Below, in pieces: positions 1 through 64,000 of a stretch of DNA of 64,000 nucleotides. The notes under the pieces were generated by a model. It did no database searches, was not told the DNA's origin, and saw only the letters and a program-made list of their open reading frames with translations. The position numbers and the translations under genes are program-made. Each line of letters begins with the position of its first letter. The stretch's first letter is position 1. Origin of the DNA: Eledone cirrhosa (lineage: Eukaryota); the NCBI GenBank assembly GCA_964016885.1, contig OZ024747.1, forward strand, positions 74,276,001 to 74,340,000, read 5' to 3'.

Positions 1-967
1 ATGCATATGTGTGTATGTGAATGTGTATAGATATCTGGGTGTATATAAAAAGGGGGGAGGAGAAAGATATAACATACTAGAAAGATATAAAATACATAGA
101 AGTATATGTCACTTAATATCGTCATGTGTAAATAATGAGTCAATGAAATTAGATCGTATGTAAATTTTATCCTATGTAAATTGACAGATATACATTCATT
201 GATGTTGCAGTGTGTTCAATAAAATTATTATACAAATACTCCATCTCCAGGGATAATCAAACAAGTGAATGTGTAGTTCAAAAGAATATTGTAATACTAT
301 AGACACAGAAAAAATTCGTTTAAATTTTCCAACAGAAATTTCGTTGCGTAGAAGCGAATCTAGTATCTTGACAATTAAGTGATAATATATTCTCTCTAAG
401 AATCTTCTATTAACCGGTTTAAAGATGTGTCCAACTTTTACTCATCAGGGAAAGATAGTTTAGAGCTGCTGTATTACAGTAATCAGTAAGAACAATGGCT
501 AGAGAGATATCGATATTAAGTAATATATGAGCTATAAAACACGAAGGCGGTAGGACATGAGTTCACAAATACACAGACAGACACCCAGATACACACACAG
601 ACAGGCACAGACACACGCACACACACTCATATATATAAATATTATATATATATATATATACACATACATAAATATACATACATACCATCACGAACATTAA
701 TAATATGCACATTTGTTCGTCCATTTCAGAATAATACAAAGAGAAAATGAGCATATAATCCCATCAAGGTCGTATTTCTTTGTGGACGCTTGTATTGTGT
801 ACAAACCTTATGGTGAGAGCCCAACTAGGTGCGAAAATCCATTAAAGATCGTTATCATTTTATTTACTTTAGAGAGAAATTCATATTTTATGACATGTTT
901 ACCTGCCTACATGTAAAAATGTATATTTATGTATACATCGGTGCAGTCTTGTTAGCCCCCTGCATAA

Positions 968-1127
968 TTGTTTCTCCTTTTGGCACGAGGCCAGCAATAT
1001 CCAGTGCATTACTGGTACCTTATTATATCGACCCCGTTAGGATGAAAGGCAAATTAACCTCAGTTGGATTTGAACTTAGACCGTAACGAGTAGTAACTCT
1101 ATGCTGCAAAGTATGGCGTCCGACCCT
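968..1127 (-). mobile_element. tRNA-derived SINE, Nin/Deu-domain-like family
   Basis: Shares the GGCACGAGGCCAGCAAT...TATCGACCCCGTTAGGATGAAAGGCAAA...GATTTGAACT core with many other copies in the window; B-box-like GTTCAAATCC on the - strand. Confidence 0.8.
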
Positions 1128-1315
1128 CTACTGATTATAACATTTTAAAACCAGAAGAACAATCATACATACATCTATACTTATATACATACACACATAT
1201 ATATCCATATACATACATGCATACATACATACATACATACGTACATAAATACATAAATACGTACATAAATACATACATAAATATATACATACGTACATAT
1301 ACACATCCATCCATA

Positions 1316-1940
1316 CATGATGGCTGTCCCCTCGTTATCGAGTATGGCCATTGCAGGATATACCATTATTAATAATTATTAATTAATTCTATCATGCAAT
1401 GCCTGTGCGTGAAGATATATTTTAAAGTGAGGAAAGACTGTGCACTGAGCCAATCCCACTCTCTGAGCGACAGTAGCTATAACCTGAAAAGAAGAAAAGA
1501 TCAACATCATCAGTAACTACTGAACCGCAGGTTTTATATCGGTGTTATCCCAGTTTCCTGAGTTGCCTTCTCCTAGAAGAATGCCCTGACAAAAGCTAGG
1601 GGACCTTCACTCCTAGTGGTTTAACCGCGCGATCGGGTGTCCAGCCCGACTATTTCTATATCCCCGCGCATATACATACACATGCACCCATGTATATACA
1701 CATATACATACATATGTACATGTGTATATACATATTTACACACTTTTGGATGGCCCTTGACTCTTATAAGTTCTACCGGCCTTTGTCAGGTTTTGTTTTT
1801 TGTCTTGCAGGGTGTCCAAAATCACCATCTTCTCCAAGTAAACTTGGTGGGGTTGCCGGTTTAGTCGCCGACGAGCCGACCATGCGACAGGTTGTACTGG
1901 GTTACATGTTACCAGTAGCATTCAAGAGTGACCCGACATA
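1316..1940 (-). mobile_element. Non-autonomous RTE-derived element, copy 1 (5' region plus 3' tip), interrupted by a microsatellite
   Basis: Aligns by eye with 2043-2652 (1745-1940 vs 2462-2652, 1440-1610 vs 2297-2455, 1316-1350 vs 2043-2078); ends in an (ATGT)n tail. Confidence 0.65.
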
Positions 1941-2042
1941 TCCATACATGCTACATACATACATACACACATCCATACATGCTACATACATGCTACATAC
2001 ATACATACATACATACATACATACATACATACATACATACAT

Positions 2043-2652
2043 ACATGGTGGCTGCCAACTCGTCTTCGAGTACGGCCACTACTTTATATCCATGTAGGAG
2101 AACCCCTACCGATACGCTGAACGAGTGTGACTTTTTAGTCCAGCCAGCGACTTGAAAACTCTGGTACAAACACTACACTTGTGACAATTATTGACACATA
2201 GTGCTGGGTCCATGGTTCCATGTGAGGACAAGTGCAGAGAGATCTCCAGATATAAAGCAATGTCTGTGCCGTGAAGCTTTTATAGTGAGCAAAGGCACTG
2301 CACAAAGCCAGTCCCACTCTCTTAACCAAAATGATATTTACCAAAAAGAAGAACAAGTCAACATCATTGGATACCATCAGGGTTGCAGGTGTTATATCAG
2401 AGTTTTCCTTCTCCTAGAATTCTGCCTTGACAAAGGCTAAGGGGTCATCTCTCCCTGTGATTTTGGATGGCCATTGACTCTTAAGAGCTCCTTTGCCCTT
2501 TGACAGGTTTTGTTTTTAGTCCTGCAGGATTTCCAAAGTCACCCTCCTCACCAAGAAACCTTGGTGGGGTTGCCAGTTTAGTCGCCAACGACCCGACCAT
2601 GAGACAGGTTGCACTGGGATACATGTTACCAGTAGCACCAACTGGTGACCTG
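2043..2652 (-). mobile_element. Bipartite non-autonomous RTE element, copy 2
   Basis: The - strand at about 2173-2096 reads HKCSVCTRVFKSLAGLKSHTRSAYR*, the zinc-finger-like C-terminus of RTE ORFs. It is joined to a UTR-like 5' block, and the element is flanked by (TACA)n. Confidence 0.7.
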
Positions 2653-2988
2653 ACATACATACATACATACATACATACATACATACATACATACATACAC
2701 ACATACATACATACATACATACATACATACATACATACATACATACATACATACATACATACATACTACATACATACATGCATTTATCTAACCGAAGAAC
2801 CGTTCACGTTGCTTTTTATTTTTCTCAAGTACCTACGTGTATTTAAATATAAAACCTTTCCTCCATGAAATTCAGTTTGTCTTTTAGTAGAACGGATTTC
2901 GCTCCGATTTACTAATGTTTTCTTATTCTATTTTAAAATTGTTTCTACTTTTACCTTATCTTCTCTATTTTTATCATTTTGTCTCTAG

Positions 2989-3062
2989 GAATCAAGTGGA
3001 ATCACGAGTTCATGTAAGAAGATATGACTACTATCACGTAAGATCCACCTGGAATATTGCAG
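2989..3062 (+). other. Candidate host exon (74 nt), identity unknown
   Basis: Long polypyrimidine tract plus TAG acceptor, CAG|GTACGT donor, one open frame NQVESRVHVRRYDYYHVRSTWNIA. Confidence 0.3.
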
Positions 3063-5544
3063 GTACGTACATTTTCTCATCCTTACATTCTACTAACCAG
3101 TGCTATTAAATCCAATGAAATATTTACTGCAATATTTCTTCTATTCAACTGCCGAATTTATTTCTTCTATTCAACTGCCGAATTTAACAACAGAAAATGT
3201 TATGCGTTAATATATATATCTGGTTTTTCAATATCCTACAATTTTATTTTACAAAGTTGTTCATACAAAAATAGAACACATTATTATTAAAGTTAAAAAA
3301 AGCTTCGATTCCCGCTGTCTCTGGTGAAAGTGTATTTTGGTTCTGTTTTCAATAACAATACTTCAGGAAGCATTTCTTTAAAAAAATGAGCTGAATTCAA
3401 TTCCATTATACTTAAATTTATTATGCAATGACTATTGTCGTCCATCCAACACGAGGCATCAAAGGAACATCTACATAGAAATTTTATCTGCTAGAAACAG
3501 CAGCCAAACTATTTTCCTGAATAAGAACGTAATGTCTTAAAACATATAATGGTGAAATGACGCTTTAAATAAGGCAGTGTTAAATAACTCTGAGAAGACC
3601 ATTGGTGTTAGGCTGATGGTCATTGGTCTACTCGATCAAGGTTGATCATAGTTTAAACAACAACAACATGGTCCAATTCGAACCAACGAGGAAATATATA
3701 TTGTACTCGAATATATGCCTGCATGTATGTTCCTTGACTCCTGGAGGAGTCGTAGAGGCACCGTATCGATATACGGCGTTTCTAGGACATTTCGTCAAAA
3801 ACCTGCTTGAGCCCATCTCCTCTCCAGACTTGAATGCAACACATTTCTCCCAAAGAAGAACAGAGAGGGAAAGAACAGAACTGAGAAACTGATATGGAGG
3901 AGGAATCGAAACCAGTATATGACTGGTAACTTTTTATCGACCTTGAGTGGATAAAAGGCTCATCCATAAATTAAAGTATCAATTATTTCGGAATACATGA
4001 TACATGTTCCTAGTTTCCGCCAATGCAATAATACTTTCTCAATATTTCTCACTCATTGACGAATTATATGACCAGGAATTATTAGATTCTTTACAACAAA
4101 TGCTAATTTAATGCTTCTTCTTCTTCTTCTTCTTGAGTCCTCCCTCTTTCGAGGGTGGTGCATTCATTTGGCTCTTTCTAACGGCTAGAATATACGCAGC
4201 TCGACACATCACAATCTATGATCCACGGAACCAAGGTTTAGTTCGATAAGGGTTATGTTTCACCATTTCTCAGATATTAGTCTCATCATAATTGACGTCT
4301 AATTTAAGAATAAGTTGTATTGATGCAATCACGTATGTTCTTCTTTTGTTATGGTTTTCTTTCGCCGTTTTGGGTTTTTTTTAGTTTTGCTGTTTTTAAT
4401 CACAAAGAGCCACTGTTGGTGTATATATATAGATATATACATATAAGGGTTGTATATTTTCCAATAATGAACGTGACGTCGCTTTTACCCCTATTCTTAC
4501 AGGGTTACATATTCTGTATTGGCTTCAACTAGGAATCGAAGACTTGTTACGAAATTTATCTGATGCGACTTTACCTTTACTCAATAATGAAAACCATTCT
4601 CTATTCATCTATATTGATTTTCCCTTTTAACATCCCATCAATTTCCATAAAAGAACATATTACTAGTCTTCAAAAAGATGAAAGGCAAAGCTGGCCGCCG
4701 ATGGGATTAGAGTTGCGAATTCAAAAGTTTGAGTTTGAGAGTTTTATTACATTCAATTCAGCTCTCTGCTATATCTAACCATTACACATGTTATATTAAT
4801 ATACCCTGAATACCTGACTACAAACTGATTTCTATTAACAGTTAACTTCTATATTCTACAAATGAAATTAATCTTAGTATTAATCTCATATCCCTGTTAT
4901 TCAGGTGTCTCACAAAACAGAGATCTTGTTGCAGGGAAATATTGCATTTTTTGTGAGCTTTTTTTCTGTTGCTACTTTTTCTCGTTTTACTCTTTCAGTT
5001 TTGTCTTTCATGTCTCTGAATTGACATAAAATCCCGTTGAACACTTCTATTATTACCTTTATTATACTTACCTATATTATATTGCATTTGTAATGAAACA
5101 ACTTTTCCCCAACAAAAGCTACAATTTATATATTTATGTCCTCTTCTTTTAGTATTGCTATATTTCCTTCATAGTGAGATAAAAAAAAACTGTTTTTTGC
5201 AAGTCATATTTAAGTGAAATATTCTGTAACAAGAAAACAATGGTTTTATTGTTATTGCATCGGAGAAAACTTTGCGATATTTTACAATCCACCGAAGTCA
5301 AATTTACTTTTCATCCTGCTAGGATCGATAACATAATTACCAGTCGATATAATCAATAATTCCCTCCCCCAAATATTTCTCGCCTTGTGCTTATGTAAGA
5401 TACTGTTATTGCAATGGGGTGTACGAAGGATTAATAAAATTGGAAGAGCAACCGACAAAATTACTTGCGCGCTTTAGTTGCTTTAGTTAACGTTCTGACT
5501 TGAAATCCCTCCGGGGTCGACTTTTCCTTTCATATTTAGAGATA

Positions 5545-5760
5545 GGGAGCCCTTTCGGTCACGAATGGATCATGGGAATTGCACCTAGAAATTCTTCCCC
5601 TCAGAGGCAAGTATGGGCAAGTTTTTTGTAGAAAACCAGCAACCACGCATGCATACCAGCTTCCCATCTTTACATCACTGATGTTGTCCAAAGGAAAAGC
5701 AAAGCCCGTTGCACACCAGTGACGTCGCGACTCATTTCTAAAGCTGAATAAAATCGAAAA
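5545..5760 (-). mobile_element. CORE-type SINE fragment
   Basis: CACCAGTGACGTCGCGACTCATTTCT shared with 15820-16010; adjoins the CORE-like block seen at 31480-31540. Confidence 0.6.
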
Positions 5761-5789
5761 AATAAAGAGTAGTAAAGAACTACTGCTTT

Positions 5790-6062
5790 AAGTCCCGTTA
5801 CTCCCGGGGCAGTCGTTTGACATACGGTATTTCTAGGAAATTCTTATACAGCAGATATCTTCTAGAGAAGGAGAGAGAGAGTGAGAAAGAAATATAGAGA
5901 AACAATCGACCCCAGTACTAGACTGGTACTTTTTTATCGACCTTGAATGGATAAAAGGCAAAGTTGACCTCGGTGGGATTTGAACTCAGAGAGTAGAGAG
6001 CCGGAATAAATACTGTAAAACATTTTGTCTGACGTTCTAACGACTCTACCAATTCACCGCCT
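5790..6062 (-). mobile_element. SINE with extended 3' region (related copies at 3735-3965, 16855-17010, 23360-23670, 47545-47810)
   Basis: ACTGGTACTTTTTTATCGACCTTGAATGGATAAAAGGCAAAGTTGACCTCGG core plus a shared ATACGG..TTTCTAGG block. Confidence 0.75.
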
Positions 6063-7042
6063 TTACCTCTCTACTGAAACCTTCTCACTCTTCCATAGTC
6101 TCTTTCATTCTCTTTCATTCTCTCTCACTTTCGCTCTCTCCCTCCCACTCTTTCTCTCTCTCATTCAACTGCCTTCCTCTTTTAACCTCTGAAAAAAAAA
6201 ACAATCATGTACATCTTCACCCTCTACTTTCTTTCTCTCTCTCTCTTTCTCACTCTATATCATTTTCTCCATCTCCCTCTCCTTCTCTTTCTCCTTCTCT
6301 CTCTCATTCTCTCTCTCCTCTCTCTCTCTATCTCTATCAGTCTTATTATTACCTTCTACCTCATCATTTTGCCTCTTACTTCCCTCAACACGTCTTTTCT
6401 CTCACGATTTCTCTCTTTCCCCTCCGTATCAGTCATGTTCTTACCTATAACCTCATGATTTGTCCTATCAACCCCCACCCCCACCTCCACTAACATCTCA
6501 ACCTTTCTACTTCTTCAATCAATTCTCCTCTCCCTTATTCTCTTTGCTTTTTGCTACTTTTATGAATAACCGTATCACAACGGATTTTCCTCTCTCTGTA
6601 TCCTCATTCTCTGAAGCTATCCCATTGAAAACATTGAACAGGTAACATGAATAGCAATGGCTAATCTTCATATTTCAATATAATCAACATTCTATAGGTT
6701 TTTCTATAGTCTTTTTAATATTTCTTTGTCACATTTATCTATGTAAATTTTTATTAACGAAACAACTATTTAAAATTTGAACATTGAGCGATCTTTGAAT
6801 TGTAACCAATATTTGGCAAGATGAAAGAAAATAGTTATGAATCATCATGTGTTGCATCGGGGGGGGGGGGGGGGATGAGTTGTTTCATATTTCTGATGTA
6901 TGCATATACATGTAAGTATATAGAAACACATATGTAAATGGGTATAGTTACATAAATAAACAGGTAGATACACACAGACGCAAACACACACACACATGAG
7001 CATAGAAAAACATACTTATACACATACAAACACACACACACT

Positions 7043-7073
<31 letters not shown>

Positions 7074-7095
7074 ATACACACACACACACACACAA

Positions 7096-7148
<53 letters not shown>

Positions 7149-7276
7149 CAAGAGAAGGAAAGAGAAGGAGAGATGATGAAGTACAATTGAGAAAAGCCTA
7201 TTTCGCAGTCATTGACATATATCTAAAAGAATATGCCTTAAACAACAGACTTGCTAGAACACAGGCAGACACACAG

Positions 7277-7373
<97 letters not shown>

Positions 7374-7442
7374 TACATATATATATTATTTAAATTTGTC
7401 GAAGTCACACTTGCCTGATAGGAACTCTACTCGATTTATTTG

Positions 7443-7477
<35 letters not shown>

Positions 7478-7705
7478 ATGTGTGTGTAGGGGGGGGGTAT
7501 GTATTTATGTATGTGTACGTGTACACACAATTGAGTACAAGTTGATTGGAGTGGCATGAACAGGAAAGGTTTTCGTGCAAAGAAGAAGAAGAAGAAGAAG
7601 AAGGTGGTGGTGATATATGTATATAGATATGTGTGTATGTGTGTGTGTGTGTGTGTCTGTGTGTGAGAGAGAGAGGGAGAGAGGGAGAGAGATGAAGATA
7701 GATAG

Positions 7706-7765
<60 letters not shown>

Positions 7766-7912
7766 TTTGAGTATAAGCTGGTTGTATACCAATACCTGAG
7801 TATGCAGGCTGGAGCACTCGACGAAGTGCGCAGGTTGGTTTGGTTACTCCGGAGTAATGTAAAATAAAATAAAATAAATAAGTCAAATGTTTAAAATTTG
7901 GCTTCGTTTATT

Positions 7913-7967
7913 ACTGCTATATATATTTCGGTGACAGCCATCTTTGGCTGTGACCTCTTCAGGCAGT
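7913..7967 (-). ncRNA. Type I hammerhead ribozyme
   Basis: ACTGC-CTGAAGA-GGTCACAGCC(AAAGAT)GGCTGTCACC-GAAA-TATAT-ATA-GCAGT: full core, 5-bp stem I, long stem II, palindromic short stem III. Confidence 0.88.
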
Positions 7968-8743
7968 CCGAATTAGTGTGGTAGAGACGGGTACACATGT
8001 TGTTGAGGTGTTTAACTTTGTCAATACTCTGATATGCCCAGTTCCTGGTTGGGTTGTTGTTTCACTGAGGAACTGGAATCATATGAATTTAAACAAACGA
8101 ATTTCAGCGTGAAAGGACATCTTCTCTCATTGGTCAGTTGTGAGAACATTCCTCAGTCAAAAGTCTATAGAAATTCTTTCTGAGGCAAGGCAATCTGTAG
8201 TGGTTGTTCTTGTTATTGTTAAGTACTTAACGATAGCAAAAACAAATACTACAGGGAGCCTCACCCCAGAAAGAATTTCTATAGACGTTTGACTGAGGAA
8301 TGCTCTCAAAACTGACCAATGGGAGGAGTGATCTTACAAATGTTTATAACATTGAGATTGGGTATAACACACACACATTTTATTTGATTATTTTATTTTG
8401 TTCCTTTACCATCTTATTCCTTCTACCACTTTATCATTTTTTTTAGCTGACTCCAACACCAACACCACTACCAACATAAGCGTAGAGATCAGATGTACTT
8501 AACAATAACAAGAACAACCACTGCAGATTGCCTTGCTTCAGAAAGAATTTCTATAGACTTTTGACTGAGGAATGTTCTCACAACTGACCAATGAGAGAAG
8601 ATGTCCTTTCACGCTGAAATTCGTTTGTTTAAATTCATATGATTCCAGTTCCTCAGTGAAACAACAACCCAACCAGGAACTGGGCATATCAGAGTATTGA
8701 CAAAGTTAAACACCTCAACAACATGTGTACCACACTAATTCGG

Positions 8744-8798
8744 ACTGCCTGAAGAGGTCACAGCCAAAGATGACTGTCACCGAAATATATATAGCAGT
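8744..8798 (+). ncRNA. Type I hammerhead ribozyme (second arm)
   Basis: Same as 7913-7967 with one stem II substitution (GACTGTCACC). Confidence 0.85.
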
Positions 8799-10794
8799 AA
8801 TAAATGAAGCCAAATTTTAAACATTTGACTTATTTATTTTATTTTATTTTATTTTATATATATATATATAGGGCGGTGAATTTCTCCTCTCCTTTTGAAC
8901 ATGGTAGTTTCTAATTTGTGGAAGATTGTGTTGGCTTCTCCTGCAAGTGTAGCAAGCTATTACATAGAAGCTCCTTTTGTTGTGACGTCTGACTTAAATA
9001 CCGTTGTGATGTTTATGAGAGAGTGTGTGAGATTGGTCACTAAGAATTATTATACAGCATTGTTTGATATTCTCTGATGAGTGAACTGTAGTGGTGGAAT
9101 TTGTCGAGTTATATAGAGGAATACGACGTTCTTTAATCTTGGCTACATAATGTTTGTAGTCAAAGGAACTATAAGAAATTTATAACATGTTTAATGCATT
9201 TAGGATAAAAGAAGGATAATTAAGTTAGCTGTGTGCACCAGAAATTGTTTTGCACTTGGACGAAGGTAGAGGTTTGAATTATTTTCTGATTGTTGATTAG
9301 CTTTATATTAGTACAGGTTTAACACTTTGCCCGGGCTTGTGCCTCGGAGAGAAACTTTCTAGATACACATCCCAAGGTCATTCGTGGCCTTAACGATATC
9401 GCGGTAAATGAGCGTTAAAAGATCAGCATTGCATCTTTGCTAGGTTTATTGTATTTTCAAGGAAAAAAAATAGATTGGAGATTTTATAGCTTTTTTTTTT
9501 TTTTTTAAATGTGAGGCCGTAGATGTGGAGGGGTGTAGCCAAAAGTTAAGTGCGATAATGTCGTGAGTTCGATTCCTGGACCGGGTTGTGTGTTGTGATC
9601 TTCAGAAAAACACTCCATTTCACGTTACTCCTGTATACTAAGCTACAAATAACTGCCAGCAATAGATAGGTATTTAATCGTGCGATGCACCAGTGTCCTG
9701 TCGGGGGTTCATGTACTTAATGCCACAGAAACCGGAATAATAACCGGCCAAATTCCATGCTCGAGACAAACTTGAAATTGAAAATAGCGTAGATTGGTAA
9801 TAATTCTTGACTGATTTGCTGAACATTTTTCAATTATGTCTTCTAAATATTTAAACGCACCTTTACTTGAAAACTTTAAGATATGTAGATTACAATCTTC
9901 TAAATTTATCATAGAAGTGTTATGTCTACCAATTAAATAAAATATGTCAATGTGATAACTATTGAAAACCCGATATATAAACGACACTTCTGTGTCATAA
10001 TAGTGTATTATTACTTTAAGTCCAACAGGATATTAAAATTATCGTATCATTATAGTTTCGATAACATAGAGATCATAATATCAACAAAACAGATTAATAC
10101 AATAATGATGTTAATAGAATTATCATTGCATACATATTATCACGATTCATATTTTAGATAAATTACCTGTAAATACATGAAGCCATTTTTTTTCTAATTT
10201 ACCAAACAAAATATTTTTTTATTTAATTATTTTCATCTTTCTTTGCAAAGGATGTAAACAATTTTATATTAAATTCTTAAAACTATATATTTGTTCAGAA
10301 TATTAAAATATATCCAAGAGAGAAAAAGTTTCGAAATATGAAATTCTTTACAACTTCCACAAGCGTTGACTAATCATCGTATAAGTAATTTTAATTGTTC
10401 GTTAATTTTATTATGAACAAAACAATTTAAAAAAACATCAACGATGATAACAGTAACAACAGCAACAACAACAAAAATATAAATAGATAGTGTAGATAAA
10501 CTTTCAAAATAATAATAACAATATTGGTTTCTGATTTAGGAACAAGGCCAACAATTTGACGGGAGGAGAAACTCGATTAAATCTACCCCAGTGCATTACT
10601 GGTGCTTTATTTTAATCCACCGCTCTAATAAAAAAAATAATAATAATCATTCTTTCACTAAATAATAATAATTGTTTGCAATCACCAATAATACAATACA
10701 AGTCAGGTATATAATTGACTCATGGCGTTATAACGTATAACACGCACTACCAATAAATAACACAACTCATATCTGGTACAATTTTAACCAACTG

Positions 10795-10960
10795 TGAGGT
10801 GGAGAATTGGTAGAGTCGTTAGAACGTCGGATAGAATACTTTGCGTTATTCGTTTCGGTTCTCTTCTGAGTTCAAATCCTGTCTAGTTCAACTTTACTTT
10901 TCATCTATTCGAGGTCGATAAAAAAAAGAAACCGGCTACTACTGGGGTCCATTCTTCCTC
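10795..10960 (+). mobile_element. tRNA-derived SINE
   Basis: GGTGGAGAATTGGTAGA head, GAGTTCAAATCC B box, GAGGTCGATAAAA core. Confidence 0.7.
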
Positions 10961-12099
10961 TATGTCTCTTCCTCACTTCCAATATCTGGACAAAATCTGG
11001 TATTCTGACGTGGAGAGGTGATGGGCTGATCTAAGTTTAAAACGTACCCTAGAAACAGCGTACGTCGGGAGTTATTGGAGCATACATGAGTAACCAGCTG
11101 CAACACAATTCACACAATAAATATGTTTACAACCTTCACCTTGAAAAGATAAAGCAAGCCACACGTTAAATATTTTAGACAATCACCAACAAATAGAACC
11201 AAATTGCAGCCCACACAATGCATACACTACATAATCTATACAGGTCACTCTAACCCAGTCCACACTGCACATACTCTAGATAATCAGTCTAAAACATGCA
11301 AACAGCACAACCTAAACAAATCGTATACTGCGCCCACGACATATGTCACTGTAACACAACCCATGCATCACATAGTCAACTTTATCATTACCAGCAACTG
11401 ATATCCTCCACAATCGCTACCGATATTACAAAAATCACGCAAGATGCATAAAATACAATCAGCACCGAATAAAATAACACAACTTCCATAGTGCATATTC
11501 TACAAATTAACACCAGGAAAATAACACAACTTTCATAGTGCACATTCTACAAATTAACACCAGGAATATAACATTTAAATACCAAAACGAAGCAAAACCC
11601 GGCTAGCAAACAACAGTGACAAAAATTAATGCTGAACACTTCGTAAGAAAAGAGTAAAATGGGGCAAAAAACGTTGGTGACAACATATGAAAAATTCTTG
11701 AAGTTGTAAAGTATTTCAAATTTTGAAACGTTTTCTCTTTTGGATTTATTTTAATATTCCGAACTAATATATAGTTTTAAGAATTTAATATAAAACTCTA
11801 TCCTTCCTTCCCAAATAAAGATGAAAATAATTCAATTAGAGAAAATATATATATTTTTTTTTTTTTGATAAATGAGAAAAAAAAGGGCTTCGTGAAAAAC
11901 AAAACGGAAACTGTAGGTATACCAATGACACTATTTGAAATGAGTAATAATCGTGGTGACAGTACAAAAACAATATAAATATCAACTAGAAAAGGTTCCT
12001 CAATTTTAGGGGACTGCACTCTCGTGTAATTTCAGAAAAAATCCGAACAAAGCCCAAGATCACGCCAAAAGCATTGAAACCGATCTTTCCTGATTTCTT

Positions 12100-12310
12100 T
12101 CCTCCTGCTTAGAAAAATTTAGTTGGTGAGGTCCATTCACCCTCGTTAACCTCGCTGCTCTCATCAATGTTTCACAAAACATTAAAAGCAGCATCTTCCT
12201 GGGTACATCCACCTTCTTCTGCATGTGGTATTTGACGAGGTTTCTAATAGAGAAGACATCGATAGACATGCCTCTTGAGCAAGTGACAGTTCTGCAGCTC
12301 AGCTGACAAA
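12100..12310 (-). pseudogene. Degenerate L1/Tx1-like LINE ORF2 C-terminus
   Basis: KYHMQKKVDV...AARLTRVNG resembles the ORF2 end of this LINE type; recognition only. Confidence 0.4.
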
Positions 12311-12539
12311 CTGATAGTCATCAATACTGACTTCTACTTTAGGCACAAAGCCAGCAACTTTTGTGTAAAGTTGATCACACCAACCTCAGTATGTAACTGG
12401 TACTTTAATTTATCGACCCAAAGTATGAGAGGCTAAGTTAAACATGGAAGGATTTGAACTGAGAATGTAAAGAACCAGAACAAATGACATTTTATCCGAT
12501 GCTCTACCAACTCTGACAATGTACTATTGACAACAATAT

Positions 12540-13254
12540 GACGATGATGATGATGATGATGAAAATAATCTTTATAAGGATGGAAAGAGTTTGAAGCCAA
12601 AGAGGTGGGACAGAAATGAGAAAATGATTGGTAATAGTAATGATGATCTTGATGAGTAGGGGGGGGGGGCAAGAAAGGTGAGAATATTGATAGTGATTGT
12701 GATGATGGGGAGAAGGTATGGGTGTAAGAAGAATAAGAATAAGAAGATAATGGTGATGGTGATGAAACAATGCTGGTGGGGCTGCAATTGTTGGCAGTGA
12801 TAAGACCGATAAATCCAATCCTCCAATGAAAAGAGAAGATTGTTAAATGCAGAAACCTCAAAGAGAATCACTTGAAATTATGCAAATCACGAGGTATCAG
12901 CTGTTAAAGTGGGGAGGGGGACAAAGGGAGTTAAGCAGCGAGAGAGAATTGGTGAAGGTATCGAGAATGGGTTGACATATGTGGTGAAGACATCAGTGAG
13001 AGATAATGTGGTGGTGGGGAGGAGGGGATTGAAAGGGATGAGGGGGAAACTGAGCAAGACGAAAGAAATGAAGAAAAAAAAAGAAAGAAAGAAAGATAAA
13101 ATGAATGAATATGTTATTTAATTTGGAATCGAGTAAAGAAAGAATATGGGGATTTCGAAAGAAAGAAAGAAATGAAGAAGAGAATGAGAGAGAAATGGAG
13201 AGAGAGATGAGCAGAGAGAAAAACTGAGAGGTGATAGAGAAGAAGAAGAAGAAG

Positions 13255-13285
<31 letters not shown>

Positions 13286-13870
13286 GAGCATTAAATTTGA
13301 AAGAAAGGTTAAAAAGTTGAAAGAAAAGATGACAGTCAGAAGAAGAAAATAATTAGGAGAGGGGGAAGGAAAGGCGAGGAGGAAGTGAAGGGGAGGAGGA
13401 AGGGAAGGGGGTGGAGGAGGAAGGGAAGGAGGGAAGTAAATAGAGAAAGAAAAGAAGAAGGTAGTGGAGAGTTTGGTGTGAAAACATAAAAGTGTTTTAA
13501 AGATAATTTGGGTGAGGATGGGGGGAGGAGTGAGATGAGAAGATAGTAAGAAAGAAGGAGATGAGGGGTAGAGGGAAGTGAAAGACAGAAACGAAGAGAA
13601 AGTGGGAGTGGTGGGTGGGGGGTGATATGAGATTAAATAGAATTAATAGTGAAGATTTAAATGAGGGCGTGTAGGAAAATATAATGTAAAATTATAGAAG
13701 AAGAAGATCAACTGCAACAACAACAACAACTACAACATTATCAACAACAACAACATCAGCAACAACTACAACTACAACAACAAGAAGGTAGAATGAAGGG
13801 AAGGAAGGGAGGCAGTAGAATAGGAAGGAGGTCTTGAGAAACAGATGTGAAGATGGGAGACGGCAATGAA
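12540..13870. repeat. Purine-rich low-complexity tract with (GAT)n, (GAA)n, (CAA)n
   Basis: Direct composition. Confidence 0.85.
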
Positions 13871-14099
13871 TTCAAAGAAAATATCTTAGTTTAGTTGAAG
13901 GGAAAAACAAAGCCGGAAAAAAAGAAACTGGAATCTTACAAGATCTACCGGCTCTCTTATTATTACCGTAGTGTGTATATCTGAGAACTGTGTGAAGGTA
14001 ATTTTAGGGGGGAAATGCGTATTTTGTTTGGGGGGGGGGGGGTCTACGTATTTTTCTTTTTGGGGGAGGGGGATATATGTATTGGGAGAGGGGGGAAGA

Positions 14100-14850
14100 A
14101 TCGGTACAGCGTCGGATAAAACATGTTACCGTATTTAGTGCAACCTTTTTACGTTCTGATTTCAAGTCCTGCCGAGGTTAGCCTTGCCTTTCATCCTTAC
14201 CTGGTCGATAAAATAAAATACCAGTAACGTACTGAGGTAGATTTCATCGACTTTCTCATTTCTCTTCTACTGAAGGGAAAAAGGAAAGTATAAATGTTTC
14301 TTATAGTCATTATTATTTACCAGTAAAAGGGCGGTGAATTGGCAGTATTGGTAGAGGGTCAGACACGCTTTCCAGCGTAGTTACGTCCCTTTACGATCTG
14401 AGTTCAAATCCCGCTGAGGTTAACTTTGCCTTTCATCCTTACGGGGTCGATAAAATAAAGTACCAGTTATGTACTGGGTAATTGCTGGCCTTGTGCCAAA
14501 AGTAGAAACAATTATTATTTACAACCCGTTATTATTTCAAATCCCGCCGAGGTTAACTTTGCCTTTCATCCTTACGGGGTCGATAAAATAAAGTACCTGT
14601 AATGCACTGGGTAATTGCTGGCCTTGTGCCAAACGTAGAAACAATTATTATTTACGACCCGGTGAATTGACAGTATCGGTAGAGGATTGGACGCCATGCT
14701 TTCTAGCATAGTTACGTCCCTTTACAGTCTGAGTTTAAATCCCGTCGAGGTTAACTTTGCCTTTCATCCTTACGGGGTCGATAAAATAAAGTACCAGTAA
14801 TGTACTGGGTAATTGCTGGCCTTGTGCCTAAAGTAGAAACAATTATTATT
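14100..14850 (+). mobile_element. Cluster of four head-to-tail SINE copies; the last three are near-identical
   Basis: GAGGTTAACTTTGCCTTTCATCCTTACGGGGTCGATAAAATAAAGTACC at ~14417, ~14549 and ~14747, plus an older copy at ~14174. Confidence 0.9.
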
Positions 14851-15819
14851 TTTATATTCCAGGTTTAATAAAATAAACATTCATCCCATTACATGGATAG
14901 AAGAAATCTTTTTTAAATGTGTATACATATTTGCATGGTCAACCCATTTGGGCAATAGTACAGACTTGTGCTATGTATGGAGGTCCCCAGCAACCACACA
15001 TAGTCGGGTGGGCATACTGACATACGGGTACAAATGACTTCTTGTTATCAGGCTATTCCGTCTAGGAATTCAAATACTCCTGGCCAGGAATAATCCCCCT
15101 CCTAAGATGTTGATGTGCAGACTTATATTTGTACGATTTATTGTTGAAATACTTCAGAAAACAACGTGCTATATGAGTGTTAATAGTGATTAGAAGAATA
15201 TCGACATATTTATTGATTGGAAGATTATACTAAATTCTTACTCCATTTTGAAAGTCAGTGTGAATATTCTTAAAGAATACACAGAGAACAAAAACAACAT
15301 TCATAAATCTAAAATCAATGAATTGACGAAACAGTTTAGTCACTATATTAACAACTTCTAATTTGAAACCGTTATTTATGTCTTTATTTTTGAATTTATT
15401 ATCAAATGCATTTTTCACTAGAAGAAATAATTTAACATGACAATAAATTAACGAAGGACCTTTGATTCCGGGATTGTGAAAGGCCTCACTTTCGAGCAAA
15501 ATATCAACCTCATTCTAATTCGAGACCCGTCTCTCATAAGAAGAAAACAAAGGTTCATGTCTTATGTAGAAAAAGTAATTCAATATAATTGTTATAAATA
15601 TAAATGTGTGAATTTAAGAAGATTCATTAATTTACTGAGAGTAAATGAGCCCCAATAAATTCTTACGCGATTGTATTTTGCCTCTGGAACTAAAAATATC
15701 TCCTTTCGTTCAGAATGGAATCGATTGACTAGCTAGACGAAGCAATAAAATCCTTTCCAATGAAACACTATTGTCTTTAAAGGAGGTGAGTTTTATTGGA
15801 AGATATAGTCGTGGTGTAT

Positions 15820-16460
15820 GTTTGTGTAAGACCAACAGTCGCCCATGCATGCCAGAGTACCCATTCCACGTCAGGAAAGATAAAAGCCGATACAAAGTGG
15901 CACCAATGACGTCGCAACTCATTTCTACAATTAAGTGAAGTGGAGCAGCGTGATGGGATTCGAACTCACAACTTTACGATCGTGAACTCAACGCTCTAAC
16001 CACCAAGACAGAGCATTTTGTCTGACGTTCTACCGATTCTGTCTTTCTATACAATAATTGTTTCTACTTTAGGCACAAGGCCAGCAATTATCCAGTGCAT
16101 TACTGGTACTTTATTTTATCGACCCCGTAAGGATGAAAGGCAAAGTTAACCTCGGCGGGATTTGAACTCAGATCGTAAAGGGACGTAACTATGCTGGAAA
16201 GCATGGCGTCCGACCCTCTACCGATACTGCCAATCCGCCGCCTTTCTATACAATCCGCTGTCTTTCTATACAATAATGGTTTCTGATTTAGGGACAAGAC
16301 CAACAGTTTTGGAGAGGAGAAAGTCGATTAAATCGTACTTTATTTTATCGACGCATTAAGGACGAAGGCAAAGCTAACCTTGACAGGACTTGAACTCAGA
16401 AAATAAATGGACGTAACTCTATACAGCAAAGCGTATTGTCCGAGGCTTTACCGATTCTGC
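15820..16460 (-). mobile_element. Stack of one CORE-type and two Nin/Deu-type SINEs
   Basis: 16055-16240 is the reverse complement of the 14330-14520 unit; 16270-16460 is a diverged copy. Confidence 0.8.
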
Positions 16461-19129
16461 TATTCTCTACAACAATACCAATAACATTAGTTCCTAACAT
16501 TAGCAGATTACAACAATTTGATAGAGAGTAAAGTTAGGGTAAAGTTAATTAAGAGCCATTATAAAATATTATGATTGAATAAATACAGAAAATTTGTCAA
16601 CATTGCCATACGCCCTCACTTATTTCATATAATACTGGGTATATTGAGTACAGTAGTACCCATTGAACAACACGATAATTTCCATAAGTAAATAATATAA
16701 AATAATTGCTATGAATAATACAACAATGCGCTGGGCCATGGGGTGGTGTAAAATATTATACAATAATGCTTTTTTTTTCTAAAATTACAAATAATGATTT
16801 CTAAAACTAATACAAGATTGTGTGGCTACTCTAGGTTACATGTATCTATGGTTCCGTAACTCCTGGGGTAGACGTACTGGAACCGTATTGACATACGGCA
16901 TTTCTAGGGCATATTTTTAAAATCTGGTGGAGCCCATCTCCTCTCCAGCTAGGAATACAGCAGATTTCTTCCAGAGAAGGATTGAGAGAATGGAAGTGAG
17001 AACAGAAAAGCCAATCCAATACAAACAGGTTCCTGTGAAATTTGAACTTGGAACGCTTAGATTCGGAACATATATCACAAGGTGTTTCCTCTACACCGCT
17101 AAAATCTCTGTCTGTACATTGGTATTTTGTTAACTCAGAATGGATGGAAAGAATTGACTTCGGTGTAACCTGAACTCAGATCGCAGAGTTAAATAAATGA
17201 AGTCTATCATACATAAAAGGTGACGAATTGGAAGAGTCGTTAGAAGGTAGAATAGAATTGTTTGCAGTGTAAGATCCGGCTCTGCTCTTTGGGTTCAAGT
17301 ACCGCTGAGGTTAACTCTGATTTTCATCCATTCCAAGTTGATAAATTAAGTATCAATCTAGTACTGGGGTCGATTCTTCCGCTATGTCTCATTCTCACTT
17401 TCTTTCTTTCACTTTCTATCCTTCTATGGAAGAATTCTGTTCAGGCCTGGAACCACTGGGGCTGGTGAAAGTAGTAACGAAGTCATTCAACTAAGTCAAA
17501 GTACCAAGTAACAGATATAGCATACGCTATTCAGTATTAGTTACTCTCTTTGTATAAATATTTCTCTTTCGTTTGTTGTTCGTTCTCTGTATGATCTGTA
17601 GTTCTGTGGGGCGTGGGGTAATATTTATTGAGATAGAAGAAGCCCCGAGTAGTGAAAAGGCTGAAAACCAGTTCTTTAGTTATATATTATTCTCCGATCT
17701 CACCATTTTGAATTAATATAATACATTGCTTGTATATGACATGATATGAGAAAACTAAAGATGTGGCGTCATGTTAAATAATTTTAGTTTCGTCCAATCA
17801 AAGAAGATTTTGTTGAAGTTGTAGACAAACGAATTGAATGATAATTGATTCCGGTTCAGTTTGAATATTACAGAGTATAGATAGTAACCGGAAGAGTGTG
17901 AAAAGTAGAGGTGGAAGAGATATATCACTGCTTAAGGGTGGGTCGTCATTGATATCAATCAATTATCGATTTTCGTGAAATAAAAATAAAAATTATACCA
18001 CCATTAATGTGTTCAGTTATCGATTACTACAATAGTATCCTCACAATACAGTATTTCTGAACATAAGCTTCTTTAACCACAACTGTCTGTGTGTAGGATT
18101 TTTACTCTACACCCGTTACTCCTGAGGGAATCGTTCGGGTGCCATATTGAAATACGGCGTTTCTAAGGCATTTTAAAACTCATTTAAGGGAACAAATAAA
18201 GGAAATGGAAAGCAATAAAAGAAAAAAGAATCAATTAAGGAAAGAAAGGGAGAAGGGAACTGACACAACACCCCATTCTAAGCGATGCCTCAGCCGCAGA
18301 GATTGGTAAGAGACAGGCTATCGACAGCCATACTATCTCACAGGGCTTCCTCCATGTTTTATGATAGCTGTGACTGTGAAAATCAGTTTAGTCGTCAGAA
18401 ATTTTACTTATTTACGTCCCTTTACCTTCTGAGTTCAAATTCTTGCCCAAGTCAACTTATCTTTTCATTCTTCTGTTGTCAGTAAAATAAAGAACCACAA
18501 ATATAAACTGGACATTTACACAGTTAACTCAACTCGAACTTTGCCCCAGCATGGTTACTATCTAATGACTGGAATCGGTAGATTATTAAAGAAAGGTACA
18601 TACATACCTATTCGCTATTACTCAAACACGAACACATACACAATTTTAAATAGTGTTTATTCACAGATGAATTCTTACATTTTCAAATACGAGAATATTT
18701 TCCTTCTCATGAATAACAAGAGAAAACTACAAACAACGAAATAAAAATATACTAAAAGTATTTACATTGAATCGAATCGGATTAATATATTTTCTCAAAA
18801 TGTAACAGTAAAAACAACAAAAAATTGAAAAGCAAAACAAGAAATTCACTAGTTTCATTCGCATAATTCTGATAGTACAAAAATCGTGAAGATTTGCACA
18901 AATTTCTGTGGTTTCTATTTAGTAAGAGCTTCAAAAGCAAGATAAACAAAATACCGGCATTATTATTTGGTCGGGATGTTTGCTGAGAATTCTTACGGCT
19001 ACCAAATATCTTGCACTCGATCAGATAAACTCGCGTGGTATTTCTTTGACTTCACATCTTTAACAACGAGAAAAAATATATAAAAGTAAACTGTGTCCTG
19101 CACACATATGCATACATACGTTTACATAT

Positions 19130-19211
<82 letters not shown>

Positions 19212-19238
19212 CTATATATGTGTGTATTCATACATACG

Positions 19239-19286
<48 letters not shown>

Positions 19287-19287
19287 A

Positions 19288-19318
<31 letters not shown>

Positions 19319-19547
19319 CGTACATATGTGTGTGTGTGTGTGTGTGTGTGGTATACACACACGAAAGTGTGTGTCGATAGTAACGTTCCGGTATCAGTGG
19401 AAAGAACCGCGTTGCTTTGATAAATTTGCTTGCTAAAGATTACCTTTAGGAAAATCTTAGAATTTTTTTACTTTTAACGATTTTCTGATGTATTTATAAA
19501 TTGGGGTTTCTGGTGAAATCCATTGACCTTTTTACTTACTATAGTAC

Positions 19548-19632
<85 letters not shown>

Positions 19633-19749
19633 AGGAAATTGTAGTTTACTTGAAGCATTGCGCAGTGAGATATAAACGTTTGGAGTTAGAAGGCCAGAAC
19701 AATGTTGGTATGGATATAGAATATAAATACAATTGCATTTATTTGAATA

Positions 19750-19790
19750 TCGTTAATTTTCGAGATAATGTCTCTTCTTCAGAGGGACGT
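19750..19790 (-). ncRNA. Degenerate minimal hammerhead in the PLE 3' repeat
   Basis: CTGAAGA-A-GAGA(CATTA)TCTC-GAAA; stem I is not intact. Confidence 0.55.
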
Positions 19791-20250
19791 AAAGGGGTTA
19801 ATCCAGTGTTCTAATTAGCTTGCCAAGTCATGCTGACAGGAAATAGTATAGAAATTCCATTCTATTTCTAAAGTCAAAGAGTGAAGGTTAGGTGGATAAA
19901 GGGGTTATCTCCCTTTAAAAGTGTTTGTACATGTATGTCTAAGTGTGTGTGTGCGTGTGTGAGTGTGTGAATGTGAGAGGATATGTTTATATGTAAATGT
20001 GGGGGCTAGATGCTCTATCATGTTAAAACTGGTCTATGTGTGTGTGTGAGAGAATAAGTGAAGGTGTAAGCGTGCGTGTGTCTGTGCGTGTGTGTGTGAG
20101 ATGGTGCGTGGCGGTGTAAGTGTGGGTCTACATGCTCTATCATGTTAAACATTGGTTGTTGAGTTCTAGTCTGTTATTGATTGGTGGTTGTGTTTTGTCT
20201 ATAATTAGTGCTTCTTTAATTCTAAGATTGCCGAGCTTTCTTTCCTTAGC

Positions 20251-21523
20251 TTCTATCCTATCTATCTATCTAGGGAGGGTAAAATTCCCGAGATCCATGG
20301 ACGAGATCTCTCCAGCGGTCTCTGTCCTTCATTATCGCTGCCATGTCCTGCGTCTCCAACAGACCAGTGTCTGTCCTTAGGGCATCAACATACGTTAACC
20401 TTGGTCTTCCTCTTCCAGTGTGTATATGTAGGTGCTCCACAGGAGCACTGAGTGCAATGTCAACTCTGGATGTCGGTGAGCATGTCCAGCTAACCTCAAT
20501 CTCGTCTGTGTCACTTTTGAGCTGACCTTTGGGAGGCTCCCATACAGCTCTGAGTTATTCATCCTCAGTGTATACTGAGGAATTTATTTGCACACATTTC
20601 TGTGGTCTCTATTTAGTAAGAGCTTCAAAAGCAGGATAAACAAAATACCGGCATTATTATTTGGTCGTGATGTTTGCTGAGAGTTCTTACGGCTACCAAA
20701 TATCTTGCATTCGATCAGATAAACTCGCGTGGTATTTCTTTTACTTCACATCTTTAACAACGTGAAAACATATATAAAAATATATGATGAAGACCTTACA
20801 GGCTTATGGAATCCCCAAGAAGATAGTGGACCTGATATCACTGCTCTACACCAACACCAAAGCCCAAATCATTACACCTGATGGGATGACATAGTTCTTT
20901 GAAATACTGTCTGGAGTGCTCCAGGGAGATACATTGGCTCCCGACCTTTTTATCATCGTAGTGGACTATTGAATGCGCCTTGCACTGGAGAAACACCAGG
21001 ACTCTGGCTTTACTGTAGTACCGGCTCAGAGCAGGAGAGTTAAGGCGAAAAAGGTATCAGATGCTGAATTTGCCGACGACATAGTTTTGGTGACACATAC
21101 AGTGAAGGAGGCAGATGATTTGATGCGGGAGGTTGAGACTGTGTCGATGAGTGTGGGGCTGTGAATGAATGAGACTAAAACAAAATATCTGGTAGAGAAT
21201 GTTGAGAAGCCAGAGGGGATCACTAATGTAGGCGGGAAGCCGCTAGAATTGGTTGAGGGCTTCCTGTATTTGGGAGCAAAGATTGGGAATACGAAAGATG
21301 ATGTGGTTGAGAGGAAGAGCAAAGCCTGGGCGTCGTGCCACAGCTTCAGATCGGTGTGGAAGTCGGACCGTCGTAAAGACCTTAAAATCCGCCTCTTCAT
21401 TGCTGTAGTGGAGTCTGTGCTGCTGTACGGGTCTGAGACTTGGACACTGACCAAGAAACTCACTCAGGTGGTGGATTTGTGCTACACGAGAATGTTGAGG
21501 ATGGCTCTGAACATTCTATCCTA
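20251..21523 (-). mobile_element. RTE-clade LINE insertion with 5' inversion and 10-bp TSD
   Basis: TSD TTCTATCCTA at 20251-20260 and 21514-21523; (TAGA)n tail; - strand 20568-20270 gives MNNSELYGSLPKV..LRLAGHAHRHPE..GRGRPRLTYVD. Confidence 0.9.
20784..21513 (+). pseudogene. RTE reverse transcriptase fragment (inverted segment), three in-frame stops
   Basis: GVLQGDTLAP, FADD, FLYLG and ESVLLYGSETWTL motifs in one frame. Confidence 0.92.
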
Positions 21524-22299
21524 ACTATTATGGTTTTGTCGGTGTTTTTGCATTTCACTAGGTGTTTCTTAAATGAGGAAGCGTTATTGTTGAGGTGTTC
21601 TTTTATTCTAATGTGAAGTGGTCTGGTGGTGCTACCCATGTAGAAATTGCTGCATTTGTCGCACTCTAATCTGTATACGACGTAAGCCTGGTGGCATAGG
21701 TCTGTGTCGTCGATGGGGCAGTTTGCTAGCCTGCAGCGGCTGTCATGTCTGGTGGAGTGTCTTTTGGTTAGCTGTCCACGTAGAGAAGGTCCTGAGTGGG
21801 CTAGCTGGATATCTAGTCCCTCTCGTCTGATAGCTCTGCGGATGGCTGTTGTTGTTTCGTCACTGAAGTGTGGGAGCTTCAGGAAGCAGGTGTTTGTGCC
21901 TCGGGTGTGGTGTACTCTGTTGTTTCTGGCACGGTTCGCGGTGGGCGTCGAGTATCCGTTCAGTTTAAGTACTTCCAGGAAATGTGTGGCGTGTGTGTCC
22001 CGGTCTCTTGCGTCGGTGCATTTGTTCTGGATACGTGTAGTTCGTTCCTTATGTATCCGAACTTAGCGCTGACTTGGAGGGCTGATCTGAAATGTACGAA
22101 CAGGTCCCTGCTGGCGGCTTTTTTTATAGAAGCAGGTGTGGATGTCGCCTTCCTCTGTTACCCTGAGTTGGAAGTCCAATGGGGAAAGGGATCCGCGATC
22201 ATCGGGGTGTTCCATGCTGAACTTTATATTGGTGGCCATGCTGGAGAATGTCATGTATATTTTATCTGCTTCTATATATATATATCTCTATATATATAT

Positions 22300-22370
22300 A
22301 TAGGAAAAATTCAGGACCCCAACGGCTGAGCTCCGGCTGCTTCAACAGGTAGATCCGAACTACCTGTTAA
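22300..22370 (-). mobile_element. Tiny pLTR fragment with fold-back end, same family as 25113-27446
   Basis: GACCCCAACGGCTGAGCTC matches 25205-25223; AACAGGTAG/CTACCTGTT hairpin; within (TA)n. Confidence 0.7.
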
Positions 22371-22380
22371 ATATATATGT

Positions 22381-22460
<80 letters not shown>

Positions 22461-23199
22461 GCGTGTATAAAAATATATATATTAATTACAGACAGTTGTG
22501 CTACACTTGTAAGAGTTCCGCATATCTTCAATTCCACCAGGTGAAATGTAAAACCTGTCGTGTAAATGGTAAAATGAATCAGTTATTGAAATAATATAAG
22601 AATTCTTTCTCTTTATTGATTCCGAAATTGGGTATAAAAGAAAGTTCCATAGATGAATCGTGTAGCTAGGAAAGAAGGTGGTTTGCTGAATTATTCATTT
22701 TCAGTTAGTTTCCGACAATAGAAGATCTGCTTCCGTTTTCATACACATACAATAAGAATTTCCTCAGTCGAAAGTTGGCATTATTTTACTTCTGTAGCTT
22801 CTGCTAGTGAATTCTTCTACGTGTGTCTCTTTACAGAAGGTTGTGGCTTACTAATATTTTCCTGATTGACGTGAATGACTATTGCAATAGAAGAAACCAT
22901 TCTATGCTTCCTTTGCATTTGAAAACACAGTTGGATGTAAATATTAGTGTACGATACTGATATCTGAGAAGAGATTTAACTAATTTCATATATGAGTCTG
23001 TTTTGTTGCTGTACTTTTATATATATGTTGTAAAGTGAAGTGGTCTAATAATATTTATTTTAAATATCAGAATGTCTAAAATGTCGTTTTATTGGTTGTA
23101 AGACTGTGAAGAGGTAGACGGTACATCCTACACTGTTCTCTGAATGGAAATCAATAATTGGGTGTTTTCTTACATAAAATAAACGCAATGTGCCCTAAC

Positions 23200-23285
23200 T
23201 ACGAGGGTCGGCTGAGAAGTTCATATGTTGACCAAGATACTCTCATGGAATGACCAAATGAGGTTTTTTTTTAACATAATCCCTG
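23200..23285 (+). mobile_element. Solo mariner-like terminal inverted repeat
   Basis: TA-CGAGGGTCGGCTGAGAAGTTC start typical of mariner TIRs; no partner end seen. Confidence 0.45.
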
Positions 23286-24078
23286 GAACGAAACAATGCA
23301 GTTATTATAAAGACATGGAGGATAATAATTTATCATTTAATAAAATTTATTTAATTTATCCCGTAACTCATGCGGGATTCGTACGGGCACTGTATTGATA
23401 TACGGGATTTCTTGGACATTTTCAAATCTGACGGAACCCATCTCTCCTCCAGGTCTGAATACAACAGATTTATTCTAAAGAAGGATAAACATTGAGAGAA
23501 TGGAGGTGGGAAAACGATAAAGAGAAGGAATCGACCCTAGAACTAGACTGGTACTTTTGTATTGACCTTGAATAGATAAACAACAAAGTTGACCTCGGGA
23601 GGATTTGAACTCAGAGAGCAGAGAGACGAAACGAATACCGCAAATCATTCTATCCGACGTTCCAACGACGCCTTATAAAACCTACATAAGATAATTTAGC
23701 TATCAAATAAAGAGAAAATTATATCAGGACTAAAATATATTATGAAAATTTAGGGGTTCTGTTATTATTATGTAACTATTCAGATTAAGAAATGGTGGGG
23801 TTGAAATTTCGAGTTCCCCATTAAAATGATGGCCCTCGCTAAAATGGTGTTCCCATTAAAATGACCCCCACTACATTAAAATGTTCTCAATTAAAATGCA
23901 GTTTTAAAATGCAGTTTCTCAATTAAAATGTTGTTTCTACGAATTTCCAAACATTCAAGTTGCTAGCAAATTTATTGGAATGAGCTGTGAAGCCATTCAA
24001 ATAAATATATTTGCTCTTGATTTATTTTTCCTTTTCGCAAAAATGAAACTTTAGAAATGAGAGAGAGAAAGAGAGAGA

Positions 24079-24168
<90 letters not shown>

Positions 24169-25205
24169 GAACTTGTAGAATGTATATTTCAGAATCATTA
24201 ACGGCAGTAAAAAAAATCATTCCATCTGAGAATCATATCCAAGATATTACTAATATTCTTCGCTGCAGCCACAAAACACCAACTTGCTAACATACTCTGA
24301 AAAACCTATATCTGCTTGCTTATATTTATTTTCCAAACTTTTCAAGAACTAATTTAACAGAAAATAACTAAATATAACTATATATAATGATTTCTAGTAT
24401 AGGCACAAGGCCAGCAATTTTTTTTTTTGGGGGGGGGGGGGGGTCGATTAAATAGACCCGAGCATGTTACTGGTGCTTTATTTTATCGATCCCGTAAGGA
24501 TGAAAGGCAAAGTAAACCTCGGCCGATAATGATTTTTAATTTAGACACTAGGCCACCAATGTTTAAGGGTTTTACAAGTCATTTTCTGTCTTACAATCAA
24601 AAGACGTCGTTGGCAGAACGAGTGATTATGCAGACGAAGTTTGTGCTAGGCCAATGGAGGAGTTGGACAATATTTGTAATTTTGTTTTTAAAAAAACAAT
24701 TCTTATAACTGCAGAATTCTGTCTACAATTATGCGATGAGAATTATCACCATTTCTTCTAGGGACTGTCATCACCTTAATGGTTTTTATCACAAGGTTTC
24801 AGTCATTGTATCTTCCAGATTTCTCAGGGGTCTGTTGAAATCTGTAATTATTTAGAAATTTCGAATATAACTCTTTATTCTAAACCATGGGGACAGATTA
24901 TTCACATCCCATTGTACACCCCCAGGGTGTCTTCTTCATAATTAGATACTTGATGGTTATACATAGTTTAGTATGTATAACAATGTATGTCTTAAATGAA
25001 ATCTAATATTTACATTAGTGTTAGCTTGATTAAGAATTATTCTGGCAAAGTATAACTACATTTCAACCGAGGCGATGGTTGAGTTTTTGCAGGCATATAT
25101 ATATATATATATAACGAAAGAAATGTGGTAAGGAACCAATTGGACCATAACGCACCAAAGTACTCAACACTTAGGGTAGTAGAGTGGGTAATAGGAACAA
25201 GTATG

Positions 25206-25301
25206 ACCCCGACGGCTGAGCTCAATCCGTTTCGACGGCTAATTCTGGACTAAATAAGAATTTTTAGCCTGGTAAATGAATAGCCGAACTTCTCAGGGGG
25301 T
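25206..25301 (-). ncRNA. Hammerhead-like motif with variant core (inverted arm)
   Basis: Reverse complement of 27337-27430; stem I ACCCC/GGGGT. Confidence 0.65.
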
Positions 25302-25534
25302 AATTCCATATATGGTAAAAAAGTGATTGTCACAAGGATTGATCAAAAGTTTGTTGTTAAGATATATGATTCTATTATGGCATTTTGTGGAAGGTAGGGA
25401 TAGCTGAACTTGCCAGTAGAAGAAGGAGGGAGAGGGAGAGGAGGAAACCCAGTCAAGCGTTGAAACTGAAATCTATACAACAGTGGCTTCCGGGAGAAAA
25501 TATCCTATTATCTAGCTTCCATTAGCGGAACCAG

Positions 25535-26281
25535 CAGGCGACACCGCCGCTCAAGCAACGTAACGTGGTTCAATCCTACCCACAATGCTGAGGTGACAAC
25601 ACCTATCGGGAAAATCTTCTTTAGGCTCATCGAAAAACATTTTCCACTACAACACCGCTACCACAACATAATCAACAAAAACACCATCAAACTCTCCTAC
25701 AGCACCACACCTAACTTTGCACAAAACATCGTCTCCTCTATCAACAAAAAACTCAGCCCCTATGGAAGAAATAACCTAGACAGCAGTGGAGAGCCGACCA
25801 GGAGGTGTAACTGCCTAATGGATCCCTTTGCCCCCTCAACAACAGATGCCGAGATCGTAATGTAATCTACCAGTGCAACGTGAGGACGGACACCTCCAAC
25901 AAAGCTTATATAGGATTAACCGCTTGTGACTTCAAGACCCGGCTCTACCTACACAGACATACTTTCCGAAACCCGGCCCGGCGTCACGCCACTACACTTT
26001 CGGACAACATCTGGGACCACAAAGATAATAATATAACCTACAATCTCACTTGGAGCTTACTGTCCAGAGCCAACTCTTACACGGGAGGACGCCGTCCGTG
26101 TAACTTATGCTCGGAGGAAACAATACAAATGTTGTTTTCGACGGACCAACTCCTAAACAAGAAAGACGAACTGGTAACTGCATGCAAACACAGATTGCGT
26201 AGGACTTACCTCGCCCTCAAACCCCATAATGACCCGGGGGGTAGACAAGGGCTGAAACAGCCCCACTTGCCGACTTTGTAA
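25535..26281 (+). pseudogene. PLE linker plus GIY-YIG endonuclease, frameshifted
   Basis: WFNP..KLSYS..CNC, then NVIY..KAYIGLT..FKTR..H..TTLS..IW..CNLCSEE..LLNKKDEL. Confidence 0.88.
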
Positions 26282-27336
26282 GGGGTAAGCCCTGCTTACA
26301 AACGTAGACGTAATTTTTTAGTATTTTTTATCGTTTCCTCTATATTTCCTTCTTCCCATCATCTCTTCCTAGTCCTTCCACCCCAGATCTCCTCCCTTGT
26401 CGTCGTTTTTTTTCACCTTCTCGCCCACCCTGATGCAACCCTTCTGTCCTCTGTAGCCTCAGTACCCCCACCCACTTATTTTATGATAGAATTGACCGAT
26501 TCCGCTCTTTATAGCAGATGTGCTAGACCCCAGATACTTGCTTTCTTTTCTGGTTGCTGCCCCATTTCCGGGATTTCTAAGTTTCTTAGTGGTATTTCTT
26601 TTAGTTTCGTGTATATTAGTATTTATGTTTTGGGATTCTAAATTAATATTTTGTATTAGTTTTTTATATATATTGTATGAGTATTTATGTATATTGTATT
26701 AGAATGTTTGTATGGTAGTAGTATTTATATATACTGTATTAGTATTTATGTTTTGGGATTCTGAATTAATATTTCGTATTAGTTTTTTCGTATATTGGCC
26801 CTCAACTTATTAATCTGTCATTGTAAGATAGCATTTGCCTGAATACTACTAACTATTGTAGTTACTACTAACTACTGTAATGATGGCCTCATAAAATTCT
26901 TTCACTACAATCTCGTATTTAGTATTCCTCCCCACCTATTAAACTTTTCTATAGCTTAACAATACCAGTGAGAGATTTGATGATTGTGGAAGGGGAGTAG
27001 TAACCAGAAATTGTTTTTTTATATGTTTTATATATTTCCTCATTTTTATAATGGCTTTTTTGTTTACTCCCTTTCGATTTACCTATTTTTTCAACTCCCC
27101 GCTCCCCTTCTGTAGTATGCTTTGTTCGACCTTCTATACACTATCCTTAGAATCTGCTGTATAGATTTCACTTTCAACGCTTGACTGGGTTTCCTCCACT
27201 CCCTCTCGCTCCTTCTTCTACTGGCAAGTTCAGCTACCCCTACCTTCCACAAAATGCCATGATAGAATTATATGTCTTAACAACAAACTTTTGACCAATC
27301 CTTGTGACAATCACTTTTTTACCATATATGGAATTA

Positions 27337-27430
27337 CCCCCTGAGAAGTTCGGCTATTCATTTACCAGGCTAAAAATTCTTATTTAGTCCAGAATTAGCC
27401 GTCGAAACGGCTTGAGCTCAGCCGTCGGGG
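27337..27430 (+). ncRNA. Hammerhead-like motif with variant core and long stem II
   Basis: CCCC-CTGAGAA-G..CGGCTA...TAGCCG.C-GAAA-CGGCT..AGCCG-TC-GGGG; GUC cleavage triplet. Confidence 0.7.
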
Positions 27431-27441
27431 GCATACTTGTT

Positions 27442-27475
<34 letters not shown>

Positions 27476-27531
27476 TATATGTGTGTACGTGTTATATATA
27501 TATGTGTATGCATATATGTGTATATGTATTC

Positions 27532-27676
<145 letters not shown>

Positions 27677-28079
27677 ATATATATATATACATGGGGTGTG
27701 TTTGTGAATATATACAACAAGACATATTTATGTAGTAGGTATATATATGGTGTGTGAGTACCAATCAAAATTTTCAGAAATGTTTCGGAAATATACGTTT
27801 CAAATATTTATCTTTCATCTTTTGTTATCATAATTCTATCAAACAATACCTCTATCGTTAAAATATCTCTGACTATTTTCCTCTATTAGATTTTATCAAC
27901 TGTCCGTCACTAGGCCATCAAAGTAAAACTACTTTCCGTTCGTTCCTCATCAGTTCGCTGCACTCTATACTATTGTTGGTATTAGTCATTACTAGAGGTT
28001 TTATTAACATTTTCATTGAGAAAACAAAATCACCCTATGTACAAACTTTTGTGTTTTTCTTGTGTTTAAATGAGAAACA

Positions 28080-28755
28080 AATATTATTATTTTGTATTCG
28101 ATTTTATATGTAAACCCCCACTGTCCCTGTCTTTTTGTATTATCCCCTATATGTGGGCCCTATTGGCCAATAAAGAAACCATTATTATTATTATTAACCA
28201 GTAATGACTGGGTAATTGCTGTCTTGTGCCAAAAAAGAAACAATTATTATTATTATTATTGGAGTTTGAAGTGAGAAGACTATTGTGAGCTCATCTACTA
28301 CCGCCTAACCGTCGTGCCCTGCCTCCGTTCACGCATCTCCAAATTGGAACAGAACCTCTTCAACTTCTTGTGAGAGGGGGATAGGTTCCATTGGCGAAGC
28401 GGTCCATCTGCTGCCAGCACCGCGGAGGGCTAAGCATGTCGGCATTTCCAAATATTCTGCCAAAATGGTGAACAGGTGTGTTCGCCGTTTGTGAGATTCT
28501 TTGACTGACCTGCAGTCCTGGGTCAAGAAGAGGCCGACACTGGGTGCCAGGTACCTGTAATGTTGTCCAGCACTCACTCCCTCTGCCAGACAGGCAATGA
28601 GGTCAGTGGAACTTCCACACTCTCGTGATTTATACAGGATTAGTGTTGAACAAGTGCGACGAAGTCGAACTGACCAATCTGAAGACATTCGAGACAGTCT
28701 GAAGACATTCGAGCCGGGGACTATGGCTAACTTCCAGAAATCCCTCGCTTGGCAG
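28080..28755 (+). mobile_element. L1/Tx1-like LINE pieces: 3' tail (28080-28196) and ORF2 fragment (28270-28755)
   Basis: LQSWVKKRPTLG..KTFEPGTMANFQKSLAWQ; the CTGTCCCTGTCTTT..GGCCAATAAA-(ATT)n tail is shared with 50590-50682 and 51610-51692. Confidence 0.6.
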
Positions 28756-28924
28756 TTTTTCTTGTATTTCTTCTTGTATTTTTTCTTATTCAAACTAAAG
28801 CACCAGTAATGCACTGGGGTCGATTTAATCAACTTTTCCCTCCCCTAAGTATTGCTGGCCTTGTGCCTAAATTAGAAGACCTTATTATTATTATCGCTGC
28901 TGGTACTGCTGTTGTTGTTGTTGG

Positions 28925-30045
28925 CAGTGATGATGGTGCTGTTGTTGCTGCTGCTGGTTATGGTGCTGCTGATTATGGTGCTGCTGCTGCTGGTTATGGT
29001 GCTGCTGATTATGGTGCTGCTGCTGGTTATGGTGCTGTTGTTGCTGCTACTGGTGGTGAGGGTGCTGTTGTTGCTGCTACTGGTGGTGATGGTGCTGTTG
29101 TTGCTGCTACTAGTGGTGATGGTGCTGTTGTTGCTGCTACTGGTGGTGATGGTGCTGTTGTTGCTGTGTTACTGGTGATGGTGCTGTTGTTGCTGCTACT
29201 GGTGGTGACGGTGCTGCTGTTGCTGCTACTGGTAGTGACGGTGCTGCTGTTGCTGCTACTGGTGGTGATGGTGCTGTTGTTGCTGCTACTGGTGGTGATG
29301 GTGCTGTTGTTGCTGTTACTGGTGGTGATGGTGCTGTTGTTGCTGCTACTGGTGGTGACGGTGCTGTTGTTGCTGCTACCGGTGGTGATGGTGCTGTTGT
29401 TGTTGCTACTGGTGGTGACGGTGCTGCTGTTGCTGCTACTGGTAGTGACGGTGCTGCTGTTGCTGCTACTGGTGGTGATGGTGCTGTTGTTGCTGCTACT
29501 GGTGGTGATGGTGCTGTTGTTGCTGCTACTGGTGGTGGTGGTGCTGTTGTTGCTGCTACTGGTGGTGATGGTGCTGTTGTTGCTGTGTTACTGGTGATGG
29601 TGCTGTTGTTGCTGCTACTGGTGGTGGTGGTGCTGTTGTTGCTGCTACTGGTGGTGACGGTGCTGTTGTTGCTGCTACTGGTGGTGACGGTGCTGCTGTT
29701 GCTGCTACTGGTGGTGATGGTGCTGTTGTTGCTGCTACTGGTGGTGATGGTGCTGTTGTTGCTGCTACTGGTGGTGACGGTGCTGTTGTTGCTGCTACTG
29801 GTGGTGATGGTGCTGTTGTTGCTGCTACTGGTGGTGATGGTGCTGTTGTTGCTGCTACTGGTGGTGATGGTGCTGTTGTTGCTGTGTTACTGGTGATGGT
29901 GCTGTTGTTGCTGCTACTGGTGGTGACGGTGCTGCTGTTGCTGCTACTGGTGGCGATGGTGCTGTTGTTGCTGCTACTGGTGGCGATGGTGCTGTTGTTG
30001 CTGCTACTGGTGGTGGTGGGTTGTTGTTGTTGTTGTTGTTGTTGC
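28925..30045. repeat. 30-bp minisatellite GGTGATGGTGCTGTTGTTGCTGCTACTGGT, about 33 units
   Basis: Direct; three 29-bp variant units at ~29163, ~29582 and ~29881 shift the frame. Confidence 0.95.
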
Positions 30046-31282
30046 TATATTATTAGTTTCGTTTCCATTGCACTTGTTTGCCATGGTTTTCGCATTCACT
30101 TGTTTTTTCTTCTTTTTTCGTCTTCTTTAACGTTTCCCAATAATCGATCATGGAAAATACTGCCAGCTTGAACTAATCTGATTCACAGCATTTCTAATAA
30201 ATTTTATAAGGCAATAGGAAGCCAACGTATTGATAAACAGCTGAGATAAATGATTACCAATGTAAACCTTAGATTGACATTATCAGGATTTTAAAGTACA
30301 AGATTTTAGTGAATCATATTAATAAGTTAGCAACATTATATCAATCATTCGACCATTCGTTAAAACAACGAAACAGCTTAACGGACAAGCTGTAGGAAAA
30401 GAAAGACGAAAACGATAAAACTATTTGTATGATATTATCTATAATATTCATTTGTTTTAATAAAATATTTTGTAAAGATAGTTGCTGTCTTCTGTTCGGA
30501 ATCTTTACAGTTCAGTTTGACAACTTCCGAAGTCTTCTAATACCAAATTCATAACATTGATAAACAAAGAAGAAAGGGGAAAGAACAAAAGTTAGATTAA
30601 ATGGAAGACAAAGGTATTGATTCGTAGTAAATAAAAGATGGAAAATGTTAAATATTTATAAGCATTCGTTTTATTCATCATCCATTTCGCTTTCTAAATT
30701 TAATGGTTGATATCGTGTCAAAACAAAAACAAAAATCATTGGATATGGAATAGGTGCTGCGTGGATAGATATTTAGGAAATAAATTATTGGGAAGTGAGT
30801 TCGCATCTCTCTAACAGTATTGGCCGGGTTTTTCATCAAAACCTTTCTATTTATCTTAGTTAAGAGAAGTTCTAGTAAAGGAAATAGCCGAATAAACAAG
30901 ATGCCAGTATTTCTATTTAAGGCATCACAGTTTGTGTGTCTTTTATGACTATAGTACGCGATGAATTGGCAGTCTCATTAGAACGTCAGATAGAATGATA
31001 TGCGACCTCTCCTACATTGCACAGTCAGTTGATATCACAGAGATGCCTTCGTAACTTTAAAACATTTGTGGATGAATTAGCAGAATTGTTAGATGTCCCT
31101 TTACGTTCTGAGTTAATACCCTATTTAACTCCATTTTTGCCCCATCCCGGGATACCATATCTACGATGGATGATTTACACAACGTCGAATGCTTTAATGT
31201 ATTACATCATCGTTTACTATCCGGAATCACCAGTTCTTCCCTTTCGTAAACAAAATAACATAAATGGTGTGTATATATATAT

Positions 31283-31620
31283 CATCATCATCATTTCATT
31301 TTACGTCCACTTTTCCCTGCTTGCAAGGGTGGGACGGGAACTGATTCTGGCTTGATTTCTACAGCTGGATGCCCTTCCTAACACCAACCTCATTTACAGT
31401 GAGTGCTGTGTGCTTTTTTGCCGTGGCACCTCCACGACCACTTTGCAGTGGAATGATTTGGACCCCAGTCCCTATCATCTCATTTCTACAGCTGAGTAAA
31501 CTGGAGCAATGTGAAATAAAGTGTCTTGCTTAAGGAAACAACACATCACCCGGTCTGAGAATTGAACTCACAACCTTTCGATTGCAAGGCCAATGCTCTA
31601 ACCACTAAGCCATGTGCCTC
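31283..31620 (-). mobile_element. CORE-type tRNA SINE with (ATG)n tail
   Basis: TTTCTACAGCTGAGTAAACTGGAGCAATGTGAAATAAAGTGTCTTGC (MIR/CORE-like); A and B boxes at 31560-31615. Confidence 0.8.
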
Positions 31621-31621
31621 C

Positions 31622-31690
<69 letters not shown>

Positions 31691-32596
31691 GAGAGAGAAA
31701 TAGGTAGAGAAAATTTAAATAATGAAGACTACGATGTTGTTGATGTAAAATAATGAGGCTGAAATTTCAGCTCTACTATTAGTATTTAGTACAATATATA
31801 TATTATCCTGTATGTGTTTATTTACTTATGAAAGTTGGTTAAGTGGCTGCCGAGATCAATTGAATATTACAAGGAATTAACTGCATGTCCTAGGAATGGC
31901 CTGTCGTATAAAATATGTTGAAGTATTTTTCCTTTAACAATACCAATTATAATACTAACCCCCATCATAAACATAAAACGCAGCTGTGGTAAGTATTATT
32001 CCCAACATAAAAATTAAATGTGTTATAAACAAATATATATTTGATGTTGATTACATAATAGTATTATTCATTTACTAATCGGTCACTATTGCGAAGTATT
32101 ACTAGTATTAGCGCATTTACTGTTTCAATTTACATATTATTTGCTTGCTATTATCTCTAACGATAACTCGTAATAACTTATTAAAACTAGTAAGGCAGAC
32201 TTTATGGTTGCCATTCGTTCACAAAACAATGATTATTTCTGGTATATGTTTTTCAGTGACGCAAATATCTAATGATGCAAATTATCCAAATGAACAAATG
32301 ATTCTTTAGCATGTGTTTCAATATAGCAAAAATAAGAGGAAAATTAAGACAAAGGAACAGAGAAAAACAGCCAACAGTTCGTCCTCGGTTGCATAGCGGC
32401 ACTTTACTCCGCGGCACTCTACCGACATAATGAAGAAACCGTCATTTGTGTGGGGAGATGACTGCTATACTAGTAATATATTTGACGGCAACTATAACAT
32501 ATTTTATTTCTATGCAACAGGGAAGACCACAAATAACAGCAGTACTCGATACATTGCGACACACAGAGGAATTATATACATATATATATATATATG

Positions 32597-32655
<59 letters not shown>

Positions 32656-33400
32656 ATACATGCATACACAGACGTATATATATATATATTTGTAGTGCGG
32701 TTGTTATATGTTATTTCGAACTTCCGTAGTGCTTATGTATGATGCTCTTTAGTAAGTTAGTCTTGTATGTGTGTATATATACGTCTGTGTATGCACGCAT
32801 GTATAGACACACACACACATATATACATATATATATATACATACAGAGAAAGATAGAGAGAGGGAGAGAAACAGACAGATATAGTAAGAAAGGCAGAGAG
32901 AGAGCTGGAGAGAGAAAACCATGAAACGAAAAGGACATTAAACAGTTACAATAATAACACCATCAGCAACAGTTGCTTTAGTAAATGTTACAGCCAACAT
33001 TCATCAGAATTGAGTGCAATGTGCTTTTTTCACTTGAGTCGTTGACATCAAAGTTAGGCTATCACCCCAGCTTTTTTAGAAAAATCGCCTTTGATGGTTG
33101 ACTCACTTTGATCCAGAAAACTCACTCTATTTCATCGTCGTTCGATACAATATTTTTCTGTTCTTTCTTCCTTTTTTTTTAAATTCTTTGAGCCGCAAAT
33201 ATTCACCAGTTAGATATCTAGTATATGTTTCGTGCAATACCACGATTATTAGTTACTGTGATATTACTATGGCGACAGAGAACGCCACTTTCAGCATAAA
33301 CTTATATCGAGCGCCTTTATACATGTTACCTACAATAAGCATTATAAAAGTTTATGTATATATATTTACATACATACACACACACCCCACACACACACGC

Positions 33401-33433
<33 letters not shown>

Positions 33434-33921
33434 CATTTATATGCATACTATACATTTATATATATATGTATATATATATGTGTGTGTGTGTGTATATGTG
33501 TGTGTATTATATTATATATTATATATATGTTTTATATTATATTACGTATGAATCGAAGTTGTAGCTGTAATGGGACAGATACCAATGAAATTGTTTGAGG
33601 CAGTCATAAAGCACTCAATGCTGCGAAACGTTAATAAATTGTTCACCCAGAGTCGACATATAAAGTTATATAAGGGTGACACTATGAATACATCTACAAG
33701 GTGTACGTGGTCATATATATATAGCCAGAATGACGACAAACACAAACTGGTAGTTCATGTGGTAACCACTTTGCGATAGATTTGTTTGCGAAGTAGGAAT
33801 TTGTGGATGTTGATGAGGCGATATCTCCCTCCCTACCTCCCTACCTACCATTCTACCAACCCGTCTACCTATCAACCTACCTTCCTCCCCATCTACCAAT
33901 CTACCTCGCCATCTACCTACC

Positions 33922-33967
<46 letters not shown>

Positions 33968-33982
33968 GTATATGTATATATA

Positions 33983-34583
33983 GGCATACGTCAAGACGGG
34001 CGGTCTCAAAAGTGAAAATAAATTTATTTTCCTTTTCGAAGGTCGTGTTTACATTTTGTGTGTGTTTAGATCTAAATTAGTTACTGAGATTAAAGACAGA
34101 AACAGAGCCTCTGTCGTTTTAACTGATTATATATATATGTATATGTGTGTGTGTGTGTAGTTGACGGTTGAGAGAAGAGTACTCAATACCGAAGTAATCT
34201 TGTAATGAGGCTTGCAGAATGGTGAGTCCGCCATTCTAGACGCTGCTGCCTTGCAGAAGTCCCAAATCGAAGCTCTGACACTCTCGTCCCCATCATTCAG
34301 CAGGAATTTTGCCAGGCAGCCGCATCATCTCCGATGGTTGGGCTTCCTATTCGGAAATTGAAGATGGGATTTACGTTCATGATGTTGTGGTGCACGAACG
34401 AAACTTTGTAGATCCTGCGGACCTTGATGTGCACACACAGCTCATAGAGAAGACATGGAGCCGTGCAAAGAAGAAGCTTCGTCGCCAGCATGTTTCGTTT
34501 GAACACACAAAATGTAAACTCAACGTTCGAAAATGAAAATAAATTTACTTTCACTTTTGAGACCGCCCGTCTTGACGTATGCC
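33983..34583 (+). mobile_element. Merlin (IS1595/ISXO2-like) DNA transposon, internally deleted, 601 bp
   Basis: ~80-bp TIRs starting GGCATACGTCAAGACGGGCGG; 9-bp flanking duplication GTATATATA; [37 protein letters not shown] transposase remnant. Confidence 0.9.
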
Positions 34584-34592
34584 GTATATATA

Positions 34593-35000
<408 letters not shown>

Positions 35001-35463
35001 GTATGTCTCCCTACATGCAGAATGCATATAAGGACACATGTATTATCCAACCGTATGCCAATGTGGTTCTATGGCAGGTCAATAAATTAACGAGCCAGAA
35101 CATATATAATCAAGGTTTAGCAAATAAGAAAAAGTTTTTAAATAAATTTTAAAAAGTTAACTGTACCTGCTGTAATTACCCTTACCGCGCGGTTTCAAGT
35201 CTCAAAATAGATGGATAATCCATGCGGAAATCCATTGAGAAGAAGACTTTCGTCAGAGGGTTCTTCTCACTCGGAGAATATAAAATTCCCGAGTTCAAAT
35301 CACGAACTGGCGCTATACAAACTGTTCCCGGATGAGAGTGTATGATGAAGAAACAATTTTGTCTAGTGCCGTGTGTAAAGATAGAAGGCAAGGGCGGAAA
35401 AGGTCAATGTCCTGCCACTAGAAATAGCAGCAGTTAAAACGACCAAAATGTTATCTCGACCAG

Positions 35464-35528
<65 letters not shown>

Positions 35529-35619
35529 GTTGGTATAAAGGCATAAAAGTGATCAACTAATCTTTAAGTTAGAAGTGCTTAGGATTTTATATATTGCTTT
35601 CCAATATCCTGGCGAATAG

Positions 35620-35773
35620 CGTTCTTCTTTTTCTTCCAACGAGCCATGTCAGAAGCAACTGTTTCCAACTGATTTCCAACTGATCTTGCTGGATCTCACC
35701 AAGCAGACCAACCGAGCTCATGGATGTTATCCAACCATCTTGCTCGGGATCTAGCCCATGGGTCTCCTGCCGT
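35620..35773 (-). pseudogene. RTE/Expander-like LINE 3' end
   Basis: GRRPMG-RSRARWLDNIHELGWS...ETVASDMARWK. Confidence 0.55.
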
Positions 35774-36371
35774 TTTAATTGCTGGAAAACTAAATTTAAT
35801 ATATTTAATATCTAGAATTATGGTTGATTTAAGGAATATAGCTTGTCAGTGAAACTAGAGAACAATTTCGTGTGTATATTTCCATCGTTTCCTCATTAAT
35901 ACAAATTCACCATTTCTACTAGCAGTAATGTATTCTCTAAGTACGTTGAAGTTTATATTGGACAAGTAGATCCTTAATGCTACTGAGGAAATATCATCTG
36001 TTTCACCATTACTGATATCTATGGCTTCAGATAGAAATCTATTTTTGTCACAAGCCATAGACTTGCTGTTTAACAAGTAGCTCAGTGTTCAATGAACATA
36101 TTAATGACAATATTTATATATCACATATCTATAAACTTAATCAATGGAATTAATCTTCTTAACCCATTCTGACCAGTTATATTCCTTCAGTACGAGTTTT
36201 CAATCAATCGTCATGTGTTCAGCACATATATCCTTTACTCTCATTAGTAATGCCCCTGTGAACTCATTAGCCATGCATAGCTAAATGATTACTCTTATAC
36301 TATTGTGTCATTAGAAAGCGGTCATATAGCCTCGGAAAGTATACACACACACACGCACACACACACACACA

Positions 36372-36431
<60 letters not shown>

Positions 36432-38129
36432 GAACTGGTAGTGTCGTTAGAAGGTTGGGTAGATTGGGTTGTAGTATTCGTTCTGTGCTCTGAGTTCAAA
36501 TCCCCCTAGATCAACATTGCCTTTTGTTTTTCGAGGTCTATGAAAATGTACCAGTCAAGTATTGAGGTCTATTCTCTTCCATATGCCTTTCCCACTTCCT
36601 TTCTATCATTCTCTCTAACTTGTTCACTCTCTCTCCTTCTCTGGAAGAATTTGACTATGTCCGCTCATACAAACAAAACGTTGGAATCTTTTCATTATTC
36701 TTTTATTGTAGTTTTCAATCTAAATTTGCCGTCGTTATTATCTCACAAAGTTATGTAGTATAATAACAACGCAACAAATATTAAATATATTTAGTGCGAA
36801 CGATTAATATTGGTTTAATAAATCGGATGATCCTGTCGGAATCTACTATGATGGATAATTGGTATTCCAGCAGAATTAACAAAACTTTCTCATCAATCTC
36901 TAACCGTAAATCACAAGAACAATGAATAGTAGAATTAAGAACTCATTTTCTTAGATAACCAAATAAGAAAGTGTCTGCTTATTTGGCTTTTGTAAAATTA
37001 GATTTTAATCAAATTTCTGGAAATCCTGCAGCGTAGCAGAAAGATGTGAAACCATCCATCATATACCACAGTCATAACAGGTGTTGAGGTGCAGCGACCT
37101 TTGTGTCATTGACTTCAATTAACCACCTGTCTACAGTATATTGATCAGTTTATTTAGAATGTTATGTAATTAAAAGGTCAAAAGGGTATCTGTATTTGTA
37201 AGCTGGGATCTTTCAATTTATACAGTGTCTTTCAAAATTTTTAAATTTTAACTTCATACATATACATCGTTTATTGAGGCAGAGGATCAGCAAATTTGAG
37301 GTTGAGGCAAAGTTGATTCAATCAACCACATTACTTCCCTGGTCTTTATTTTATAGACACTGGCAAAATAAAAGGCAAAGTTGACCTCGACACAATTCAA
37401 CCTCCCAATGTAAAGAGCTAAAACAAACCACGAAACGGTATTTTACCCAACGCTCTACTAATTTTGCCAATCGACCACCAGACATAATTTATATTAATTT
37501 CATATAATAGTAAATGTTGTTTAGACCCATGCCAGCACTGATCATGTCGACCCCTGGTCAAATGTTTCCAGCCGTGTCCACCTCATTTTGTTTGTAGATA
37601 TATTATGTACATTATATAATATATTTGTATTATATTATATATTAGAACAGCATCATCTAATGCTTCTTACTCTGATGAGTGCGCGCGTGTATATGTGTGC
37701 ATGTGTGTGTGTGCGAACGTGCGTGTGTGTGTGCATATGTGTCTGTGACTGTGTGTGTGCATATGTGTCTGTGACTGTGTCTGTGAGTGTATTTGTGTGT
37801 GTATGTGTGGTTTGAGAGAGATTTCGGTATTACTTTTATGAGGAGAAAAGCTACGTAGAAGCACGTCCGTTACTTGGCGTCCTATTTACTTTGTAGATTT
37901 GTGAAATAATTGTTGAGACATTAGTCCCTATAATATAACTCCATCGTTACTAATGAAAGCCAACTAATTCTAAATAGCGATACTTTAGTTATTTTACTCA
38001 ATTAATTCTTTAGAGTGTACAAAAAATAAATATTTAAAAGCATGCCAAGTAAATAGTCCATCTGTGTGATTGATATCATTATAGTGTTTTATGTCATTAG
38101 TATGTGTATGTTTGTATGTATGTATATAA

Positions 38130-38203
<74 letters not shown>

Positions 38204-38240
38204 GTATGTAAGTATATATGTATATTTATATGTATGTATG

Positions 38241-38285
<45 letters not shown>

Positions 38286-38327
38286 GTATGTATGTATGTA
38301 TGTATATAAGTATATGTATGTATGTAT

Positions 38328-38811
38328 ATTCTTCTGGTTTTATGATTTCACAATTTTTACCAATAGAGAGAGAGAGTAGGTTTCTAACATAGACTCAAGA
38401 CTCTCTCATTGGAATTTACACAACATCAACTAGGTAGGTATGTATGTATGCATGAATGTGTAGATATGGATGTTATTGTATGTGTGGATGTGGATGTTTT
38501 GAGTTGTATGTGTGCATGTGTATATGCTTTGTATCTGTAAATGTGTATATGCAGTTATTAGATGCAAAATGTTTGGAATGTTTTACATATTTTTACTGTT
38601 CCATTAATGGATTGTACTTGTAATTTCCTAACTAGTTGTGTTCTTTCTGTTTCTGTGAAGCCCAGCTTCTCAAGATTTGTATTGAGGCAGTTACTAACAT
38701 ATCCCAGTGCCCCAATAATCACAGGCATAAATCTGAAAGTGTAATCAGGGTGGAGTATCTGCAGATTTCTCATTACTTCTGCATAAATATTCTCCTTTTC
38801 ACTAATCTTCG

Positions 38812-38812
<1 letters not shown>
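38328..38812 (-). mobile_element. R4/Dong-type LINE 3' fragment (end of the restriction-like endonuclease) in (TATG)n
   Basis: KENIYAEVMRNL..PVIIGALG..LEKLG..GTVKICKTF followed by a 3' UTR; (TATG)n on both sides. Confidence 0.8.
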
Positions 38813-38844
<32 letters not shown>

Positions 38845-38850
38845 TGTATG

Positions 38851-38881
<31 letters not shown>

Positions 38882-39227
38882 GTGTCTTGCATTTACGTAT
38901 ATTTATAATTTGAGCAATTGGCAGAATCCTTAGAACTCTGAAGAATTAAATGTTTAACAGTATTTGTCTCGGTTCTCAGCTTTGAATTGAAATACCAGGG
39001 GTGATAATTTAGTCTTTCATCCTTTCCAAATTGCTAAATACTGTAACAGGTTAGATAAACTGATTGAAGGAAATTGTTAGAATGTCCGACAAGGGTCTAT
39101 GGCGAATCCGTTCGGATTCCCTCCGTCCTGAGTTCAAATCGTGCACCATATCTAATCCATGTTTAGTTAAGATGGCCCCAAACTAGAATATTTGGTATGT
39201 CTTTATCCTGCATTGATTGGAAAGAGG

Positions 39228-39303
<76 letters not shown>

Positions 39304-39328
39304 TAATATATATATATATATATTTATT

Positions 39329-39548
39329 TATTTATTAAAATAACAGATTAAAGTTTAAGCCAAGAATCGCTGCTTTCACCCTTACGGGATTTTCTGAAAC
39401 TCAGAAGATCCCGTAAGGGTGAAAGCAGCGATTCTTTGCTTAAATTTTAATCTGTTATTTTAATAAATATTTGCTCTACGGTTCTCATATATTTGATACA
39501 TATTTATCCTTATCGAGCCCTCTTTGGATTTTAGTCTTCAAATTTATT
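39329..39548 (+). mobile_element. pLTR fragment forming a 141-bp hairpin, with hammerhead remnant
   Basis: 39329-39397 pairs with 39401-39469 (3-nt loop); CAGAAGA-TCCC(GTAA)GGGT-GAAA. Confidence 0.7.
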
Positions 39549-39571
39549 ATTATTACTATATATATATATAT

Positions 39572-39756
39572 AACAAAGAAGGTGTGGTAAGAAACCAGGT
39601 GGACCATAACGCACCAGTGTACTTGGTACTTAAGGTAGTAGAGTGAGTAATAGGAAAAGAGTCAGGACCCCCGACGGCTGAGCTCCGGTCGTTTCGAAAG
39701 CTAGATCCGAACTAAGCCAGACTACTGGCTTAGTTCGGGTCTAGCTGTCGAAACGA
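39572..39756 (-). mobile_element. pLTR fragment (25113 family) ending in a 30-bp-stem fold-back
   Basis: 39572-39700 matches 25113-25240; 39690-39755 is a hairpin with an ACTA loop. Confidence 0.8.
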
Positions 39757-39949
39757 GAGAGAGGGGGGGGGGGGAGAAATGAGCTGCAACAGAAATGAAA
39801 CATGGATTACAGGTTAAAATGTCGTCTAGATAGATGAGAAACAAAACAAAGCTGTAGTTTATGGAACACCCAAATGATTTAGAAGTCGACCTTATGTAGG
39901 AGCAATAACATTAGGAAAGATATGAATGACACCGCATCATTTTGTATTG

Positions 39950-40262
39950 AAAATTTTGAAAGTAGGTTTATAAGTATGAATTTTCAGAAACTTTTGTATT
40001 TGTTTCTGTGGACTAGTGGTATGTTCTAGAGTCGGTTGAGATCCTGGCTTTGGGTTTAATCCTGGTCAAGAGGTACATGTAACCTCTTTCAGTTTTTATT
40101 TTACAACCAATAAAAAAAAAACTGAAAAAGTTTACCGGGAACCCTACTCTCGACCAAGATCGAACTTCAGACCAGGATCACCACCGACTATGATTCCTCC
40201 AACTAGGCTACCCAGAGAGCTACAAAAGTATATTGATAATTATAACCCTACTTTTAAAATCA
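39950..40262. mobile_element. Old MITE-like palindrome
   Basis: ATTTTGAAAGTAGGTTTATAA / TTATAACCCTACTTTTAAAAT and AGTCGG..GATCCTGG / CCAGGATC..CCGACT arm pairs. Confidence 0.65.
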
Positions 40263-40940
40263 AAGTTAAAAAGTTGTGTCGTTCATGGCTTTCTTAGAGC
40301 TATTAGTAATATTTAGGTTCGATTTCTGGTCATTATTGAAAGTCTCTGGGTTTCGCAAAATACATAATATTTTTTGTTGGAGAAGGTAAGATATTTTCCC
40401 GCAAAAATTTGATTGCAATGTTTTGTTATTCATTATAAAAAATAAATCATAGCATTCTATACGTAGGTGGGCACCCTTCATCTCCTGGCAACCAATATTT
40501 TTAGACGTAGTTCGCCACTGTACGTATGTATATTTGTGTGTATGTATGTATGTATTATGTGTGTGTGTATATGTATGTTTGTGCCTTTATTTTTTTCTTT
40601 GGTTCCCCTAATTTGATATCTTCCTATAAAGAATGATTTCGTTTCTAACAAGAAAGAAAACTTCATCGCTGGAATTTATGTTCCGAAGCAAATCCCCGTA
40701 AATAGTATTTTTCTCACCCGATTGTCGATGAAATGTTCACATTTGGGGGCCAGCTGTCCTTTATAATAACTCTACATAGTTTTATTCTGTCCCAAATAAC
40801 TATATCAAGCTTGTTTTTATTGTATTTGGCATTTGTTTTGATATGATTGTTTTACCAGTGTTCCCCCTGTTGAAGCCTCTGTTCTTAACAACTCGAATAG
40901 TTTCCATATTTATCCAAGTGCAGTTTCTTGCGGTTGGTAT

Positions 40941-40980
<40 letters not shown>

Positions 40981-41317
40981 GTAGGTGGGGTTTCCAAATT
41001 CAGCTACATTCAGCTACATTGCAATAAATTGTCTCCTTTACATTTTGGGTTTACAACTGGTCACATGAACAATATCTTCTACAAAAACAAAAAGAAAGTA
41101 TTGATCGACAAGATTGTGGGCCTTCGGAGCAGAGTATGATAATATGGAAAACGAAGAATCAGCGATTGCATGTGTTTTTACCTTTATGATTTTTTGTCTT
41201 TAATTTTCCTGTGTTTACTCCCCCCTCCCTACGTGTTTCTGTTTCATTTTCCTTCCCCGTCTCTGCCTATCCTTCGCACTCACTCCTTCGTTCACTCCAC
41301 CCCGCCCAACGCCCACC

Positions 41318-44097
41318 ATGCCCAGCCTGAGATCCTTTCTCCACCAACTACATAATCGCCTCAAACTTTTCCTCACCCCCCCCCCCCTCCTCCCACCCTG
41401 CTATCTCCCCTCTGCCCTTCAACTTTCCTACCTTCTCTTCGCCAAAACCCGGCACTCCAGCCACATCCATTTCCTCAGCCACTGCCTCCGCCTCCACCTT
41501 ATCCCCCTCGGCTTCCGTCTACACTTTCACCCTTCCCCCGCCGCTTCCCCCTCCACGCAACGTATCCTCACCCGATCCTCACGCCTCCTGATGCGCAACT
41601 CCATCCGCGCCTCCCGTTCCACCCTCCGCCAACTTGACCACCAACTGATCCCCACCCTCCTCCGCCTTAACTCCACCTGCCACCCCCTCCTCGCCCAAGC
41701 CATCCTCTCCTTCATCCAAAACCTCAACCACAACCTCTTCTCCTTCCTCAGCTCCACCAAAGCCCGCAAGCTACACTCACTCCTCCCAACCACCCCCATC
41801 CACCACCATACGCCCACCACTCTCCACCTCTCCCTCGACCCACACCCCTACCCAATCTCCACCCTCCACCTCACCCCTCACCCCCCCAAACACCCAAACC
41901 CCACCAATTGTTGTCACCATACCCCCTGACCTCCCCCTCTCCGCACCTGAGCGCTCACTCCTTAGTAGAGGCCTTTGCTTCATACCCCACACTCCGCACA
42001 GCGACGAGTTCCGCACCCGAACGGAAGTCGAGCGATTCGTGCGACGCACTAAGTTACAGGCACATTTCGGCCGAACGCCACCGGCTCCGGACGCCCCAGA
42101 CCCGTTTCTCGCCCTGGGCCGACGACCATCTTCTTGGACGCCGGCCCCAGGGCAATTTAGCACCCTGGACGCCTTCGTCGATGCCAGCCGTAGCGCAGTA
42201 AATCGTTTCGACTTCCGCCACCGTTCCAAACGGTACAATATCTCACGGGGCGAACTCCTCGCTCTCCGCTCCCTCCGTAGCCGAGATGACAACGTCATCA
42301 AACCGGCGGACAAGGGAGGCGCCGTAGTGGTGTGGCGCGCGGACGTCTACACAGCCGAAGCCATCAGGCAGCTCTGTAACCCCTCTTCTACCGCCCTCTA
42401 CCCTCCGATCCCACCCCCTCTACCAACAACAAGTCTCCTCCACCATCAAAGACCTTATCGCCTCCTCCCTTCTCCCCCCACCGCTTCCCACCTCATCGTC
42501 CGCACCCCCCGCACCCCCACCATCTACTTCCTCCCCAAACTCCACAAACCCGACAACCCGGCCGCCCCATCGTCTCCGCTTGCAACTGCCCCACCGAACT
42601 CATCTCCGCCTTTCTCGACTCCATCCTCACCTCCCTTGTCACCACCCTCCCCTCCCACATCTCCGACACCAACCACGCCCTGCGCCTTTTCGACTCCTTC
42701 ACCTACCCACCCGGCCCACAGCCCTTCCTCTTCACCCTAGACATCAAGTCCCTCTATACCGTCATCCCCCACGCCGACGGCCTACGCGCCCTCAAACACT
42801 ACCTCGACCTTCGCCCCTCCCCCATTCCCTCCACCCCCACCTTCCTTCGCCTCACCGAGCTGGTCCTCACCCTGAATTGTTTCTCCTTCTCGGGTGAGTT
42901 TTACCAACAGGTCACGGGGGTAGCCATGGGTACAAGAATGGGCCCGAACTATGCCAACCTTTTTGTTGACCATGTTGAAGCCCAAATCTTTGCCCAGTAC
43001 ACCGGCCCCACGCCCGAACTGTACGGTCGTTACATTGACGACTGTATCGGAGCCACGACCCTCACCCGAGAACAGCTCGACTCCTTTCTCTCCTTCTTCT
43101 GCTCCTTCCACCCCTCCCTCCACATCACCACCTCTATCTCCACCACCCACGTCCACTTCTTAGACATCTCCGTCGCCTTCGACCCCTCCCACCACTCCCT
43201 CGTCACCTCCGCCTTCTTCAAACCCACCGACTCCCACTCTTACCTCGACTTCACCTCTTCCCACCCCACCGACACTAAACACTCCATTCCCTACTCCCAA
43301 CTTCTCAGGATCCGCCGCCTCTGTAGCCGAGATGCTGACTTTGAGTCCCAGGCCCTTTCCCTAGTCAGCCATTTCATCCGCAGAGGTTACCCCCTCTCTC
43401 GTCCACACCGCTCTCACCCGCGGCCGTGCTGTCCCCCGCTCCACCACCCTCACCCCACGCCACCGCACACCCACCCACCGTCTCCCCTTCCCCATCACCT
43501 ACCACCCCTCCACCTTACCCCTCCACCGCACCATCCGCCGCCTCTTCCGACGCCTCCAGTCCGACCCCTCCACCTCCCACATCTTCCCAACCCCACCACT
43601 CCCCTCCTTCAAACGCGCACGCAATCTCCGCACCCTCCTCGTCCACAGCTCCCTACCCCCCAACCCACGCTCTGTACCCCCCCCCCCCGGTTCCTTTCCC
43701 TGTTCTAGGCCCCGCTGCAACACCTGTCCCCACATCACCAACACCACCACCTTCCAGGGTCCCAACGGCCACTCTCTCTCTGTCCGGCATGCCTTCCGCT
43801 GCACCTCCTCCAACCCAGTCTACGGGGTTGGAGGAGGTGCAGCGGGACGTCGGACAGACGGGACGTCGCCTGGCGGACCGATTCACTGAGCACCTCCGGG
43901 ATATTCGTCTCGGGGGTAGTTCCCCCATCGCCTGCCACTTTGGTGGCCCTGGACATTCCGCACGCCATCTCACAGTCTGTGGGCTACTCCAGTGCCACGG
44001 AACACCCGCCAATCGCCTTAGAGTCGAACAACGAACTATCTTCATCTTACAGACCCACACTCGCCCCGGTCTGAACTCCCCACCCTTATTCCTTTAG
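41318..44097 (+). pseudogene. PLE reverse transcriptase/GIY-YIG polyprotein, frameshifted
   Basis: IKPADKGG, YFLPKLHK, LDIKSLYT, GVAMGTRMGPNYANLF, RYIDD, FLDI, KPTDSHSYL, CSRPRCNTC, GQTGRRLADRFTEH, PGLN. Confidence 0.95.
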
Positions 44098-45593
44098 CCT
44101 TCGACCGCCCCCTCCCCCCACACTTATCCCCCACTAACACCACTAACACACCATTCCTTTTCACCGCCCACCCCACAACTAACAATACTAACACCTCCAC
44201 TCCACCCCTCATCTGACCACCCTTCCCCAACTAACATACTAACATCCCTCCCTTCTTATCCTCCTCCCCCTCCTTATCACACGCACACACCCACCGGCAC
44301 ATATATACACGCGCTCACACTAAACACACACCCTACTACCACCACTAACCCTCACCCCCACACCTCTCACCCCCACACCTCCATCCCACCACCCCGCAAC
44401 TAACCTCACTAACACCCCCTGACCCCAAGCACACGAACACACGCACCCACTTACACCACCCACCCCACACGCAACTAACATCACTGACACCCCCAAACCC
44501 CACGCACACGTACCCACACACCCTCGTACACCACCGACTCTACACACCCTACCACCACTAACCCCCACTCACACCTGCATTCAACCCCTCCCCACCTCCC
44601 GTATACTAAGACCCACTAACACCCCTTCATCAAACTACACACACACCAGTACACCACACTCCCTCCATAGAACTACACACACCCTTCTCTCCCCGCTCCA
44701 CCCACACCCTCGCTCCACACTCACTCATCCCACTAACACCTCTACTAATACACACACACACACCCTCCCCACTCCAAGTTTCACACCTACCCATCCTCGC
44801 CCCTTTACAATTCCACCGACTGCTGCTATGCCCTCTGACCACCTCCCAGCACAAACAGACACACAGCACTCCCACTGCTTGACCACTTCCTGTTGCGCGC
44901 GCACCCCACATCTCTCCTCTTCCGACCATCGCTTCATGGAATACTCGTACGTAGAACTTGACCACCACAGAATCCACTAAACACCATAGGATTTTACAAA
45001 CTTTTCAACCATCCTCTTACGTAATCACCTATATAACTCACCCACACACACACCCCCAAAAAATGTTTTTCTCCACACGCCACCTACACCCACAACACGC
45101 TTAAACCCCACACACACGTGCTTTCCACCACATATTTACACCCTCAGCCTCCTGATTCCTCTCCCCCCACCCTTCTATCCACACACGCACATACACTCCG
45201 ACCCACAAACCCCCATACACACACCTCTTCCTGAACATGCAACCCCGTTCTTCCCCCAACCCTTACTTTCACATACACACACACACACACACGTACACCT
45301 ACATACACACACCACCTTCAGCCCTCCCCGCTCGGACACCCCGTCTCCCTCTCCCCACTCCACCCGCCACCACCCCTACACACCCCACACCCTTCGACCA
45401 CCTGTTTTACCCCCCTTTTAATTTCAGTTTATTTTGATCATGCTTTTATATTTAAATTTATTTCATTCCTTGTATTTTGATCATGCTTTATTTTTATTTT
45501 TATTTTTATTTTTTTCATTCGCACCGTTTCCTTTCGCTATATGTCTCTCCACCACTCCCCTACACACCCTTTGAACTCTGTTCCCACACACTT

Positions 45594-45630
45594 CTCACCT
45601 GAGGAAGGGCTTATGCCCGAAACGTCGTCC
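45594..45630 (+). ncRNA. Minimal hammerhead in the PLE 3' repeat
   Basis: CTGAGGA-A-GGGC(TTAT)GCCC-GAAA-CGTC; palindromic ACGT stem III; weak stem I. Confidence 0.7.
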
Positions 45631-45716
45631 CCCACCAACACCCCACTCTCCAGAGCGTGAAATTAATAAACATTCGTTGTACTGCCTCTCTGTTTTGTTC
45701 CTGTTCAAATTTTTCC

Positions 45717-45763
<47 letters not shown>

Positions 45764-47304
45764 TGAGGTGTATGTATTTGTTTCTTTGTGTAATTCGTTG
45801 AATTCCTCATAGAAAGGTTGGCTTTAAACAATAATATAGACGATATCAACAATAGATTCAGGAATATTTGTCAATAATTGTACAATAAATCTTGTGAAGT
45901 TGCAGGTGTAAACGTGTTTCTCATAATCGGTTCGAAGATATTAAACCCTAAAGTAAGTATAAACTCAATATGTACATGTTACATGACAATATAATATTTA
46001 TATCAACTTGAAAGCTAACTTCCTTAACACAACATACTCTGAGCATCATATGTGCGCCTGTGTTTGTTTGTGTGGGAGTAAATGTACGTGTGTGTGAATA
46101 TCTGCGTCTGGGTTAGTGACTGTATTTTTGTGGGAGTGAGTGTATGCGTGTGAATATCTGCGTCTGTTTGTGTGTGTATTTGTGAGTGTATGTGTATGTG
46201 TGTGAATATCTGTGTCTGATTTTGTGTGTGTATTTGTGTGGGAGTGAGTGTGTGTGTGTGTGTGGATCTGTGTGGCTATTTTATATTGTACTGACCTCTA
46301 AGAATACACCCCACCCTGTAAAATGACATTGTATTTTGTAGTACTTTCTACTATCTAGTCATTCCTACAAATATTCTATCGTTGGGTATAAACATTTGCA
46401 ATAATATTTAGTATCATTTCAAGATAATGGTTTTATAACCATTTACATTCAAAGCTATGTGTATGATTTATGTTCAACTAATACACATATACAGCACATA
46501 GGAATCTTGATTCACTACATTCGTGATAAATATAAATAATCGTAATATTTCTATATGATATTTTATAGTAGTTTTCGAATGCATAGGAGCCCTATCTCAA
46601 TTCATTTGTGGTAAATATATATAATTGTAATCTTTCTATATCAGATTTAAAGTGACTATTCTAAATGGAGTTATTTTTCTTTTTTTTTTCTGTCTAGACT
46701 TGTTAGGATGTTAGTGACCAATTAAGAATATGACTAACTTATTACGGATATAACAAGGGCATTGGTGCCTATTACATTAATTTTTGCATTTAGCTCTGTT
46801 TTAATTATTAATGTTATAGTAATATCTGTTGTAAGCCAAAGACTCCTCAGACCAGTGCAGATCCTCGGTTTCTTTGGTGTTAAGCGAGAGAGATTTCAAC
46901 ACTCTCCCTGGATATGACGCCGGCCTATCGGAGGATTATCTCTCCAGTTCTTGTTGGTACACACTCCCAGCTGAGTGTACTGGAGCTACGTGAAAAGTGT
47001 TTTGCTGTGGAGCACAACGCAGCAGCCTGTCAATGGAACCGATAACATTATGATATGTCAATCATCCTAACCATTAGGCCATACTTCTATCATAATCCTT
47101 CCTAGGCGTAGTCTACATAATTATAAATAGAGGCAACTAAGAGGAGATAACTCAACAATCCAGTTACAGGCTGTGTACTGATTAACGTATTCGATACATT
47201 CATAATTATATACGTGTGTGTGCGTGCGTGCGTGTGTGTGTGTGTGTTTGGTTAAATACTTTGTCTTACTATACTATATATATTTTATAACTAAATAATT
47301 GGTT

Positions 47305-47430
47305 CTATTTTAGGCACAAGGCCAGCAAATACCAGTACATTACTGGTACTTTATTTTATCGACCCCGTAAGGATGAAAGGCAAAGTTAACCTCGGCGAGA
47401 TTTGAACTCAGATCATAAAGGGACATAATA
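47305..47430 (-). mobile_element. Nin/Deu-type SINE
   Basis: Near-identical to 16065-16190. Confidence 0.85.
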
Positions 47431-48228
47431 TGTTAGTAAAAGACGCTCTGAAATGTATTTTAGCCGTTACTTGTTCGCTGAGCTATCTATGGTATAATAT
47501 GATTGAGAAACATTTATTTTGATCTATACAGGTTTTTCGAGAGTAATTTTAAACGTGGCGGACTCCATCTCCTCCCTAGGTTTGAATACAGCAGACATCT
47601 CCCAGAGTAAGATAGAGAGTGAGAGAAAGGAAGTGAGAAATATAGAGGAAGAATTGGCACCAGCATTAAACTGGTAATTTTGTATCAACCTAGAATGGAT
47701 GGAAGGCAAAGTTGACCTTGGTAGGATTTGAACTGAGAAGAGCAGAGAGCAGGATTGAATAGCACAAAGATTTATACCCAACGTTCTAACAACTCTGCCA
47801 ATTCGTCACGTGGCATAACTCTAAATATACGGGGTGGTTACCTCTATGTGAAATGGGTTTTTTTTAATTATAGGATTGGTAATTAAGGTTGACCTTGGGC
47901 TAAACAAACACAATAGCACCAATGAACTGGCAGGAGAGCCACCACGTCGTCACTCAACCTGCTAGAAACAGCAGCTAAATTTCCTTCAAATAGTACTGGA
48001 TTCAGCATGTGAGAATAAAAGACAGGATGGTTGCAACTGAGATACATTTGACTTTGGAACTCTACGACTGGGGCTGACCATGGGCTAAACAATAACAACA
48101 ACAACAACAATGATACTATCAATAGGAAGAAACACAATACATAACCACAACAATGGCAGCGAGTGGTTCATTGTCTTTACAACATATTTCCCTCTTTTAG
48201 CACCATACCGGATAGTTTTATCACCTTT

Positions 48229-48238
48229 CTTACTACTA

Positions 48239-48273
<35 letters not shown>

Positions 48274-48359
48274 ATTACTACTGCTGCTGCTGCTGCTACT
48301 ACTACTACTACTATTCCTGCTTCTACTACTACTGCACCTACTACTACTACTACTACTGG

Positions 48360-48396
<37 letters not shown>

Positions 48397-48520
48397 GCTG
48401 CTGCTACTGCCGCTGTTGCTTCTGTTGTTGTTGCTGCTGCAACTACTACTATTACTACTGCTGCTGGTACTACTACTACTACAACTACTACTATTACTGC
48501 TGCTGCTGCTACTACTACTA

Positions 48521-48557
<37 letters not shown>

Positions 48558-48559
48558 AG

Positions 48560-48593
<34 letters not shown>

Positions 48594-48609
48594 GACGACG
48601 ACGACGACG

Positions 48610-48659
<50 letters not shown>

Positions 48660-48690
48660 AGCTACTACTACTACTACTACTACGACGACG

Positions 48691-48750
<60 letters not shown>

Positions 48751-50100
48751 GTTGTTGTTGTTGCTGGAGCTGTCTCTCTCATCATGTCTGCTGTCGTCAC
48801 TGCCACTACACTTCCTCCTCCCCTTACTGCTACCATTCTCACTCTTCCTACTCTCACTACCACACATATTGCTGCTGCTGCTGCTGCTGCTCCTGCTACT
48901 GCTGCTACCGCTACTGCTGCTACTGCTGTTACTGCTACTGCTGCTACTGCTGTTGTTACTGCTGCTGTTACTGCTACTGTTGCTACTGCTGTTGTTACTG
49001 CTGCTACTGCTGCTGTTATTGCTATTGCTACCACTTCTGCTACTGCTGCTACTGCTACTGCTGCTGCTGCTGTTGTTACTGCTGCTGTTACTGCTACTGC
49101 TACTGCTACTGCTGCTGCTGCTACTGCTGCTACTGCTACTGCTGCTACTGCTACTGCTGCTACTGCTACTGCTGCTATTACTGCTGCTACTGCTACTCCT
49201 ACTGCTGCTACTGCTGTTGTTACTGCTGCTGTTACTGCTACTGCTACTGCTACTGCTGCTACTGCTGCTACTGCTACTGCTACTGCTGCTACTGCTGCTG
49301 TTATTGCTGCTACTGCTACTCCTACTGCTGCTACTGCTACTACTGCTACTGCTACTGCTGCTACTGCTGCTGTTACTGCTGCTACTGCTACTCCTACTGC
49401 TGCTACTGCTACTGCTGCTACTGCTACTGCTGCTACTGCTGCTGTTACTGCTGCTACTGCTACTGCTGCTACTGCTACTGCTGCTACTGCTGTTGTTACT
49501 GCTGTTGTTACTGCTACTGCTACTGCTGCTACTGCTACTGCTGCTACTGCTGTTGTTACTGCTGCTGTTACTGCTACTGCTACTGCTACTGCTGCTACTG
49601 CTACTACTGCTACTGCTGTTCTTACTGCTACTTCTACCGCTGCTGCTGCTGTTACTGCTGCTGCTACTGCTACCACTGCTGCTACTGCCACTGCTGCTAC
49701 CACTTCTGCTACTGCTACTGTTGCTGCTGCCACTGCTGTTACTGCTACTGCTACCACTGTTGCTGCTGTTACTGCCACTGCTACCACTTCTGCTACTGCT
49801 ACTGCCACTGCTACCACTTCTGCTACTACTACTGCCACTGCTACCACTGCTGCTACTACATATGTTGCTACCACTGTTGCTGCTGTTACTGCCACTGCTA
49901 CCACTTCTGCTACTACTACTGCCACTGCTACCACTTCTGCTACTACTACTGCCACTGCTACCACTGCTGCTACTACATATGTTGCTACCACTGTTGCTGC
50001 TGTTACTGCCACTGCTACCACTTCTGCTACTACTACTGCCACTGCTACCACTGCTGCTACTACTACTGCCACTGCTACCACTGCTGCTACTACATATATT
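48229..50100. repeat. Compound trinucleotide array (ACT/GCT/GTT) grading into longer units
   Basis: Direct; no frameshift over ~1.9 kb. Confidence 0.95.
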
Positions 50101-51099
50101 GCTATCACTGACATCATAGAAATATGTTTCATTGAACTTTATTAATTATCACTTCGCTCGTCTTTGTTTTTATCTTCTCCAACACTGTTGTTGCTGTTGT
50201 TGTCGCTCTTCTTCTTCTTCTTCTTCTTCTTCTTCTCCTCCTCCTCCTCTCATGTAGTTGCTGTAGTTGCTGTAGTTGCTGTAGTTGTATGGAACATACA
50301 ACTCACAAACGAAATGAGTAAACAATAGCAAAATCAAAAATAATTACGCATGCCACAATTCTGGACGACGTTCGAATTTCAGAGGCCTTGCATGTTGTTT
50401 TTATTATCCGGGTGCCCTTAGAAGTGCAGGGTAGTTCAGGATTGGTGGGGACCTGAGTCACCCCTGGGTAATACTCCCCCACCCTCTAGGGGAATTTATT
50501 TTGTTATATTTATGCATAGTTTATTTTATATTTTTTAATATCTTCATTGTTAAAATAGTCTTGCCATTGTGCACTTTTACTCGAGCTTATTGTAAACCCG
50601 CACTGTCCCTGTCTTTGTATTGTTCCCTCCATGTCGGCCCTTGTGGCCAATAAATGAAATCATTATTATTATTATTATTATAGTTGCATTATCTTGCTTT
50701 ATGTTCATACGAGTTATCACCAAGTCACAACCAGTGACCTCAAGAGACAACAAGGTCCGCCATGTTCAAGAAAGAACATACATACACACACATGCATATT
50801 TAGGTGTTTAGATGTACTTATATTGACAGAATCTTCCTTAGTATATTGGCAGTTCCCATTAGTACTATCTTTTGTAGTTCTCCTATACGCGGGTTTCCTG
50901 GGATTTGCGATAAGTAATCATTAGACCCCTTAGGTATCATTCCTAGAGCGCCTACAAACACTGGTATTGTTTTAGTTCTCAATTTCCACAATTATTATTA
51001 TTATTATTATTATTATTGCTTTAGGGTGGTGAATTGGCAATAATCGACAAAGGGTCGGAGATGCTTTGCGGCATATATTTACGTACCTTTACGTTCTGA

Positions 51100-51692
51100 A
51101 TGTAAATCTTCAGAGGATGGATCGCTGCAATGCACAGCCGCATTTGCTCGGTGATCAAAGCAATTGACCAGCTTACGGAACCGTTTTAAAATGTGTAATT
51201 GTGTCAAGGTACCCTCTCTCCTCCCTTCTGTAAGTATTGACTGTCGGGCCTTTATTGCTGAAGCTGGAGCTGTTGCAGGGCATCCCACTCAAACCGAGAC
51301 GTGAAAGGGTTGTGTTGTCATATACGGACGACATCATCGTATGTTCGACAGCTGCTTAGAATAATATGAATGATTGTGGGGAGTAAAACTGAACCAGGAA
51401 AAAGTTGGTGGGCTTTCAGTTCGGCACCTGGAGAGGGAAATCCTTGCCGTACAACAGCGTAGTCGGACGCAAGAGATCTGGTTCAGACCGGACCTCCAGG
51501 TGGATCAGAACTGGGACTAGGTAACGAGTAGGGTGGCCACTCTCATCAAAAAGTGGGCCGAGAGGAAGCTATTGTTATATTTTTCTTGTTATCTTCGATT
51601 TTTACTCGATATTTGTACCCGCCCCCCATCCCTGTCTTTTGTATTGTCCTCAATATGAAGACCGTTGTCGCCAATAAATTATTATTATTATT
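51100..51692 (+). pseudogene. L1/Tx1-like RT fragment joined to the LINE 3' tail
   Basis: CQG-PLSSLL..GPLLLKLE, SYTDDII, FGTWRGKS, SRVATLIKKWAERKL, then AATAAA-(ATT)n. Confidence 0.7.
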
Positions 51693-52139
51693 TACGCCAA
51701 ACCAAACCAAACAAACCCAAGTTTTAAGGAATGGTGTATGTTAATTAATGTAAATACCATTGTTTTTGTTTTTTTGTTTTCTTAATAATCAAAATTCAAT
51801 GTTTTTCTTTTTCGGAAGTTCGTCATACATGCTTGACAGATTCCTGTGGCATTCCATTATTTTTTTGATAATTTAGACATCTGGCCCTATGTGTGTGTGT
51901 GTCTATGTTAGTGATTTGCAAATATGTGTGTTTTTTAAATGCATAAAAAATATTAACTGAATAAAGAACTAAATACATGGAGCTGGGTTCAAAATTTGGT
52001 TTTAAAAGAGAACATTGATTATCAGTTGTGTTGTTGTTTTTTTCATAGTAAAGAAGAAGAAGAAGAAGAAGAAGAAGAATTTGAAAGCCAGGTTTAAGGA
52101 AATATCGAAGTCACTAAGACGTTTTAATATATAATAGTT

Positions 52140-52400
52140 TTTACTTTTGGCACATGGCCAGCAATTATCCCAGTACATTACTGGTACTTTATTTCAACCA
52201 CCCCGTTAGGATGAAAGGCAAAGTTAACCTCGACGGGATTTGAACTCAGACCGTAAAAGGACGTAAATGAGCAGTGGATTGGTAGAATTGGTAGAACGTT
52301 GGATAACATGTCATTGTAGTATTTGTTGTAGCTTTTGTATCTTGAGTTCAAATCCTGCTGACGTCAAGTTTGTTGTTAATCCTTCCGGTGTCGATAACAA
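52140..52400. mobile_element. Two divergently oriented SINE copies
   Basis: 52140-52265 on the - strand and 52270-52400 on the + strand, both with a B box. Confidence 0.75.
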
Positions 52401-52846
52401 TAAAATAATGAATAAATCTATTGCTTGGGCATTACCCTTTTCTCAAATTCGATTGTTTTGAATATAAATCAGTGTATATATATATATATATGTATGTGAT
52501 ATCAATCATACGAGGGACTACACTCTGTGAGTGAACATCGTTAATTTTCTCCCTCATATCGAGGATTTGAAGGCAATTCATTTTCACCTGGCGAGATCAG
52601 TGATAATAGATCATGGCTACACGATCGATCTATCTCTTATTGAAACATGTGTCGTGATTAAAATGATTGGAAATGTATACCATGCCTTCGGATCTTTATT
52701 TTGATACAAATACTCCTTTTTATATCATCTAGCTGTTCCCATAAATGGAATTGGAGATATACAAAAGCGTGGAGAACTTAATATTGGTAACAAAAATTGA
52801 TTGGACTGTATGACACAACCAATAATACACCTTACTATATAACAAC

Positions 52847-52898
<52 letters not shown>

Positions 52899-52952
52899 TA
52901 AAAAATGGCGAGCTGTGTTGTTGCAAATATATATATAATAGTGGATTATCTA

Positions 52953-53091
<139 letters not shown>

Positions 53092-54290
53092 TGTTATACT
53101 TGGGGGGGGGTCATATTTGTGTAATATTGCCAGAATTAATAACAGAACACACTGTTTGGTTGGTTTTGGCTTCTCGCTTCTGTGTCTTTTATATTGGTAA
53201 TCTAACTTACTCGGTCCTCAATGTTGCCATTGACTGACCGACGGTCAAAAATAATACAGATACAATATAGACACAAACACATATATATAGTTTATCATAA
53301 ATCTTTCGTTGCACATCTGCAACATCGTCAGTGGTGCAATATTTTCCTCCTGTTGTATTGTATGTCTACGCCATTTTTTTTTATTCAGTCTGTCTATATA
53401 TTTATTTATTTATTTGCTTGTTTGTTTATTTTATTTTGTCTTCTTTGCGCATGCGTTTGCGTGTGTGTATAGTGTTTTGTTTGCTGTGTGATGGGTGACT
53501 AGTGTGTGTTTATGTGCTTGTTGTTATTGTGCTTGTGTATGTATTTATTTATTTATTTATTTTATTTTATTTACTTATTTATACTTCTCTTAGGTCAGTG
53601 TTGTTTGTTTGGGTGTTGTTGTTATTCCATTCATTCTTTCTATTTAGCCTTGGTCTTCTAATTTCTATTTCACTGGCCTCTCTGATTTGCCTATCTGCTG
53701 GGTCATTTCTATGTTTAGATATTATTCTAATTTCTATTTTGTCTATGTTACCGTCATGTTGTTGTCTAGCATGTTCGTATAGTACTGACCCGTTTTTTCG
53801 TCCTTTTAGTTCCCCCCAGTGTTGGTCTATCCTTTCACCTATGCTACGAGCTGTCTCACCTATGTATGTTGTTGTCATGTTTCTGCAAGTACCCCCTGTA
53901 CATCTTATGCTATAGACTACGTTTCTAGTTTTACAGTTTATCCGGGGGTTCACCTTACATATGATATATTTCCTATTGGTACAGTGGGTTTTCTTAAAAG
54001 GGTAGGTTTTGCTGATCAGGGATTTTATGGTGGTTCCTGGATTTTCTACCACATTATTTTTAAGTGGGTCTTTCTCAGGGCCTTTCTACACTGGTTAGGT
54101 AATTTCCCTCCAGGGGTAGCGTCCACAAACATGACACTCTGGTATCTCTGGTTGTCGTACCATGAGGTGGCTTTCCCTATCTTATGTCTAGCCCTATCTA
54201 AGCTATTCCATGATTTGCTCCTGTATAATGGGCAAATTCCTTTCATATCCAGTTCTATGAGGGTCTTATACTTCTCCATGGCTCCTTCGT
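53092..54290 (-). mobile_element. 5'-truncated PLE with GIY-YIG (fourth family) in (TA)n
   Basis: PLYRSKSW..SVMFVDATPGG, then NVVYSIRC..TYIGETARSIGERIDQH..RQIREA..LNRKNEW; one frameshift near 54050. Confidence 0.88.
53292..53338 (-). ncRNA. Hammerhead remnant in the PLE 3' repeat
   Basis: CTGACGA-T-GTTGCA(GATG)TGCAAC-GAAA-GATT-TA; stem I is decayed (TGCACCA vs TGATAAA). Confidence 0.65.
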
Positions 54291-55704
54291 ATATATATAT
54301 ATATATATTATATATATATATACATATATATAAGCAAGTGTTTAAGTTGTTGAATTCACAATACAATTGTGAATTAGATTCCTAGACCAGGTGGCACGTT
54401 GTATTCTTGGGCATTTTAAGTTGAAAATTTAACACTAATTATTAAAATAACAATAGCGAAGAGATGTTAAATCTGTCTTCAAAAATCTCAGGTAAAATTC
54501 TTCTGTCCAAATACGGATCAATTAACTATTTTTAATGTAACAGTTTAATAGCTTCGATATTGTTTATTTATATCTCGTATTCGATACATTGCTACAGGCT
54601 TCTATAAAACCAAAATATACATATGTGTCTACACACGTGGATTACAATCCAGTTCAAACCCCTCCGAGGTTTTCATCGTTACGGGGTCGATAAAATAAGT
54701 ACTATTAATGTACTGGGGTTTATTTCGTCTACATTGCCATTTCCTTTAAATTTCTGACCCCAAACCAAATGTAGAAACAAATATTTGTGTGTTATGTTCA
54801 TTTGTCTGTCTGTTTGTCTATGGGTGTGTTGCCGGCACATTTGTCTGTGTGTGTGTATGTTGTTTTTGTGTGTTTGTCTGAGTGTGTGATTGTGATTGCG
54901 TTTGTTTGAGTGTGTTTGTGCGTGTGTGTGTGTGCATGTGTGTGCGTGTGTGCGTTTGTATGTGTGTGTGTGTGTGCGTTTGTATGTGTGTGTGGGAGGG
55001 GGGTGCATACGTGTGTGTGTGTGTGTGAATAAAGTTCACGTCTTTTCCTGAATACGTTAGTTTAGTAGATTGTATAATTGAAACTATTTGTAGTATATTT
55101 AGAGAAGCCTACTTCTTAAAAAGCATCAAGACAGATACAGATACATACATAGCTATAGGAAAGTGTAAGTTCATCAATACATTAGTTCTACCATTCATTA
55201 TACCACCCACATGTGCCCACTTTACCATTCTCTGAACTTCACTGATTAACAACGTCATATAATCCTCCTGGCTAGAATTTACAACCTAAAGAGCGGTGAA
55301 GCCCATTCAACCCTGAGTAGCTTCTAAGATAGGAATATTTAGTAAATTGTATCAACCAGGACAGCTAGGTGAGAGCTGACTTAGCGTTAAACCAGAACAG
55401 TCTGGAACTAAACAACAACAACAGCAGCTAGCCTGGAGATACACGACAATAACAACAACAACAACAGCCAACCTCGAGCTACACAACAATAACAACATCA
55501 ACATCAACGAGAGACAGTCTGTGACTATATAAAACAGCAACAACAGCATCAATAACGATAACATGCTTGAAAAGGAGCCACCAAGGGAGTATTTATGTGG
55601 TCGTTCAACCTGCTAGAAATAATACTGAAGTCTACCACTACATCTACCATTACATAACAACTTGCTAGAAATAGCACTGAAGTCTACAACTACCTTTACT
55701 ATTA

Positions 55705-58292
55705 CATACCACCACACTATACTACAGCCAGCTCTACCACTAGCATAGACCACCACACTTTACTACAGCCAGCTCTACCACTAGCATAGACCACCACACT
55801 ATATTACAGCCAGCTCTACCACTATCATAGACCACCACACTATACTACAGCCAGCTCTACCACTAGCATAGACCACCACACTTTACTACAGCCAGCTCTA
55901 CCACTAGCATAGACCACCACACTATACTACAGCCAGCTCTACCACTATCATAGACCACCACACTATACTACAGCCAGCTCTACCACTATCATAGACCACC
56001 ACACTATACTACAGCCAGCTCTACCACTATCATAGACCACCACACTATACTACAGCCAGCTCTACAACTAGCATAGACCACCACACTATACTACAGCCAG
56101 CTCTACCACTATCATAGACCACCACACTATACTACAGCCAGCTCTACAACTAGCATAGACCACCACACTATACTACAGCCAGCTCTACCACTATCATAGA
56201 CCACCACACTATACTACAGCCAGCTCTACCACTATCATTGACCACCACACTATACTACAGCCAGCTCTACCACTATCATAGACCACCACACTATACTATA
56301 GCCAGTTTTACCACTATCATTGACTACCACACTACACTATAGCCATCTCTACCACTATCAGAGACCACCACACTACACTATAGCCAGTTCTACAACTATC
56401 ATAGACCACCACACTATACTATAGCCAGTTCTACCACTATCATAGACCACCACACTACACTATAGCCAGTTCTACAACTATCATAGACCACCACACAACA
56501 CTATAGCCAACTCTACCACTATCATAGACTACCACACTACACTATAGCCAACTATACCACTATCAGAGACCACCACACTACACTATAGCCAGTTCTACAA
56601 CTATAATAGACCACCACACTACACTATAGCCAACTCTACCACTATAACAGACCACCACACTATACTATAGCCAGTTCTACAACTATCATAGACCACCACA
56701 CTATACTATAGCCAGTTCTACAACTATCATAGACCACCACACTACACTATAGCCAGCTCTACCACTATCATAGACCACCATACTATACTATAGCCAACTC
56801 TACACTATGAGAGACCACCACACTACACTATAGCCAGTTCTACCACTATCAGAGACCACCACACTACACTATAGCCAGTTCTACAACTATCATAGACCAC
56901 CACACTACACTATAGCCAGCTCTACCACTATCATAGACCACCACACTACACTATAGCCAACTCTACCACTATCAGAGACCACCACACTATAATATAGCCA
57001 GTTCTACCACTATCATAGACCACCACACTATACTATAGCCAGCTCTACCACTATCATAGACCACCACACTACACTATAGCCAGTTCTACCACTATCATAG
57101 ACCACCACACTGCACTATAGCGAGTTCTACCACTATCAGAGACCACCACACTACACTATAGCCAGCTCTACCACTATCATAGACCACCACACTACACTAT
57201 AGCCAACTCTACCACTATCAGAGACCACCACACTATAATATAGCCAGTTCTACCACTATCATAGACCATCACACTATACTATAGCCAGCTCTACCACTAT
57301 CATAGACCACCACACTACACCATAGCCAGTTCTACCACTATCATAGACCACCACACTGCACTATAGCCAGTTCTACCACTATCATAGACCACCACACTAT
57401 ACTATAGCCAGCTCTACCACTATCATAGACCACCACACTACACTATAGCCAACTCTACCACTATCAGAGACCACCACACTACACTATAGCCAACTCTACC
57501 ACTATCAGAGACCACCACACTATAATATAGCCAGTTCTACCACTATCATAGACCATCACACTATACTATAGCCAGCTCTACCACTATCATAGACCACCAC
57601 ACTGCACTATAGCCAGTTCTACCACTATCATAGACCACCACACTATACTATAGCCAGCTCTTCCACTATCATAGACCACCACACTACACTATAGCCAACT
57701 CTACCACTATCAGAGACCACCACACTACACTATAGCCAACTCTACACTATCAGAGACTACCACACTATACTATAGCCAGCTCTACCACTATCAGAGACTA
57801 CCACACTATACTATAGCCAGCTCTACCACTATCATAGACCACCACAGTATACTATAGCCAACTCTACCACTATCAGAGACCACCACACTATAATATAGCC
57901 AGTTCTACCACTATCATAGACCACCACACTATACTATAGCCAGCTCTACCACTATCATAGACCACCACACTACACTATAGCCAGCTTTACCACTATCATA
58001 GACCACCACAGTATGCTATAGCCAACTCTACCACTATCATAGACCACCACACTACGCTATAGCCAACTCTACCACTATCATAGACCACCACACTATACTA
58101 TAGCCAGTTCTACCACTATCATAGACCACCACAGTATGCTATAGCCAACTCTACCACTATCATAGACCACCACACTACACTATAGCCAACTCTACCACTA
58201 TCATAGACCACCACACTACACTATAGCCAACTCTACCACTATCATAGACCACCACACTATACTATAGCCAACTCTACCACTATCATAGACCA
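55705..58292. repeat. 41-bp minisatellite ACCACTATCATAGACCACCACACTATACTA(C/T)AGCCAGCTCT, about 63 units
   Basis: Direct. Confidence 0.95.
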
Positions 58293-58329
58293 CAACTACC
58301 ACTGTTGCCTTCATATGCTAAGATGTTAC

Positions 58330-58630
58330 ACTATAATACAACCAACACTACACTACATTACACCAGTATATACTACACCACACCACACTACACCACACTA
58401 CATCACACCATATCACACTACATCACACCACATCACACCACATCACACTACATCACACCACATCACACTACACCACACCACACATCACACCACACTACAC
58501 CACACTACACCACACTACACCACACTACACCACACCACACTTCACTACACTACACCAGTCTATACTACACCACACTACATCACACCACACTTCACTACAC
58601 TACACCACTCTATACTACAACCAACACTAT
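58330..58630. repeat. Pentanucleotide repeat (CACTA/CACCA/CATCA)n
   Basis: Direct. Confidence 0.9.
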
Positions 58631-58835
58631 AACACCAGCACCACCACAGGAAGCCTGTACTGTTGTTTGAACAAAGAACAAGGTGTAATAATCAATATAT
58701 AACTTCAGTTTGGCAGTCTGCCAGACTCTCTCTCTCTCTCCTTCTGTCTGTCTCTACCCCTCTCTCTCTCTCCCTCTCTCTCCCTCTCTCTCTCCCTCTG
58801 TCTGCCCCCCCCTCTCTAACTCTCTCTCTCTATCC

Positions 58836-58883
<48 letters not shown>

Positions 58884-59017
58884 CTTAGACTCTCCCGCTC
58901 ATCCCGCCTCTTCTTTTCGTTTCTCTTTCCCTCAAACTCAACCTTTCTACCAAACATCCCTCCTCTCTCTCTGTATGTATTCTTCAATCTCTTTCTCCCC
59001 CTCTCTCTCTCTCTCAC

Positions 59018-59063
<46 letters not shown>

Positions 59064-59077
59064 CAAACAAGCATTCC

Positions 59078-59111
<34 letters not shown>

Positions 59112-59277
59112 TATATAGACACATATATACATATGTACCCAGGTTCAGAGAGACAGGAGACAGGAAGTAAAAGATATGTGTATGTGTGCGTGTGTGTGTG
59201 TGTGTGTGTGAGTGTGTGTGTGTGCTGTACTTTAGTCGATGTGTAAGTGTGACAGTATATATATATATATATGTGTG

Positions 59278-62200
59278 ATGTGGGACTGTATCTGCAGGTT
59301 TTTGTGTACGTTTGTTGGTGTGAACGTGTTTATAAATGCCACTACCACCACCACTGCCACTACGGTAACCACTACCACCACCACTGCCACTACAACCGCT
59401 ACTGTAACCACTACCACCACCACTGCCACTACAACCACTACTGTAACCACTACCACCACCACTGCCACTACAACCACTACTGTAACCACTACCACCACTA
59501 CTGTCACTACAACCGCTACTGTAACCACTACAACCACCACTGCCACTACAACCACTACCGTAACCACTACCACCACCACTGCCACTACAACCACTATTGC
59601 TACCACTACCACCACCACTGCCACTACAACCACTACTGTAACCACTACCACCACCACTGCCACTACAACCGCTACTGTAACCACTACCACCACCACTGCC
59701 ACTACAACCGCTACTGTAACCACTACCACCACCACTGCCACTACAACCACTACTGTAACCACTACCACCACCACTGCCACTACAACCACTATTGCTACCA
59801 CTACAACCACCACTGCCACTACAACCGCTACTGTAACCACTACCACCACCACTGCCACTACAACCACTACTGTAACCACTACCACCACCACTGCCACTAC
59901 AACCACTACTGTAACCACTACCACCACCACTGCCACTACAACCACTATTGCTACCGCTACCACCACCACTGCCACTACAACCACTACTGTAACCACTACC
60001 ACCACCACTGCCACTACAACAACTACTGTAACCACTACCACCACCACTGCCACTACAACCACTATTGCTACCACTACAACCACCACTGCCACTACAACCG
60101 CTACTGTAACCACTACCACCACCACTGCCACTACAACCACTACTGTAACCACTACCACCACCACTGCCACTACAACCACTACTGTAACCACTACCACCAC
60201 CACTGCCACTACAACCGCTACTGTAACCACTACCACCACCACTGCCACTACAACCGCTACTGTAACCACTACCACCACCACTGCCACTACAACCACTATT
60301 GCTACCACTACAACCACCACTGCCACTACAACCACTACTGTAACCACCACAACCACCACTGCCACTACAACCACTACTGTAACCACTACATCCACCACTG
60401 CCACTACAACCACTACTGTAACCACTACCACCTCTACTGCCACTACAACCACTACTGTAACCACTACCACCACCACTGCCACTACAACCGCTACTGTAAC
60501 CACTACAACCACCACTGCCACTACAACCACTACTGTAACCACTACAACCACCACTGCCACTACAACCACTACTGTAACCACTACCACCACCACCGCCACT
60601 ACAACCACTACTATAACCACTACAACCACCACTGCCACTACAACCACTACTGTAACCACTACCACCACTACTGCCACTACAACCACTACTGTAACCACTA
60701 CAACCAACACTGCCACTACAACCACTACTGTAACCACTACCACCACCACTGCCACTACAACCGCTACTGTAACCACTACCACCACCACTGCCACTACAAC
60801 CGCTACTGTAACCACTACCACCACCACTGCCACTACAACAACTACTGTAACCACTACCACCACCACTGCCACTACAACAACTACTGTAACCACTACCACC
60901 ACCACTGCCACTACAACCACTATTGCTACCACTACAACCACCACTGCCATTACAACCACTACCGTAACCACTACCACCACCACTGCCACTACAACCGCTA
61001 CTGTAACCACTACCACCACCACTGCCACTACAACCACTACTGTAACCACTACCACCACCACTGCCACTACAACCACTACTGTAACCACTACCACCACCAC
61101 TGCCACTACAACCACTATTGCTACCACTACCACCACCACTGCCACTACAACCACTACTGTAACCACTACCACCACCACTGCCACTACAACCACTACTGTA
61201 ACCACTACCACCACCACTGCCACTACAACCACTATTGCTACCACTACAACCACCACTGCCACTACAACCACTACTGTAACCACTACCACCACCACTGCCA
61301 CTACAACCACTACTGTAACCACTACCACCACCACTGCCACTACAACCACTATTGCTACCACTACCACCACCACTGCCACTACAACCACTACTGTAACCAC
61401 TACCACCACCACTGCCACTACAACCACTACTGTAACCACTACCACCACCACTGCCACTACAACCACTATTGCTACCACTACCACCACCACTGCCACTACA
61501 ACCACTACTGTAACCACTACCACCACCACTGCCACTACAACCACTACTGTAACCACTACCACCACCACTGCCACTACAACCACTATTGCTACCACTACCT
61601 CCACCACTGCCACTACAACCACTATTGCTACCACTACAACCACCACTGCCACTACAACCACTATTGCTACCACTACCTCCACCACTGCCACTACAACCAC
61701 TATTGCTACCACTACAACCACCACTGCCACTACAACCACTATTGCTACCACTACCACCACCACTGCCACTACAACCGCTACTGTAACCACTACCACCACC
61801 ACTGCCACTACAACCACTATTGCTACCACTACCACCACCACTGCCACTACGGCCACTACTGTAACCACTACCACCACCACTGCCACTACAACCACTACTG
61901 TAACCACTACCACCACCACTGCCACTACAACCACTACTGTAACCACTACCACCACCACTGCCACTACAACCACTATTGCTACCACTACCTCCACCATTGC
62001 CACTACAACCGCTACTGTAACCACTACCACCACCACTGCCACTACAACCGCTACTGTAACCACTACCACCACCACTGCCACTACAACCACTATTGCTACC
62101 ACTACAACCACCACTGCCACTACAACCACTACTGTAACCACTACCACCTCTACTGCCACTACAACCACTACTGTAACGACTACCACCACCACTGCCACTA

Positions 62201-64000
62201 CAACCACTACTGTAACCACTACCACCACCACTGCCACTACAACCGCTACTGTAACCACTACAACCACCACTGCCACTACAACCACTACTGTAACCACTAC
62301 AACCACCACTGCCACTACAACCGCTACTGTAACCACTACCACCACCACTGCCACTACAACCACTACTGTAACCACTACAACCACCACTGCCACTACAACC
62401 ACTACTGTAACCACTACCACCACCACCGCCACTACAACCACTACTGTAACCACTACCACCACCACTGCCACTACAACCGCTACTGTAACCACTACCACCA
62501 CCACTGCCACTACAACCGCTACTGTAACCACTACCACCACCACTGCCACTACAACCGCTACTGTAACCACTACCACCACCACTGCCACTACAACCACTAC
62601 TGTAACCACTACAACCACCACTGCCACTACAACCACTACTGTAACCACTACCACCACCACCGCCACTACAACCACTACTGTAACCACTACCACCACCACT
62701 GCCACTACAACCGCTACTGTAACCACTACCACCACCACTGCCACTACAACCACTACTGTAACCACTACCACCACCACTGCCACTACAACCGCTACTGTAA
62801 CCACTACCACCACCACTGCCACTACAACCGCTACTGTAACCACTACCACCTCTACTGCCACTACAACCACTATTGCTACCACTACAACCACCACTGCCAC
62901 TACAACCACTACTGTAACCACTACCACCACCACTGCCACTACAACCACTATTGCTACCACTACCACCACCACTGCCACTACAACCACTACTGTAACCACT
63001 ACAACCACCACTGCCACTACAACCGCTACTGTAACCACTACAACCACCACTGCCACTACAACCACTACTGTAACCATTACCACCACCACTGCCACTACAA
63101 CCACTACTGTAACCACTACCACCACCACTGCCACTACAACCACTATTGCTACCACTACAACCACCACTGCCACTACAACCACTACTGTAACCACTACCAC
63201 CACCACTGCCACTACAACCGCTACTGTAACCACTACCACCACCACTGCCACTACAACCGCTACTGTAACCACTACCACCACCACTGCCACTACAACCGCT
63301 ACTGTAACCACTACCACCACCACTGCCACTACAACCACTACTGTAACCACTACAACCACCACTGCCACTACAACCACTACTGTAACCACTACCACCACCA
63401 CCGCCACTACAACCACTACTGTAACCACTACCACCACCACTGCCACTACAACCGCTACTGTAACCACTACCACCACCACTGCCACTACAACCACTACTGT
63501 AACCACTACCACCACCACTGCCACTACAACCGCTACTGTAACCACTACCACCACCACTGCCACTACAACCGCTACTGTAACCACTACCACCTCTACTGCC
63601 ACTACAACCACTATTGCTACCACTACAACCACCACTGCCACTACAACCACTACTGTAACCACTACCACCACCACTGCCACTACAACCACTATTGCTACCA
63701 CTACCACCACCACTGCCACTACAACCACTACTGTAACCACTACAACCACCACTGCCACTACAACCGCTACTGTAACCACTACAACCACCACTGCCACTAC
63801 AACCACTACTGTAACCATTACCACCACCACTGCCACTACAACCACTACTGTAACCACTACCACCACCACTGCCACTACAACCACTATTGCTACCACTACA
63901 ACCACCACTGCCACTACAACCACTACTGTAACCACTACCACCACCACTGCCACTACAACCACTACTGTAACCATTACCACCACCACTGCCACTACAACCA
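59278..64000 (+). CDS. Candidate secreted Thr-rich mucin-like protein (partial, no stop in window)
   Basis: ATG at 59278 gives MWDCICRFLCTFVGVNVFINA in frame with (VTTTTTTATTTTT)n; no stop or frameshift seen. Confidence 0.4.
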   Translation, partial: MWDCICRFLCTFVGVNVFINATTTTTATTVTTTTTTATTTATVTTTTTTATTTTTVTTTTTTATTTTTVTTTTTTVTTTATVTTTTTTATTTTTVTTTTTTATTTTIATTTTTTATTTTTVTTTTTTATTTATVTTTTTTATTTATVTTTTTTATTTTTVTTTTTTATTTTIATTTTTTATTTATVTTTTTTATTTTTVTTTTTTATTTTTVTTTTTTATTTTIATATTTTATTTTTVTTTTTTATTTTTVTTTTTTATTTTIATTTTTTATTTATVTTTTTTATTTTTVTTTTTTATTTTTVTTTTTTATTTATVTTTTTTATTTATVTTTTTTATTTTIATTTTTTATTTTTVTTTTTTATTTTTVTTTSTTATTTTTVTTTTSTATTTTTVTTTTTTATTTATVTTTTTTATTTTTVTTTTTTATTTTTVTTTTTTATTTTTITTTTTTATTTTTVTTTTTTATTTTTVTTTTNTATTTTTVTTTTTTATTTATVTTTTTTATTTATVTTTTTTATTTTTVTTTTTTATTTTTVTTTTTTATTTTIATTTTTTAITTTTVTTTTTTATTTATVTTTTTTATTTTTVTTTTTTATTTTTVTTTTTTATTTTIATTTTTTATTTTTVTTTTTTATTTTTVTTTTTTATTTTIATTTTTTATTTTTVTTTTTTATTTTTVTTTTTTATTTTIATTTTTTATTTTTVTTTTTTATTTTTVTTTTTTATTTTIATTTTTTATTTTTVTTTTTTATTTTTVTTTTTTATTTTIATTTSTTATTTTIATTTTTTATTTTIATTTSTTATTTTIATTTTTTATTTTIATTTTTTATTTATVTTTTTTATTTTIATTTTTTATTATTVTTTTTTATTTTTVTTTTTTATTTTTVTTTTTTATTTTIATTTSTIATTTATVTTTTTTATTTATVTTTTTTATTTTIATTTTTTATTTTTVTTTTSTATTTTTVTTTTTTATTTTTVTTTTTTATTTATVTTTTTTATTTTTVTTTTTTATTTATVTTTTTTATTTTTVTTTTTTATTTTTVTTTTTTATTTTTVTTTTTTATTTATVTTTTTTATTTATVTTTTTTATTTATVTTTTTTATTTTTVTTTTTTATTTTTVTTTTTTATTTTTVTTTTTTATTTATVTTTTTTATTTTTVTTTTTTATTTATVTTTTTTATTTATVTTTTSTATTTTIATTTTTTATTTTTVTTTTTTATTTTIATTTTTTATTTTTVTTTTTTATTTATVTTTTTTATTTTTVTITTTTATTTTTVTTTTTTATTTTIATTTTTTATTTTTVTTTTTTATTTATVTTTTTTATTTATVTTTTTTATTTATVTTTTTTATTTTTVTTTTTTATTTTTVTTTTTTATTTTTVTTTTTTATTTATVTTTTTTATTTTTVTTTTTTATTTATVTTTTTTATTTATVTTTTSTATTTTIATTTTTTATTTTTVTTTTTTATTTTIATTTTTTATTTTTVTTTTTTATTTATVTTTTTTATTTTTVTITTTTATTTTTVTTTTTTATTTTIATTTTTTATTTTTVTTTTTTATTTTTVTITTTTATTT
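59338..64000. repeat. 39-bp tandem array GTAACCACTACCACCACCACTGCCACTACAACCACTACT, about 119 units, runs off the window
   Basis: Direct. Confidence 0.97.

What the first reader, a model, noticed from the sequence alone, without database searches (positions are those of the whole stretch)
7762..8856. Pair of apparently intact hammerhead ribozymes on opposite strands in a young 370-bp inverted repeat
Seen: both arms have a complete CUGANGA/GAAA core, perfect stem I, a long stem II and a TATATA palindromic stem III, and differ by only a few substitutions and one 10-bp indel. No ORF is present. Known: PLE terminal repeats carry type I HHRs that often cleave as dimers. Inference: a transcript from either strand carries one ribozyme and its antisense, so it could either self-cleave or fold into a long dsRNA, a likely ADAR or siRNA substrate.
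Basis: partly seen in the sequence, partly recalled or inferred. Interest (0 to 1): 0.7.

Follow-up and report, generated by a model that had tools for sequence, protein, structure and literature searches.

The report
Mirror-image Penelope retrotransposon ends with hammerheads
The two hammerhead-ribozyme motifs are real, but they are the cut-short ends of a common Penelope-like jumping gene joined back to back, a known and here very frequent insertion shape, and any RNA read through both is predicted to zip into a long double helix that would keep the ribozymes from folding.

Summary
Observation confirmed: a 372/362-bp inverted repeat (4 substitutions, one 10-bp deletion) carries a type I hammerhead motif on each strand; the right copy has an extra stem II mismatch. 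It is an ordinary insertion. Both arms are 5'-truncated ends (pLTR) of a high-copy Penelope-like retrotransposon with Hydra-clade motifs (941 exact copies of the motif in this genome). Head-to-head joints occur in 42 of 87 sampled loci; 28 have both arms spanning the hammerhead. Opposite-strand pairs are in print (Schistosoma; Penelope-13_HM). The proposed cleave-or-dsRNA switch is not supported: in either read-through transcript the antisense arm comes first, the ribozyme fold costs about 80 kcal/mol, and no dimer partner exists in cis. dsRNA and ADAR editing stay plausible but untested. Side results: in 43 of 43 joints exactly one arm carries the ~95-nt tail, paired arms are more alike than unrelated copies (30 of 30), and 5' ends cluster at one site; this favours priming of both DNA ends from two fixed sites of one template. 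The scan noted this layout before on other DNA of this and other genomes. Low interest.

The parts
7708..7761 (.). (TA)n target run, left flank
   Evidence: sequence
7762..7859 (-). about 95-nt PLE 'tail', present on the left arm only; in full-length copies it runs on into the ORF start
7762..8226 (-). left arm: 5'-truncated pLTR end with tail (465 bp)
   Evidence: matches L022 element end at 95%
7913..7967 (-). type I hammerhead motif, family-majority sequence; predicted cut after 7918
   Evidence: 941 exact copies of a 56-nt stretch spanning it
8223..8226 (.). head-to-head junction; 4-nt palindromic overlap (GTAC) at equivalent places of the element's internal 272-bp duplication
8223..8856 (+). 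right arm: longer 5'-truncated pLTR end without tail; 8227-8494 forms the apparent spacer
8634..8645 (+). family-wide hot spot of 5' ends (not used by this insertion)
   Evidence: 35 of 129 fragments end here; joints in DNA contigs
8744..8798 (+). type I hammerhead motif with an extra stem II mismatch (G>A at 8773); predicted cut after 8793
8857..8870 (.). (TA)n target run, right flank; unique DNA follows

Best explanation
This is one insertion of a high-copy Penelope-like retrotransposon with Hydra-clade motifs into a (TA)n run, made of two 5'-truncated copies of the element's hammerhead-bearing end joined head to head, likely produced in a single integration event and predicted to be ribozyme-silent if read through. 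Shown: family membership, copy number, frequency of the layout, one-tail asymmetry, arm similarity. Inferred mechanism: the GIY-YIG domain cuts both strands of (TA)n; reverse transcriptase primes on both DNA ends, one at the proximal RNA site (no tail) and one about 95 nt further 3' (tail); both cDNAs stop early and are joined at their 3' ends through a short overlap (here GTAC). The hammerhead is a passenger from the parent element, where it is under some constraint; at this locus it is decaying. A read-through RNA would be a ~360-bp duplex and a generic ADAR or Dicer substrate.
For: Copies 92-97% identical genome-wide, 2806 candidates; 941 exact motif copies. Longer copies lead upstream into an RT plus C-terminal GIY-YIG-type ORF with RWK, DKT, CxCX5C, CxxC and CxH motifs, and full-length copies are pLTR-ORF-pLTR with a hammerhead in each pLTR (definition in PMC8557442 section 11). 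Head-to-head joints in 42 of 87 loci (43 joints), both arms spanning the motif in 28 loci, both with intact core and stem I in 18. Exactly one tail in 43 of 43 joints versus 49% expected from solo ends (P about 2e-13 on 41 independent joints). Within-pair divergence 3.7% versus 6.8% between loci, lower in 30 of 30. Same layout in print: PMC8557442 Fig. 2 legend and File S1/S2 Penelope-13_HM with a hammerhead on each strand; PMC4209133 'dual min-HHRs 100-700 bp apart in opposite strands'. Two internal RT start sites bracketing the tail and cutting of both strands shown for PAc in vitro (PMC11167929). Folding.
Against: Pfam gave no RT or GIY-YIG match for the two family ORFs scanned (0 of 2 at meaningful E), so domain and clade calls rest on motifs read by eye against the published definition and alignment text; no tree was built. 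The unit is about 4.1 kb (L141), longer than the '<3 kb' typical of Hydra elements. Arm similarity could also come from gene conversion between arms. The 87 loci are all from contig C1 and were chosen by an exact motif match, so frequencies may be biased. In PAc no strand difference in RT start site was seen, which does not by itself predict a strict one-tail rule. Folding is equilibrium prediction only.
Confidence: 0.9

Rival explanations
1. Same element, different route to the inversion: one cDNA folds back on itself at a short overlap, is copied as a hairpin, and the endonuclease or a second start site resolves the other end, leaving the tail on one side only.
For: Explains arm similarity and the one-tail rule; junction overlaps of 1 nt or more in 26 of 43 joints by BLAST ends; PMC8557442 ascribes the tail to EN-mediated resolution.
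Against: Fold-back from a cDNA that always begins at one fixed end predicts that one arm type is always the longer; seen: tail arm longer 10, no-tail arm longer 14, equal 5 of 29. 16 of 43 joints hold extra letters.
Confidence: 0.3
2. One reading: a locus-specific RNA that either self-cleaves or forms dsRNA, with a regulatory role.
For: Both cores and stems I are intact; the motif is more conserved than its flanks between two subfamilies (1 of 53 vs 26 of 225 differences, P 0.036); a transcript starting inside the spacer or one arm would lack the antisense.
Against: Antisense precedes sense on both strands; 79.9 kcal/mol penalty; even solo arms give P(stem I) 0.0006 and 0.12. No dimer partner in cis; helix III all A-U (-3.2 kcal/mol). 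Metazoan PLE hammerheads showed no monomer cleavage and low dimer cleavage (PMC4209133) or needed the element's protein (PMC11167929). The right copy has already mutated in stem II. The layout recurs at many loci.
Confidence: 0.04
3. A non-autonomous unit of its own (MITE-like fold-back element or retrozyme) that moves as the whole inverted pair.
For: L074 and L105 share one junction and L062 holds the pair twice, so a pair can be duplicated.
Against: Junction positions and sequences differ among the other joints; the arms are the 3' end of the ORF-bearing element; none of the 87 loci is a head-to-tail array of short units.
Confidence: 0.03
4. Assembly artefact (fold-back read).
For: No contig piece of runs X1-X3 spans the whole stretch.
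Against: Arms differ by 4 substitutions and a deletion, have different ends and lengths, and sit between (TA)n runs with unique flank; many other head-to-head joints are seen in short-read contigs.
Confidence: 0.01

Closest known systems
Hydra-clade Penelope-like elements (Craig et al. 2021, PMC8557442; seen: passages, section 11, supplement part 2 and search hits), especially Penelope-13_HM and Hydra-1_Obim
   Same: RT with C-terminal EN; RWK, DKT, CxCX5C, CxxC, CxH motifs; (TA)n targets; sense-strand type I hammerhead near the 3' end with palindromic helix III; Penelope-13_HM is listed with an inverted 5'-truncated copy and a hammerhead on both strands.
   Different: Not the Hydra-1_Obim family: two motif strings of this hammerhead had 0 hits in the supplement and the protein differs by eye. 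Unit about 4.1 kb with a long 3' region; tail about 95 nt, not 30-40; helix III palindrome is all A-U; stem II is 10 bp with one mismatch.
Minimal type I hammerheads of metazoan PLEs (Cervera and de la Pena 2014, PMC4209133; seen: parts 1-2 of 4 of the text)
   Same: Short helix I (4-5 bp), long helix II, G10.1-C11.1, palindromic helix III suited to dimers; dual motifs 100-700 bp apart on opposite strands reported in Schistosoma.
   Different: Cores here are 787 bp apart; no unpaired base between 9 and 10.1 in the predicted fold; cleavage triplet AUA.
PAc (Poseidon of Anolis) in vitro mechanism (Frangieh et al. 2024, PMC11167929; seen: parts 1-2 of 4)
   Same: Two RT start sites downstream of the hammerhead bracket the tail; AT-rich target; both strands cut; inserted copies keep an uncut hammerhead.
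   Different: Here both ends lie upstream of the ORF start codon, about 95 nt apart, and both end in short T/A runs resembling the target; strict one-tail pairing was not reported in the parts read.
Non-LTR retrozymes (bioRxiv 10.64898/2026.07.22.740005; seen: part 1 of 5)
   Same: ORF-less, PLE-derived, type I hammerhead.
   Different: Retrozymes are head-to-tail tandem units with same-strand hammerheads; this is an inverted pair with variable joints.

Membership tests
Hydra-clade PLE | Single ORF, RT followed by C-terminal GIY-YIG-type EN | tested here: met
   L143 has a 620-aa frame running from RT motifs (YRDD) to the EN (YIG); L141 covers the N-terminus with one frame change. Pfam did not detect either domain.
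Hydra-clade PLE | RWK and DKT motifs | tested here: met
   RRMRWKAF and HADKTNN in L141 ORF
Hydra-clade PLE | CxCX5C linker; CxxC and CxH around E and N; no CCHH | tested here: met
   CNCRNPESC, CKLC, CRH; one cysteine only inside the GIY-YIG core (read by eye)
Hydra-clade PLE | Insertion into (TA)n | tested here: met
   43 of 50 tail ends run into TA repeats; window flanked by (TA)n on both sides
Hydra-clade PLE | Phylogenetic placement of RT | not tested
   No tree built; reference proteins were seen only as supplement text
EN+ PLE insertion structure | 5' truncation, pLTR partial tandems, inverted 5'-truncated copy, tail at one end | tested here: met
Type I hammerhead | CUGANGA and GAAA core, U-H cut site, stems I and II | tested here: met
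Type I hammerhead | Stable helix III as monomer | tested here: not met
   closing it costs 2.7 kcal/mol; normal for dimer-type PLE motifs
Type I hammerhead | Covariation in stems | tested here: inconclusive
   Only one G-C to G-U change between subfamilies; motif more conserved than flanks, P 0.036; Rfam models gave no match
Type I hammerhead | Self-cleavage | not testable with these tools
   needs an in vitro assay
Non-LTR retrozyme | Head-to-tail tandem units each with a same-strand hammerhead | tested here: not met
Naiad PLE | N-terminal EN, no canonical hammerhead | tested here: not met
   EN is C-terminal and a canonical-order core is present

The most novel reading that the evidence does not exclude
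The family gives a clean genomic read-out of PLE integration: one RNP copies the same template from both ends of a double-strand cut, always using the proximal start for one end and the tail start for the other (43 of 43), and an RNA 5' end (likely the pLTR start site) about 120 nt upstream of the hammerhead yields run-off 230/330-bp mini-copies. The result is hundreds of head-to-head hairpins that silence their own ribozymes and would seed dsRNA for ADAR editing in a heavily editing animal.
Probability: 0.4. Interest if true: 0.4.

Novelty: new member of a known kind. Interest (0 to 1): 0.14.

Why it matters
The locus itself is ordinary. The family matters modestly: it shows that opposite-strand hammerhead pairs in such genomes are by-products of PLE integration and should be filtered in scans, and its strict one-tail rule plus shared-template signal offers a testable constraint on the still unresolved PLE integration mechanism. 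Near-intact pLTR-ORF-pLTR copies exist, so a Hydra-clade enzyme could be assayed as was done for PAc.

Tried and rejected
Rfam scan: no hammerhead model matched. The look-up of sequencing runs: no RNA holder listed; this is no evidence either way. Read laying on three contig runs of one sample not on record as RNA: no piece spans the stretch; differences reflect other family copies, not editing. Editing imprint in inserted copies: A>G 67 vs T>C 49 on the sense strand, expected share 0.58, P 0.93, no excess. The 'unselected copies' filter was mis-indexed and listed all 139 fragments, so that count is not used. Other CUGANGA..GAAA strings in the element (8565, 8656 and their mirrors) and elsewhere in the window failed the descriptor; the CUGAGGA/GAAAC hairpin at 8648-8683 has its two motifs on opposite strands and loses them in the second subfamily, so no second or scrambled ribozyme is claimed. 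Naiad assignment considered and dropped (C-terminal EN). Pfam did not detect the family's RT or EN. No shared hairpin at both RT start positions was evident from single-sequence folds of 14 read-through copies; a short palindromic hairpin follows the proximal end in most. No host gene around the locus was identified; ORFs were listed for 1-32000 only and L025 showed simple repeats. Literature searches for twin priming in Penelope gave 1 unrelated review listing; I found no paper stating a strict one-tail rule, but subscription papers on PLE structure are not searched, and bioRxiv supplements are closed.

Full report
Observation. The window is AT-rich, microsatellite-rich animal DNA on contig C7 of a 3.0-Gb assembly; that it is an octopus is my inference from these traits and from earlier scan notes, not a tool label. 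An inverted repeat joins 7855-8226 (-) to 8495-8856 (+) at 96% identity, with 4 substitutions and one 10-nt gap. Each arm holds a type I hammerhead motif: 5-bp stem I, CUGAAGA, stem II, GAAA, UAUAUAUA, with predicted cuts after 8793 (+) and 7918 (-). A descriptor found exactly these 2 hits in the window and 0 in 200 shuffles. Rfam had no hammerhead among 124 matches at E<=1. The left motif folds at -18.7 kcal/mol (z -2.80), the right at -11.5 (z -0.95) because of G>A at 8773. All four substitutions and the deletion are in the right arm relative to the family majority, while both arms share a 3-nt deletion and about ten other non-majority letters (majority is noisy at thinly covered columns).

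What it is. The arm is a high-copy repeat: 2806 candidates, 40 scored, best copies 92-94% identical over the query; a 56-nt stretch spanning the motif has 941 exact copies, 0 for the reversed control. Copies share a 3' end and vary in 5' extent. Longer copies lead upstream to an ORF ending in a GIY-YIG-type domain with CNCRNPESC, CKLC and CRH, preceded by an RT with DKT and YRDD and an N-terminal RWK. These are the features given for the Hydra clade of Penelope-like elements, including (TA)n targeting (PMC8557442 section 11). Of 6 long loci fetched, L141-L143 are pLTR-ORF-pLTR with a hammerhead in each pLTR about 4.1 kb apart; none showed an unbroken full ORF. A search with the ORF 5' part gave 290 candidates against 2806 for the end. 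Pfam detected neither domain in the two family ORFs, and no tree was built. The family is not Hydra-1_Obim (0 hits for two motif strings in the supplement).

Anatomy here. Left arm 7762-8226 (-) is a 465-bp end with the tail; right arm 8223-8856 (+) is a longer end without it. The 'spacer' is right-arm sequence. The arms meet at a palindromic GTAC found at equivalent places of the element's internal 272-bp duplication. (TA)n runs flank both sides and the right flank beyond is single-copy. The element has two kinds of 3' end, at a TTTTA run or about 95 nt further on; in full-length copies the tail continues into the ORF start.

How common. I took the first 93 of the 100 listed exact matches by position on C1, which reduce to 87 loci after merging pairs. 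42 of 87 loci have a head-to-head joint (43 joints); in 28 loci both arms span the hammerhead, and in 18 both keep core and stem I. Extrapolated, with the bias of that sample, this means a few hundred such loci. Contigs of runs X1-X3 (one sample) show further joints of this kind. The layout is in print: an inverted 5'-truncated copy and a tail at one end (PMC8557442 Fig. 2 legend); Penelope-13_HM with a hammerhead on each strand (File S1/S2); dual minimal hammerheads 100-700 bp apart on opposite strands in Schistosoma (PMC4209133).

Mechanism of origin (inferred). Exactly one arm has the tail in 43 of 43 joints, while solo ends were 19 tail and 25 no-tail (6 other); P about 2e-13 on 41 independent joints after dropping the L062 repeat and L105. 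Paired arms differ by 3.7% versus 6.8% from other loci, lower in 30 of 30 pairs with 40 or more comparable sites. Either arm may be the longer (10 vs 14, 5 equal). With the PAc result that both target strands are cut and extended and that two internal RT starts bracket the tail (PMC11167929), the simplest model is priming of both DNA ends from two fixed sites of one template, then joining of two incomplete cDNAs. Fold-back synthesis and gene conversion are not excluded. 35 of 129 fragments have their 5' end in a 12-nt stretch about 120 nt upstream of the core, in solo and paired copies alike; an RNA 5' end there would give run-off mini-copies, but ATAT overlap with the target explains part of it.

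Does the switch work? In both read-through transcripts the antisense arm is made first. Predicted MFE is about -700 kcal/mol with the ribozyme fully paired, also in the prefix that ends with the ribozyme; P(stem I) about 1e-53; forcing the fold costs 79.9 kcal/mol. Solo arms give P(stem I) 0.0006 and 0.12; monomer helix III is unfavourable and the dimer helix is -3.2 kcal/mol. Published metazoan PLE motifs did not cleave as monomers and cleaved poorly as dimers, and the PAc motif needed protein and was dispensable for insertion. The motif does look constrained in the parent lineage: 1 of 53 versus 26 of 225 differences between two subfamilies (P 0.036), the one change turning G10.1-C11.1 into G-U. 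If transcribed, the locus would be a typical ADAR substrate: hyper-editing targets inverted repeats, is very high in octopus CNS, and Penelope is heavily edited in lizard (PMC5625713, passages). Transcription and editing of this locus are untested; inserted copies show no A>G excess.

Earlier scan notes: no look-alike by sequence, but at least eight notes describe the same layout in this and other genomes; I reached the reading before opening them and treat them as unchecked.

Verdict: real motifs, ordinary insertion, new family of a known clade; interest 0.14.

Noticed in passing
family-wide; L026-L115: Exactly one arm carries the ~95-nt tail in 43 of 43 head-to-head joints.
   Followed up: yes
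window 8634-8645 equivalent: Hot spot of 5' ends (35 of 129 fragments) just upstream of a short hairpin; candidate pLTR start site or RNA 5' end.
   Followed up: partly
L141-L144: Second subfamily with near-intact pLTR-ORF-pLTR copies and C11.1>U at the base of stem II.
   Followed up: partly
window 8223-8328 vs 8495-8600; L007 495-591: The element's long 3' region holds a degenerate 272-bp duplication and an expandable (TTTTCA)n array.
   Followed up: no
window 25470-26281 (+); L023 6856-8000: Fragments of a second PLE family with Hydra-like EN motifs; another copy is inserted right after the family copy in L023.
   Followed up: no
window 21460-22062 (-): GIY-YIG domain (PF01541, E 2.8e-05) of another PLE, overlapping a LINE-like RT fragment at 21165-21524 (+).
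   Followed up: no
window 45599 (+), 53331 (-), 19782 (-), 27953 (-): Hammerhead-like cores with short stems II that failed my stem I test; likely decayed PLE ends.
   Followed up: no
window 10211-10362/11695-11846 and 5880-6062/10797-10977: Two older inverted repeats (85% and about 80%) near the locus.
   Followed up: no
L074 and L105; L062: Two loci share one junction, and L062 holds a pair twice: inverted pairs can be duplicated after insertion.
   Followed up: no
L036, L014, L018: A few tail-to-tail arrangements with a short (TA)n or no gap between 3' ends.
   Followed up: no

Follow-up and report, generated by a model that had tools for sequence, protein, structure and literature searches.

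An RTE-like LINE with twin-priming geometry and a copy of nearby flanking DNA at its inversion junction in Eledone cirrhosa

Ostertag and Kazazian reportedly described twin-primed, 5'-inverted insertions of human L1 in 2001. Among germline L1 insertions of human and chimpanzee, 639 of 2068 (30.9%) are 5'-inverted (PMC2912911). In 5'-inverted L1 insertions the inverted segment has its 3' end right next to where the forward segment starts, with short stretches deleted or duplicated at the breakpoint and with microhomology at two places, the primer site and the inversion junction. In the available text of PMC4245944, 5' inversions were obtained with human L1 in human cells only, bar one insert of Nimb-2, and were tied to long overhangs (about 15 bp).

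Small pieces of genomic DNA can also be duplicated when L1 integrates. Of 3,598 truncated somatic L1-solo insertions, 22 are cases of templated insertion, with inserts below 250 bp that have been ascribed to SDSA-like copying (bioRxiv 2024.08.27.596794), and foldback duplications of 52-220 bp have been described as well (PMC10191854). The templates typically lie within 15 bp of the insertion site or are folded back from the 5' flank. Break ends made by L1 have given rise to a 917-bp flank inversion and to hairpin-primed inverted duplications (bioRxiv 2024.12.14.628481), and R2 cDNA can snap back onto cDNA or onto nearby rDNA (PMC11371274). These last events invert or duplicate the flank beside the break.

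For the RTE clade, the word inversion is absent from the main text of PMC9115989, which covers octopus RTEs, as far as that text was available, and the available portions of PMC6007223, PMC5389967, PMC4476161 and PMC13174262 hold no inversion data on RTE. We found no report of RTE twin priming or of captures from kilobase distances at inversion junctions in the literature searched, a scope outside which lies the direct survey of RTE junctions by Ichiyanagi and Okada (2008). L1 is already known for both twin priming and templated inserts; the novelty claimed here concerns RTE and is bounded by the literature searched. Here, we describe a LINE insertion in a window of 64,000 nucleotides of Eledone cirrhosa (the whole stretch analysed; contig OZ024747.1, positions 74,276,001 to 74,340,000) and a survey of its family in the same assembly.

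Structure and age of the insertion

The LINE in the window is a single-ORF, RTE-like element split into two opposed halves (Table 1). It is flanked by a target site duplication (TSD) of sequence TTCTATCCTA. Reads and contigs of the repeat that hosts the insertion join position 20250 straight to 21514, with exactly 10 letters in common, and this joint fixes the length of the TSD at 10 bp, the value that an earlier sequence-only reading of this DNA had given. The joint represents the pre-insertion sequence, and it probably comes from paralogues of the host repeat, not from an empty allele. We take this host repeat to be Penelope-like because of its domain order. No empty allele was found in the assembly, nor a second haplotype copy of the source described below.

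Alignment to a full-length copy of the family (L075) assigned the 3' segment to the minus strand and the 5' segment to the plus strand, as that reading had done. The only letters that separate the two half-ends in intact copies are AA, so that just 2 nt were lost at the breakpoint. The inverted segment overlaps the right TSD by 2 nt, its final TT being the initial TT of the duplication. The 3' end of the inverted part therefore adjoins the TSD and lies 2 nt, in element coordinates, from the start of the forward segment, while the internal primer has 2 nt of complementarity to the element. This is the geometry of twin priming to the base, as had been proposed from the letters. At the inversion junction itself we found no microhomology but a filler of 206 nt. 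The copy is dead and likely without function.

Table 1. Features of the insertion and its surroundings (positions in the window)
Feature	Position	Strand	Remarks
Template (source) of the captured piece	18892..19085	+	Tail-side DNA, unique and non-coding
Left (tail-side) TSD copy	20251..20260	.	CTA, its last 3 nt, agrees with the (TAGA)n tail
(TAGA)3 microsatellite tail	20261..20272	-	20270-20272 is also the ORF stop codon
3' segment of RTE-like LINE, element 2997-3306	20270..20578	-	Putative tail-primed cDNA product
Hairpin with 8-bp stem	20562..20581	+	5-bp stem is element-encoded; 20579-20581 (GGA) made at the junction
4-nt patch (ATTT)	20582..20585	+	Repeats the first 4 nt of the captured copy
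Direct copy of 18892-19085, 194 bp, 9 substitutions	20586..20779	+	At the inversion junction
5-nt patch (ATATA)	20780..20784	+	20776-20785 equals source 19072-19081
Inverted 5' segment (RT region, containing stop codons), element 2264-2994	20785..21515	+	Putative internally primed cDNA product
Right TSD copy	21514..21523	.	First 2 nt (TT) match the element; likely the base pairs of internal priming
Right part of high-copy host repeat, GIY-YIG (E 2.8e-5), target of the LINE	21524..22200	-	Left part from ~19650 to 20250

The filler consists, in this order, of GGA, ATTT, the 194-bp copy and ATATA. The sequence-only reading had pointed to a close copy of 18892-19085 and expected only two copies genome-wide. 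Nine of the 194 positions differ between copy and source, and a search that skips very common words found exactly these two places in the 3.0-Gb assembly, both with the copy as query and with a 626-bp stretch of the source region. On the tail side, 1166-1359 bp separate the source from the target site; the 1.7 kb quoted earlier holds as the present spacing between copy and source and not as the distance from the target. The source flank stays in place beside the insertion. A high-copy repeat is ruled out as the origin of the 194-bp piece by its presence in just two places, and an assembly duplication by the 9 substitutions. No TSD was found around the piece itself.

Both ends of the copy carry short patches. 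We found no other template for the ATTT patch within 17000-23000. The ATATA patch is consistent with a 10-nt slip on the source and has 1 nt (T) in common with the inverted segment; a slip being symmetric, either cDNA end may have primed the copying. Clear microhomology at the start of priming on the source was not found.

Where the filler meets the 3' segment is a hairpin (-7.7 kcal/mol, z -5.6) that had been noted before and interpreted as part of a fold-back joining. The hairpin is present, and most of it is encoded by the element: 20563-20578 belongs to the 3' segment, which accounts for 16 of the 18 nt first delimited. The 14-mer with the 5-bp stem occurs exactly in 44 of the 52 other copies listed (counted by eye), and it is preceded by TTAA in all 52 and by TTCC in the window copy. 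As this is native element sequence in other copies, a structure built at the junction is ruled out except for 3 nt, namely GGA (20579-20581), which alone extends the stem (chance about 1.3%, calculated post hoc). GGA is likely what a snap-back of the cDNA end on the element palindrome would add. Joining by fold-back was thus overstated, a 3-nt snap-back being the most that the hairpin would allow.

As in locally templated insertions, the nearby source has been kept in place and the copy appears to be as old as the insertion. Across the 1035 nt of the two element halves there are 29 private changes (2.8%), and copy and source differ by 9 changes against 10.9 expected if they were as old as the insertion (P = 0.35/0.76). 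The test is coarse (per-lineage 95% CI of 1.1-4.3% for the copy and 1.9-4.0% for the element). The matching ages fit a single event within these wide intervals. Together, the exact abutment, the unique source and the matching age support a capture at the time of insertion, in line with the local templated synthesis suggested earlier.

Read support for the right junction comes from one Logan contig (X2, record 11), which spans 20586-20824 with 6 differing letters and may derive from the assembled sample. No record crossing the left junction was seen among the reads and contigs compared. Depth over the 194-bp copy is zero in X1 and X3, which are contig data and so give no proof of absence.

The element family and its inversions

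The reference copy L075 is 3306 bp long (3.3 kb) and has an open frame of 1056 amino acids with the domains Exo_endo_phos_2 (APE endonuclease), RVT_1 and, below the cut-off, DUF6451, the single-ORF organization of RTE. Its first Met lies about 210 nt from the start and there is no ORF1, which agrees with the short 5' UTR of RTE elements, and a pattern search for a C-terminal CCHC knuckle was empty, as expected for this clade. The tail is made of (TAGA)n passing into (TA)n, with no poly(A); a microsatellite-like 3' tail is given as an RTE feature in the available part of PMC6007223. The TSDs measure 10 bp in the window copy and 10-12 bp in L118, L134, L157, L185, L189 and L203, the range at which RTE TSDs peak according to the portion of PMC4245944 at hand. 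The TSDs of most other copies cannot be scored because they sit in (TA)n. The homologues compared carry no clade names, and no named RTE was found among them. From its ORF, 5' UTR, tail and TSDs, we consider that the family likely belongs to the RTE clade. It differs from L1 in its single ORF, its (TAGA)n tail, its targets (mostly (TA)n) and its TSDs of 10-12 bp. Full-length copies of 3.3 kb are L075, L067, L069 and 8 of the 100 in the first sample described below. Since L075 has an open frame and is 98-99% identical to other copies, the family must have been active recently.

Two exact 30-mers of the element 3' end matched 6309 and 2078 places, which makes at least 8,387 exact-match copies. 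We classified the first 100 places in the longer list (sample 1) and, from the leading 100 in the shorter one, 60 (sample 2); both samples come from contig C1 only and were picked by position alone, and 20 of the 60 in sample 2 have just 1.5 kb of flank. Sample 1 contains 35 inverted, 57 truncated and 8 full-length copies, and sample 2 contains 15 inverted, 39 truncated and 1 full-length, plus 2 cut by the end of the locus and 3 unclassified. Leaving out these last 5 and two duplicated loci (L123 and L159), 49 of 153 position-sampled copies are 5'-inverted (32%, CI 25-40%), a rate like that of L1. In a separate, similarity-ranked set, 11 of 58 were inverted.

The breakpoints also resemble those of 5'-inverted L1. 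They lie within 30 nt of each other in 28 of the 49 inversions and comprise 28 deletions, 18 duplications and 3 exact joins. Microhomology was found at 38 of the inversion junctions; 4 are blunt and 7 have a filler (1, 1, 2, 4, 5, 12 and 98 nt). The internal priming site ends in AT or TA in 22 of 48 inversions (one cut copy dropped), against a null of 17% (p = 4e-6) that is a worst case, with alignments allowed to run into pure TA flank. Such an excess is expected if the ends of (TA)n targets pair with the RNA. An apparent 485-nt filler in L262 turned out to be a split alignment of an ordinary inversion.

The 98-nt filler belongs to L191 (G000:C1:91731099-91741028) and contains a second capture, in which 76 nt are an inverted copy of the flank. 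Its source lies 848-923 bp beyond the tail and is itself a repeat, but the filler has 99% identity to the local copy, whereas 38 others of the 40 family copies of that repeat that were scored reach at most 92%. A 10-nt patch at one end of this filler is the reverse complement of filler sequence. Captures among the position-sampled inversions thus amount to 1 of 49 (95% CI 0.05-11%), and junction capture is recurrent yet uncommon; with this count, the pattern of tail-side templates at about 1 kb rests on two cases. Extrapolation from the at least 8,387 exact-match copies gives roughly 2,700 inversions and tens of captures. Such a structure had been called seldom described for RTE elements, which fits our literature search, but inversion is common in this family and the capture has a parallel among these 49.

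No flank capture was found in the 11 inversions of the similarity-ranked set, in which L016 has a 17-nt filler and L004 an array of element pieces. We also scanned 400 bp upstream of the outer 5' junction in all 100 copies of sample 1. Of the 24 matches, six were inspected and five of these are flanking repeats or microsatellites, not captures. The sixth is the 5' junction of L196 (G000:C1:94043273-94053202), where ~20 nt of 5' flank recur in inverted form around a TA run, possibly a short foldback duplication like those of L1.

How the junction may have been formed

We regard it as probable, from the arrangement of the sequences, that twin priming made the opposed halves and that the cDNA ends were joined by repair synthesis on flank DNA 1.2-1.4 kb away, during the insertion. 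The target would have received staggered cuts 10 bp apart, as the TSD indicates. On the tail side, the 3' end would have annealed to the (UAGA)n tail, and the opposite end to an internal UU of the RNA; the matches are seen and the priming is presumed from them. The tail-primed cDNA ends 2 nt short of the internal primer, and the internal cDNA would end at element 2264, leaving two 3' ends that face each other across a double-strand break with no useful homology. The tail-primed end could then fold on the element-encoded 5-bp palindrome and gain GGA, and one of the cDNA ends would prime on the tail-side flank, copy 194 nt with small slips and be released, after which end joining would seal the junction. 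The simplest template would be the tail-side strand, if 5' resection over about 1.4 kb had exposed it in single-stranded form, and the copying may have been similar to that of Pol theta or SDSA. On such a resected arm, priming by the internal cDNA would yield a direct copy, as in the window, and folding back of the tail cDNA an inverted one, as in L191. The slip and snap-back patches at both filler ends argue for DNA-templated capture. However, the direct and inverted orientations need different primers under resection, and the self-inverted patch of L191 is more simply explained by synthesis on the strand that is not the overhang.

Compared with the described systems, these events share with L1 templated insertions and foldbacks the duplication, during integration, of less than 250 bp of non-element genomic DNA, for which an SDSA-like or DNA-polymerase origin has been proposed. 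Unlike in those, the templates lie 0.85-1.36 kb off, on the tail side, and the copy is inside the inversion junction. With the remodelling of L1 break ends and the snap-back of R2 they would share self-primed synthesis from 3' ends, and a flank reach of about 1 kb fits resection; unlike there, the flank is intact and a distant piece has been copied between two cDNA ends.

A different origin of the filler, likewise raised in the sequence-only reading, would be a template switch: the reverse transcriptase would leave the element RNA for a nascent host transcript over 18892-19085 and copy it before joining. Either cDNA could switch, so either orientation could arise, and there are precedents in the available text of two papers: one co-insertion of a local pre-mRNA reported for somatic L1 (PMC10191854) and U6 chimeras formed by template switching in RTE-clade elements (PMC4476161). 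Nevertheless, we find this unlikely. No host exon, nor any host gene near the insertion, is evident among ORFs of at least 110 aa in 1-45000 (which leaves room for small exons and for transcription), and both captures come from 0.85-1.36 kb of the break with slip patches made in several steps. Patches of this kind recall DNA repair polymerases.

The twin-primed insertion might also have come first, with a later double-strand break at the junction repaired from neighbouring DNA. Hairpins can be fragile, and the coarse age test would accommodate some delay; yet such a break could fall anywhere in 1.07 kb, whereas the filler sits exactly at the inversion junction with the 2-nt breakpoint of twin priming intact, and L191 has the same placement, so that a later break seems improbable. 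We give hardly any credence to the piece being an independent insertion of a small repeat or the junction an assembly error: a single contig crosses one junction only, but the two places genome-wide, the lack of a TSD around the piece, the 9 substitutions and the base-exact geometry all speak against it.

A broader proposal, for which we see about even chances, is that twin priming is not peculiar to mammalian L1. A single-ORF RTE of an invertebrate would undergo it in a third of its insertions, a recurring few per cent of the joins would be bridged with DNA from about 1 kb into the tail-side arm, and the family would constitute a fossil record of break resection and repair. Twin priming would then depend on general features (an early second-strand cut and AT-rich ends that pair easily with the RNA) and not on L1 proteins, as a non-L1 element with no ORF1 and with 10-12-bp TSDs inverts at an L1-like rate in an invertebrate. 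Junction captures bear on how the 5' end of a LINE is joined, and they would offer LINEs a way of duplicating unique DNA that needs no transduction. A single assembly holds thousands of copies over which the templates can be tallied by side, distance and orientation.

Other arrangements in the family and in the window

Some copies have unusual structures. In L106 (G000:C1:364850-374779) and L175 (G000:C1:81028680-81038609), two element 3' ends lie head to head, with element 3041-3306 or 3281-3306 inverted onto a longer copy; both were counted as truncated, not inverted. Since a (TA)n target is symmetric, it is plausible that the RNA tail served both target ends for priming. Minisatellite arrays of element pieces occur at 5' or inversion junctions in L004 (G000:C22:22771134-22774547; about 10 copies of 81 bp) and L040 (G000:C27:3059367-3062668; at least 13 copies of 109 bp). 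The inverted segments of L117, L118, L134, L016, L246 and L262 reach the first few bases of the element, and L117, L118, L134 and L262 are near-full-length elements in two opposed halves.

Elsewhere in the window, 25470-26281 and 41204-44097 contain more fragments of GIY-YIG/RT repeats, with long RT-like frames in 41649-43708; these fragments look Penelope-like. Long, strand-skewed tandem arrays occupy 28927-30029, 48231-50110, 55708-58293 and 59357-64000, with units of 30, 6/30, 41 and 39 bp, respectively, and some of them read as Thr/Ala-rich open frames, either satellite or mucin-like exon.
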